DNA from: Blepharisma stoltei ATCC 30299
Taxonomy: Eukaryota > Protista > Ciliophora
Assembly (NCBI GenBank): GCA_965603825.1
Contig: CBFDEM010000056.1
Span: 62,001-126,000, forward strand
Direction: 5' to 3'
Length of the DNA stretch: 64,000 nucleotides
The notes below the pieces were generated by a model, which saw nothing but the letters and a program-made list of their open reading frames with translations, was not told the DNA's origin and did not search any database. The translations under genes were made by a program, and so were the position numbers. Of this stretch, positions 1-64,000 are shown one piece after another (position 1 is the stretch's first letter; the number at the start of each line of letters is the position of its first letter).

Positions 1-920
1 TTTAACTTTTCCCGAGAATTTGGAGAATAGTGCAAATCTTTTGTTTTTGGAGATTTCCACTGGCTTGTTACTATAATATCAGCTAATTCTACCTTTTTAG
101 GTCCAGAATACGAGTCTTCAGAAATCTTGTCAAAGCTAGCTTTGGAGTTTCTTTTTGGAGAAAACGAGCTTAGTCTTTTCTTAAAAACTCGCTTGTTTCC
201 ATTATCAAAATCCTCATTGCTAATAAATGATGATTTTTTACTAATTGGGCTAAGAAAATCCGTATTGACAGCAAATGAAGATTTCTTATTATTTGGGCTA
301 AGAAAATCCTTATTAGCGATAAATGATGATTTTCTACTATTTAATCTGGGAAAATACCTTGTTTGCTTTTTAGAATGGGGAGATGGGGTTGAGTCTAAAT
401 TTATTATCTTTTTTGTCTGAGGTTTAGATTTAGTCATATCTACAATATCAGTAATTACAATTTTCCTTGGCCTGTTTAAAGTCCCATCAAAAGTATTTTC
501 AATTGATTTTTTACTGCTTACAGGAGAGAGACTAGACTTTTTCTTCTTTGTCTTTCTTTGAGATTTTTCAATAATTATTTTTTCTATATCTATATTTGAC
601 AGCTTTTCTATCATTTTCTCCGCGGAGTCATTTTGATTTAAAAATTTCAAAGATTTTAAATAATTGTAATTGTTTTCTCTTTCCTTCATTCTGCATCTCA
701 CCCTATTCAAAATTTCTCCTAAATTGCCTTCTATTGGAGCTAGTTTTACATGTTTTGGGGAAATTTTCTCCTTAGTTCCTCCATATAATTCTATATATGG
801 AAACTTTAATTCTTGCTTTGGCTGCTCTTTATGCGCAATTTCTTTTGCTGAGAGTATATTTTTTATCAAGCTATTGATATCAATTTCGTTTCCACTAAGG
901 CTTTTGATGCTATTTTCCAT
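1..920 (-). CDS. Hypothetical Lys/Ser-rich protein, 3' part runs off the window
   Basis: ATG at 920 (MENSIKSLSGNEIDINSLIKNILSAKE...) after an AT-rich leader; the frame appears open toward the window edge. The + strand ORFs 127..420 and 670..957 are its antisense shadows. Confidence 0.7.
   Translation of the reverse strand, partial: MENSIKSLSGNEIDINSLIKNILSAKEIAHKEQPKQELKFPYIELYGGTKEKISPKHVKLAPIEGNLGEILNRVRCRMKERENNYNYLKSLKFLNQNDSAEKMIEKLSNIDIEKIIIEKSQRKTKKKKSSLSPVSSKKSIENTFDGTLNRPRKIVITDIVDMTKSKPQTKKIINLDSTPSPHSKKQTRYFPRLNSRKSSFIANKDFLSPNNKKSSFAVNTDFLSPISKKSSFISNEDFDNGNKRVFKKRLSSFSPKRNSKASFDKISEDSYSGPKKVELADIIVTSQWKSPKTKDLHYSPNSREKL
205..346. repeat. About 3 imperfect 48-nt (16-codon) coding tandem repeats
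   Basis: gggctaagaaaatcc recurs at 247 and 295; aaatgatgatttt-like units occur three times. Confidence 0.75.
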
Positions 921-1067
921 TAAAAATAATTATTCTCTCAAATTTTGTTGGTATTGATATATAATAACACTATAAATATTTTAAGAAAAATATTTTCCCA
1001 TCTACAAAGAACCAAAAATTTTGATAATTACAATAAATTAATTATATTAAGACATAGATTTCTTATA

Positions 1068-2879
1068 TTAATAAGGATATGCTCTATGGACCATCTTCAG
1101 CTTCGTCTCACATAACGAGCATTTTCCATGTGGATGATTTGTAGGGATCTTCTTATCTAGCGACAGTCCTAGTTCATTTAGACACACATTGCAGTACATT
1201 AAATGTCCACAAGGGACGAAAACAGTGTTTTTCTTTTCATTCATACAAATAACACAAAGTTCTCGGTCTTGATATTCCCTGACAATAATTTCTCTTTCTT
1301 GCACCCTTTGCATTTCAATATATTTTTTCATATCTGGCGCTTTATTTTCTTCGAAATTTTTCTTTTGTACATAAAGCTGCTCGTTTAGCCTCTCAATGGT
1401 ATCAGCCATCTGCTTTTCTATTGCATTTTTTTCTTCAAGCTGCCTTTGTAAGAATATTATTTTTGTGCCTCTTTCGTCGATTTCTTTTCGTGACTTATCA
1501 GATTGCTCCAAAATTGTTTCTTTTTGCTTTTTAGTCTGAGTTTTTAAGTTTTGTAAATCTGCTTCAAAGTTCATGCGGTTGGCTTCTTTTTCTCGTCTTT
1601 CCCTGTCGATTTCTTCTGCTAGTTTTTGCAGCTCTTTATCATAGCCAGTTTTTAAATTTCTTATTAAAGCTTCTGTTTTAGTCCTAAGGTCTTGGATTTC
1701 TTGATCTTTATCTAGTAACTTTTGCTGGAATTCGACTTTTACTGTATTTTCAAACTCATAGACTAAGCCGTCACATTTTATTTTAAATTCATTTCTTTCC
1801 TGAGCCAGTTTTTCGCATTCTTCTTGTAAAAGCCGATTTTGATTTTCAAGAAAAGAAATTTTTTCTTCATGCGATTTTAATTTATTTTGGTAAGCTGACA
1901 AAGTGTCATGCTTTCCATATAAAAGTGAATGAGGCACTGCAAAAAGCCCAAGCTCTGAGTCTGTGACGGCTGAGCCAAACCCTGTGTCTTCTGTTCTATG
2001 AGCTATTAAATAAATTAAATTCTGCTCAGATGACGATTGGGTAGAAACTGCAAGCTTGCATGGTGGCTTCCCATCTACATGCCCAGTAAGCATCTGTATA
2101 AAAGACCTGTAAATCGTTTTTGATGAATTTTCACTATCATTTGGGTACAATGTGGCGACTAAATATTCCCCATGATTCCTCTGCTGCTCAATTTCACGCA
2201 ACCCTGGCCATTCTCTATGGTCTGCAGATGCAGTCCTATCTATCCACAAATCCATTTCATTAAAGCACTGATTAGGGTTTGCGTTAGTTTTCCATACCGA
2301 AAATTGCTTAAATATAAAATGGACTACAATTAAGTGACGGGAGTTATCAAAAGGCTCTATTTTCCTTATTTTGGTGCATGGAGGTGGGATAAACTGCTCT
2401 TCTGTGCTTACTAAGCCATGGGCATAATTTAGTTTCCCACTAAGTGTCTGGTCAAGAGCTGGGACTGGTGGTGCTTCATATCGAGAATCTCTATTAGGAC
2501 AGAACTGTAAGTGTCGATCCCAGGCGATTTTTTCGTCATCTCGAATTTGGTGGTTTGGATTATAAGGACATACACGATAAGTTCACAATGCTGAAGTTTG
2601 CTGGCCATTAGCAGCCAGTTTGTAAGAACTTCTTGAGTAATGTGAAGTGCATCTTGGCTCATGGTACTTTAGCTTGGCATCGTCAATAAAAATATGACTT
2701 ATGTTGTGTTTGCAGACTTTTATTCTAGGCTTGATGTAGTTGAAATCTTTGTTTTTGCATCTTGTGATGTGGTATTTAAAAGATTCAGGGGTTTGCAGAC
2801 GATGATTAGGCTCGAAAGGGCAGGTTGTATGATCATAATTGTCAATTTCGTATTCGTTTAAATCTTGAGGCGTTGACAT
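1068..2879 (-). CDS. 603-aa protein: three CHHC (U11-48K/GTSF1-type) zinc fingers, coiled coil and C-terminal RING-HC
   Basis: ORFs 2583..2879 and 1068..2255 are in frame and joined by one TGA(Trp). I translated 2256-2582 and found no TAA/TAG. Fingers: CPFEPNH..HITRC, CKHNISH..HEPRC, CPYNPNH..HLQFC. RING: CVIC..PCGH..CNVC..CSLC. Confidence 0.85.
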
Positions 2880-3016
2880 ATTTTTATAGTCAGGGGGGAT
2901 ATCTTCTTTAAATAAATTTTACTTAATTTCAGCATTTCTCTCAAGAATGGGTAGATTATAGGTAAATTAAGAGAGATTTATTTAAAAATCAGCAGAATAA
3001 GAAAATTTATAGAAAA

Positions 3017-4363
3017 ATGAGCACCGTAAAATGCTTTAACCCGAGGTGTAAGCGTAAAGCAAAATTTTGATGCAATTGTACATCTCCAGAGACTTATTAC
3101 TGCGAAGAGCACCACTTAATGCATTTAAAATCAAACAACAAGCCTCACACTTCCAGTTCGCTATTTTTTCAAGCTATTGATGGTAAAAAAGAAGAAATTC
3201 TCCAGCTTCTTGAACAAGAAAAATCTAAATTTGATGCAATAAAAGTAGAAATCATAGCTTCCTTTAACCAAATACTTTGTGATATTGAAAAGGCCCTTAA
3301 AGAAATTTTGAAAGAAATAGACTCAGACGTCGAAAAAATTAACAATTATTTCGAAAAGGTGAACAAAGTGAGGGAAGTATCGATATTTGATGATGATCCA
3401 GTTATGAAATTATTGGTTTCTGAGACTGATGGTGCTGCTGAAAAAATTAAAGAGAATTTTAAGGCAATCTCATATAACGATATTGAGAATTTCTATAATA
3501 TGAGCAATGAAATTAGTAAAATTATAAAGAGATCTAGCCAAAATCCTTTGAGGCAGCCATTATTTCCTATTTCTTCTTCCTCTGGCCAATTTATTCCACA
3601 CTTTCCAACCATTCTCGAAGCGGAATCTTTAAATTTAGAAATACCAAATATTTCCCCTCCAATAATGATGCACGACCAATTTCCATTGAGAGAACTAAAA
3701 CATGTCCCATGTACACGTTTCCTTGCATCTAAACTTAATCGAAGAAATATTCAAGGAGAAATTAAAAGAAAATACAATCTTATATCTGTCAAATATAATG
3801 GGGAGGTGTTTATCCTAGAAGGAGGTCCTGAATCTGTTCAGCAAGCAGCTTTAGAACTATCAAATATTATCGCCCAAGAAAAAGATGTCGATATACATTG
3901 GAAATGGCTTTGCGAAGATGGCCAATTTGAAGATTACAGCCCTGCAATAAGTGAATTAATTGAAAATGCTTATAGCAGACATGATCAAAGTGCATCCATT
4001 TATATTAAGGGCATGCGATATAAAGTAATTTTCGGAAACCCACACGTACAAGTCCTTTCAAATTCAAATATTTCACGAACTGTTAAAAGAATCGATGAGA
4101 ATCAGGCTAAAAATGGTATGTGCCAAGAAAACGCTAATAATAACGATAAACCTTATGTCAGTTGATATTGGCTAGATGATGATTCGAATTACAAAGAATT
4201 TTCACATGAAGCTTCAAGACAAATTGAGGCAGCGTATAGCCAAAAGAGCATAGCTTTGGTTCAAGGCAAAGATAATAGAGCATTTTTGGTTGACGCAACA
4301 AAAATGATGCAAATTAATGAAATGACTCGACATACAAGGAGGGTCAGAAGGGGAGATAGCTAA
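3017..4363 (+). CDS. 448-aa protein: Cys/His zinc-binding N-terminus, coiled coil, KH-like segment and two WWE domains (copy 1)
   Basis: ATG 3017, TGA(Trp) at 3068 and 4163, TAA 4361. WWE-like motifs HWKWLCEDGQFEDY..IENAY and SWYWLDDDSNYKEF..IEAAY...RRVRR. Confidence 0.8.
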
Positions 4364-4625
4364 TAATTTAAGTTAGTGTGATCGATTTATATTTTAGGTT
4401 TAATATGATTGATTAGATTTCTTATAATTTGGTAATGAAATGCAAGGCTTTTATTATATGTGAATGCAATGAAAAAAAAACCTACTGATTAGCAATAGCC
4501 CTATTTAATATTTATACTTAATTTCAGCATTTCTCTAAAGAATATGCAGATTATAATATTTAGATTATAAGTGCATAAAAAGAGATTTAATTAAAAATCA
4601 GCCGAATAAGGAAAATTATAGAAAA

Positions 4626-5986
4626 ATGAGCACCATAAAATGCTTTAACCCGAGGTGTAAGCGTGAAGCCAAAATTTCATGCAATTGTACATCTCCAGAG
4701 ACTTATTGTTGCAAAAAACACTTCTTTGGGCATTGTGAATCAAACAACAAGCCTCACACTTCCAGTTCGCTATTTTTGAAAGCTGTTGATGGTAAAAAAG
4801 AAGAAATTCTCCAGCTTCTTGCACAAGAAAAATCTAGAATTGATGCAATAAAAGCAGGAATTATAGCTTCCTTTAACCAAACACTTTGTGGCTATGAAAT
4901 GGCCTTTGAAGAAATTTTGAAAGTAATAAACTCAAACGTCGAAAAAATTAGCAATTATTTCGAAAAGGTGAAAAAAGTGAGGAAGGTATCGATATTTGAT
5001 AATGATCCAGTTATGAAATTATTGGCTATTGAGGATGATGGAGCTGCTGAAAAAATTAAAGAGAATTTTAAGGCAATCTCAGATAAAGATGCTGAGATTT
5101 TCTATTCAATGAGCAATGAAATTAGTAAAATTATAAAGAGACCTAGCCAAGATCCTTTAAAACAGCCATTATTCCCTGTTTCATCTCCCTCTGGCAAATT
5201 TATTCCACACTTTCCAAACATTCCTGAAGCGGAGTCTTCATACTCTACTTTAAATTTAGCAAAACCAATTATTCCCCTTCCAATAATGATGCACGACCAA
5301 TTTTCATTGAGAGAACTAAAAAATGTCCCATGTCCACCTATCTTTGCATCTAAACTTAGTCGAAGAAATATTCTAGCAGATATTAAAAACAATTACAATC
5401 TTATATCTGTCAATTATGATGGGAAAGCGTTTATCCTAAAAGGAAGTCCTGAATCAGTTCAACAAGCAGCTTTAGAACTATCAAAAATTATCGCCCAAGA
5501 AAAAGAAGAGGTCAATGTACATTGGGAATGGCTTCGTGACGATGGCTGTTTTGAACCTTACTGCTCTCCAACAAGTGAAATAATTGAAAATGCTTATAGC
5601 TACATGATCAGAGTGCATCCATTTATATTAAGGGCATGCGATATAAAGTAATTTTCGGAAACCCACACGTGCAAGTCCTTTCAAATTCAAATATTTCACG
5701 AACTGTTATAAGAATCGATGAGAATCAGGCTAAAAATGGTATGTGCCAAGAAAACGCTAATAATAGCGATAAACCTTATGTCAGTTGATATTGGCAAGAT
5801 GATGATTCGAATTACAAAGAATTTTCACATGAAGCTTCAAGACAAATTGAGGCAGCGTATAGCCAAAAGAGCATAGCTTTGGTTCAAGGCAAAGATAATA
5901 GAGCATTTTTGGTTGACACAACAAAAATGATGAAAATTAATGAGAGGACTCGATATACAAGGAGGGTCAGAAGGGGAGATAGCTAA
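4626..5986 (+). pseudogene. Tandem paralog of the WWE gene with a 1-nt frameshift near 5601 (copy 2)
   Basis: Collinear with 3017..4363. agc-aga-cat in copy 1 is agc-ta-cat in copy 2, giving a premature TAA at 5649. The downstream WWE2 sequence is still intact in the other frame. Confidence 0.7.
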
Positions 5987-6504
5987 TAATTTAAGTTAGT
6001 GTGATCGATTTATATTTTAGGTTTAACATGATTGATTAGATTTCTTATAATTTTGTATTAAAATTCAAGCTTCAATTAATATTAGTTTTTTTTGTGCTTT
6101 CTTATAAAATTTTATAGCATTCATGAGATCTCTATTCCCTTATTGATGAGAAGTATATAAAATACACAAGTAAGAGAACTCAGATTAAATCGCATTATGA
6201 CGAATATTTAATCTGCAAAAATCTACTATAATATAAGAGAATTTTTTTAAAAGAAAGCACATCTAAAATTAAACAGTCAATTCTAGAAAAATTGGCAGAT
6301 TATAATTAAAATAATGAGCTATAAAATTCTTTAATTTTTATAATAAATCATCATATACTAAACCCACTTTATAATATTTACCTCTATTACTAATTCTTTT
6401 CTATAAATCAAATTTTTAAAATTTCTTTTAAAGATTCTATTTAAACTCTAAATTTTTTCTAAAGGACAATTGATTCAAACGAAATCCATATTTATACTGA
6501 TATC

Positions 6505-8709
6505 ATGCAATCAGCCGCAAAAACTATAGAGTTAGAAGATGGTTGGCAGCGAATCCAAGAAGAAGGGATCGATCGCATCATTGACTACCTAGAAACCTCA
6601 AATCTCAGCAACTTTTCCAAAAAGCAATACTCAGAGCTCTACACAATAGTCTACAACATGTGCACACAAAGGCCTCCAAAAAACTATTCCAGCCAGCTTT
6701 ACGACCGCTATTCATGCTCTATAAAAGACTACATCCAAAACCACATTCGGCCAAGAATTATCAATAAATCTGATATCGGGCTTCTGACTGAAATTCAAGT
6801 TTGTTGGAAAAATCAACAGATAATGATGAAGTGGATGAAAAACTTTTTCCAATACCTGGATAGGCATCACGTCAACCAAAATTCATTGCCAAACTTGACA
6901 ATCCGGGGACTGAGCATTTTCTATGGCGAAGTAGTCACCCAATGCAAAAGCAAAATCATCAGTGCTTTTATTCATGCTTTAGAGCTCGATAGAAATGGTG
7001 AACATATTGATAGAGACTTGCTAAAAAACGTCACAGATATTTTTATGAAGGTGGGGACTATACATAAACCAAACGATCCGGCTGATTTTTATAATTTTCT
7101 GGAAAGTTCTGTGCTGGAGTCCACAAGGAACTTTTATGAAGCAAAAAGCAGGGTTTGGATAACAGAGGACAGCTGTCCAGATTATTTATTAAAGGTAGAG
7201 CGATGCTTAATTGAAGAAATGTCAAGAGCTGATCATTGCTTACACCCTAGTTCAGGGCAAAAAATAAGGTCTGTATTTTTAGATGTTATGATCAATATTC
7301 ATGAAACCACGATTTTAGAGAAAGAAACTGGAATTGCTTATTTGCTGAATCATCATAAAACTGATGATATGCATAGACTGTATAGATTGACTTCTGAATT
7401 GGCTAATGGGCTGCAGCCTATTGCACAAGCAGTGACTAAGTATATTAAAGAGCAAGGGCAAGGAATTATTAAACAAAAATTAGCAAAAATTGCTATTGAC
7501 AAAAAAGAGTCACCAGAAGACCCAGAATTTGTAAATGCATTTATGAATGCCCAAGAGAAATTCAAAAGCTTAATTTCCGAATGTTTCCAAAACAATTCCA
7601 TCTTCCAGCGCGCCTTAAATTCTGCTTTTGAAGAACTTGTGAACCAAAAAATAGGAAAACATGGATTTTCTGAAATTTTGGCTTGTTACGCTGACAGACT
7701 TCTTAAAAAATCAAGCGAAAGGCTTAGAGATGAAGTCATAGAAGAAGAGCTTAAAAAGCTTCTTGAACTTTTTGAGCATTTAGCTGATAAAGACGTTTTT
7801 GCTGAAATTTATAAAAATCAGCTATCAAAAAGGCTGCTTAATGATACAAGTGCAAGCGAAGACGCTGAAAAAAGTTTTATTTCAAAAATGAAAATGTGCT
7901 GTGGGGCAAGCTATACATGTAAATTCGAAGGGATGATAATGGATTTACATCTTGCCCAAGAACTGGACCAAGCGTTTAAAGAAAGCAGACCTGATCTGCC
8001 TATTGATTTTTCTGTACAGGTTTTGACGAATAGTCATTGGCCTTATTATAAGAACCATAATGTGATTTTGCCTGTTTGTTTTTCTGACTGTATTCATGTT
8101 TTTAATAGATATTATGCTGCTAACACCCAGCATCGAGTTTTGACATGGACAAATTGCTTAGGGATTGTCACCCTTACAGGATATTTTGACCAAGGCCAAT
8201 ACGACTTTATCTGCTCCACATATCAAGCTTGTGTCCTCTATCTCTTCAACGACAAGTCAACTTATACTTATACCGAGATCAAGCAGGTCATGAATTTTGA
8301 CGATGAAACCTGCAAAGGTGTAATGAAAACTTTTGTCTTCTCTAAAAACAAAATCCTCGAAAAAACAGGCGAAGAAAGAAAAATCAATGAGACTGACTCT
8401 TTTTCAATCCGAAGCAATTTTAAAACTAATCAAAAAAAGGTAAAATTGCCGCTTCCTTCCAAAGAAGAAAATTATTCAAGAGAAAAAGTTTCAGAAGACA
8501 GAAACTTGGCAATTGAAGCAGCTGTAGTGAGGATTATGAAAAGCAGAAAAACAATTGCGCACTCGAATTTGGTCGCAGAAGTAGCAGGCATGTTGTCTGT
8601 TTTTAAGCCACAGGTGAGAGATATAAAATCGAGGATTGAAAATTTAATATCAAGAGATTATATTGAAAGAGATAATGAAGACGCAAATATATATCATTAT
8701 AAAGCATAA
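6505..8709 (+). CDS. CUL1: Cullin (CUL1-like)
   Basis: LYTIVYNMCTQ, YLDRHHV, DKDVFAEIYKNQLSKRLL and the neddylation motif IEAAVVRIMKSRK. Confidence 0.92.
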   Translation: MQSAAKTIELEDGWQRIQEEGIDRIIDYLETSNLSNFSKKQYSELYTIVYNMCTQRPPKNYSSQLYDRYSCSIKDYIQNHIRPRIINKSDIGLLTEIQVCWKNQQIMMKWMKNFFQYLDRHHVNQNSLPNLTIRGLSIFYGEVVTQCKSKIISAFIHALELDRNGEHIDRDLLKNVTDIFMKVGTIHKPNDPADFYNFLESSVLESTRNFYEAKSRVWITEDSCPDYLLKVERCLIEEMSRADHCLHPSSGQKIRSVFLDVMINIHETTILEKETGIAYLLNHHKTDDMHRLYRLTSELANGLQPIAQAVTKYIKEQGQGIIKQKLAKIAIDKKESPEDPEFVNAFMNAQEKFKSLISECFQNNSIFQRALNSAFEELVNQKIGKHGFSEILACYADRLLKKSSERLRDEVIEEELKKLLELFEHLADKDVFAEIYKNQLSKRLLNDTSASEDAEKSFISKMKMCCGASYTCKFEGMIMDLHLAQELDQAFKESRPDLPIDFSVQVLTNSHWPYYKNHNVILPVCFSDCIHVFNRYYAANTQHRVLTWTNCLGIVTLTGYFDQGQYDFICSTYQACVLYLFNDKSTYTYTEIKQVMNFDDETCKGVMKTFVFSKNKILEKTGEERKINETDSFSIRSNFKTNQKKVKLPLPSKEENYSREKVSEDRNLAIEAAVVRIMKSRKTIAHSNLVAEVAGMLSVFKPQVRDIKSRIENLISRDYIERDNEDANIYHYKA

Positions 8710-8968
8710 CTAATATGGAAATTATTAAATAAATCTTTATGAATAGTTATAATAATTTATCGCATTCTATAATGACTTTTTATGTTAAAAAGAATAGATC
8801 TTTAGAAATTTAATATAGTCTAAAAGCATTTCGATTAGCTGGCTTTGAGTGTCTTTTTTCATTATTTAGAGTCTCTTCAGCAATATTTGGCTGAAAATAA
8901 AGCAAATCGGCTGATTTTCAATTTTTGAGTCCATATTAAAGCATAGCTAAATATTATTTAAAATTTCA

Positions 8969-10087
8969 TTATTTTTTGTATAGGCAAGAACATATACACT
9001 TTAATCAAGATTTTTTGGCTGGGGCTGGAGAACTTTTTATTTCAGAGTTACTGTTGTGTAGTAAAGAATCTAATGAAATATCTTCATTAAAAGCAATTGG
9101 GATGTTTGAAATGTCGATGATAGATTGCTCTTCTTCTATATGTTCATTCGAAAAAGTAGGCGATTTTTTAATCTCGTAGTCATTTTTTTCATTAAGATTA
9201 GCTAAAATTGAGTCATTATATGATAGAAATCCTGACTGCGGTTTTGCAATTATTTCTGGCATTGATAAGCTGCCAAGTCTTTCTTCTCCTACAAATGATA
9301 AATCATTAACTGTTATGTCAAAGTTGGCAAGTCCTGAATTTATTTCTGATAAATTCAAACTGTTTTCCATAGAAGTGTCTTCAGCTTTTTCTTCCTTAGA
9401 GATATCAGCTTCATCTTTTCTTTTTAATTTTTTAATGAAATTTTTCAACGTAAATCTCATCGTTTGGAGTTTATTTTCAAGATATTGAGCTTCATTATTT
9501 CTCTCTGTATACAAATCTGAGCATTCCCCTCTAATTACAGCTTGAAGATGCCCAGCTGTATACGCTGGGGTAAATTCTACATCAATTAACGTCATTTTTT
9601 CTTCTGTAGGCTCTTCTTCAGTCTCAAGGGTCAAAAATTTTAACTCATTATTGTTATCAGGATGGAGTTTTGAAGAGTCTTTTAAATTCGAATATATTAA
9701 AGAGCTTGGAAGAAGAAGCTTGTAAAGTTTCGTTAAGTTATTGACCCTTCTAATATGATTTCTCTTACACATTATTTTTGCAGTCTAAATATATCTCACT
9801 TGTATAATATTATTCGCAAGATTAAAGTCCAAAATTCACTGTTTCTGTGACTCCTCTAAATAATGCTTCAAATCTGCTGATTTTTTTTTTATTTTCAAAG
9901 TTTTCAAAATTTCTTGAGCTTTTTCGTGATCGATTTTCCTTCTTAATTCAAGATCTTTGCTTTTCAGTTTGGCTTTTTCTTCAATGATTTCTTTTTTAAT
10001 TTCGATTATCTAGATATTTGTTACTTGGCGTTTTAATGAGTCTTTTAGCTGTTCGTCAATATATACAGAGTCATTGCCGTCTTCCAT
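8969..10087 (-). CDS. Hypothetical coiled-coil protein with two 15-nt introns and a Cys-rich basic C-terminus (WLKCICSCLYKK)
   Basis: ATG 10087; introns 10010..10024 and 9785..9799 each remove an in-frame TAG; two TGA(Trp), one at 9005; TAA 8969. Confidence 0.75.
9785..9799 (-). other. 15-nt spliceosomal intron GTGAGATATATTTAG
   Basis: GT..AG with A at position 10; removal eliminates an in-frame TAG. Confidence 0.75.
10010..10024 (-). other. 15-nt spliceosomal intron GTAACAAATATCTAG
   Basis: GT..AG with A at position 10; removal eliminates an in-frame TAG. Confidence 0.78.
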
Positions 10088-10119
10088 AATTATTTTTAAA
10101 TGATGCGATTTAATTAAGA

Positions 10120-10743
10120 TTAGCGAGATTTAAGGTGCTCGACAAGCTTGGTGTAGAATACGACTCTGTCTGTAATAACATGATTGATAATCACGGTAGG
10201 AATATTCCCTTTTGGATCTACTAATTCTATGACTGTCAAATTTGTCTTAGACATATCTCCTCCTACAGGCTGGAACAATTGAAGGGCGAAAGAAATTTCT
10301 GGCCTCACAAAGCCTTCTGCTAAAGGATGCTCAAGTGGTGAGCTTGTCGATAAAATCGCATAGGTATTTTCATCTAATTGCTGCTTGCAAGAATAAATAT
10401 AAGCTTCTCTTGCTGAAACTGGGCCCATTGGCTTTGTTTTTTCAATTCTAAGTTTGCTTCCGTCCTCAAAGGTTTGTAAAACTCTCATATCGGCCATCAT
10501 ATCTCCAAGGGTAAGCTCCATTTCTTCCCAGTGGCTGTAAGCATAATTGACAGAGGCTTCACAATTTCCATTGTAAAAGCAGTCTACTTTTAGTGCATTG
10601 ATTCCACCCTCAGTCATAATTTTGCTTACAGTTGCATTTTGGTCTGAAGAGACTTCTTCCCAGCTGCTGCGATCATTAAGAAGTTTAGTGGCTTCTTCAA
10701 AAGCGTGGCCAGCCTTTTCTTGGAGTCTCTCGTAGTCAGACAT
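10120..10743 (-). CDS. START-domain lipid-binding protein
   Basis: W near the N-terminus, GPVSARE, EGFVRPE, VDPKGNIPTVIIN. Likely start MSDYERL at 10743. Confidence 0.8.
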   Translation of the reverse strand: MSDYERLQEKAGHAFEEATKLLNDRSSWEEVSSDQNATVSKIMTEGGINALKVDCFYNGNCEASVNYAYSHWEEMELTLGDMMADMRVLQTFEDGSKLRIEKTKPMGPVSAREAYIYSCKQQLDENTYAILSTSSPLEHPLAEGFVRPEISFALQLFQPVGGDMSKTNLTVIELVDPKGNIPTVIINHVITDRVVFYTKLVEHLKSR

Positions 10744-10911
10744 TTTATATTTGTTTACTAGCTGTTTTACAATATGAATGGATATGAGCATAAAGACTTC
10801 AATAAAAAATCTGTTAATTATAGACAAGGTTTGGAGAAAAATTATAGAGAATTGTTCAAGTAAAAATGAGGATTTTCAAAAAATTATTATAAATAAAATT
10901 ATGTGTAATAA

Positions 10912-13290
10912 TTAGTCTATTTTCATATCTCCAGAAATTTTGCATAGTCCGGATTTTATGGCTTCTAATTCTTCGGCTGATGGGATTTTTACCCCTGATT
11001 CTATCATTTTTAAGTCATCTTTATAAATATTAGTGGCATCAGATAATTCTTCAAGGCTGACTCCATATAATTTTCTTTGGACTTTTATAGTGGAAACTGA
11101 TGCCATTAGATGATTTTCATGACTATTCTCTCCTGCTAAATTATCAAAAGATAATAATCCTTCAGCGCTTTTATCCCCATCATGAATATTTTGGGTGGTA
11201 TCCAAGATATTCTGCAAATATTCTTCAGTCTTATATAAAGATTTTCTTTGTGGAAAATTTTTTTTCTTTTCTTTAAGCTTTAATTTCCCTTTGAAAAATT
11301 TTTCTTGTATAAGGTATATTAAGGCACCAAAAAATCTTATAATTAGCACAGCTGAGCCGGAAAAAGCAACTCCAAATATGAACCATTTTGAGGTTTCTGA
11401 GCCTTGAATTGAGTCTTCATCTACAATATTTAAGTAATAGCCAAAAATTATATTACTAAAAGATCACAAAATAACCCACCTTGTCCTAAATTCTTCAAAT
11501 TCTTCTAGACGATTTTTTTCTTCATTATTCATCTGGTCTGGCCTATTACCCCAAGTGCAGTCATGAATATTACAAATAGCATAAATCATAAAAATATTGA
11601 CATAAGTAGGAGACATCAATATGAAATGAAATGCCCCTTTCGCCATTGTAATAGCAGAGCCATTTAGAAATGAAATGATTGTAAATACAGCAATTCCTCC
11701 TAAAGCCAAAAATAAAAGCCACCCAAAATCATTTAATTCTTGCAAAATAAAAAGCAAAAGCATAATTAAAGAAAAAATCATAAAAATCCCATAGCTATAA
11801 GAAATCAATTTAAAAGCTTTTTCAACCCTTCTAGGTTTAACACCAAGCGACATATAAATAATGACAATAATGATGACTTCGTAAGCTTTAATTAACCATT
11901 CTGCAGCAGCTGAAGGAGCTTGGTCTCCATCAAAAAACCTTCTCATTATCATACCAAAAATCAAAAAAAAAGTACCTACCATAAACCACGAAAATACGAT
12001 GTTAATAAAATAATAAACCATTTGGACTGTAAAACAGAATTTCCTTAAAAAACTATGGTCAGATTGGTAGATTACCCCTGCTCTTCTTAAGGCATCTATT
12101 AATGCGAACCATGATCCATTTATTCATCGGCGCCTTTGGGCTATTAAATTAGAGAGCTTGCCAGGGACATCGGTTTCAGCGACCGAATTTTTTACATATC
12201 TTAAGAGATAACTGCAGCTTTTTTTGTTTGTTAGCGCTAGACAAAGGACTCTGTCCTCAGCTAGATATATATTTGAATGAAAAGCATCCATTAAGTAAGG
12301 GTGGCAAATTGACTTAAAATAGTCTTCCCATAAAGGATCACCTTGTAAAGCATCTCACCTATAGGCACTGAAAGCGCCAGGTAAAACTGTTATATAGCCG
12401 ATAACACTTTCTAAGGCTTTATCAAACATGTGTGTAATTTTATACTCAACTAATTGAGCCATTTCAATCATATTCCAAAAATTTGGATTCATGACTGTGA
12501 TTTCTCCGCAGCACCCAGCAATCCTTTTATCAGTTTCCATAGCTTCGTATAAATGAAAAAGAGATTTATCTAATGGCTTTGTTCCTACATCAAGCAGCAT
12601 CACATATTTCGGTTGAAGCATTTCACAAAATCCACCGAAAAATCATAAGTGTGTATTTAATTTTCTTTTATTTTTCTGTTTTACACAAAAAATCATCTGC
12701 AACCCATGCTCACTTTTTCCAAAATAATGAGTCTTCATGAAGCAATGGGCAAATTCATCGTCTTCATTTTCAAATGGAATTTTACATTCTAACAAATTTT
12801 CCGCTCTGAAGAAGCTTTTAACCTTTTTCTCATCAAAAAATTGCTTAAAATATCGTTTTTGTTTATTATAAGTTTCAAGGAAAGCGTTTATTCCATCAAC
12901 TATAACAACTGCACAAACTTTTTCTGTTGGAATCCCAGCACGTACAAAATAATCAAGATTTTCTGAAATTCCTTGCATTGTATCAATAAAATTTTTCATA
13001 TCTTCATTATACATACTGACCACAATAAGGAACTCTACTTTTGTTTCTTGGCCAGTGTATATTAAATTTCTAAAAATACTTTCGCGAAAATTTGAATCTG
13101 GCTCTATTCATTTTAAGCCACTCACTCCTTTGAGACTTTTGAATTCTTTGTTTTCATATTGAGTGATAGTCATTTCCTTAACGAGTTTCATAGGTTGATA
13201 TATCATTTCTGAATCATTTTCTTTTGGAGAAGCTACTGGGCTTTCTGGGTTGATAGATTTTCTGTGCAACTTCATGCCGACATGAAGCAT
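10912..13290 (-). CDS. CHS: Chitin synthase (GT2, fungal/oomycete division-1-like) with C-terminal XRE/Cro-C1-like helix-turn-helix, 792 aa
   Basis: Five listed ORFs share one frame joined by TGA(Trp). Motifs SMYNED, IVDG, KLNTHL-W, LLDVGT, LPGAFSAYR-W, YLAEDRVLC, ETDVP, QRRR-W-INGS, IHDCTWGNR. Confidence 0.93.
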
Positions 13291-13573
13291 GGTTTATTAC
13301 TATTAAACATGTGGAAATGGATAAATTTGGTAACTTACTGGTAGATTAATATTAATTTATTAAAGAAGCTATTATATATTTAGAAGTAATTATTATAAAA
13401 GATCTGATAAAAATCTGAGTATATTAAGCAATACTGAAAGGTGTAAAATATATAAGGGAAGAAATAAATGAAAGAAATAGTATTGAAGAATTAGTGAAAC
13501 CATGTAGAAATTTAGATAATTTTTGGAATAAATTAAGGAATTTTATTTGCAAATCAAAATTTATAGAGCTTGT

Positions 13574-13605
13574 CCGAGGATGGCGCTATTTTGCGCCATC
13601 CTCGG
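13574..13605. repeat. Perfect 13-bp GC-rich inverted repeat (CCGAGGATGGCGC / 6-nt loop / GCGCCATCCTCGG)
   Basis: Exact reverse complement; extends imperfectly to about 13555-13627. Confidence 0.92.
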
Positions 13606-13761
13606 GTAATTTCTATTAATAATTTTGTGAGAAATATAAAAATTAGCATATTATTTGGTAGATATCAATAAAAAATGCATACAAAGCACAATAATAGCCT
13701 AATTTATAATAAATCGTAAGTAAGATTGCTGTTTTATTAATTTTTATATTAAATAAAGCTT

Positions 13762-14400
13762 ATGGAAGAGCTCGAATTTCCTGATATTTATGATTTATTT
13801 CAAACATTTGATGTACAATTTTTTGAAGGAAAATTAGGAGTTGTAGAATTAATTTGAAGCAAAAGAATGACCTTATGTGCAGGTTTATGCTGTTATAAAG
13901 ACGGATTAATTACTATCAAACTTTCTGAACCCCTTTTAAAATACCGCTCAATCTCTGAGCTAAAAGAAACATTAATCCACGAAATGATTCATGCTTATTT
14001 ATGAATAATGCATATTGAATCAGGCAGAGATGGCCATGGCCCTGCTTTTCAAGATATTATGATAACAATAAATGCTATTGCAGGGCTTAATGTAACAATT
14101 TATCATTCTTTTCATGATGAAGTTGATTTTTATAGGAAACATATATGAAAATGTGATGGCCCTTGTCAAAACTGGAAACCTTATTATGGACTGGTAAAAA
14201 GAGCTATGAATAGACCACCTTCTGATAAAGATCCTTGATGTAAAATTTAAATAGGAAATGAACATCAGAAGAAGTGTGGAGGGAAATATACAAAAATTGC
14301 TGAACCAACTCCGAAGAAAAAGAAAAAAGAAGAGGCAACAAAAATTACAAAATTTTTTAAAAATGACAATAAAGACAGAGTAAAAAGTGAAAATAAATAA
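13762..14400 (+). CDS. SPRTN: SprT-like (Spartan) zinc metalloprotease, absent from the ORF track
   Basis: W(TGA)SKRMTLCAGLC, LSEPLLK, HEMIHAYL, GHGPAF, KHIW(TGA)KCDGPC, DPWWNEHQKKCGG after removal of a 15-nt intron. Confidence 0.92.
14240..14254 (+). other. 15-nt intron GTAAAATTTAAATAG splitting a TGA(Trp) codon
   Basis: Splicing gives cct tga t|ga aat gaa cat (P W W N E H), matching the SprT WW.EH motif; the unspliced frame hits TAA. Confidence 0.9.
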
Positions 14401-14721
14401 AACTTTGGGTGTAATAATTTTTCCAGATTAAAAATCATAAATTTTCAATGTGAAAAAATAACTAAAATAAAATTTTATGTTAAGAGAGAAATTTATTTGG
14501 CCACTTTAAACAGTCATTATAACCGGATCTTAAAAGTTTGAAAAATACATTAACGATAGAAATAAATTCTACGCTCTATTTATTGATATGATTAATATAT
14601 GGAAACATAATGGATCAACCGAATTCAATTTAAATTAGAAAAATTTCAGCCTCTTGCTAGTTTAAATGCACAAAATTTATCTTATTTAGTAATAGAAACC
14701 CAATACTCTTTATATTAATTT

Positions 14722-14958
14722 ATGGGAATTAACTGTTGCAGCCAGTCCGCGAGTAGAGTGTGCACAAGTATTATTCCTCCAACCCAGCAGCCAGCTAGGA
14801 CTGCTAAAAAAGCTGTATTAGAAGGAAATCATTATGAAAAAAATTCAATGAAGCTCGATATCAAGTCGAATTCTCTGTATCAAAAACGAACCAAACGAAA
14901 AGGAGAAAGAAGTAATCTTTCCTTGCATCATATTGATACCACTGTATCAGCTGTTTAA
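14722..14958 (+). CDS. Small hypothetical protein with possible N-acylation signal (MGINCC)
   Basis: 78-aa ORF between AT-rich spacers, ends TAA. Confidence 0.5.
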   Translation: MGINCCSQSASRVCTSIIPPTQQPARTAKKAVLEGNHYEKNSMKLDIKSNSLYQKRTKRKGERSNLSLHHIDTTVSAV

Positions 14959-15337
14959 TAATTAACTTAATTTAGAATAATCTCTCAAATTTTTCTTATT
15001 GTCCCTACATAGAGGAAAATTGTAATATGGAATATCATGACTAAAAAATCAGAATCGAGATTCGGTTAAAAATTTAACATTTAAAAGGAAATTAGAGACA
15101 AAATTAAAGAGATTAAAGAGATTCTTAAAATTTTGGGAAAATCCAATTATAAATAGAGAAAAATTATAAAAAGGCTTTTGGGAAGTCAAAGAGAAATTGA
15201 AAGATTTATTCTGTTTAATAATAAAATCTAGCAACTAGGCTTGATAATTAAGAGAATAATAATAACATTATTTAAATAAAAATATCGTTTTATTTTTACT
15301 TTAATCATTTCTATTCATAAAATAAATCAATTTTAAT

Positions 15338-18300
15338 TTAAACTTCTACACTTGTTTGTCGCTCAATCTCACTCATTGACTTACTTTTGGTTTTTTTGCT
15401 GAATTTCTTACTCCTCCTTCTGATAAACCCAGTAATTTTTCTTTCATAAACATCTCTTTTGATTGGCTCTTCTGAGAATTTTAAAAAATCAAACTTCGGA
15501 GACGGTAAAAACCTCACTAAAATCCCAATTTTTAAAGCGCCAGTTCCTATAACAATACAGAACAAATGCTCGAGAAATGTCAACGGGACTGTATTTGCTG
15601 GCTGCCCTCCAAATTGCACTAACAATACCTGAATTATCGCAGTCCCAATAATAATCCCTAAAAATATCCAATTTTTCGTAATTCCTTTAAAAACATTTTT
15701 TTCATCAGATTTTACTTTTCTGCAATTAATTTCATTAAAAATCTGCAGAAATACAAAAGTATTAAAAAATATGGTAAAATGTGTCCCGGTAGACATATCA
15801 ATTACAGCTGGCATTAAAAATAAAATCATAAAAAGACAAGTGCATTGGAAAACCACCTGGGCAATAATGTTTTTTAGCATATCAGGCGTCAATAGTGAAT
15901 CAGTTGATTTTATAGGTTTATTCTCAAGCAGTTTAATATCAGGTGGCTCAGTCGCCAAAGCCAAAGCTGCAAAAGTGTCCATAATTAAATTAACCCAAAG
16001 CATTTGGACAGCTGTTAATGGTGCTTTGTGTAATACAATAGCCCCAACAAAAGAAAGTATAAGTGCTACTATATTAACAGTTAATTGAAATTGTATGAAT
16101 TTGCTGATACATTCATAAATATTTCTTCCTCATAATACTGCTGTGACTATAGAAGCAAAATTATCGTCAAGTAAAATTATATCTGAAGCCTGCTGGGCTA
16201 GCTGAGTTCCAGCTTGGTGCATTGCGAACCCCACATTTGATTTTTTTAAAGCTGGGGCATCATTGGTACCATCACCAGTAACAGCTACAATTTCATTCAT
16301 TTGTCGGAGTCCTGTGATCAAAATAAATTTATCTTCAGGGGATGATCGTGCTAAAACTCTTAATTTTTTCATAATTTTTTTAAATTCTTCAAAATTCCCG
16401 ACAATTAATTTTTCTTGTTTTTTTATGCTTTGGGATTCTGCTCTAGAATTGTCTGACTCATTTAGTAAATATCCTGATCTTTCTCTAAATTCTGACCCTA
16501 GCATAACTGTATCTTCTTCATTGTCGATATAGTCTTCAGGCAAAATATTGCATCTTTTTGCAATAGAAACTGCGGTATCTCTGTTATCGCCTGTTACCAT
16601 TCTTACAATAATTCCTGCATTTTGGCACTTTTTTACAGCGTCTGGGACCTCTTCTCTCAGTGGGTCTTCAATTCCAATTATTGCTAATAAGGTCAAATTT
16701 TCTGTCAGATTTTCCACATTTTCTTTAACAGAAAAATTTTTATCCACCCTTTTATAAGCCATTGTTAAAGTCCTCAATGCCTTCTGTGCATAGCCAGAGA
16801 TTATTTTATTTATTTCATTTTTCATTTCTCCATTAATAGCTTCTTCTTTTTCTTCTTTATTCCAATAAGTATCGCAGCATTCTAAAACAGCTTCGCTTGC
16901 ACCTTTTACTAAAATTAAATAAAAATCATTTTTTTCAATGACTGTGACCATTTTTTTAGTTTTTGAAGAAAATGGGACTTGGAAAAAAATTTCGGCAGAG
17001 TCTCTTATTTCTTCATATTGGACGCCGAATTTTCGGACAAGTTTTAATAAGGCGATTTCTGTCCGAGATCCAGTGAAAGTTTCTTTATTTTCATGAACAG
17101 AAATGCTTGCTGTTGTATTACAGCAGCAATGCTCTATTAGCATATTTTTTGTATTTTCTTTAAGATTGAAGCCATGATCTAATTTTTGGCTTTGTGTGTA
17201 TATTGAGACTACCTCCATAATATTTTGTGTTAATGTCCCTGTTTTATCTGTACATATATTGGTAGCTTGGCCCATAGTTTCTGAGGCATCTAAGTGGCGG
17301 ACTAAATTATTTTGCAGCTTCATTTGATTTACAGAATAAGCTAAGCTTAAAGTTACAGCTAAAGGCAGCCCTTCAGGAACAGCAACAACAATAATAGTAA
17401 TTGAAATAATAAAATCTGATATCAGCCTTGACCAAGTTTCTTTAACCCACCCATCTTCTGCTACATCAATAATTAAATATATTATTAGAACCAAAAATGT
17501 CATAATTGCAACAGCAAGGCCAACTTTTCCAATCCCAAAAGCAATTCAATTGAGTTTCTGCTGGAGTGGGGTTTCATCAGTTTCTTCTTGCTGCAGCATT
17601 TCATAGTTTTTTCCTTGAAAACTATTTTTTCCGACAGCGAGAACTAAAGCAGTACCAGAACCATCTGTGATTTGTGACCCTGAAATTAAAAATGGGGATT
17701 CGTCGTCTCCATAGCCTTTATTGACGTTATCTGGTTCTCCAGTCATCGAGCTTTCATCTGCTATGATATTGTTAGATTCAATAAGAACTGAGTCAACAGG
17801 AATAATATCGCCACTTCCAATTTTTATTATATCCCCAACCAATAAATCAAAAACAGAAATTTGTTTATCTGTTCTATGATCTTCTTCTCTTTTTACTGTA
17901 ATAAGTCTCATCTGGGCAGCTTGGTCAAGTTTTCTAAACTGAATTTCTTTGATATAGTTATTTATAGCTGTAACTAGTACAACTATAATTACAGCTACTA
18001 AAATTGCGGTCCCTTCAAGCCAGCCTTTACTAGGCTCTTCTATAATTCCAATAATTAAGGATATTGTGGCAGCAATTATTAGTATCCTTAAAATTGTGTC
18101 ATCTAAAGCCTCTCATAATAATTTGAAAAATGATACCTTTTTTCTTTCTATTGGCTTATTATCTCCGTAAATCCTTATTCTTTCACTAGTTAATTCGTCA
18201 TCCATATTTATCCCTTTTTTCTTATCAGAGTAAAGATTTTTGCAAAGACCATCGATATGGCCAAGTTCTTCCAATAACTGTGAGCTTTTATTGGATTTTA

Positions 18301-18421
18301 TGTTATCTAGTATGAACATCTCATTTAGTTTTTCAGTAGGAATTTGTAGTTTTTGGTTGTTTTGAGAGATGTCAGAATCTAGTCCTTCAAGTAATGGCTC
18401 CATTAAAATTATGGTGTCCAT
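15338..18421 (-). CDS. PMCA: Plasma-membrane-type Ca2+-transporting P-type ATPase (P2B/PMCA)
   Basis: Four in-frame ORFs joined by TGA(Trp). DESSMTGE, VPEGLPLA, DKTGTLT, KGASE, MVTGD, TGDGTNDAPAL, W-GRNIY, QFQLTVN, WVNLIMDT. Confidence 0.95.
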
Positions 18422-19372
18422 CCATTTTGCTTCAAGTCTGAGTTTAATTATTAAATTTCAAAAAATTTAATAGATTAATTACCAAAATCTGTTATACTTC
18501 TTTTCATTTAGTCCTTAATTTTCCTATTCTTCATCCTTTAATCTTTTAAGAGGACCAATTTCTTACTTCCTGATAATTCTGTGAAAAATTATTTATTTGA
18601 TGTTATAATATAAAACAGCTTAAGGCATTAATTTGGCAAATAAAAGAAGTTCTTTCATAATTAACCTGGCTAGGCTTAAGTTCTACAAGTTAGATGTTGA
18701 AAGAGAAGACCATAAAACTTAGAAGAGGCTAAAACCTTTAATGTTCTTTAGTATCTAATGACATTTTTGTTTAAAGTTTAAGTCAATGATAAAAGCGGCG
18801 AACCAAGATTTGAAATATGTTAATAACTCATTAAATTTAAGAAAAAAATTATCTGGCTTCAACTTTTTTATTTCATACACTTTATCTCCTAATGGCAATT
18901 CTATTCTATCTTCTAAATAAAGCCGGCTAATAAGGCCGAACTTTAACATTTAATTAGGCAGTGATTCTTTGCATCTGATTTATCAAAAACAAGCAGCAAA
19001 TACAAATATTTATATTTTAGTTACAGTTTGCTTGATTTTTTAATATTCCTGGACCGGCATAAATGCATAGTAAAAATAATATCAGAATTGCTATACCAGA
19101 ATCCTTTTAAGCCAAAAACATTATTGTCCACCCAAAAGCCCTTCTTATCGTTCCAATAAATGAAAAGACGAATATTTATTATAGATAATCAGATATATAA
19201 GTTGTTATATGTTTTGATTATTACTTAAAGATATAATTATTTCAAAAAATAATGAAATCTAGCTATTAATTCCAAATTATCAATTAAAAATTATCCATTA
19301 GTTGATGCATTTCTTCTATTTTTAAAAGCATTACTTACATTTTCATCTTGTCAGTTAAAATTTAAATATAAA

Positions 19373-19654
19373 ATGCCTATAAAAGACGAGCTTAGAACTT
19401 TAGCTAATATTGGAGTCAAAATGCGCGAGGACTTAAGGCTTCTTAAGATAAACACAATTTCTATGTTAGCGCAACAAGATGCAGAAGATTTATATAATCG
19501 ATTAAATAAACTTAAAGGCTGCAGACAAGACCCTTGTGTATGGGATGTTTTCTCTGCTGCAATTCATCAAGCTAAAACCGGAGAAGCCACCAAATGGTGA
19601 AAGTGGACTCCTGAAAGGAAAAAAATCCAAGCAATGAGAAAATCGAAAAAATAA
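19373..19654 (+). CDS. Bacterial-type helix-hairpin-helix protein (Cdd1 / mitomycin-resistance McrB-like), 93 aa
   Basis: LRTLANIG..MREDL..L.I....L..QD...LY.RL....G.RQDPCV.DVF.AA......KW-W(TGA)-KWT.ERK; ends TAA 19652. Confidence 0.8.
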
Positions 19655-19732
19655 ATTTTAAATAACTAATTACATTATAAAAATTATATTTTAACCCCTA
19701 AGATCCATTCTAACTTTAATCTAATCTAATCA

Positions 19733-19912
19733 CTAGCACAGCAAGATACAAAAGACCTATATAACTGATTTAATTAGCTAAAATGATGTAGAAAAGATCC
19801 TTATGTGTGAGTTGTTTTTATAGCTGCAATTTATAAAGCTAAAACTGGAAAAGCTAATATGGTGAAAATAGACTCCTGGAAGAAAAAAATCTAAAAATGA
19901 TAAAATTAAAAA
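19733..19912 (+). pseudogene. Decayed partial tandem copy of the Cdd1/McrB-like gene
   Basis: LAQQDTKDLYNWFN*LKWCRKDPYVWVVFIAAIYKAKTGKA, then a frameshift and tgg tga aaa TAG act cct (WWK*TP). Confidence 0.8.
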
Positions 19913-19920
19913 AATCAAAT

Positions 19921-20835
19921 TTAATGAAGCTTGATTTTTATATCGTCTTTTATGGACTTAGAAATGTTGGTCAAAAACTCAAATTTATATAATTTGCAAT
20001 TTTTCATAATAAAATAAAAAGAATCTTGATAATAAATGCCATAGTACATGAGGTCGCTTGGATTCACATATGAAATTCCAATATTTCTTCAATTGTAGGG
20101 ATTTGATTTATCAGCTTCATAGATATTTCCACAAGCTTCAATTAATATTACTCTATTTTCATTAGCACACAATATTTTTGTATAAAAGTAGTTTTTTAAA
20201 TTAATTAAAATTTCAGTATAAGAATCAGAAATAGGATCATATTCATATAGATGGTGATGATGATAGCCTGATACAAAAATTTTATTTTGAAAAATAGCAC
20301 AGGAGCATCTTGTAGAAACTGTTGGCATTGATGTAAAGTATTCCCATTTTTTGGTATTTAAATCAAATTTCGCGCATCTTCTAAGAATTTCTCAATCTGA
20401 AGTTACCCCACCAAAACAGTAAACGCAGTTATTATAATAAATTGAGCCGGAGCAATAGCATGACAAACCTTGACCTAGAATTTCTATTTTATTTTCTGGG
20501 TTTATTGTAAAAGAATAGTGATAATTAGGGACATTTTCAAAGCAAAAGACCTTTTCATTAGGGATTTTGCACATTGATATTTGACAATTTAAGTAATCTG
20601 GGAATAAAAGAGCATTTTTTACTGAATTTAAATGGTTGAGATCAATAGTTGTCATTACCTTTGAATATCCAGAAAAAATTATAATTTTATCTGTATCATA
20701 TTGAGTGTTTATTCTGCATTTTAAATGCTTAGGGAGGCATATTTTGCTTCTTGTTTGCTGCTTTTTCCTTTTTCAGGCTTTTTCTTTTATATTATCCACT
20801 ATATTTTGCTTTTCAATGAAAATGTCAGAAATCAT
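19921..20835 (-). CDS. Kelch-repeat beta-propeller protein
   Basis: Continuous with three TGA(Trp). VYCFGG, CAKFDLNTKKW, IFVSGY, YEYDP. Confidence 0.75.
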
Positions 20836-21293
20836 TAAATAATTTTACGACCATTAAAAATTTTATAAAATTGTTTGATTAAAAACAACCAGCATTTGAT
20901 AAAAATCTGAGCATATTTTGATATGCTTCTTTCCTAATACTTAATTTAAAATAATAAAAATGTAATTTTTATTATTATTTGCTTACTTAAAGCAATATTT
21001 TCTTCCAAAACTCTCAACGAAAATAAATTGAATCATTAAACAAGCTGGCAACAGGAAAATCTTGAGAGGGTTGTAGGCTTGAGTACAATAAAAGTATGAA
21101 TTAGACAAGCTTTTATTATTGAAATTAAATTCCTTAATTATTAGCTATAAAGATTTAATTCCAATAAAAATATTTGCGCATTAACAATATAATAATCCCT
21201 CACTTATTCAAATTCCAACAAAAAATATCTTAATTATTCCTCTTTTAGATTATCAATCATGTCTTGCAGTTTTCCATTTATTAGATTACTTAT

Positions 21294-21917
21294 TTATTTC
21301 CCACAACACCCTTTCTTTTTCTTTACACTTGTAGGCCTCAATCCTATCGTATTTGAAACTGGCTTTGGATCATCTTCTTGTTTCTCTAGCCATTTTTCAT
21401 ATAAAATTGTACAAAAAGTAGTAAATGCTTCATGCACATTTAATCCACTTTTTGCTGAAGTTTCTAAGAAACCACTCAATTCATGTTTTTCTGCGAATTT
21501 TTTCCCTTCTTCAGTAGAAACCTCTCTAGGCTGTTCCCCATTTTCTACTAAATCGACTTGGTTCGCAACCAGAAAAATATCAGAATCTTGAGATGAATTT
21601 TGCCTGATTTCGTCAAGCCAATATTCACAGCTTTCAAATGTATGCCTTGCAGTTGCGTCGTATACTAATAAAACGCCATCAGCTCTTCTGTAAAAGCTCC
21701 TCGTTACACTCCTAAAGCTTTCTTGCCCAGCAGTATCCCAGATTTGTATTTTTATAGGCTGGCTTTTAATTTCTATTGATTTTGTGCCAAATTCTACGCC
21801 GATAGTCACATTGTGTTGCTCTTTAAACAGATTCTCACTGAACCTAAGCAATAAGCAGGATTTTCCGACTCCAGTATCTCCAACAATGATAACTCTAAAA
21901 AGGAGCTCTTGATCCAT
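21294..21917 (-). CDS. Rab-family GTPase (Rab2/4/14-like)
   Basis: GDTGVGKS, TIGVEF, WDTAGQE, ETSAK and C-terminal CCGK. G4 is an atypical NQVD. Confidence 0.93.
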   Translation of the reverse strand: MDQELLFRVIIVGDTGVGKSCLLLRFSENLFKEQHNVTIGVEFGTKSIEIKSQPIKIQIWDTAGQESFRSVTRSFYRRADGVLLVYDATARHTFESCEYWLDEIRQNSSQDSDIFLVANQVDLVENGEQPREVSTEEGKKFAEKHELSGFLETSAKSGLNVHEAFTTFCTILYEKWLEKQEDDPKPVSNTIGLRPTSVKKKKGCCGK

Positions 21918-22181
21918 AATTTAAATTCTCCTATCATGGAAATATTAATCTCGCAGCATAGTATTTGATACCTTAATTAAAACTAGCTTAATAACACTCT
22001 CTGGCTATATAAGAAAGATTTATTTCAATATAAATATTTAATAAATGTTGAAATTGTAATTAAAAATAATTAAAAAAACCATTGACTTGTCTTCATATCA
22101 AAAAAATTTTATAAGTATTTTAATTGTGAAATTAAAATAATAAAGAGTTATCGCTTAATTATTTTTATAAAAATATAGAAA

Positions 22182-22853
22182 ATGGAAGATTATGATAAAA
22201 CTAGAGCTTTAACTAATTGATATAGTGTCACTTATGGACAAATGATCAGCGATATCTTATTTAGAAACCCGAAACTAAATATTGATGATATTCCTAAAGA
22301 AAAATGTGCAATTTGTCAATTTGATTTTGAAGAAAAAGATGCTGACATTGTCCTTTTAAGTAAATGTGAAGGGCATTTTTTCCATGCTAGCTGTATTGAC
22401 TGCGCAAGACAAGGGGGAGAATTTATAATATGTCCAGTCTGCAAAATCCCATACGGTGTAGAGAAGGGGAATATGCCTTCTGGAACTATGAATGTAAAAT
22501 ATAAAAATCACTCCAGATTAGATGGATTTCCTGGAGTTGGGGTAATTGAAATTACATATGAATTCAAAAATCAGAATGCAAACGGGCATTATATTGCAGG
22601 AATTAAAAGAACAGCGTATTTGCCAGATAGCCGAGAAGGAAACGAAGTATTGTCTATGCTTGTAGAAGCATTCGAAAGAAGATTGACATTTAAAATAGGA
22701 ACAAGCATAACAACTGGAATGGAAAATTGTATCGTATGGAGCGGAATTCATCATAAAACAAGCCGCAGTGGTGGAGTTGTCGCTCATGGATATCCAGATC
22801 CTACTTATTTGAAAAGGGTAAAAGAAGAATTAAATTCTAAAGGAATTTTTTAG
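22182..22853 (+). CDS. Minimal Deltex-type E3 ligase (RING plus Deltex C-terminal domain)
   Basis: CAIC..C.GH.FH..C..CPVC..YG...GNMP.GTM; RTAYLPD..EG; RRLTFKIGTS.TTG; IHHKT; HGYPDPTYL. Start extended to ATG 22182 through a TGA. Confidence 0.9.
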
Positions 22854-22857
22854 CACA

Positions 22858-23562
22858 TTAAACTGATAAATTTGTATAATATTTACTTGGTTTCTTATTA
22901 ATTGGGATGTGTATCACAAGGTCTTTTTCGTTCATTTTTAAAAACCCATCAGTAACCCAAAAAACTAGCCCATTAATAAGAATAGGGAAAATAATCATAA
23001 TGCACAACAATTCAAGCCTTGGATAATCACTAAGAGGTGCTAAAAGAATTTCTCCAGTATATTCAATAGATTTCCCAAATACCACCATAACTCCTACTAT
23101 TAGGATCTTCATACTTAACACAATACAAATCCATACAATTGCTTGAAAAGCCCAAGTTCCTCAATCTGGGTATTCTCCATAATATCCAGATTTAAATGAA
23201 AAAGTTTTATTTGAACTTAAAATCTCTTCTATACCGTGAAGCAGTAAAAAACAAATCATAGTCCCTATTATAGCATCCACAAGCATACTTAAAAAATATC
23301 ATGTGCAGGGGTTAGATTCTAATTTGGTACTCCCGATTTCATAGGCCAAGGCAAGGTTAAATAAATGAGTAAGCAAAGAGCTTAAAGCTTGTTTCGATGT
23401 ATCCATAAATCATATAGTTCAAATTCTCCTTTCAAAATCAAGATACCTCTTCAGGATAAGAAATGAAAAAGATATCACACCTAATAATGCTTGCATGGAC
23501 CATCCAAAATCCCCAAATAATTCACATTTAGGTGTACTTGGAATTATAGGCTCAGTTGACAT
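22858..23562 (-). CDS. STIMATE/TMEM110-family multi-pass membrane protein
   Basis: With TGA=Trp: LKRY..ERRIWTIWFMDTSKQ, NPCTWYF..VD..IG, SGYYG..P, P.LEL..IM.I.P..N...FWVTD.FLK. Confidence 0.85.
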
Positions 23563-23590
23563 TTATAACGAATAATAAGAAAAATTTATA

Positions 23591-24916
23591 TTATTTATAT
23601 CTGTTTAACATATGGTTTAGGATCTCAATTTCTTTTAATAAAGAGCCATCTGCTGATGTAAGGATTCTTTCAAGATGGGTGACCCCGCCTTGTTCTTCGA
23701 AATTCTTGTATACGATTATAGCACTTTCGTGTCCTGTTGCTTCTTCAAGATAATCAAAAGTGGCTTTAAAGGTTTTAATTGTGAGCTCATATAAATTTTG
23801 GAAATTTCCTCTGAAAACACATAGTAAAGCTGGGAAAAAATCTTCGGTCATCATTATAGGAATGATATCATTTTCTGATAACGCGATATTGCAAAGTGTC
23901 TTTATGCAGCCATTTCTGATTTCTTTTATATCCTTTAAAGCCATTTCAATAATTCTATTCAATATTCCTAGTGAAATAACTGAATAAGCAGCATTTGTAT
24001 TATTTTCACACAATTTTGATAAAATATCGACTGTATCTTTCCTTATATGCTGGTTTTTATTTTTTATTGACCTTGGGATTATATTTAAAATTCCTTCTCC
24101 AATCAAATATTCATTAAATTTACCCGTGATTTTCAGAATTTTTTTTATAAGTTTGGAAGAAGCATTTGAAATCTTTTGATCAGGACTCATAATTAATGTA
24201 ATTGTTTTAGGGATCACCCCAGATCTTACAATCATTTCTGCATCCTCTTCATTCTGAAGCAGCCTAAATAAGGCTCAAGCTGCATTTCCTATCATTTCTT
24301 CATCATTACTATCATAATATTTTTTAATTACAGGCAATAATTTTTCTGTGAGAGGCTCCCCAGGAATTGGCTTAAAATTCAATAAATTCGAAATCAGTCA
24401 GCAGTGGACGTGTCTGAACTCTTCACTTGCATTTTCTCTAATTTCACTAATTTTTTCTATAACTTCAGGAATTAAAATTTGATCTCTACAATGAGCGTCA
24501 TTTCCCGCAATATTCCCTAATCCCATCATTCCTTGTACAACTAAATCTTCTTTTCCGCTATTAAGACACTGACAAAATATATCAATTGAATTTACTTGTA
24601 CAGCTTGATGACATTGCATTTGGTTTCCTGACGCAATATTTGATATAATTCATGCTATATCTCTTTTAAATTGATTCACAGCAAAAAGATCAGCTAAAGT
24701 AGGCAAGACACCTAAGTCAAGAATTTCTTGTATTGGCGGATTTTTCTCAGTTGAAAGCATTTTTCTGATTTGTTGGATTATAATAAAAACATCTTGGGCG
24801 TCTCCACACGTCAAGATTGTTAGCATGCTCTCCATTTCGTTTTTTTCATGAGATGCTAAAGTGTCTTCTGTTAAGCTTCTTGCAGTATCAGAAACTAAAG
24901 GGTCATATTCTGCCAT
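23591..24916 (-). CDS. Divergent importin-alpha-like ARM-repeat protein with no obvious IBB domain
   Basis: IRKMLSTEKNPPIQE, AW(TGA)IISNIASG, GLGNIAG, CW(TGA)LISNL, AAW(TGA)AL; three ORFs in frame. Confidence 0.82.
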
Positions 24917-25441
24917 TATAAAAAATTAATTTTGATGAATTAAAAGGCTTGAAAATTGTTGATTTAGAAGCAAATGCGATTTTTAGGAAAAAAGATATAG
25001 TTAGCTAGCGATTTTAATTGGAAGGGATTTTCTCTTTATAGAGAAAAATAATAGTGGCACTTTATGCATCTAATATATTTTTCAAGATGATTTGAAATAT
25101 ATTCTCTAATAGAATAATGTCTTTTTTATTCAATTTTGGGATTATCAAAAGGCGATAGTGTAACAGAGCAATAATGAATCAAATTTTTAATTTGAGAAAG
25201 TTGGAATTATTCAAGATATTAGTAAGAAAATATGGTTTTCATCACAAAATAATTAATTGGACAAGTTGGTAACTTGATGCACTGAAATGTCAAATAATGA
25301 TGCATATAAATGTTATTTTTCGTCTAAATGAAGAGAATTGCTATCGACTGCTAGTTAATCTTCTGTAAATTTTCAATTTAGATATCACCAAAAACTGATA
25401 AAATTTAGATTTTCACAATAAGTTATAATTATTACAATTAC

Positions 25442-25996
25442 TTAAATAATTCTTAATATAGATGGTGAGCATTTTCGATCAACAGATAATCGAAATCCTC
25501 TACAAGGGCTTGGAAGTGCACTTTTTGTTGTATTTGGGTTAGAATTTAAAGTCTTTAAGAAAGATAGAAAAGAATTTTTTGAGCTTTCCAGTTTTCCTTT
25601 ATTAACAATTATATCATTTTTTGGTGTATTAAGCAGATTAAGGATTTTTGATAAATCTGGCTTTGACTTGATTTTACTTCTGAATTTATGATAATGTTGG
25701 CTAATAAAAGAATTTTTTGGTTTTTTAAATCTTTCAGAACAAATAATAGCACTTTTTGAAATTTTATCAATTTCCTGCAATCTTTTCAATTCTTTGTCTT
25801 CAGCTGAGAATGATTCTCGATCCATAACTACTGAAGGAATTTCTATCATAAAATCATTTTTGGACTTTTTGGGATCCGGAGTGTATAAAGGGCAAATATT
25901 TTTCTTAAGTGATTCTGACCGTTTTATATTATTTTTCATAAGAGGAAGACTTTTAGAATTGATCCCTCTTGTACCAAACTTCACTTGTATTTCCAT
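25442..25996 (-). CDS. Hypothetical Lys/Ser-rich protein
   Basis: 184-aa ORF, ATG to TAA, divergent from RPS14. Confidence 0.6.
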
Positions 25997-26169
25997 TTTT
26001 GTTTATTGATAACACTCATCTCTACCTTTTCTTATTAAATTTTTCTGCATACTTTTTATTATCCCTTCCAAAAATCCCTAAAATTCTCACCAATTTTTAT
26101 ATAAATATTTTCAATCTTCCCAACCCTATCACATTTTTAACACCCAAAGTATCATTTGGACGGATAAAA

Positions 26170-26631
26170 ATGTCAAAGGCAAAAGGACGCAAGGCAGAAA
26201 AGGTCGAAGAGCCAGAGCAAGCGATGTTAGGCCCAAATCTGACAGGCGAAAAAATTTTTGCTGTTTGTCATTTACTCGCTACTTTTAATGACACTTTTAT
26301 TCATGTCACTGATCTGTCTGGAAGGGAAACACTTGCAAGAGTCACTGGTGGGATGATGGTAAAAGCTGACAGAGAAGAAAGTTCACCATACGCCGCTATG
26401 CTTGCAGCTGTCGAAGTGTGCAATAGACTGAAAAAGCTTGGAATAAACTCTTTACATATAAAAATCAGAGCCAGAGGAGGCACTGAAAGCAAAACACCAG
26501 GACCAGGCGCACAAGCAGCTTTGAGGGCTTTAGCTAGAAATGGGATGCTGATTGGAAGAATTGAAGATGTGACACCAATTCCTACAGATAGCACAAGAAG
26601 AGCTGGTGGAAGAAGAGGGAGAAGGCTTTAA
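26170..26631 (+). CDS. RPS14: 40S ribosomal protein S14 (uS11)
   Basis: [64 protein letters not shown]; true start at 26170. Confidence 0.97.
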
Positions 26632-26724
26632 GCACTTTAATTTACCTTGGTTTTTATTTAAGCGGAATATTAAATAGCTAATTTCAATATAAAAAGGGGT
26701 ATTCGAAAAGATTTGTTATAATAA

Positions 26725-27411
26725 TTACTCAATCGTGCTATTTAATGTTTTCTTTGCTTCTATTTCAATTTTCATTTCTTGTACTTTGCTCTCTAAAGAC
26801 TCAATTTTTCTTTTAGATTTTGAGAGTTCAAGCTCTAATTGGCTGACTCTTTCACTTTTAGCAAAAAGCTTCTCTTGCATATTTTCCATTTGCAAAGCGT
26901 ATAAAGAGCCTTTTTCTTGCCCAGCTTGAATAAAAATACTTTTTGCTTCATGGAGCTCATCTTGTAAGCGCTTGTTTTCTTGAGAAATTTTATCAATTTT
27001 TTCTTGCTTATCTTCTATTGTTTTTTCTAGCGAAAACTTAGATTTTAAAATTTCAGTCTTTTCTCTTTCATATTCCTTTGTTTTTTGGTCTAGGCTTAAA
27101 TTAAGTTTTGAAATATTTTCTCTTAAATCTAGTTCAAGTATATCCTTAGTCTTTAGCTTTTGTCTGTATCGTCTTAGCCTTTTTTCTAAGCGCAAAACTT
27201 TATCTTCACTTGTTTCTATTGGCTTTGGTAGCAACACAGGCTCTGGTGCTGGGGTAGGATTTATTACTGGAGCAGATGAAGTGAGATCAATTACAAAAGT
27301 TCTTCTGACTTTTTTACGACTTGACGATCTAGTACCAACTGTTGATCCAACACTAACAGGGCTCAGCAGTAAAGGTGCCTTTTCATTTGTAGAGGTAGGG
27401 ACTCTTTTCAT
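26725..27411 (-). CDS. Hypothetical coiled-coil protein
   Basis: 228-aa ORF with a long E/K/L heptad region. Confidence 0.7.
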   Translation of the reverse strand: MKRVPTSTNEKAPLLLSPVSVGSTVGTRSSSRKKVRRTFVIDLTSSAPVINPTPAPEPVLLPKPIETSEDKVLRLEKRLRRYRQKLKTKDILELDLRENISKLNLSLDQKTKEYEREKTEILKSKFSLEKTIEDKQEKIDKISQENKRLQDELHEAKSIFIQAGQEKGSLYALQMENMQEKLFAKSERVSQLELELSKSKRKIESLESKVQEMKIEIEAKKTLNSTIE

Positions 27412-27989
27412 TACAAAATATAATAATTTTAATGGGCTTCTGGTAAAAAGATTAGTGAGCAGTTAAAAAAAATTATCAGGCAAATAATTATCAGAATTAT
27501 CAAATATAATAGGATGCCAGCTCCTTTTATTAGTAAAAATCTTATATAATAAGCTTAAATTACCAAAAAATTTTTTAACTGAATTTACAATAAAAGGCTA
27601 GGGTTATAATGATTTATAATTTGTTACAATATTGTTTAAATAATATAGCGATTAAATCTGTTTTTTAATCAATTTATTTGCTATGTTTTTATTCTAATAT
27701 GGAGCTTGTAAACCTCATTGAACTCTATTTGCAAAATACTACTGATACCTTTCTGTTAAAGAAGAAAGACATTTATACATCATATTATGTATTTGATTAA
27801 GCGAGGCATAGCATTTTTCTAATTGCCTTTATCATCTCCAATTGAAATTGAAGCAGGGTCTAAAGGGCTTGAGAGGTAGAAGAATTAATTAGCTTGCCTA
27901 TATCAGTAGAATCTTTTGCATTTAGACAATTTATTGATTCATAAAATTAAACAAAATTTATTTGACTAATAATAAATAAGTAGCACATA

Positions 27990-28571
27990 ATGGGATGTGG
28001 CAATAATAAGCAACAGGCGCAGGAAGTTGAAATTCCAGTGGGGCCAACTGAATTATTTGTAAAAACTGAAACTTTTGATGCTAATGCATTTTTTGATGAT
28101 GTAATATTTTTACATCCAAATAGTTCTTTGCTTAATATATCTGCAAAGGAAAAAGTTTCACAAGTAAACTCTAATGAGTTTTCAATTAAGCCAGAGGATT
28201 TAGAAGCTGAAGAATCTCTTCATGCGAAAAATATAAGAAAAACCAGTGAAGATGAAGAAGCTGAAGTTGTTAAAACTGCAAAAAAATTAGATAATTCGAT
28301 GGATAAGAAAATTTCTAAATATCCACGCAAGCTTACACCAATCCCAAACCCACCACTTCCAACAACTTATACACAATTTCCTTTAGTAAATAAGCCCAAA
28401 CCCACTTCATTATTTAGGGAGAGAAAAATAATTTTTGATGCAAAACCTACAGATGGTTTTAATTTTGATTTTCTGGATCAAATTAAGCAAGAAAATATCA
28501 AAACCCCTAAAGATGATCTAGATAGCTTAATAAAAGATTTAAACTCCTCCAGCAGGGTTTATGTCTTATAA
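27990..28571 (+). CDS. Hypothetical protein with MGCG N-myristoylation/palmitoylation-like start
   Basis: 193-aa ORF, ATG to TAA, in AT-rich flanks. Confidence 0.65.
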   Translation: MGCGNNKQQAQEVEIPVGPTELFVKTETFDANAFFDDVIFLHPNSSLLNISAKEKVSQVNSNEFSIKPEDLEAEESLHAKNIRKTSEDEEAEVVKTAKKLDNSMDKKISKYPRKLTPIPNPPLPTTYTQFPLVNKPKPTSLFRERKIIFDAKPTDGFNFDFLDQIKQENIKTPKDDLDSLIKDLNSSSRVYVL

Positions 28572-29046
28572 TTTAAATATCCAAGACTGGAAATATAAAT
28601 TTATATGATCTCGTAAATAAATAGTAAAAAAGATATGGAATTTGAAACACTTACTCTCAATTGAAAAAATAACTAGCCAGCTAAATATATAGAGTTCTAG
28701 GCTAAGGCTGATTGCACTTTCGAAAGATTTAATATATCAAAGAACTAAGAAATCTCGATTATTTATAAAATCATGGCATATAATAATATGGCATAATTTT
28801 TTTACTCTTGAATGCAATAATAACCATATGAGTGAAGCAGAATAGAATTAAATTAAAATAAATAAATAAAGACTGATTGAAATATAATAAATAAATAAGA
28901 TGCTCCTTTTATTAAAAGATTAGAAATCATGATTAGTTCTTAAAATCAATAATTTATTTTTGCTTTAAAGATAATACAGCTTATTTACACAAAAATTTTG
29001 ATAAATAAAGATTTGATAAACGATAATAGATGCATAAATAAAAAAA

Positions 29047-29119
29047 CGCCCACCGGGGGGCTCGAACCCCCGACCACCAGCTTAAAAGGCTGGCGCTCTA
29101 CCGACTGAGCTAGACGGGC
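29047..29119 (-). tRNA. trnK-UUU: tRNA-Lys (anticodon UUU)
   Basis: GCCCGTC TAGCTCAGTCGGTAGAGC G CCAGC CT TTT AA GCTGG TGGTC GGGGG TTCGAGC CCCCC GGTGGGC G, followed immediately by an oligo-T Pol III terminator. Confidence 0.96.
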
Positions 29120-29472
29120 TTAAACATACTATATTCTAAGAGTTTATATACCAAACTCAAAATATTTTATTAGATATAAACTTTAATTTTCTTTCACAAG
29201 GATGAAAACCTTAATACCTCATATTTATTAGGGCTAGTTAATGTGAATATATTGCTGATGATAAAATTAATAATAAATATAATGACTGATCATTAGATAT
29301 ATAATAGTTAGATATTTATTATCCAAATAATATAATTGCTTACCCTATTTAATAAATTTAATTCATAATTTCTGATATCTATTAATTAACTTATTTTTAA
29401 CCCCAAAAAGGGCTTATTTTTAAAGTGTCTATTAATAAAAGTCGAATATATTTTTAAATACATTCGTATTTA

Positions 29473-30141
29473 ATGGAATTCAAGCCTCTTCAATGATTTT
29501 TTGTCCTGAACTCGTGCGAAAAAGATTACTCAAAATCACCCTATATCCAAGAATATTTTTCCGCGATTTCATCTTTTGCTTTTTTTGTTCCTTATATTAT
29601 AAGAATCCTTCTCCTTCGTAGAGTTTCATTGCCAAATGGTCTCATTAAGATGTATTACGCTTTAATATTAGTAGGGATTACAAGCACAATTTTCCATTCC
29701 AGATTATCGTATCTTACACAATTTATTGATATGACATCTATTCTTGTCACACAGCTGATTTTTGCCAAAATTATTGATATGAAAATTCCTAAAACCTTTG
29801 AAAAACTTATGATGATTTTTTATGTTTTAAGCTTTGTGCATCCTTTACCTTTGTCATTAAATCTTGTGATATTGTTTATTCTATTTTCGAGATGGACTTT
29901 TTCGACTGTCTCAAGAATTAATATGATGAAATTCACCTTAATAGCAGGAGTATCACTAATTTTGAAGCTCTGTGCCTTATTTTGCATACCACTAGATCTA
30001 ATATGCACAGGCTACGAATATTTTCACGGTTTTTGGCATATTTTTATAGCTGCATATTGCTTCACAGGACTGATAGGTATCGAGCTTCTCTTGAAATCTG
30101 GCCATCTGAAGCCAAAAGTGGTCGAATCCAAGCTGCTTTAA
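29473..30141 (+). CDS. Alkaline ceramidase-like (CREST family) membrane hydrolase
   Basis: Extended through a TGA to ATG 29473: CEKDY..SPYIQEYFSAISS, S..FH, HGFWHIF. Confidence 0.8.
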
Positions 30142-30178
30142 TATTTAAAAATATAAATCATAATTGATTTAAAAATAA

Positions 30179-30970
30179 TTATCCTGATGTCAATCTCTGA
30201 TAAACCCCATTCCACTGCTGCTCTAAAATCGCACACTCTCTGCATTGATTCGAACTTTCTGGGGTGCATCGAATTTCTACATTCTGAATAGGTGCATAAC
30301 AATGGACCTTCCCATCTGTGCACATCTTAGAAATTCTTCCACATCTATTTAGCAAATATCCTCTAGGCAGCTGCATTGCTTTAACATCAAGCTCCATGCA
30401 AGCGGCACAGTTGCATCCATTCCCAGGCCCACAGTTGCCATCACAACATTTGCACCTGACTTTCATAGGCCTTCCACAGTAATATTTTCCGTTTTGACCT
30501 AGTCTTGATGTATTTCCTTCACTGTTTTTCGTTATTTCTATTGGGTTTCTATTAGCATTTCCTTCATAAACTATAGATGCATTCATATTTTGCTGAGCTA
30601 CAGGGTAAAGCAATTCATTGGAGTGCGTATAAATTATATGAGAAAGAAAATCGTCTTTTTTGCCTTGGAATTTACAAAGCCTGCAGGAAAATTTCTTTTG
30701 TGGGCATCGAGATTGGTGGGACTTTTTTTCGCTTCGGCTCATAGGTTGGTTGCAGTCTTCACAAGATGAGGGAAGATTGCTGATAATTCTGCGCAAGGGA
30801 AAGGATACTGAGTAAGAAATCCCTTGGGTTCTACAAAATGGGCAGGTGGTCTGGGTTTTTGCGCATTTTTCACAGGCGATATTGTGGCAACAGTTAAATT
30901 CAACTGCATCTTCACAGATTTCTAGACATAAGAAGCAAGATAAATGATCTTCAGAGTTTAGCGATACCAT
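30179..30970 (-). CDS. RING plus TRAF/SIAH-type zinc fingers plus Cys-rich C-terminal domain
   Basis: CFLC..CCHNIAC..C..CPFC; C..C..H...C; RLG.NGKYYCG..CKCCDGNCGPGNGCNC..C. Confidence 0.8.
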   Translation of the reverse strand: MVSLNSEDHLSCFLCLEICEDAVEFNCCHNIACEKCAKTQTTCPFCRTQGISYSVSFPLRRIISNLPSSCEDCNQPMSRSEKKSHQSRCPQKKFSCRLCKFQGKKDDFLSHIIYTHSNELLYPVAQQNMNASIVYEGNANRNPIEITKNSEGNTSRLGQNGKYYCGRPMKVRCKCCDGNCGPGNGCNCAACMELDVKAMQLPRGYLLNRCGRISKMCTDGKVHCYAPIQNVEIRCTPESSNQCRECAILEQQWNGVYQRLTSG

Positions 30971-31037
30971 TTCTAATAGAAATTAGGAGAGAACAGATTT
31001 TTGGGTTATATAGAAATAATTGTATATAAATTTCACA

Positions 31038-31379
31038 ATGGGCCGAGAATTTCAAGAATATTTTGAATGTTCCCAAATCTATGCTTGTGAAATATGCCGA
31101 GCTCATTTATCTTCCCACAGTCAGCTGATTTCAAAAGCCTTTTCTGGAAGAGATGGCAGAGCATTTTTATTTAAAACAGTCATCAACGGAAAGCTTGGGG
31201 ACCCAGAAGAACAAACTTTGTTATCAGGCCTATACATTATAAGAGACCTATACTGTAAATCATGTGATCTTTTAATTGGATGAAAATATGATAAAGCATA
31301 CACAAATAATCAGAAATATAAAGAAGGAAAATTTATATTAGAAAGATACCACATTGTTAAAATAGAATGGGATAAATAA
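31038..31379 (+). CDS. YPEL: Yippee-like (YPEL) zinc-binding protein
   Basis: YAC..C..HL, LISKAFSGRDGRAFLF, C..C..IGW(TGA)KY..A...QKYKEGKFILE. Confidence 0.93.
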
Positions 31380-31449
31380 ATTTAGTTTTATATTATCTAT
31401 ATTAGGAATTTTCCTTTAAAAATCATAAGCAGTTAATAATTTCATAGTA

Positions 31450-32010
31450 ATGGCACGCAAAAAGGACCCAAAAAAGCAAGAAAACGAAGAAAGAGAGCTT
31501 AAAAAGATGAACGACATGCTTGCTGCAGAAATAAACGTCCTCAAATGGAGAATTGGTAAATGATAATCAGCAACTGAACAAGAAAAAGCAGATAGGTCTC
31601 GAGCAGGACAAAATGAATGCCGTCAAAAATTAGTAGACCTAAATCAAGCTTTTGATGAAGAGAGTAAGCGAGCTTTCCAAATGACTTCAGAAATGAAAGC
31701 TCAATATAAAGTTATGGTTAAAGATTTAGATGAAAAAATCGGGAACTTAGAAAGAGAATTAAACGGAGGAGAATCAGATTTATTTGAAAAAGAAAGAAAT
31801 ATTAAAGATATGGTAAGGACAAAGGATAAAGAAATAGATGAAAAAGATAACGAAATTAGAGAGCTTAGGAAAAAAATTGATGACATGAGCCAGGAATTCG
31901 CGAATATGCTGAAAGCTACGCTTGATAAGATGCAGGAGAGGATTGAGTTAGCAAATACGCAGTGGGATTCAGATGTTGCAGAAATGCCATTGAAAAGATT
32001 AGACAGCTAA
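31450..32010 (+). CDS. Coiled-coil protein, CCDC153/DRC12-like, with one 15-nt intron
   Basis: MT..YK.M, MSQEFANMLKATLDKMQERIE....QW resembles CCDC153; intron 31556..31570 removes an in-frame TAA. Confidence 0.7.
31556..31570 (+). other. 15-nt intron GTAAATGATAATCAG
   Basis: GT..AG with A at position 10; restores the frame from ATG 31450. Confidence 0.85.
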
Positions 32011-32222
32011 ATGAGTGACTATTTATTTTAAATTTGGATAAATTTGGCCAAGTTTTTCATAATGATTTTTTTATCTATGATTAAAAATATTTAGAATTTC
32101 TTGGAATAAGAAAATCAATTTATTTCAGTTGTAATTAATTTCATATTTCTAAAGAATTTTGATCATAAAGCTGAGGATTGCTAATATAACCTAATTTAAG
32201 AACATTTTATCCATCTAAATAA

Positions 32223-35200
32223 ATGTCAGAAAGCACTGAAGAATATAGATCAACTTATGCCAGAATTAGACATTATCTTGATAAGGAAGAGTACGACCCT
32301 AAGGATTTTCTTGACGAAATTTCAAGAAACATCGAGAAATTCGAAAAAGGTGAAATGCCTCAAGAACAAGCGACTTCTTTTGTCAACACTTATCTGCCTA
32401 ATTTTATCAAAACTCTGCTGGAGAGAAAATATTATCACTTAAACTACCAAGCTCAAATAGGTGCAAACGAGTTCTTAAAGAAAACCTTGCTGTTTTGTAT
32501 AAAATACCTTAAGCCAGAAAACCATGGGCTAATTGACATTCTAATCAAAATTTTTACTGAAGAAAAAACTTATTACGATAATCGCTATACCTTGAGATCT
32601 CATGAGATTGAGCTTGTCATGAGAGAAATGTGAAACAAAGAGCACGAGGAAAGAGTCGGCGACCCAGAAACCCTAGAAATTACCCCAAGATTTGCAATAG
32701 TCCAAAACTGTTGTTCACTGAATTGCTTTTTTACATATAATTTGAACTTTTTTGGCATCCATGGAGGCTTTAACAAGGTTTTATCCTATATAACTAGTGA
32801 TCCTCACCCTCCTATAGACCACATGCATATTTTTCTCGTTTGGTTTCTTAATTTAAGAGAATTCCTCGATCATGACGTCTGGAAAAAGCATGCCAAATTA
32901 TTTTATAAAGCCACGATAAAAGCTGTTATGAGCTTAAACGATGAAGAATTCAGGTCAGCCCCTAAACAAGACATCCAGACCTTAGTGAGCCACTTAGAAA
33001 CCCTACTAGAAAAACTCTACACAGAAAGCAAAATCGGCCGAATTTTGGAAAACTTTGAGCTCGACTTGTCAATGAAATGCTTAAAAGGGATCAATTTAGA
33101 AAAAAGGATCCACGGGATTACTGAAATTTCTTTAAAAATTTCCCAAGCTAAGCACAAAGACGAAGACGACAAAAGATTAAGCAAAGGTGGGTATATTTAT
33201 AAATCAGATTACCACGATACAGCTAGATGGCTTACAACCCAAAGACTTTTACAATGAATCGACAACCACAACCTATTTGAGCTCATATTCGGCCCTAGCA
33301 GCCACCCTCAGTTGGTAAAGCGCAGCGCTGACATTATCCGTTTTTTATATTCCAATTCCCGGTTTTCTAGAGACCATATAGACTTAATCTGAAATTCTGC
33401 CTCTTCTAAGCATGAAGCTGAGCGTGAAGCCTTGATGACCTTAATCCAAGACATCGTCCCCTGCCTTTCTGCTCAAGATTTGCATTACTTTTTTATGAAG
33501 CTTTATCTGCTTCCTTATGCAGAAATTGACTCCCAAGTTTTGTCCTTAATTAAGTCCTTTGTACGGCAGATGTCAAATCTCAGGGCAGGTTCAAGGCACA
33601 AATCTATCAGATATGGGGAGACTGTTCTTGAAATTTCGCCTTGGGCACATGATAATGACCAGACAAGGCATATAAATGTCCCTATGGCTAAGGAGGAATA
33701 TAGAGAAATAGAAGAACAAGCCAAAGCAGTAGAAGGGGAGGTTATTGCATTAGGGCCACCAGAAAATGATTCTTATAGAGACCAAATGCAAATTGCAAAT
33801 GAAGAAGATGCAATTTCGACAGCCCCAGAAGATCAAGATAGTGAAGGCTTTGAAACGAGCCAAGCCCTGGATTTTTTGTGGAACTTGTGCCAAGAAGAAG
33901 CCTTAGACGCAGGAATCTCTAAAACCATTTCCTCACAGACCCTAAAAATCCTGCAGGACTTATTGACAAATTATTATAGATCTGATAGGCTGAAATTTAT
34001 GATAAGGTGTATAGAAAATATTAAAAAAAATAGCAATGTCCTATCCTCATGTCAGCTTTTAGAGCATATATTAAATTCATACCCGAGTACAAGGATTTCG
34101 AACTCAGTGACAGAAAGCAGAAATCATATGATAAAATGGCTCGAAAAAGAGCAGCATTTGTTGTCAGAGATATTTAATAGCTTTATAGCATTCAAAAGAA
34201 ATGCATTAGAACAAGCACAAACTTTACTATCTGAAGGTGGCGAAAAACCAGAGGAAGATAGAACTGATGACGCTTATTCTACCTGCTCCAGTGGTGAAGA
34301 AGAAGATGAAAGCAGAAAGAAAAAATACGAAGCCATTTTTAAACAAATTCAAGTCTCTAAAGATATGGACGTGAACTATATTGAAGAAATAAAAATGAGA
34401 CTGGAATTTTTGAAATTTTTGTACTCAAATTCCTCAGAAAGTATTCATCCTAAGCATGCCCAGCTGCTATGAGATACCTTAGTTATTAATTCAGCCACTG
34501 AAAGTGAACATGAAGAGTATTTTTCGTGGCTTGTCAAAACTTTAACTAATTGGCATGGAGACTATGCGGCTTTTGACGATGATATCATACACTTAATTTT
34601 TACTGATATGCTATTAAAGCTTGACCCTCGATTTTATTCCTCAGGGGCTTATAAATGCTTTGAAACTGTATTTATCAATATCAATAAGCAGCATGGGCTA
34701 CTATATAAGTATGATTTTGATGAAGAAATTGATGTAAAAGACATCACTTTATTAGGGATCCAAGCACTATGGGAACTTATTTTGCAAGCTAGGATTGAGT
34801 CTGTATTTAAGGACGCCTCAAAATTGCTAAACCATCTGTATAAAGGTCTGAGAAAATGCACCCCAGATATCCAGGAAGATTTTTTAAGAAATTGTATGCA
34901 GCATATTAAGATGGGGGCTGAAGCCATCCATGAGCTGCAAGATGTGGACTCTTTAAATAGAGTTTCAAGGGCTTTATCATTATTAGTTGATTTTATTGAA
35001 GATTTTGAAGGAAGAAATTTCAATAAAGCAGCCGACAATGGATTTCCTATAGAAATTGTGGTGGATAATAAAATTGATGGAGCTATGCCTCCTAAGATAT
35101 TTAACGTTACCTTATACAGTGAAATGCCTATTGGCGACGCAAAAAAACTAATTGCAAGCAAGCTTAATCCACCTATGCCGGTAAGCTCTTTACAAATCAT

Positions 35201-38200
35201 CAACATGGGCAAAATCCTTGACGCTCGAAAAGACGCTAAAACAGTCAGTGAGCTTGGAATAATTGAAAAAGCCAGATTTTTAGTATTCGAAATCAGAAAA
35301 GATTTCGACACTTATGAATACGAATCAGGCATGCCAGCCCCAGACGAGCAGTTTGTAGTAAGACCTGAAGATTTAGAGTCCTTAAAACTTCTATTTGAAG
35401 GTGCTGAAGATGATCTACTCAAACTTGCTTTAGAAAAAGTCTGTGGGTCTATTAATGACGCAGTAGATTTACTACTCGACGAAGAAAGCAAAATGAAGCT
35501 TCAAAAGCAATTAAATGAAGCTGCAAAAGTCGCGGTCAAGCCAAAAGTAGCCGAAACATATAGACTAAGCAATATTTTGAGCAATACCAATGAATATTTT
35601 AACTTGCTTTTCGAGCTCTTTGAGTTAGGGAATTCTGCGATAAATTCCCAAATTTGGATCCTTTTAAATAAAATCCCAGTAAACCAAGAAATGTATGAAG
35701 GCATAAAAACGTTAAAAGTTCATATAGAAACGGCTGAAGCTGACTGGAATTCTTTACTTGACAAGTCTTGTATGTATAAGCTTCTTTACTCTTTACAAAT
35801 TGTTAACTCCTTTATTCTGCTACCTGAAGACTCTACACAAACTCATGAAGAAATCGAAGAAAGACAGTCCTGGAGGGCCAAATTCCTCGACTTAGGCGGT
35901 TTTCATCACCTTTATTCTATTTTAATGAACTCTCAGCAGTTTCAGATGTCATCAGAACAGTACAAATCCAACGCAAAATGTGTCGGATTTCTGCTTAATG
36001 TTGTAAAACTGTTTATTCAGGCGGCTTTGTTAAGTGAGCCTTGTGAGGATCTGCAGAATATTTTTAGCCCAGAAAAATTAAAAAAATCAAATTCACAAGG
36101 CAAAGATTCGAATATTTTGGAAGAAGAATTGCCAAGCTTAATAAGAAAAATGAGTGGAGGAGCTGCCGAAAGAATGATTGAAGAGATTGATTTTAATGGG
36201 CTAATTTCTAAACTGATTGAGCTTATTAGTGAAAATATTCAGCTGTCACATGAAAATGAAGCGGTTTTACTTATAGAGAGCGCTTTAGACTTATTACTGC
36301 CCATAGTAATATACAAGCCAAACTTATTGTGTGACTTATACGAAAAAGAAAGCTTTAAGCAGCTAATAATTGCATCACTCTTAGTCACAGAAAATTCTAG
36401 CATCAGGGAAACTATGAAAAATACATTATCTACTATTTCAGAGACCATAAAAAATCCTCCAAACGGCATTGAACCACCTAAAGAATTTTTATTAAAAATT
36501 TTACTAGAAAAAATCCCTAAAGACTCCACATCAATTTGTGACGAATTTTTTGACCTTTTGACGATCATTATAGAGCTCTGCAATTTTACAGACCCAAGCT
36601 TGATGAGTGACAGCATTGAACTGATTTTTAATAGAGAAATGATAGAAGACCGGACGCTCGGAAACCAAGATAAAGTCCTTACAGGGTTCATGAAAATAAT
36701 CAAAACCTTGCTTAATCTGTCACCAGACTATAAAGAGCAGCTTACCGAGCTTCTTGAGTACACCTATAAATGCCTTTTTGAGATCCCTGAGCATGCGGCT
36801 GGAAAATCATCAAATCCTCCCCCTAAATGTAAGCATGTCAATACAAGAAAAGCAGCTTTTGCGTTATTACTAGAATTAAGCTCAGGATGCAGCCAAAATG
36901 CGACAGTTCTTTTGAAAAAATTATATGAAAACCATTCTGATAACAAGCAGTCAGGGTCTTTTGATAGTGATATTTCTACAAGGGCGGCTTGTGGGTATGT
37001 CGGGCTGAGAAATTTAGGCTCGACTTGTTATATGAATTCTTTATTACAGCAAATTTATATGATGCCTGAGCTGCGAAAAGGGATTTTAGATACAAAAATT
37101 GTAATTAATGAAGAAATGGACAGTTTAGATGATAATTTGATATACCAGCTGCAGCTGATTTTAGCGAATTTGAGTGAAAGCGAAAAGCAGTTTTATGAGC
37201 CGAGAGGATTTTGTAATGCTTTTAAAGGGTATGATGGAGAACCTATCAATGTAAGAATCCAGCAAGATGCTGATGAGTTTTTTAACCTTTTGTGTGATAA
37301 GCTTGAAGAAGAAATGAAGCCGACTCGCCAAGCAAAATTGTTAAGAAACCATATGGGTGGCAGCCTTGTCCACGAAATTGAGTCTTCAGAGCCTGATTTT
37401 CCTTACAAAAGTGAAAGAGACGAGCAGTTTTTCCGAATTTCTTTAGACATCAAAAATAAAAAAAATCTCTCAGAAGCCCTAGATCTCTACATAAAAGAAG
37501 ACAAACTAGAAGGCGACAACAAATATTTCTGTGACCTTTACAATCAAAAAATAAATGCTAAAAAGCGCTGCTTGATTAACACCTTAGCCAATACAGTAAT
37601 TATTCAGCTGAAAAGATTTGAATTTGATTTAACCAGAATGGCAAGAGTCAAGGTAAACGATTATTGTGAATTTCCTATTCATTTAAATTTAAAGCCTTGG
37701 ACTAAGGACGGCATTAATGGGAACTCAGAGAAGCCAGACAGTTATTATCAGTATGAGCTTGTAGGGGTTATAGTCCATTCAGGAGGTGCAGATGCAGGGC
37801 ATTATTATTCGTTTATTAAGGACAGACAAGGTGAAAAATGGTTTAGGTTTGACGATAGGGTCGTGGAAAGCTTTAATATAGAAAATCTTAAAGAAGAATG
37901 CTATGGAGGGGAGTCGACTTATAGCTGGGGGTCTAGTAGCCAGTATTACTCTAAAACAAAAAATGCTTATATGCTTGTGTATGAGAGATTAAGTCCGATA
38001 GTGATTGAAGAAGATGCAGAAATAATAGGAGAGTCCTCAGAAGTGTCGAAAACTGATGAAATTTTCCAGAAAATTTGGATTGAAAATATGGAATTTTTCA
38101 GAGATTTGCTATTTTTCGACACAAGCTACTTTGAGATGGTCAAAACTTTTGTTCAGAATTTCGAATTTGACCCTGTAAGCGAAATAAGTCCCGCTATGTC

Positions 38201-39842
38201 TGACTGTGAGATTTCAAAAGAAAAAAGAAAAATGACCGAATTTATCCTAAAAGACAAAAAGCGGCTACAAATGACACCTAATATGATATCCCACGAGCCT
38301 GATTTCCGAGATATTTACATGGAGACTCGCAGTGAGCTTCTTTATGAGTCAATCCAAGAATCTGACGACTATGGTCTAAAGCTAATAAAACTTGGCACCC
38401 TTTTTGCTTATGAAATGCTGATAAGAGCCAAAAATCTTGAAGCTTTTAAAAACTGGGTAGAAATCTTAAGCAGACTCTATAGAAACCACGCTCCAGCTTG
38501 TTTATGGTTCATAAAATACCTCAGCAGCCATAAAGATATCATTATAGAAGTGCTGTTTTATTGTAGGGACACCCAAGTTAGGTACTATTTTGCTGATCTT
38601 TTAGCGAATATTCTTGCTTATTCTTGTGAAATCGAAAAAGAGCTGCTTTTTGACTATGAAGATGTCATAAACCTCAAAAGTCTGCCGATTTATTCTTATC
38701 ATTTGTCGAGAAATGAAGAAGATTTGTTTGAAAAACTCCCGAAATCGGTTAGTGTTAGGTTTATTGATTTGTATTTGACGGAGCTTATGGGAGAAGCCAG
38801 GAAGAACTGGAGGAGATTTGACGAGTTTTTTATGGTTTTTAAGAAATTTGTAGCTTTTGGGCAGCTTCAATGCAAGATTGCGATTGAAAGGACAGCAATT
38901 AGGTATATGTTAAAATTCTTTATGAATGGAGCTATGCCGTTCCCTGATAAGCATTTTATGGGTGACCAAGCCACAGATCCTGACCTCTCAATTGTCTTAG
39001 AAATTTTATCATTATTAATTTGTGCATCAGTGACTCAAAGTATGATTGATTCAAGCTCTTATCCCCCAGCCATGCTTGATAAGTCCTCTGACATAATAAT
39101 GGACTCTATTACAGAAATTGATTTCCAGGATTACAGAGTTTATGGAACCTTATTGAGAAACATCAAAAATGACGTAGTCACAAAAATCACCCTACATCTA
39201 GCCTGGTGTAACATGGAATCCAGCATTTCGTTTACAGACGGGATTTTTAACATGATAATGAGCTACAAGGCCACATTTAACGAAGTCTCACCATATCTAA
39301 AAATTTTAGCAGAAATTTTGAAGCTTGAAGATGGGCATATCCAAGAAAGAACTGAGAGATTTTTGAGTGCCCAATTAATTTCTGGGTCTATTGTAGCCAT
39401 GAGATCGACTTTCCTTGAAATTGTATATAAATATAAAGAAATCCACACAATGTTCGCAGTACTTGTAGTATTATGGTGGTCTGACATGATGAACCTTGAC
39501 CCTATTAAAGAAGTCGCAATTCGCCACGCCTCAAAATTCAGGTGGATGGTTGCTTTTATCCATCAACTTAATTTTAGACATTTGCCTCACAGCATAATCA
39601 TGGACTATGAAGGAAAAATGAGAAATGTCATTGACGAGCTCAAAAAATCTCTGCCAAAGTTTGATATAGAAATAAGTTCTGATTCTGACGAAGATTCGCA
39701 GGAAATTGAATTTTCGAATGATTATGGGTTTAATAATAATTCACAGCCTGCAGAAAACGCTGATTCAGAGCCAAAAGAAGAAGAGCATAGAGATGAAGAT
39801 TCAACGTCAAGTGATGAAGAATTAACTAATATAAGGCTTTAA
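32223..39842 (+). CDS. Giant ubiquitin-specific protease (USP24/USP34/USP9 group), 2539 aa, with internal UBL- and UBA-like segments
   Basis: Four ORFs in frame via TGA(Trp). LEKRIHGI, PKCK...TRKAAF.LL, GLRNLGSTCYMNS, QQDADEF, LKRFEFD, HSGGADAGHYYS, NAYMLVYER. Confidence 0.92.
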
Positions 39843-39902
39843 TTTATTATTAAATATTTTTGGCTAATTTTTACAAATATGAAATAAAAATTAGCAAAAA
39901 TT

Positions 39903-40241
39903 ATGCTGATTATAACAGAGACAAGGGAGATAGATTTTGAGCCAAAAATCAAGCTAATTTATAACCAATATGTGAATGGAGCTATGCTTTTTGTGACACA
40001 AGTAAATAAATTCGGAACATTTATACAGGCATATGCAGAAAACCCTGAAGAGCCGCCTGAAAGAAGAGTATTTACAATAGAGACGAAATTTGGGGAAAGG
40101 ACTGATGAGTGGCTTGATGTTTTGGCTCGAGGAATAGTAGAGAAATTGAATATTACTGTGCCTTTGATGCTAGCTATATCTATGGTTACAAGAACACATG
40201 AAGCTTATAATACAATATTAAGAGAAGTGGAAACACTATAA
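39903..40241 (+). CDS. PSMG3: Proteasome assembly chaperone 3-like
   Basis: LFVTQ..KFG, FG.R, AR.I, LMLAIS; 112 aa. Confidence 0.6.
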   Translation: MLIITETREIDFEPKIKLIYNQYVNGAMLFVTQVNKFGTFIQAYAENPEEPPERRVFTIETKFGERTDEWLDVLARGIVEKLNITVPLMLAISMVTRTHEAYNTILREVETL

Positions 40242-40398
40242 AAAGTATTGAATACTTAATTAAGGATAAACTTATAGCAATAATTTGCAGGAATAATTAA
40301 ATTAGCAAAATGACTAAAATAAATGCATAAATACAATCAAGAAAATTAATTTAATTTAAACATTAATGCAATAGCATTCAAAATATATAATAAAATAA

Positions 40399-43300
40399 TT
40401 AATGACCACTACTCACGTTGATTTGAGCTTCACTTACTTCTTCCCTATCCTGCTCAATCTCTGGCATATTTATTTGCTCCTGCTCTTGTTCCTGCTCCTG
40501 CTCCTGCTCCTGTTCCTGCTCTTGTTCATTCTCATTTTCTTCATCATTTCTTATTATATTTGGCAATACCCTATATTCCTTTGGCTCCAGCACCGACGGG
40601 TCTGCAATACTAATATCTCCCGGCTTCAATGCCAATTCTGAATTATCATAGTCCGAGTCATTTATACTTTTCCTCAGCGACAGCGCATCATACACTTTTC
40701 TCTGATTTCTCCCACCTCCAGGCGGCAGCAATAAATTCTGCATATACTTTTTCTGCACCAAAAATGCGCTGACTATAATAACTCCCCAGCCTATCATGAG
40801 CGCAATAAACCATCCTATATTTTTAGGGTCAGCTGAGTTAGAAATCGTAGCCAAAATTGATAAATAAGAGACTGCACAAAGTGAAGCAAATTCCCATAGG
40901 TTGCAGCGGTTATAGTTAAATGGCTGGATTTTATAGGTAAGGCCTGTAAAAGCCATAAACAGGACAGAAAAAACAACTCCAAATGCAAGCTGAGAGGTAC
41001 CTTGTAAGGACTTTCCGATAGCGATTAGTAGGATTTGGACACAAGTTTTGAAGAGCAAGAAAAAGGGTTTTGCCATAAGGTTAAGGCCTGTTTTAGCCTG
41101 CTGCCATAAAGGTCTGGAAAATACAGCGACAGGCTCATAGCAAGCTAATGCAAGCCCTGCCATAATAATATAAGGCGAATGGTCAGTGCCCCAGCAGGTC
41201 ATATAGCAGTCTCTAAAAACCCACGCTTTGTTCTGAGCTTTATGGTCACATACATAGGCATCTAATAGCAACGCTGTAAACGGCAAGAACATGGTATTTC
41301 CAAAGAAAGGCAAATAAAGCGCATTTAAGATACCCAAAACTCTTTGACAGAATGGGACTTTTCGGAGCCAGTATTCTGCATTGGCCATGATCATAATAAC
41401 TAAAAAGAACCAAGCATAGCACAATCCACATACAACAGCTAGCAAAGTCCAATAAGTCTGTTTTCCTGAGTTCGCAACCTTCATAATATCAATCATAAAC
41501 ACATTTGAAGCGGCTTCTATCACAATTTTCAGTGACGCAAATGTAGGAGCAATAGCCACGAATTGGAAAAATTCTACCGCAATAGTGGCTTGGACTAATG
41601 TATCTTTCCAGCTTCTTATAACAGGGTCATTAATTTGTTGGATTTCTACCTGTTTCCATTTCCTATACGAAAACATGCTAAGTGCCAATGTCAAAAAGAA
41701 CATAAAAATGCCTATACAAATCACAATAATTACCCCATCAAAATCAATAGAGACCATATTTTTGGGGAACGGGCAGTCATATTTGCTGCCCCAGGAGTCA
41801 GTAGGGGCGCTTGAATGGCCGCCTCCCCATACAAGTGACACATTATAATCTGTAAACATATTAGGATTTAATGGGTCATATTCCTTTACAGAGACTACTT
41901 TGCTGTGCTGGTAATTTATGACTGTGTAGCCATATGCAGATCTATCATTGGTTCCTTCTGAAAACTTTACCTTGCCTGAGGCTCCTGTGTAGTCTGCTGA
42001 CCTTAAAGAGTCCATAAGCTGTTTTCCATTATTAAAATCTTCTCCACGGTTTATCATACTTTGTATAGTCCAGGCGTATAAATAGACAGTATCATAAGTA
42101 AGCATAGCATAGGTGGTAGGTTCTTCAGCATAAGCAGCATAGTAAGCTTTTTCGAAAGTTTCCCCAGCTGTGTCTATAGGGCCTCTGAAGCCGAGGCCAT
42201 AAGCTCCATCTATGACTTCAAGAATATTGCTTTGTTCACTTTTAGAATATGACGAGCTTATGACAGAAAACAGATTGTCTGTTATTCACATAGCACCGAC
42301 CCATGCATAGTCACTTCCATAAAGAGTTTTGTCGTAGCCTTGTTTGGCAAGCTCAGCTCCTGTGACGTCGCTGCCGAGGTATACAATAATTTTTATTTGG
42401 TTTCTAATAATTTCTTTTAGTGCTTCATCTACATCACTTTTTACGTCATCAGTAATAATCCCATCGACGGCAGCTGTAATTTTCCTTTTGCTTTCACTGT
42501 TTTTAATAGTAATTTCGAGTGTCTGGACGTTAGTAATAAAACTGTTATAAATCCCGATTCCAAATTCGTCGTCTGTATATATGACACCAATTTTTTTCCA
42601 GCCTTGCTGCTGAATAAACATAGCAACGGCCACTGCTTGTAGACCGTCTGGCTGGATTGTCCTTAAAAATCTTGGGTATACTTCTGAAGATGTCAAATTG
42701 GCCCCAGTAGCTCCATATGAGACTAATGGTTTTGGGTCGGCAGAATTTGCCAGAGCCGCTATATATGCTGTAGCTTCTTCTGTATTATAAGGGCCGATAT
42801 ACCCTAATATATTTTCAGAGCCAAGAGATCTGATATAGACACTTGCAAGACTGGCTGTCATTAGTGTATCTTTATAAACGCCATTAATTTTATAATCGCC
42901 TAACATTTTGGCGTCATTTACTAGTTTACTTGCTAACTCAAAGCCTTTTTGTATGCCTGGGCCGTATTTAAAGGAATTTCCGTCTGAGTTGTGAAGTGGG
43001 TATAAGAGACCGATTTTTATGATTGGAGTTTGGTCGTCTGGGACAGAAGTACCAAGACCTGGCCATATAATTGAGGCTTCTTTATTGGTAATTACAATTT
43101 TTCTTGCAGATTGGTCCCAATAACCCACGTTATATAAGAAAAATTCTTGCATGTTGTAAAGGTTGTAATTTGATTGCTTTTTGCCTGAGGAGTCAAAATG
43201 AAGGGGATAAGGCAATGTTGGGGTCGCTGGATTAGTCATCATATATGCTTTTAGGTCGGCCCCACCTATCCTTGATAGGGATTTATTGGGGTAATTTAAA

Positions 43301-44235
43301 TACACATAGCCTTGACATACCAAAGTCAGCCCAGCTTTTATAACACCTAATGGGTTTTGTGACAAATACAAAGAATCCTCTTCTAAAAACCCAATCGCGC
43401 CTGTCTTTAGCACCCCAAACGTTGTTGAATCCAAATCTGCATGCGAATCCTGTGCAATCGCTGGCAAATCTATCATAGAAATGCTGTTTAAAATCCACAC
43501 ATAGCCTGATCCGCCCATAACACTAGAATCTGCTGAATGTAAAATCTGTGACCCAATCACAGAATTTGCGAAAACTAATATGACCCTTGCTGTAGAGTCC
43601 CTGGTTGTGCTTTCCAGCCTATTCGTTAAGTCTACTGAGGAAGTTTTATCTTCGTTATCTACTACAAGCTCATCAAGGATAGTTACTTTTGTCGAGTCAT
43701 AATTTTCCTTAAATACATTTGCCATGATCACATTGTTAGGATTTTGGTCATATACGAGACCGAGGTTTTTTCAACCAAAATTTGAAATTAAATCCCAACA
43801 GGCTAAGGCTTGGTTTCCATAGGAAGGTTCGAGATATAAAGAGTTGGTGTTTGGGAATTCACCATTAAGCTCGTCTAAGGACCGTGAAACTACTAGGTGG
43901 AGGTAATTGTTTTGAACTGCTTCGTAGGCCAGAAACTGTGAGTAGATAGCATTATTTGTAGCATCGATTATTACCCTAACGTTTTTGTTGAGGAGGAGAC
44001 TAGGAATTACCCAGTTGGATTCTCGAATTTCTTTTTTTAAGTCGTAAAAAGCCCAGTAAACTTTTAGGTTGAAGGGGAGGGAAAGGGCATTTTGGATGCT
44101 TTTTTCAAGGCCCATTAAATCGTCAGCAAGGTTGTTCACCAGATTTTGGGAGGTGTATGGGCTGGTTATTAGACCAATAGGAAGCTCTGCGAGAACTTGG
44201 GCGAGAGTCCAAAAAAAAACAACGAGTTTAATCAT
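40399..44235 (-). CDS. 1278-aa membrane receptor-like protein: signal peptide, two Venus-flytrap (ANF-receptor/LIVBP-like) domains and about 9 TM helices
   Basis: Three ORFs in frame via TGA at 43771 and 42286. VFT motifs FGW(TGA)KNLGLVY, ARVILVF, GYVWIL, IIWPG; then IGP, P.VSYGAT, YPRFLRT.QPD, GWKKIGVIY..DEFG, YD.VY, GASG.V.F...DR. Confidence 0.88.
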
Positions 44236-44615
44236 TTTTTAATAATTTCCTTATAAATTAACCTTTGTTAATTCCGAAAAATTATTTCATATTGAAAAAT
44301 TCATCTCCTTAATTATATTCTCACCTTCAATCGGTTATTGAAATAATTAAATTATTTAAAAATGAACTAATAAAATGTTTCTATTTCAATTAATTAGACT
44401 ACTATATTGGCTATAAATGGCAAATTATCAATATAAGAAAAAAAGTAATATATTTAAGAATTAACATTATAATTTAACACCAAGCACTCTAATTGATAGT
44501 AAATAATACCATTAATTATCTAATTTAAGCACTTATATGCACATATAAAAATTAAGAAATAAGCTGGAAAACACATATATAAAGTTTTCTGAAAGATTTA
44601 TTCTATCTAGCTAAT

Positions 44616-46139
44616 TTAATAATCCTTAGTATTTTCCTCTGAGAGTGAGCTAATTTTACTTCGAATTATTTCAGCCCTTCTTTTCAAAATTTTGTCTCTT
44701 TGTTCCCACAATGGGCAATTTCCTTCAACAACGATCGGTGCACCGATAGGAGGCAGATTCATTTCCAGCCTCTTTTTATTGATAAAATCTGCATTATCTT
44801 CAATCAGCTTTATTGTATGCAGAATTCTCCCTCTGATTCCTCCATTTCTAACCGTCTTTGTGTGCTTTTTCAGCGAAATTTTAACAGGGATCATAATTTC
44901 AGGGAAGCTGATAGCATTTCCAACCCCAGCCATATGTTCTATCAATGAATCACAGACTTCTTCAATCAGCTGCTCCTTATACGTTTCACTTGTCAATTGT
45001 TCTTTACTTGCCTTAAGGGCCATAATGAAATGAAAAGCTTTCAGCTTGGTCGGCTTTGATTTTTTCTGAAGTGAAGCAGAAAGCAAAATTTCTAATAAAT
45101 GAGGGGTAATTATAGGGATATAGGTTTGGCTTGATGCTTGGAGAGCGATTAAAAGTCGGATAAAGTGGAGTTTTATAGGGAAATATTTAGGGATATTGGT
45201 TATTTGAAGGAGTCCTTGACAGATTTGGAGCAGAGGAAAGGCAAGCTCACTAAGGTGTGTAGGGTATTTAATGATAGATTGGGCAAGTAAGCATAAAGAG
45301 TTGAGATATTGCCAGTTATATAAGGTTTTCACCCTATCTGTGCTTGGATTTTTAATTACTTCTGATAATGAAAGAGAAAGCTGCCGAAGGTATATGAAGA
45401 TTACTTGATAAGAAGCTGATAGGTCAAGCCCTAGCAAATCTACAAAGCATCTTCTCATTAAGTCAATGTCTTGATACTTGCTCCAAGACATAAATTTTGC
45501 GTTTTTGTCAAAAGTTTTGTACACAGACTTAAGAAGCTCAATTTTGTCAATGACTTCAAGCTCCAATGCTTTTCTAAGAAAAGAATAGCTTGAGAGCTTA
45601 ATCATGTCTTTTTCTTCTCCCCAAAGCTTTGCTGCTTGCTTAATTAACAACTGTGAATACTCTGGCATTAAATGAAGCAATTTCGCTATGTGAGAAAGCC
45701 CTTGGAAAGCAATAGAAATAAGTTTTTCTGATTTTATTACCTTGAGAAGTATCAAAGTGTTGGCTAAAAAACTTCTTAAGAGGTTGTTTAAGCGTTTTCA
45801 GTTGGAGCTTTGGTCTAACTTTTTGCCTAATTTTTTCTTAAATAGTTTTGGGAGCTCTTGTAGAGATAGCACCAAAATTTCGTTGTGAACTTGGGCACTG
45901 CTGAAAATTGGGACTTCCTCTTCACCAGATCTGCAGGCTTTTCTGTACATTTTCAGAAGTTTTTTGGCACCTTGAACGCCTTTTGTGATAGATATTTTGA
46001 TTTGGTTTAAGGTTTTTTCACCAATTAATTTTGTGCTTTGTGTGTCATTTTCATCTTCACTTGGCTCACTTTCTTCAGGAAGCTCTTGGGGTTCTTCTTC
46101 TGATTCCTCCTCTATTTCTTGACTTCTTTTTTTGCCCAT
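44616..46139 (-). CDS. NOC2: Nucleolar complex protein 2 homolog
   Basis: SYQVIFIYLRQL, LYNWQYLNSL, L..PL.Q, YFPIKLH, YIPI, ISFPE; joined via TGA at 45798. Confidence 0.88.
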
Positions 46140-46782
46140 TGTGTGATTTATCGATTTAATATTAATATTGCTATTAAATATAGGTAATTACATTAAGTTA
46201 ATCAAAAGTATTTATTTAAAGAAAAACTTTATTACAAGTAATTTATAGCTAAAATTTGCAGGTCTCTGCACTTCTACAAGCAATTTGAAATTTTATTGGG
46301 CAGAGGTAGCTCTTTCCGATTATTTGCACACAATTAGCTTATCTTTAAGTCTTTCATTAAATAACTTTAATCTAAGTTTTGGGAATTGCAATTCTGCTTC
46401 TTCATCTGTTGAATTCTTTAGTCTTCCTAAGCATAATAAATTTTAAAATTCATTAAATCTGCAAGAAAAATGCATTTCTCTTGCTTTATTTATTTTCGTA
46501 GGAAAAAATTCCATAAGTTGCTGTTAAAATATTATATTTTTACAATATGATTATGCCTTTAACAGAACCATATTATTTTTCATACCATTTATTCACTATT
46601 TTCATAGACGAGCTCTTTCTTTTTCAATCATTAATTAATTAGTTACCTTTTGCACTTCTATTTTAAGCACAATATATATTACTTTAACTTATAAGGCCTT
46701 ATATTCATGCTAAATCCAATTTTTAAATTTTTTAATGATTAGGCCACCATTGTGTTTTTTACTCAATCGCAGCATAAAATAT

Positions 46783-47820
46783 ATGGCAGCGCATCATTCT
46801 TTGGTTGGGCTTGGGTCTCCTTTATTAGACATTTCCGCTGAAGTTACAGCTGAGTATATGCAACGCTATGGGGTTCTTCCAAACAACGCAATTCTCGCTG
46901 AAGAAAAGCACATGCCTATGTACAAAGAGCTGGTCGACAACTATAACTGTGACTTCATAGCAGGAGGGGCAAGCCAAAACACTATCAGATCTTGCCAATG
47001 GATGTCTCAAACCCCAGGCCTTACCGCCTTTTTAGGCTGCATTGGAAATGACGAAAATGGACAAAGACTAAGCCAGGCTGCAGCCAAAGACGGCGTCACC
47101 ACTTATTACAAAATTGATAATGCCACCCCAACCGGCACCTGTGCAGTTCTGCTTCACGAAAAAGAAAGGTCTTTAATCGCAAACCTCGGAGCAGCCAATA
47201 ACTTCGATATCGATCACTTAAGGGCAAATTGGAGTCTGCTCGAAAACGCCAGAATTGCCTACACTGAAGGCTTTTTTGTAGTCCCAGCCACCCCAAGTTT
47301 AGTAGAAGTCTCAAGATATATGGCCACAAATGGGAAAATTTTTGCTATGAATCTCTCAGCTATGTTTGTCATTGAATTTTTCAAGGACCAAATGATGCAG
47401 CTTTTTGAAAACAGTGAATACGTGTTTGGTAACGAAGTTGAGGCTGAAAAATTTTCACAAGTCCATGGGTTTGATACAACAAATTTTGAGACCATTGCAT
47501 TAAGAATGGCTGCACTGCCAAAAGTATTTGAAAGAACAAGGACTGTAGTTATTACTAGAGGAAAAGACCCAACTGTAGTTGCTGTTGGAGACCAAGTCTA
47601 TACCTTTGAAGTACCTAGGATTGAAGAAGAAAAAATCATCGACACAAATGGAGCTGGGGACTGTAATTAATATTTAGCTTTTGTAGGAGGATTTTTAAGC
47701 GAGCTGCTCAAAGGAAGTGAGCTTAGAAGATGCGTCGCTGCCGGGAACTACTGTGCAGGAGAAGTAATCCAGCAATCAGGATGTGTGTTCCCTCCAGTCC
47801 CTACGTTTAATTATAGTTAG
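46783..47820 (+). CDS. ADK: Adenosine kinase (PfkB family) with one 15-nt intron
   Basis: PLLDISA, AGGASQN, PTGTCAV, RSLIANLGAAN, FGNE.EA, DTNGAGD-S-FVGGFL after splicing. Confidence 0.95.
47663..47677 (+). other. 15-nt intron GTAATTAATATTTAG
   Basis: Removal restores the PfkB signature DTNGAGDSFVGG. Confidence 0.93.
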
Positions 47821-47850
47821 AATCTTCTCTATAATATTTGGTTATGTAAT

Positions 47851-48702
47851 ATGGAAATCGATAATAAAAAGAGAAGAAGCCGTCTTAATTTTTATCAAGT
47901 CTTAAGCTGGATTTTAATATCACTGAACGTTACATTTTCATATGCCTTGACAATAAAATTGCTAGACACAATATATGATATTTATTTTTTAGCTTTATAT
48001 AGCACTACGCTTGGAGTTATTGTTATTCTTGCTATTTATATTGGATATTCTGACCCCACTTCAGATTCAGTTAGACTATCTTGAGAATATCGAGATAAAG
48101 GGATAGAGTTGGACTGTAGTAAATATCCAGTCAAATGCAATGTATGTGACGCTTACGTAGAAAATACAACAAAACACTGCTTCACATGCAACCAGTGCAT
48201 AGAAAAATTTGACCACCACTGCAAATGGTTGAATAACTGTATTGGATCAAAAAATTACAAGTCTTTTATCATTTTAAGTTTTTCTTGTGCTGTGCATTTC
48301 ACAATAGAAACAATTTTTAACTCATTATTGATAAACTACTATATCCAAAATTCTCCAAAATTTGAAAATAAATGCAGCGATAATCTTAATGCGAATTACA
48401 AAATTATTTTAGCATTTGTGATAATCTGTGTGCTGCAAAGTTTTTTAGTTGCGCTATCATTTTTTTATCTTATTGGCTTTCACATTTATTTAGCAAGATT
48501 AGGGCTTACAACCTATGATTTCATAATGAAAAGGCGAGAAATCGCGATTCCTGAAGAACATTTAAAAATAGAAACCGTCAAAGATTACTCAATTTTCGAA
48601 CAAAATTCTCCAGTCGACCTTGAAAAAACTCAAGGAAATAAAACACACCTGCAGAGTGACACTTCGCTGCGATTGATAGAAAGAGCTGTAGATGAAAATT
48701 AA
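47851..48702 (+). CDS. DHHC palmitoyltransferase (ZDHHC11-like)
   Basis: C..C......TKHC..CNQCIEKFDHHCKWLNNCIG..NY, FHIYL..GLTTYDFI; joined via TGA 48082. Confidence 0.9.
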
Positions 48703-48713
48703 TGTTAATTTTT

Positions 48714-50360
48714 CTATAAATTAAACAATTTTTTGGATTTGCCTGGATTTCGGCTTTCAAAGGCGTCCATAAGTTTGCCGAGCTCTTTCATCATGTTGTT
48801 GATCCTGCTTAAGGTATCTATATCACTTTCTGGAGAAGGGCTTAAGGTGTTTGGGCTTGATTCTTCTTGGTAAAAGTCTAAACTTTTATCAGAGTCTACT
48901 GGGGATGCTTTTTCTTCTAAAAAAGCGATTCGGGCTTCTAGTTTTTTAATTTTTTCAGTTAAAGCAAGACAGGTGCTTTCTGATTTAAATAAAGCTTTTT
49001 CAAATTCTTTGCATTTCTCACAACTCTCAGGCAATTTTTTTCTGGATTCATGAAGTGGGGTATGATCATATCCTAGTAGCCCTTTTTTTGTTGGGACATA
49101 AGAAGACTCGCTTTCTGAGTACTCCGGCTCCATCAGTATCTCTTCTTCTGATTTTTCTTCAAAATCATAAGGACTCTCACAAGTGATCTCTCTCGATTCT
49201 TGGGTTTCTGATTTTTTTATCACCCTCAATTTCCTCTCTGTTTCTCTCGGACTTATAGGCTCTGACGCCAATAAAATCGGCCCAAGTGAATTTTTTATAT
49301 TTATAAGTCTTTTTTCTCAGTCTCCTGAATAATTCCTCCTGCTCCTAAATCTTCTCAAATTAATTTTTAATTTTTTCAAAATTACCTTGGCAAAACTTAT
49401 AGGGATACTTTTCCCATTTCCAAAAATATCTAAATACAATAAGGTCGAATTTGTATATAACGCGCTGACTATTTCTTGCAGCCCTTGTATAGTAATACTA
49501 TTATAAGAAATATCCAGCGCTTTTATGATACTATCATGATACAGCGCACTTGATAAATCATAGACAGTTTTATCTTTGAGTTTATTATAAGATAAATTCA
49601 GTTCTTCAAGGCCTTTTCCAGATCCTCCCATTTCTGGCTGCTCTCCTCTTAACCCTGCAAGCCAAACTATCTCGTCCACTCTTTCATTATTTTTGCTTAT
49701 TACCCTTGCAAGGTCAAACCCACAGTCCTCAAGCTCATTTTTCGATAAAATCAAAATATTCAAAAATTTTAGGTTCACCAGAGAAGGCGCAAAACAGGCA
49801 AAATCTTTGTCCTTTAGCCTGCAGTCCGTGATTTCTATATAGCTTAAAGGCAATTTTGCATTAAAGCCTCTAGCTAACAAGTTTCAGCCCTCAAATTCTA
49901 TATTAATCTGTTCAAAAATAAGCGTGGTTAGGTGCCTATTATGCTCCAAATTCTCTGAAATGGCTTTAAAAATCTTGATCCCTTTGATTTTTCTTTTTTT
50001 CTCAAATTCGTCACGTTCTCTAGAGCTCGCGAACGTTGAATGGTTTTCAGGGTCCAAATTGCTTGTCTGAGCATCAGTCCTAACTGTACGTGATCCTTTT
50101 GGGCTTGATTTTGAATAAGGGATCACAGCTTTATGCTTATCACTATTACTTAATTCAATTTTTTTAATTTGCGTAAGACCAGGCAGCGCTGATGCAATTG
50201 GCTTTAAATCTTTGTCTTGGATAATTTCAAAATTGACGGAAAATTCATATTTATTGAGTGTTGACACAATTTGGTTGTTTGCCGATATGCTTTGTTTACT
50301 ACAGCAAACTTTATATTTGTTGGAGTACGCCTTGGTTTTTTGGGTTTTACTTGACAGCAT
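48714..50360 (-). CDS. RNI-like leucine-rich repeat protein with coiled-coil tail (possibly CEP78-like)
   Basis: Three ORFs in frame via TGA. LILSKNEL, LNLSYNKL, LDISYNSI, LDIFGN; DEIVWLAGLR. Confidence 0.75.
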
Positions 50361-50497
50361 TTTAGTTTAAATAAGATGGTTAATTATATAAGAGTCCTCA
50401 TAGTTGACAAAGCTGCCTCTAGACTTCTTTATATAGTTGTTCTTGAAGCTCAAATACAAGAGTGCTTGGTTTGCAAGTACCAACCCGAATTTAATGT

Positions 50498-51221
50498 ATC
50501 TTCTTGGTCTACCTCTTCCGCACTTCATTAAACTACATCTTATCAATTCTGAGTTCTCTCCCTTCTAATTCACTCCCATTCAGCTTGCTTGCTGCATCCG
50601 CAGAATCAGCTGTCTCAAACACGACGTGGGCAAATCCGCGTTTATTTCCATCCTGGTCATATGAGAATCTCACACTCTTTATCGGTCCAAAGTCACTGAA
50701 GAAATCAGTCAAGTTGTTTTCGTCAGCAGTATAAGGGAGATTACTGACAAACAAAGTGTTTTCTCTTCTAATTCCGCTACCTCATAACTCTCTGTGTTTG
50801 TTAGGGTTGTAACCTGATAAGTTAATTCTCAAGGTGCGGCCCATATGCTCTGATCCGTTAAGAAGAATGGCTTCTTGGGCTTCTTCTGCGCTTGAACACT
50901 TTATGAAAGCAGAAACTTTAGATTTGCCTTGGCTGTTTTTGAGGATTTTTATTTTGGTGATGGACCCGCAGTTTTTGAAAAACTTTTGAAGGTCGGAATC
51001 GTTAGCTTCCCAGGAGAGGCCTCCTACGAAAACTTCGGATTGCTCGTCACCTTTGTCTTCATATGATCTCTCAGCTGACCATATCTTTTGTTTTTCTTAG
51101 AGCTGGAACCTTTGTATCTGGGGTCGTCACTGTCGGAGTCGTTTTCGTATTTTTTGCTTGAGGATTTGTATTCTTGTTCAGATCCAGAGCTTTCGTCTGA
51201 TCTTTTAGTGTATTTTCTCAT
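50498..51221 (-). pseudogene. Degenerate duplicate of the two-RRM gene at 58837..59643
   Basis: Collinear with high identity. A net deletion of about 46 nt near 51067-51086 causes a frameshift, and the RGG tail is partly deleted. Confidence 0.85.
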
Positions 51222-51256
51222 GATTTATTAATATAAGCAGCACAATTTGCAATATA

Positions 51257-51519
51257 GGTATTAAAGGAAAATGATTATATTTTAAAATTTTTGTGTTATT
51301 TTCTCTAATAATTGCATAAGAGTGAAGGGAAGGGGATTAGATTAATTTGCAGGGAGATTTACCCCAGCTCCATTAAGGTTGTCTCATTGGTATTAAAGGA
51401 AAAGGATTAAATTTTAAAATTTTTATGTTATTTTCTCTAATAATTGCATAAGAGTGAAGGGAGGGGATTAGATTAACTTGCAGGGAGATTTACCCCAGCT
51501 CCATTAAGGTTGTCTCATT
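51257..51519. repeat. Direct tandem repeat, 132 + 131 bp
   Basis: ggtattaaaggaaaa...gtgaagggaaggggattagatt...ccccagctccattaaggttgtctcatt twice (51257-51388, 51389-51519). Confidence 0.95.
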
Positions 51520-51898
51520 AGCTGTACCATTAGGGGCTTCTAGGAGCCACCTAGCCTTTTTCCTCTGAATACTCTCCATGTTATCCCACTTGAGTCTTGA
51601 CATGTTTTCTGAGCCACATTCTTTTGCGTAACACTGACGGTAGAGACGCAGGCTTGCAGAATAGTTGCCTTCCTTCGAGAGCGGCATCTCTGAGATAGGC
51701 AACCATGCCAAATTGAGCCATGCAACTTGCCTTGGTCTTTGCAATTGAACTATTGAGTCCTCTGGCACTGTTATTTCTTGTCTGAATAATATAGCCTAGG
51801 TACCTGAAGGACTTACTAGCCTTAAGAGGTACCCCTTTAATAGCCAGAGCCTGCCTCCTCAAGGATTCAGGCATGTGCATTGTTTCTGAGTTGTTGAT
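51454..51898 (-). mobile_element. Truncated, frameshifted non-LTR retrotransposon reverse-transcriptase (late RT/thumb) fragment
   Basis: INNSETMHM...FRYLG...IAK.KA; after shifts ATILQACV, YAKECG, MESIQRKKARWLLEAP..TANETTLMELG. GC is higher than in the flanks. Confidence 0.7.
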
Positions 51899-52325
51899 CT
51901 ATAAAATGCTCAAGTGATAATATTAACCAAAAAAATTCTAGAATTGACAAAAAAATTGATAGTTTTTATGAATTTGAAGGGGTTTTTAGGAGATTTGAGA
52001 TATAAAAATTGTAATGCTAATTTAAATGATATATATATTCTCTAAACACATTTTTGGAACTAACATTATTAAGTTGCTTATTAGTGTTCTATATTAATGA
52101 TTAATAAAAATAAACATAAGTTCTCAAAATTCCCGAAATTTTTCAATTTTCTAATATCATCCCAATACATTTACCTATAAATTTTAATTAGAATATTAAG
52201 ATTTTTTCTATTAGTATTATTTTTCTCCTCAATTTCTAATATTTTTCACGTTTTGACTGCCTTTTCATACCCATATTCTTTTTAATTCGAATTTTCACCT
52301 AATTCTTTACCAATTTAAATATTAA

Positions 52326-55300
52326 ATGTCTCGCGATCTAAACTTCCAAGGGGGTAAAGATTTCTGGGGATCAGTTGCACAAAGTCCCAATGCTTCTCAA
52401 ATATCAAACAGAGACGATTTTATGCGGTCACAGGCAGATCAGGCAGGCAATCAGCGCTCAGATTTTCAAAATCAATCCTCTTTATTGCAGAGTCCTGGAC
52501 AGCCTCCTCTCCAAGATCCATCAATGAGCGTCGGCTCTGAGTACTGAAGATCCCAAAAAGCAGCAACAATGGGAGAAGGGGCTTTTCCACAAGCTCTAAA
52601 CAGCGCTGATGCTTTTTGGAAACAAAAAGCCAATGAAAAACAAGAAAGCTCAGCTATTCGAGAATCTGACGAGCTCAGATACGAAAAATCCAAAACCCAA
52701 GTCCAAGCTGCTTCTATGGAAACATTCTTTAAAAGCCAAGCAGAAAGCAAAAAAGGTGTAAGAAAAAACGTCAGTCAAAAACCCGGCACAAAAGGGGCGA
52801 AACGACAAGCCTCAGGCCCACGGTCAAATTTATCAGAAAAAGAAAAAGCCGCCGCCTATTTCGACTTATATGACCAAAATTTAGAACTAAAAAACCACCA
52901 CAATAAGCTAGAAGAAGAATTAAAAAAGGTGACAACTCAGCTGAACCGGCTAAAAGAAAGCGTCAAAAGTGAAAGAAACCTTGCAGAGTCTTTAACAGGC
53001 CAAGACTTTAAGTCCAGCAATATCGAAATCAGTGAAGTCGAAAGGCTTAAAAAAGAAAAATCCGAATTAGCAAGAAAAATAAGAGAAATTGAAGGAGCCG
53101 CGTCTACAGGGAAGCTAGGAAAGCAGCTTGCCTCACGTGACGGGCCTTTTTTAAAGCAGCACAGCATGAAGCCTAAAGTGATAACTCAAGCTGTCCACTA
53201 TGACATCCACAAAAACAAAACCCCTATCAAGATGATGGACGACAGCACCGCCATAGTCGGCTATGACGAAAAGCCACAAATGCAGACTGTACAGATAAGG
53301 GACATAAACTATGAAGGACTTATAAGGGAGCTTGAAGACACCAAAATTCAGCTATCCCGAGAACGTGCCAAAGTAATTGAGCTAGAAATCAAGCTAAAAG
53401 CTTACGAATCTTCAAATTCCAATGAACTTGTATACAAAAACCAAGAACTTATAGCAGAAAATAAAAGGCTAGAATACCAGCTAAGAGACCTACTGAATTC
53501 CCCGTTTAATAAAGACTCAAAAGACCCCAAACTGCAGATTTTGGAAAATGAAATTAATATGAGGACTTCGTCATTGCAGGATTTTCAGCAGAAAATTGCA
53601 AAATTAGAAGGAAATGTGGCGTATTTGACACAGGAATTGAAAAATATGACACAAGAGAGGGATAGGTTTAAAGATGAGTGCTTAAAACTATCTGTGAGGC
53701 TAGAGGAGAAAAATAAATATTTTGATGAGTTTGAAACTCAGCTGAGGTCTCTAGGAGGGACTGATGTAGATGCTTTTATGAGGGCGCTAGGGCTAATGAA
53801 ACTTAAAGGAGAAGAACCAGCCTGGTCAAGGCTAGATTTTATTGAAAGAACTAGCAATGTGCCTGAAGATATTCCGAATCTTAAAAGAGAAATAGAAAGA
53901 CTTAAGCTTGAAAAAGGCCAGCTAGCTGCAGAACTAGAAAAAATCCAAAATTTATTAGTCTTGAAAAATGAAATGGAAAAAGAAAAAAATGCGTTACATA
54001 GCAGTGAAAGCGAGCAGCTACAAATGCAGTTAAAATCAGCCCAACAAAGAGCTGAGGAGTTAGCTAGATTAGCGGATTTCAGAGCAAACCGTGTAATTCA
54101 GCTTGAAAGAAACCAGCGTCTTAATGTATATGATGATGCCAATCGAATTGTTGCTACAAAAACACAAATTTCTTTAGCAGAATTTGACGGTGCAGCTGCA
54201 GAGTTTGTAGATAATGGCACTGAGGTCGGAACTGGAGAAAATATCGTAGATTTATGGCTAGGCGCTGCTGAGTTCTATTTATTTGCCTTAGAACAAGCCC
54301 TAAAAGAAAACATGCCTTATGAGCGGAACTTTGTGTCCTTTTTAACTGTCGATTTCTTTAACCACGAAACCCAATCCACTTCTCTCTGTGAAGGCTTGAC
54401 CCCAAAATACCAAATCCACATAAGTTTCAAGGTAAACGTCGACGAATTTTTCATAAAAACCCTTGAAAAGGACTATATTTATATAGAAGCCCACATAAAT
54501 AAAGGTGACTCACATTTGACTTTTGCGAGAGCAAAAGTCCCACTAGTAGAATTGTTAGAACGGGCTGGGCCTATGTCAGACGCCAATATGAAGCCAGGGA
54601 TAATAGAGTCAGCCTGTACCTTTGTGAGTGCTTTTGATGGTCGGACTTCAGTTGGTGTACAAACTTTTAAGCTGAGGATGAGACACCCGCTTAGTGAAGC
54701 TTTGAGGTGGTTTAAAGAAAAACAAGAAATTGTGGAACTTTCTAACCCTAAACAGTATGCATTAGAAACTGTATATGCAGCTGACCCTAATTTAAAAGAA
54801 AGAAGCTTGATGGTGACTGTGTTTAGGTGTATTGGGCTTACTGGGACTGTATATCCAGGGAATTTAAGGCCATTTGTGTTTTACCAGTTTTTCACGGAGC
54901 CGGAATATATGACTAAAAGTGCAGTAGGGCCAGACCCGGTTTATGATGAGACGTCGACTATAAAAATAAAGGTAGGCCCTGATCTTAAAAAATACCTTGA
55001 CTCACAGACTGTAGAATTTATTGTGTTTGATGACAATGCGCCTATTAGAGAAGGAGGACAAGATATAATAGGGACAGCCCATGTGCCTTTGACAGCACTT
55101 TTACTAGATACTGCTATAGAAGGAACTTATCAGCTTTTTAATTTAAGAGGTCAAGAAGCTGGAGGCATTTCTCTAAGGATTGCATGGAGAGACTCAAAAG
55201 CTGACCAAATAGGCTACGGCACACCTCTTACTGAAGCATGGGAAAGAGAAGCTTATGAACGAATAGCCAAAGCCCTAAGTGCCAGAGGGCTTGGCCTTGA

Positions 55301-58300
55301 CTCAGGGTTCGCTATTTTTGACCAGGACCAAAATGGCTTAATTTCTCCTCAGGAATTCAGAAATACCATCCTCATCACATTGCGGCTGCCTCTATCTGAG
55401 CAAGAAATCCAGCTCCTCATAAATGCTTGCAATCTTGTGGACGGAGGAATTACAAAGACCTTATTCAGACAGAAATTTTCAGGTCTTTTAGCAGCTGATA
55501 GGACACTAAAAGCTGAAGAACCATGGGAAGAACAAGTTCTTGAGCTCGTAAGGCAGCGAATTATAGAAAAAAGGCTCAGCATTTGGCAGACGTTTGAGGC
55601 TTTTGACTTAAACAAAGATGGAACTGTCTCAGCAGCTGAATTTAGGCAGACTTTTAAAATAATGCAGCTTGGGCTTAATGATGAGGAAATAGAAAGAATT
55701 CTTAAATATTTTGACCCCAGGAGGACTGATAAAATAGACTATAGGATTTTTTGTGAAAAATTGCAGCCAAGAAGTGGAGGGAAACCAACACAGGTCAATA
55801 ATAATACGGATGCCGCATTAATTTTGGCAAAAGTAGGGCAGCTCATTACAGAGAGCCAGCTGACGTTTAGAGACGCTTTTAAGGTTTTTGATGAAAATGG
55901 AGATGGGCAGATATCAAAACAAGAGTTTTATAAGGTCTTTGAAATGATGAAAATTGGGCTGACACCGAGAGAAATAGAAAACCTTTGAAATTATTTGCCG
56001 AAAAATCCATCTGGGTTTTTACTGTATGAAGCTTTTTGTGCAGGGTTTGAAGGGACTCCGAGGAATGGGCCTGGACAAGTGAGAACTACAGTTGCGCAGG
56101 TAAGGGAATATATACAAAATCAGCTGAGAAATAAGCGTGCAGATATAGGTAGCTTGTTCAGAGCTTTTGATAAGAATTTAAGTGGAACTCTAAGCAGGCA
56201 AGAATTCAGAAACGCCCTTGAACATTTAGGCCTAAACCTTACTACTTATGATGTTGAAATGCTAGTCGACGTGGCAGACGCCAATAAAGATGGCTCAATT
56301 ACTCTTCACGAGTTCATTGAATTTGTCCAGCCTTCTGAAAACATGGTTTCAGTCTTCAAAAGAATGATGAAAAGGAGCGGCATATCTGCGCCTGACCTTT
56401 TCAATATTTTTGACGCTGACAAAAACGGGATAATCACAAAAGACGAGTTCAAAAGAGTCCTGGCAAGCCTAAAAATTCCTTTGACGCCAGAAGAAGTAGA
56501 AGCTTTATGGACATTTATTGACAAAGATAAAAGCAATACTATAAACTTCAAAGAATTCCAAGATTTATTAAGGGAAGCAGCACCTATTTCGAGAACTAAT
56601 ACAAGAATGAGTGAAGGATCAAGACTTCCGACTGAGGAAAGTAAAGCGACACCAGTTCCTCCACCAGATCCATTGGAAAGTATAGTAAAAGTGATCGCTT
56701 CGAGTGGAATAAACTTGTTTGACGCTTTTAAAGTATTTGATAAAAATAATGATGGGTATATATCAAGGCAAGAACTTATCAAAGTTTTCCAAGACATGAA
56801 GCTTAACCTAACAAATACTCAAATTGAGATTTTACTGAGAAAAATTGATAAGTCAGGCGACAATAGAATTTCTTTTGATGAATTCAAAGAGCTTTTCAAG
56901 AGTTACGGAACGGAAGTAAATCCAAGAACCCAAGGAGCTGCCCAAACCCAAGCTCAAGCAGCTAGGAAAAAAATCAGAAGCGTCCCAGAGCTTATTCATA
57001 TGCTCGATGACCATATGACAAAGCAAAAATTAACCTTAGTCAGGCTATACAACCAAGTTTTTGACCAAAACAAAGACAGCTGGATTTCCAAAGATGAGCT
57101 TATGAAAGGCTTTAACAGAATTCTTGAACACCCATTAACTGAAAGCGAAACAAACAGCCTTGTAACTGAGCTCTGTCCAAAAGGCCAAACCAGAATTAGT
57201 TTTAACAACCTAAAAGACGTATATGCCAGATATTCCAAAAAATCAGAAACGGCGGCACAAGATGCATCCAGAAGGCAGCTGCTGGAGTCTTCTGAGTCAT
57301 TAAATAGGTCAATTGGACAATCACAAGCAAAAACAGCACAAGATTTTAGGGTAAATTCACCGACACAAACTCAGCAAGATTTTAGACCTTCACCGACACA
57401 GACTGCACAAGATTTTAGACAGCCTCCAAGTCAGACTATGCAGGATTTCAGACAGTCTTCACAAGGATTTGGCCAAGGACAGGATATAAGAAGCTCAGGG
57501 CTAAACCAGCCAGGACAGAGAGCTTCACCAGCTCAGACTGGACAAGATTTCAGGCAAGATTCAATGGGCAGAGGAATGGGAGCTACACAAGAAGGATTTA
57601 GGCAGGCTCCTACAGACCAAAGAGGAGAGCAAAATTATTATAATAGAGCAAATGTGCCGCCAGGCCAAAGCTCAACTCCAAGCCAATATGATATAAGAAG
57701 TAGCAATACGCCAGAAAGCTTTAGGACAGGGACTGACCTTGGGAGCTATAGAGCTCAAGATCCTTATAATCAGCCAGGATATGGCAGGACTCCTCAACAA
57801 ACTCAAGGCAATCTTCCAACGCCTGGGTATAGTGAAGAACCTACTAGAGCTCCTCAAGAAGCTTATAAACAAATAGCCCCTGGCTATGGTCAAGAGCCTT
57901 CTAGAGCTCCTCAGCAAGGACAACAAATAGCCCCTGGATACGGCCAAGAGCCTTCTAGAGCTCCTCAGCAAGGACAACAAATAGCTCCTAGCTATGGCCA
58001 AGATCTTTCAAGAGCTCCTCAGCAAGGACAACAATTAGCCCTTAGTTATGGCCAAGATCTATCAAGAGCTCCTCAGCAAGGACAACAAATAGCACCTGGT
58101 TATGGCCAAGATCTATCAAGAGGTCCTCAGCAAGGACAACAAATAGTACCTGATTACAGCCAAGAGCCTTCTAGAGCTCCTCAACAAGGACAACAAATAG
58201 CCCCTAGCTATGGCCAAGATTTATCTAGAGCTTCTCAGCAAGGACAACAATTAGCCCTTAGCTATGGCCAAGATATATCTAGAGCTCCTCAGCAAGGACA

Positions 58301-58520
58301 GCAGCTAGCCCTTAGCTATGGCCAAGATCCCTCAAGAGCTCCTCAGCAAGGACAACAAATAGCTCCAAGCTATGGTCAAGACCCTTATAAACAAACTACC
58401 CCTAGCTACAGCAGAGAGTCAACAAGAGGACCACAGCAACCCCAAGATCCTTATAAACAAACTGCGCCTAGCTATGGTAGCCAGCCTCCTACTACTAAAG
58501 AGCCTCCTAGAAGATTTTAA
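52326..58520 (+). CDS. RPGRIP1/RPGRIP1L-like ciliary protein (coiled coil, C2-C2) with about 14 EF-hands and a Q/P/G repeat tail, 2064 aa
   Basis: Joined via TGA 52545 and 55986. GENIVDLWL, FLTVDFFNHETQST, LRMRHPL, PFVFYQFF, FIVFDD; EF loops such as DQDQNGLISPQE, DLNKDGTVSAAE and DADKNGIITKDE. Confidence 0.85.
57835..58385 (+). repeat. About 10 tandem 54-nt coding repeats (PSRAPQQGQQIAPSYGQD)
   Basis: ctagagctcctcagcaaggacaacaa recurs at a 54-nt period (57901, 57955, ...). Confidence 0.93.
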
Positions 58521-58592
58521 TATAAATTATCACTATTCTAAAATAACTATAAGTTTTACTTTAAAATGGTTAAGTTTTAAATAACGACTATA

Positions 58593-58836
58593 ATGGATGA
58601 TTCAGTATGGGCAATTATCGCCGCTCTCGGCATAGATATTTTTCTTTTTACTCTAGAATCCTACTTATTTTCGATATACCGCAAAATCCGTAACAGACCT
58701 ATATTTGCAGAAATCGGAGAACGTGAAGTCAAAGTTCCTGTATATTCAGAATCTGACACACCATTATGGGTTTTAATGAATGTTTGAAAAGTTCCCATAT
58801 GAAGAAATGGGTCATTATTGTGGAATCCACTTAACA
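58593..58836 (+). pseudogene. 5' fragment of an OSCA/TMEM63(CSC1)-like gene, frameshifted and truncated
   Basis: N-terminal TM followed by FSIYRK; W(TGA)KVP then +1 frame PYEEMGHYCG, which resembles the RSN1_TM region; it breaks off at the 3' end of the opposite-strand RRM gene. Confidence 0.45.
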
Positions 58837-59643
58837 CTAATATCTTCTTGGTCTACCTCTGCCGCCTCTTCCTCTGCCACCTCTTGAGGAACCGCCACTT
58901 CTTTTTTCCCCAGCAAAATCGATTTTGAGTTCTCTCCCTTCTAATTCCTTCCCATTCAGTTTGATTGCTGCATCCGCAGAATCAGTTGACTCAAATTCGA
59001 CGTGGGCAAATCCACGTTTATTCCCATCCTGGTCATGCGCAATTCTCACCTGCTTTATTGATCCACAGTCGCTGAAGAAATCAGTCAAGTTGTTTTCGTC
59101 AGCATTATAAGGGAGGTTTCCTACAAACACAGTGCTTGTGCTTCCACGTCCGCTGCCTCCTGACTCTCTGTGTTTGTTAGGCTTGTCACCTGATAGGTTG
59201 ATTCTCAAGGTGCGGCCCATATGCTCTGATCCGTTAAGACGAATGGCTTCTTGGGCTTCTTCTGGGCTTGAAAACTTGATGAAAGCAGAGCCTTTAGATT
59301 TGCCTTGGTCGTTTTTGAGGATTTTTATGTTGGTGATGGACCCACAGTTTTTGAAAAACTTTTGAAGGTCGGAATCGTCAGCTTCCCAGGAGAGGCCTCC
59401 TACGAAAACTTCGGATTGCTCGTCACCTTTGTCTTCATATGACGCTGGTTCCCTTTGACGCTTTTGAGGATGAGAATCACTTCCACTGGATCCAGGGCTG
59501 CCGTAGCCTTTGTTTTTCTTAGAGCTGGAACCTTTGTATCTGGGGTCGTCGCTGTCGGAGTCGTGTTCGTATTTTTTGCTTGAGGATTTGTATTCTTGTT
59601 CAGATCCAGAGCTTTCGTCTGATCCCTTAGCGTATTTTCCCAT
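58837..59643 (-). CDS. Nucleolin/NSR1/Gar2-like RNA-binding protein (two RRMs plus RGG tail)
   Basis: VFVGGL / KGSAFIKF; VFVGNL / RGFAHVEF; RGGRGRGGRGR. Confidence 0.9.
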   Translation of the reverse strand: MGKYAKGSDESSGSEQEYKSSSKKYEHDSDSDDPRYKGSSSKKNKGYGSPGSSGSDSHPQKRQREPASYEDKGDEQSEVFVGGLSWEADDSDLQKFFKNCGSITNIKILKNDQGKSKGSAFIKFSSPEEAQEAIRLNGSEHMGRTLRINLSGDKPNKHRESGGSGRGSTSTVFVGNLPYNADENNLTDFFSDCGSIKQVRIAHDQDGNKRGFAHVEFESTDSADAAIKLNGKELEGRELKIDFAGEKRSGGSSRGGRGRGGRGRPRRY

Positions 59644-59905
59644 GATTTATTAATATGAGCCACACAATTCGCCATATAGGTATTAAAGGAAAAGGATTAA
59701 ATTTTAAAATTTTTATCTTATTTCCTCTTACTTGTGTCATAATTATATAAGAGACCAGTAAAATAATGGTGAATTTATTTTTTTGAAGCCTTTTCCTCTA
59801 TTTTTATTAATTTTTCAAAGGGTGTTAAAAATAAAAAACATTAATCCTATCAATTTACTTTATATTTTAAAGTCTTCCTAAAAGTATTCCATCAGAAAAT
59901 ATTTT

Positions 59906-60880
59906 TTAATCTAAAATAATTTGCATTCTTATGCTGGCTCTTGCCATTTCTAAAACCCCTTCATAAGTCTGCGCTCCACCAATAAATCCTGTATTATGGA
60001 CAAAAATAGTCCCAGGTATTCCACTGATTTTCTCAAGTTCTTCATCTCTTTTGCCTCTCCACGCTTCAGGTAATGACAATCTGTTCTGAAACATAACTCC
60101 ATTTTCCCCTACACATTGGATTCTCCATCTGCCATCTCCATCCTGATACAATACATAAAGGATTCTATCTATTCCCATTTCTTCTTCAATTGTATATAGA
60201 TGGTCTTTCCATGGACATGTCCTCTCCAATCTGACTATTTTTAATGTTGAGTCTACTTCGCCTCTTGCCAAAATAGATCTTACGACTATATCACGAGCAG
60301 GCAGCCATTCTTCTAAAGCGTTAAACAAAATTCCTTTAAAGTCTTCTCCAGCAAGCTCCATAGCTTTTAGAAATCTTGGCATTGGGTCTTCAGGCCTGCT
60401 CCAAGATGGGTTAAGTCTTGATATTCTTGAAGCCAAGCCTGTGTTTTCTTTATATAGCTCGTGCTCACTGTTTCTGTACTGTGGAACGCCGTTATCAATG
60501 CCGTCTAAACATTGGAATAAATCTCGATACATCCTGAAATACATTAAATCAAGAATATTTTCGTCACGAATTTCGGTTAATTTTGATAAAACTTCTTTCC
60601 CGAAATGTTTCCAGATAAGTCCAGCGCTGCTCATTCTGACTGATGTGTATTTACCACCAAAAGTGTCGGTAAATGATTTTTGGTGATGGTCGAATCTGTT
60701 CTGAGAAGGATCGTAGACATCGCCGACATCAACGACAATATCTAAAGTGTCAAGAATTGTTTTGTCTCTGGTTCGGATTATTTCTGCATCTTTATAAGTG
60801 TCTGTTTGCTTCAGCAAGAAACAAGCCATGACTTCGTCTGCGTGGAATTGTCCATTATGAGTGCCTATTCTCTTCACCAT
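59906..60880 (-). CDS. MYG1: MYG1 (UPF0160) exonuclease
   Basis: IGTHNGQFHADE, IIRTRD, VVDVG, FDHHQ, SSAGLIWKHFG, DGIDNG, PWKDHL, LPEAWRG, FVH..GFIGG; likely start MVKR at 60880. Confidence 0.95.
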   Translation of the reverse strand: MVKRIGTHNGQFHADEVMACFLLKQTDTYKDAEIIRTRDKTILDTLDIVVDVGDVYDPSQNRFDHHQKSFTDTFGGKYTSVRMSSAGLIWKHFGKEVLSKLTEIRDENILDLMYFRMYRDLFQCLDGIDNGVPQYRNSEHELYKENTGLASRISRLNPSWSRPEDPMPRFLKAMELAGEDFKGILFNALEEWLPARDIVVRSILARGEVDSTLKIVRLERTCPWKDHLYTIEEEMGIDRILYVLYQDGDGRWRIQCVGENGVMFQNRLSLPEAWRGKRDEELEKISGIPGTIFVHNTGFIGGAQTYEGVLEMARASIRMQIILD

Positions 60881-61015
60881 ACTTTTTACTAAACTAATCA
60901 TATAAGTATCACAAAACTGCAAGGGGATAACAGAAATTTTTTATAATTATTTAAAAATTGGTTAAAATTGAGGTTTTTGATTATTTTTTATCTAAAATTT
61001 TTATTTTTTTAATAA

Positions 61016-62140
61016 ATGTCATCAAAATTTAATGAAAAAGACATAGATGGAACTAATGAAGAAAACTTAAAAGAGATAGAAATTAAGCCACAAAATAAAA
61101 GACCAAAGCTATTTGGAGAAGATGGGAAAATTTCGAGTGACGTGAGAAGGGATTTAAAAAAAACAGAACATTATAGAACCAGCCAAGGCTTTACTCCATT
61201 CGACCCTGACATTGTAAAAGAGCAGCTGCAGCAGGTCACGTGAGGGTTTGGAGAAGATGCAGAAAATGAAGTCATAAGCAAAGAAGATATGATTTTTTAT
61301 GAAGAAGTATTAGATCTAAACAAATTAAAAAATCGAAAAGGATTAACAGATAAGCAGAGGAAAACTATTAGGCAGCTTGAAGCTGCCAATGAAAAAGTAG
61401 GGAATTTTGCTAAGGAGCTTGAGAATTTACACAAGAAAACTCAAGAAGGCTTAACTCAAGGCCAAACCAGAAGAATGGAACAATTAGCCGAAAGGCTTGA
61501 AGAAATGCAAGGTGAAAGAGACATGATAGAAGAAAAGCTAAGATCAAGCTTTTTTGACTCCTACCAACCTTTTAAGAAAAAAGTCAAAGGAGAATACGAC
61601 TACAGCAGTGATGAAGACGAATTCTATGACCGAGCCAAAAATAATCCCAAAATAGTCCAAGAATCCTCAACTGAAGAGCTTCAAGAAAAACTCGGCAAGC
61701 TTTTAAATGAAAGATTACAGGTCAGAATAGAAATAGAAAAATCCAACCAAGAAGAAGAATTTGACGCTGAAGACACCTTAGACGCTTATATGAATGAAAA
61801 CTCTGTTGTCTTGAAAAGGGAAAATCTAGATAGGCTAGCTATGAAATTGAGAGATTTAAATTCAAAAATTGATGAAATTTATGCAGTCAAGCCTGGATTA
61901 TGCCCAAAGCAAAAAGAAGAAATAAAGATAATAGAAGAGGTAAGCAAAGAAGAAGACAAAGAAATAAGAGATGGGCTTAAAAAGAGAAGAGTATATGGAG
62001 CTGAAGAAAAGCCTGTCCCAAGAAATGAAGAAATTAAAGCAAATGATCTGGATTTTTATGATGAAAATGAATCATGAATGCCTCCAGAAGGCCAGACAGG
62101 CGATGGCAGGACTAATTTGAATGAAAAATATGGGTATTAA
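61016..62140 (+). CDS. Kanadaptin (SLC4A1AP)-like protein lacking an obvious FHA domain
   Basis: TW(TGA)GFGEDA, DEDEFYDR, DTLDAYM and C-terminal W(TGA)MPPEGQTGDGRTNLNEKYGY*. Confidence 0.82.
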
Positions 62141-62159
62141 ATAATATTAAAGTAATGGT

Positions 62160-63932
62160 TTAGCTTATTTTTAATGCAGATTCTCTTACAGCTTGGACTT
62201 GTGAAGTCTGAAGCTCGCTCACAAGCTTTAGGACTGCATCGCTATACCCAGCTACCACGATATTTTTTCCTCTGTCTTCAAGATCAGCCCCAAGCATGTC
62301 CCTTCCATATCCTGCAAGATCAATGGTAATGTATTTCATATTTGGGTTGACCTCGTTCCTATATTTTTCTAGGATTCCGCTGACAGTTCTACCTCTATTA
62401 TCTTGGTTGAAGGTAGTGTTCATTTTTTCAGTTGAAATTATCATATCTGAAAATATGAACATGTTATCTATATGAACTTTTTTTTCGATTATTTCGTCAA
62501 ACCAATCAAAAGGATAGTCATTGTCATAACCAAGTTTTTCAGATAATGTCATTGCTGTTTGCATTTGGTCGAGAATGTTGTCACCTTCTAGCTCAACTGG
62601 AAGCCAACAGGTAGGGGTTTCAGGTGGCTTAGGACTGGAAAGAAGGTATACTTGGGAGCTCTCACATACGTGTCTAAGCATCATCCCAAATAAAATTCCA
62701 AGTTCCATACAGCATCTTACGCTCCCAAATGTCATGTCTCCAGAGATTCGGCATCTCATTGAGCCAGAGGTGTCACAAAATATGACTGAATGCCCTTTGA
62801 TTGGTTTGACGTTTAATGCTGTTGCAAGCTTAACTGATTCTTCCAGAGCACTTTTATATTCATCAATAGTGGCCTGAGTAGGGACATTTTTCGGAATAAT
62901 TTTTTTCCTCAGCCACTTCTTCTTCAGTCCTCTTTTCCCTTCAGGAACTGGCGGCTCAAAAGTTGGGTCATCATGAAGTTTTTGAAGTTGCTCTAAGTCA
63001 ATCTTCAAAACATCATACGCAGAGAAAAATCTAAAAGGGAAAAGCATTGATTTTTCTATCTGGTCTGGGTCTCTTAGTCTATCTTGGACTATTTTGTGTG
63101 TTTCTTGGTCAACCCCTGTAATGATAAAGTTTCTTATGTTTCTAAGCATTGCCATGAAGGGGAGTTTTCTTGACTTTATTAGAGATTCCCAGATTTCTGG
63201 CTTATTGCCGCCTGCGCTTAATTGTGTTTCCCATGTGACTGGAGTTTCTATTTTCATCCTTTTTCCTGATAGACTAGGATTGAATTCCCCTTCGACATTG
63301 AGTCCTGACTCTGCAAACACATCAGAATTTTCAGGATATCTTTTGCCGAGGACGCACATAACAGAAGAAGCAGGGGATTTTACATGGCAAAGTCTGATGA
63401 TCTGCTTCATACTGATTTTACCTTTTCTCGAGCTGCTATTTTTCTTAAGCAAAGAGCGCTTTCTTTTGCCTTCGGAGCAGTATTTGCCGAGATGGTAAAC
63501 TGAAAATTCGGAGAATTTCGAGGTAATAACTTCTCTAAGGCATCTAGGGATTTTCAGCATTTTTGAGTTCCCTTCGCCTTGAGTTATGAGCTGATAAAAC
63601 TCTACAACCTCTATGAGATCTCCAGGGAGTCGAATGGTGTGTGAGAAATATTTCTTAAGGAATGTTTTGCATACTGGGTGGCTGGCAGCCCATGCAACTA
63701 TGTAGTTAGACATTGCTCGAAGATTCAGATGATTTCGAGTGAAGTAAGCTAACTGACATATAAATTCAGGATCGATTGATGAAACCTCTGTCATATCATT
63801 GCTGATATCTTTAAGCCTGTTTGTCGAGTCCTCATAGTACTTCGGTTCACGAACAAGGCAGGCTGACACGCGGTTTACCAATCTTTCGAGAGGATCCTTT
63901 AAAAAATCTCCTACAACAACTCTTTCGTCCAT
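62160..63932 (-). CDS. TROVE plus vWA RNA-binding protein (telomerase p80 / TEP1 N-terminal type)
   Basis: DPEFICQLAY.TR..LNLR, F..Y.LGKY, TWETQLS..GN, KLPFMAMLRNIRN, FPFRFFSAY, MIDAS DTSGSM. Confidence 0.9.
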   Translation of the reverse strand: MDERVVVGDFLKDPLERLVNRVSACLVREPKYYEDSTNRLKDISNDMTEVSSIDPEFICQLAYFTRNHLNLRAMSNYIVAWAASHPVCKTFLKKYFSHTIRLPGDLIEVVEFYQLITQGEGNSKMLKIPRCLREVITSKFSEFSVYHLGKYCSEGKRKRSLLKKNSSSRKGKISMKQIIRLCHVKSPASSVMCVLGKRYPENSDVFAESGLNVEGEFNPSLSGKRMKIETPVTWETQLSAGGNKPEIWESLIKSRKLPFMAMLRNIRNFIITGVDQETHKIVQDRLRDPDQIEKSMLFPFRFFSAYDVLKIDLEQLQKLHDDPTFEPPVPEGKRGLKKKWLRKKIIPKNVPTQATIDEYKSALEESVKLATALNVKPIKGHSVIFCDTSGSMRCRISGDMTFGSVRCCMELGILFGMMLRHVCESSQVYLLSSPKPPETPTCWLPVELEGDNILDQMQTAMTLSEKLGYDNDYPFDWFDEIIEKKVHIDNMFIFSDMIISTEKMNTTFNQDNRGRTVSGILEKYRNEVNPNMKYITIDLAGYGRDMLGADLEDRGKNIVVAGYSDAVLKLVSELQTSQVQAVRESALKIS

Positions 63933-64000
63933 TTTATTAGGTAAGGATAGATGCTGAAAATATGCACAAAAATATGGTGAGACTGGTATAAACTAATATA

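What the first reader, a model, noticed from the sequence alone, without database searches (positions are those of the whole stretch)
1068..2879. GTSF1-type triple CHHC zinc finger fused to a RING E3 ligase: candidate Piwi/small-RNA-directed ubiquitin ligase
Seen: reading TGA 2583 as Trp joins two listed ORFs into one 603-aa protein and exposes a third finger hidden from the ORF track. The fingers are C20-x5-H-x10-H-x3-C41, C56-x5-H-x10-H-x3-C77 and C104-x5-H-x12-H-x3-C127. They are followed by an uncharacterised domain of about 200 aa, a long coiled coil and a C-terminal RING-HC. Known: CHHC fingers (U11-48K, TRM13, GTSF1/Asterix) bind RNA; GTSF1 proteins usually have two fingers, no catalytic domain, and act with Piwi. 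Paramecium Gtsf1 has been linked to turnover of Piwi-scnRNA complexes during genome rearrangement. Inference: this fusion could put RNA/Piwi recognition and ubiquitin ligation in one polypeptide. I do not know of a described CHHC x3 + RING protein.
Basis: partly seen in the sequence, partly recalled or inferred. Interest (0 to 1): 0.8.

Follow-up and report, generated by a model that had tools for sequence, protein, structure and literature searches.

The report
GTSF1-like fingers fused to RING ligase
A ciliate (Blepharisma stoltei) gene joins the zinc-finger module of the Piwi cofactor GTSF1 to a SPOC-like barrel, a long coiled coil and a ubiquitin-ligase RING domain. This makes it a testable candidate for the unknown ligase that destroys Piwi-small-RNA complexes, although that role is not yet shown.

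Summary
Minus strand 1068-2879 is one intron-less Blepharisma stoltei gene (UGA = Trp). Its translation is identical to a 603-aa database protein. Single RNA-type contigs span 1060-2893, across the TGA.

- **Fingers:** three CHHC fingers (residues 20-41, 56-77, 104-127) are the only such motifs in the window. An N-terminal profile matches mouse GTSF1 in register (E 6.7e-13) and U11-48K only weakly.
- **Middle domain:** the 'uncharacterised' domain folds confidently (pLDDT 93) as a SPOC/Ku-type beta-barrel (Z about 10 to the FPA, PHF3 and SPOCD1 SPOC domains).
- **C-terminal half:** a helix of about 200 residues precedes an IAP-type C-terminal RING.
- **Conservation:** twelve aligned proteins share the architecture. 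The only named ones are heterotrich (Stentor SteCoe_21040).
- **Paralogues in B. stoltei:** a stand-alone 159-aa three-finger GTSF1-like protein (45% identical, same post-finger motif), short SPOC-like-RING proteins, and UBA-SPOC-like proteins.

This is a lineage-specific RING E3 family in which one branch carries a GTSF1 module. A Piwi-directed role is plausible and fits the unknown E3 behind Gtsf1-dependent Ptiwi09 ubiquitylation in Paramecium. It is untested: I obtained no stage-specific expression or interaction data. The scan had already noted the stand-alone paralogue elsewhere in this genome, but not this fusion.

The parts
1068..2879 (-). Complete coding sequence: 603 codons plus a TAA stop, no introns. 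It is identical to database protein P0001.
1060..2894 (-). Extent of the transcript as seen in RNA-type contigs. The 5' UTR is about 15 nt and the 3' UTR about 8 nt. The intergenic flanks are uncovered.
   Evidence: records 1, 6, 9
2757..2822 (-). CHHC zinc finger 1 (residues 20-41, C-x5-H-x10-H-x3-C). All four zinc ligands are invariant in 17 aligned relatives.
2649..2714 (-). CHHC zinc finger 2 (residues 56-77, C-x5-H-x10-H-x3-C). Together with finger 1 it aligns in register with the tandem fingers of mouse GTSF1.
2583..2585 (-). In-frame TGA read as Trp99, in the variable linker between fingers 2 and 3.
2499..2570 (-). CHHC zinc finger 3 (residues 104-127, C-x5-H-x12-H-x3-C). Its ligands are invariant across the family, and the finger is also present in the stand-alone paralogue P0012.
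2412..2456 (-). Short conserved motif L-D-x-T-x-x-G-x-x-N-x-x-H-G-L (residues 142-156) inside a disordered linker (pLDDT below 50 over 140-142 and 148-178). It is shared with the stand-alone GTSF1-like paralogue. It is a candidate partner-binding peptide (inference).
1905..2342 (-). SPOC/Ku-type beta-barrel domain (residues about 180-325). It has no Pfam or PDB sequence match. Conserved motifs are P-G-L, R234 and E-x-x-G-F-G.
1272..1904 (-). Long helical or coiled-coil region (residues 326-536; predicted helices at 326-509 and 517-536).
1071..1256 (-). C-terminal RING-HC (residues 542-590) with a family-specific 20-residue insert between ligands 6 and 7, followed by an aromatic C-terminal tail (A-Y-P-Y). 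Its closest structural matches are the XIAP, cIAP and IDOL RINGs.

Best explanation
This is one expressed, intron-less Blepharisma stoltei gene. It encodes a 603-aa modular RING E3 ubiquitin ligase of a family seen so far only in heterotrich ciliates.

**Modules, from N to C terminus**
1. A GTSF1-type zinc-finger module (the tandem CHHC pair plus a third CHHC finger), followed by a short conserved peptide in a disordered linker.
2. A SPOC-like beta-barrel.
3. A coiled coil of about 200 residues.
4. An IAP-type C-terminal RING.

**Proposed mechanism**
- The coiled coil and RING form a dimer that recruits and activates an E2~ubiquitin.
- The GTSF1-like module and its tail peptide dock on a Piwi protein whose small RNA is paired to a target transcript, as GTSF1 does elsewhere.
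- The SPOC-like barrel supplies a second protein contact, possibly a phospho-peptide.
- The engaged Piwi, or a protein next to it, is then ubiquitylated and turned over.

**Shown here**
- The gene structure, the transcript and the domain identities.
- Conservation of every zinc ligand.
- Homology of fingers 1-2 to GTSF1.
- The SPOC fold and the IAP-like RING.

**Inferred**
- Dimerisation, ligase activity, Piwi or RNA recognition, and the substrate.

My confidence is about 0.95 for the architecture, about 0.7 for an active E3 and about 0.3-0.35 for Piwi-directed targeting. The figure given is for the whole statement.
For: **Gene and transcript**
- One frame, identical to P0001.
- Single colinear contigs cross the TGA, with no joints.
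- UGA = Trp in this species (PMC9942806) and in the window itself.

**GTSF1 module**
- The N-terminal profile hits mouse GTSF1 6x46 at E 6.7e-13, with profile positions 4-90 on GTSF1 residues 4-90. U11-48K scores 0.004, for one finger only.
- Remote hits of the HMM search include metazoan 'gametocyte-specific factor 1 homolog' entries.
- The best in-genome paralogue is the 159-aa stand-alone three-finger protein P0012. It is 45% identical over residues 5-160 and has the same post-finger motif.

**SPOC-like fold**
- The AlphaFold2 model has pLDDT 93.3 and pTM 0.85.
- Z is 10.4, 10.3 and 9.6 to the SPOC domains of FPA, PHF3 and SPOCD1. The top 16 hits all belong to this superfold, and the scores then fall to Z below 5.
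- Foldseek and the ESM Atlas search agree.

**RING**
- Eight ligands at canonical spacing.
- Pfam zf-C3HC4_3 at 40.8 bits.
- 27-30% identity to the XIAP and cIAP RINGs at probability 1.00.

**Conservation and family context**
- Twelve full-length proteins keep all 12 finger ligands and all 8 RING ligands. One is from Stentor coeruleus.
- In the same genome the SPOC-like domain also occurs with a RING alone or with UBA-like N-termini. This ties the family to the ubiquitin system.

**Literature**
- Paramecium Gtsf1 binds Ptiwi09 and is needed for its ubiquitylation and for scnRNA degradation. The authors propose recruitment of an unidentified E3 (PMC11724296; PMC11602119).
Against: - I have no direct evidence for Piwi binding, RNA binding, ligase activity or sexual-stage expression. 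The supplement of the Blepharisma genome paper held here does not mention this gene.
- Contig depths differ between the four runs (about 7-11 against 110-250). They are not normalised and cannot be assigned to stages.
- B. stoltei keeps a separate small GTSF1-like protein that could be the real Piwi cofactor.
- The fusion, and even the SPOC-like domain, were not detected in named Paramecium, Tetrahymena or spirotrich proteins among 1.84 billion representatives. Only 20 of the 150 listed hits were looked up for names. The Paramecium E3 is therefore not a detectable orthologue.
- CHHC fingers also act outside Piwi pathways (U11-48K, TRM13, and C. elegans GTSF-1 with an RNA-dependent RNA polymerase).
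- A tree of the finger modules is poorly resolved. It does not place the fusion with a functionally tested Gtsf1.
- The SPOC fold is a general interaction module (Ku, MED25, INTS14), and no Pfam SPOC match exists.
Confidence: 0.4

Rival explanations
1. An RNA-binding E3 ligase that has nothing to do with Piwi. The CHHC fingers would bind a structured RNA or an RNA-protein particle directly (tRNA, snRNA, mRNA or a ribosome-associated RNA). The RING would then ubiquitylate a protein bound to that RNA, for example in RNA quality control or in vegetative regulation.
For: - CHHC fingers are RNA-binding modules in U11-48K, and one finger gives a weak U11-48K hit.
- The transcript is present at substantial depth in several runs whose stage is unknown.
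- A separate stand-alone GTSF1-like protein exists that could serve Piwi.
- Other B. stoltei CHHC proteins have unrelated C-termini.
Against: - The module matches GTSF1 as a tandem pair in register far better than it matches U11-48K.
- It shares with the stand-alone GTSF1-like paralogue not only the fingers but also the post-finger peptide. This suggests a common protein partner.
Confidence: 0.25
2. A transcription- or chromatin-coupled E3. The SPOC-like barrel would read a phosphorylated peptide such as the RNA polymerase II CTD, the fingers would hold nascent RNA, and the RING would ubiquitylate polymerase, histones or chromatin factors. Piwi could be involved or not.
For: - The closest structural matches are CTD-phosphoserine readers (PHF3, SHARP, RBM15, FPA) and nuclear small-RNA or heterochromatin factors (SPOCD1, Chp1).
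- An arginine (R234) is nearly invariant in the barrel.
Against: - No sequence-level SPOC membership.
- The phospho-binding basic patch could not be mapped.
- The same fold serves unrelated interactions in Ku, MED25 and INTS14.
- Paralogues pair the barrel with UBA-like domains. That points to ubiquitin handling in general.
Confidence: 0.2
3. Annotation artefact: two separate genes, or a gene broken by a genuine stop at 2583-2585. The upstream piece would make only a 98-aa two-finger protein.
For: Under the standard genetic code the ORF list shows two ORFs.
Against: - UGA is Trp in this species and in the window.
- Single contigs cross the codon.
- Finger 3 and everything downstream stay in frame and are conserved in 11 homologues, including one from standard-code Stentor with no stop at that position.
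- The contig breaks seen in two runs are at 2312/2317 and 1493/1549, not at the TGA.
Confidence: 0.02
4. A non-catalytic scaffold. The RING would serve only for dimerisation or for binding another ligase, so the protein would act as an adaptor or as a competitor of the stand-alone GTSF1-like protein.
For: - An unusual 20-residue insert sits between RING ligands 6 and 7.
- The RING has only moderate confidence in the full-length model (pLDDT 61-79).
Against: - All eight zinc ligands and the C-G-H core are invariant.
- The RING is 27-30% identical to active IAP RINGs.
- The aromatic C-terminal tail typical of active dimeric RINGs is conserved (the functional meaning of this tail is from my own knowledge).
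Confidence: 0.08

Closest known systems
GTSF1 / Asterix (mouse GTSF1, PDB 6x46; Drosophila CG3893; Paramecium PtGtsf1)
   Same: - An N-terminal tandem pair of CHHC fingers with the same spacing, aligned in register (E 6.7e-13).
- A disordered region after the fingers.
- The nearest paralogue in the genome is a small GTSF1-like protein.
   Different: - A third CHHC finger.
- 603 aa instead of about 150-200.
- It carries a folded SPOC-like domain, a coiled coil and a catalytic-type RING. GTSF1 proteins have no enzymatic domain.
- Piwi binding is not shown.
SPOC domains (PHF3, SHARP/SPEN, RBM15, FPA, SPOCD1) and the wider Ku/MED25-ACID/INTS14 barrel superfold
   Same: The fold matches: Z 9.3-10.4 (RBM15 8.7) over 118-134 aligned residues, rmsd 3.1-4.4 A.
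   Different: - Only 6-13% identity.
- No Pfam SPOC hit for any of the 21 family members.
- The conserved motifs (P-G-L, E-x-x-G-F-G) are family-specific.
- The domain context (RING or UBA) is not that of known SPOC proteins.
- Phospho-peptide binding is untested.
IAP-type C-terminal RING E3s (XIAP, cIAP1/2, BIRC7, IDOL, MUL1, MEX-3C); coiled-coil RING dimers such as RNF8
   Same: - A C3HC4 RING at the extreme C-terminus with a C-G-H-x3-C-x2-C core.
- 27-30% identity to the XIAP and cIAP2 RINGs.
- Pfam zf-C3HC4_3.
- An aromatic C-terminal tail and a preceding helix.
   Different: - A 20-residue conserved insert between ligands 6 and 7.
- Entirely different substrate-recognition domains.
E3 ligases that remove Argonaute/Piwi complexes (ZSWIM8 cullin-RING ligase in target-directed microRNA degradation; Drosophila Iruka) and the unidentified E3 of Paramecium Ptiwi09
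   Same: The proposed logic is the same: an Argonaute-family protein in a particular guide or target state is recognised and then ubiquitylated (PMC11724296).
   Different: - No sequence relationship.
- Recognition and ligation would sit in one polypeptide here.
- The function is purely inferred.

Membership tests
GTSF1 family | Two tandem CHHC zinc fingers at the N-terminus with GTSF1 spacing | tested here: met
   - The family profile aligns to mouse GTSF1 residues 4-90 at E 6.7e-13.
- The ligands are invariant in 17 sequences.
GTSF1 family | A small protein (about 150-200 aa) with an unstructured C-terminal tail and no other folded or catalytic domain | tested here: not met
   The protein has 603 aa, with a SPOC-like barrel, a coiled coil and a RING. 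The stand-alone paralogue P0012 (159 aa) does meet this feature.
GTSF1 family | Physical association with a PIWI-clade Argonaute | not testable with these tools
   This needs co-immunoprecipitation or complex modelling with B. stoltei Piwi proteins.
GTSF1 family | Expression restricted to, or induced in, germline or sexual development | tested here: inconclusive
   The transcript is present in four runs of one study at very different contig depths. The stages are unknown, the depths are not comparable, and the paper's supplement is silent on this gene.
Pfam zf-U11-48K (PF05253) | Whole-protein score above the gathering cut-off (21.1 bits) | tested here: met
   25.6 bits, E 1.1e-5, on P0001. 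Each piece searched alone scored only 16 bits. Pfam misses the fingers in the Stentor orthologue.
RING-HC (C3HC4) E3 ligases | Eight zinc ligands with the spacing C-x2-C-x9-39-C-x1-3-H-x2-3-C-x2-C-x4-48-C-x2-C | tested here: met
   - The regular expression matches residues 542-590.
- The ligands are invariant in 12 proteins.
- zf-C3HC4_3 scores 40.8 bits against a cut-off of 27.
- The model matches the XIAP and cIAP RINGs.
RING-HC (C3HC4) E3 ligases | E2 binding and ubiquitin transfer | not testable with these tools
   This needs an in vitro ubiquitylation assay.
SPOC domain (PF07744) / Ku-barrel superfold | The seven-stranded beta-barrel with flanking helices typical of SPOC | tested here: met
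   Model pLDDT is 93.3. Z is 10.4, 10.3 and 9.6 to the FPA, PHF3 and SPOCD1 SPOC domains, and the top 16 hits all belong to this superfold. Foldseek and the ESM Atlas search agree.
SPOC domain (PF07744) / Ku-barrel superfold | A sequence-profile match to Pfam SPOC | tested here: not met
   None of the 21 family members gave a SPOC hit even at E up to 10. The profile also found no PDB sequence.
SPOC domain (PF07744) / Ku-barrel superfold | A conserved basic patch that binds phosphoserine peptides | not tested
   Model coordinates cannot be inspected with these tools. The only pointer is a nearly invariant arginine (R234).

The most novel reading that the evidence does not exclude
The fusion is a 'Rosetta stone'. 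In heterotrich ciliates the GTSF1 module is covalently joined to the E3 that it recruits in trans elsewhere. This protein would then be the ligase that ubiquitylates target-engaged Piwi-scanRNA complexes during genome scanning. That would show that a core function of ciliate Gtsf1 is to deliver a ubiquitin ligase, and the SPOC-like barrel would couple the reaction to a phosphorylated nuclear partner.
Probability: 0.2. Interest if true: 0.85.

Novelty: new variant of a known kind. Interest (0 to 1): 0.62.

Why it matters
GTSF1 is a universal Piwi cofactor with no known enzymatic partner domain. Work in Paramecium in 2024 showed that Gtsf1 is needed for ubiquitylation and removal of Piwi-scanRNA complexes, but the ligase was left unidentified.

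A conserved natural fusion of a GTSF1 module with a RING ligase, and with a SPOC-like barrel, gives a concrete and cloneable candidate. The SPOC fold also occurs in the piRNA factor SPOCD1 and the RNAi factor Chp1. The fusion also gives a mechanistic hypothesis: recognition and ligation in one dimeric protein. This can be tested in Blepharisma or Stentor.

The work also defines a previously unrecognised SPOC-like domain family. In the same genome it is combined with RING or UBA-like domains.

If the Piwi link fails, the protein is still a new substrate-recognition architecture for a RING E3, of interest mainly to specialists.

Tried and rejected
- **Two genes or a broken gene.** Rejected.
- **Tiny heterotrich introns.** I suspected one, for example the GTA...AAG stretch near 2300-2330. 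The contigs show no joints, and that stretch aligns as coding sequence with the homologues.
- **Sequence identification of the middle domain.** It gave nothing:
  - Pfam on the domain and on 21 members.
  - A profile against PDB sequences.
  - The ESM Atlas look-up by features, and by the Atlas's own poor model of this protein.
- **UniProt's automatic 'UBX/UBA domain' names for the stand-alone SPOC-like paralogues.** Pfam did not reproduce them. By eye only the N-termini look UBA-like.
- **Expression stage.**
  - The Blepharisma genome paper and its supplement do not mention the gene, GTSF1, U11-48K or RING.
  - No paper cites the Stentor orthologue.
  - Contig depth is not a measure of expression.
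- **Tree of the finger modules.** The fusion groups with the Stentor-type clade (support 90/86). The position of the stand-alone paralogue, and the direction of fusion or fission, is unresolved, with many long branches.
The own-genome search found no close paralogue there.
- **How the read-through was handled.** By window reference I searched the protein only as its two pieces. Whole-protein steps used the database record P0001, which is identical to the UGA=Trp reading.
Full report
**Where we are.** The window is contig C56:62001-126000 of a 41.5-Mb, 64-contig assembly. An own-genome paralogue is an NCBI Blepharisma stoltei protein, so the organism is B. stoltei. Its published genome has UGA reassigned to Trp, tiny 15-16-nt introns and very short UTRs (PMC9942806). 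In the window, long ORFs bounded by TAA or TAG carry a few in-frame TGA codons. The TGA at 4163-4165 of the neighbouring gene aligns with the first conserved Trp of a WWE domain.

**The observation.**
- The minus-strand frame 1068-2879 has one internal TGA (2583-2585) and ends in TAA.
- Read with UGA as Trp, it is identical to the 603-aa database protein P0001. The Trp is residue 99.
They are the only such motifs in six frames of the window, against 0.2 expected from shuffles.
- The RING is at residues 542-590.
- On the whole protein Pfam gives zf-C3HC4_3 at 40.8 bits and zf-U11-48K at 25.6 bits, both above their cut-offs. On the separate pieces the CHHC hits were below threshold.

**One transcript, no introns.**
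- Four runs of one study hold about 82% of the words of 900-3100, which is the share the gene occupies.
- Laid on the stretch, single contigs of 1803 and 1834 nt cover 1091-2892 and 1060-2893 colinearly, with no joints or indels.
- Coverage is zero at 900-1047 and 2898-2971, and a different contig starts at about 3025-3042 for the divergent neighbour.
- Coverage that stops at gene boundaries marks these as RNA assemblies. The tool itself labels them only as 'RNA?'.
- The contig breaks in the other two runs are not at the TGA.
- Contig depth varies about 20-fold between runs, but it cannot be interpreted.

**The family.**
- A word-seeded search and a full HMMER scan of 1.84 billion representatives were run with residues 1-345 of four members. 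They found only 191 hits at E below 1e-3, and 12 at E below 1e-30.
- Twelve full-length proteins (539-652 aa, 23-36% identical) align end to end. All 12 finger ligands and all 8 RING ligands are invariant.
- Apart from B. stoltei, the one named source is Stentor coeruleus, as hypothetical protein SteCoe_21040. The others come from metagenomes and run assemblies.
- Of the 20 hits whose names I looked up, the only other named ciliate was Stylonychia, a 200-aa stand-alone CHHC protein, not a fusion.
- Variants of 369-496 aa with CHHC fingers, a coiled coil and a RING also exist.

**N-terminal module.**
- A 17-sequence profile of the N-terminus matches mouse GTSF1 (6x46) at E 6.7e-13, with profile positions 4-90 on GTSF1 residues 4-90. 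Both fingers are therefore in register from the N-terminus.
- U11-48K scores 0.004, for one finger only.
- Remote HMM hits include insect and crustacean 'gametocyte-specific factor 1 homolog' entries.
- B. stoltei has a stand-alone 159-aa protein (C23:690875-691342, P0012) with the same three fingers. It is 45% identical over residues 5-160. It also has an in-frame UGA, and it shares the post-finger motif L-D-x-T-x-x-G-x-x-N-x-x-H-G-L.
- In the full-length model the fingers are confident (pLDDT 83-92) and the linker at 148-178 is disordered.
- A tree of the finger modules puts the fusion with the Stentor-type clade (support 90/86). It leaves the stand-alone paralogue unresolved among the heterotrich three-finger sequences, apart from the metazoan GTSF1s.

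**Middle domain.**
- It has no Pfam or PDB sequence match.
- An alignment of 21 sequences gave an AlphaFold2 model with pLDDT 93.3 and pTM 0.85.
- An exhaustive structural comparison puts SPOC domains first: FPA Z 10.4, PHF3 10.3 and SPOCD1 9.6. These are followed by Ku, Chp1, SHARP, RBM15, MED25-ACID and INTS14. Every one of the top 16 belongs to this superfold, and the scores then drop to Z below 5.
- Foldseek against the PDB and the Atlas shape search agree.
- It is therefore a SPOC-like barrel that is too divergent for sequence profiles to recognise.
- In B. stoltei the same domain also occurs in two other settings. One is a set of roughly 294-aa proteins with a short coiled coil and a RING carrying the same insert, at C3, C10, C18 and C32. 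The other is a set of roughly 267-aa proteins with UBA-like N-termini.
- The core of the family is therefore SPOC-like + coiled coil + RING. The protein studied here is the branch that also carries a GTSF1 module.

**C-terminal half.** The full-length model has one helix over 326-509 and another over 517-536. The RING resembles those of XIAP, cIAP1/2, IDOL, MUL1 and MEX-3C (27-30% identity to XIAP/cIAP2, probability 1.00). From my own knowledge, these are dimeric C-terminal RINGs whose aromatic tail helps activate E2~ubiquitin. The family's conserved A-[FY]-[AP]-[YF] end fits that.

**Function.**
- Two 2024 papers show that Paramecium Gtsf1 binds Ptiwi09, is required for its ubiquitylation and for degradation of scanRNAs that match the macronucleus, and probably acts by recruiting an unidentified E3.
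- A GTSF1 module fused to a RING is what such a mechanism would look like in one polypeptide. I adopt that as the leading hypothesis, with moderate confidence.
- The reservations are as follows:
  - There are no expression or interaction data.
  - A separate small GTSF1-like protein exists in the same genome.
  - No orthologue is detectable outside heterotrichs.
  - CHHC fingers and SPOC barrels both have other uses.
- No held paper describes a CHHC + RING or GTSF1 + SPOC protein, or the Stentor gene.

**Verdict.** This is a new variant of a known kind: a RING E3 with a new recognition architecture, or equally a GTSF1 module joined to an enzyme.

Noticed in passing
window 3119-4363 (+) and 4557-5651 (+): Two neighbouring genes, transcribed divergently from the finding, encode WWE-domain proteins. 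The first has two WWE domains (E 7e-11 and 1e-12), joined across an in-frame TGA at 4163-4165. That TGA aligns with the first conserved Trp of the second WWE domain, which is in-window evidence that UGA encodes Trp.
   Followed up: partly
L008:1495-2379 (-) = G000 C3; also L009 (C10), L007 (C18), L010 (C32): B. stoltei has four paralogues of roughly 294-318 aa that consist of a SPOC-like barrel, a short coiled coil and a RING with the same insert, but no CHHC fingers. A fifth, weaker SPOC-like match lies at C41:628876-629319.
   Followed up: partly
P0016 (G000 C13:839599-840102), P0021 (G000 C44:755931-756443), P0017: These are stand-alone proteins of about 253-268 aa. Each has a UBA-like N-terminus, the same SPOC-like barrel and a short coiled coil. 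UniProt auto-names them UBX or UBA domain proteins, but Pfam finds nothing in them.
   Followed up: partly
L002:1501-1980 (+) = G000 C23:690875-691354: This is the stand-alone 159-aa three-finger GTSF1-like protein (CAG9319807.1). It has its own in-frame UGA, between the last His and Cys of finger 3. It is probably the locus the scan noted earlier as a candidate Piwi cofactor.
   Followed up: partly
G000 C13:182879-183082 and C6:237329-237541: Two further CHHC-pair genes with open frames of about 335 aa (E 5e-10 and 6e-9 to the N-terminal profile). One is probably the 'GTSF1-like with PYM/eIF2A-like C-terminus' locus noted earlier by the scan.
   Followed up: no
protein P0039 (1268 aa, source not looked up): This protein combines a reverse-transcriptase domain (RVT_1, E 1e-24) with four CHHC fingers (zf-U11-48K, 116.8 bits). 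It looks like a retroelement-type protein carrying GTSF1-type fingers.
   Followed up: no
proteins P0010 (Stentor SteCoe_21040) and P0004: Pfam does not detect the CHHC fingers in these orthologues, although all their ligands are conserved. Domain-architecture databases therefore under-report this fusion.
   Followed up: yes
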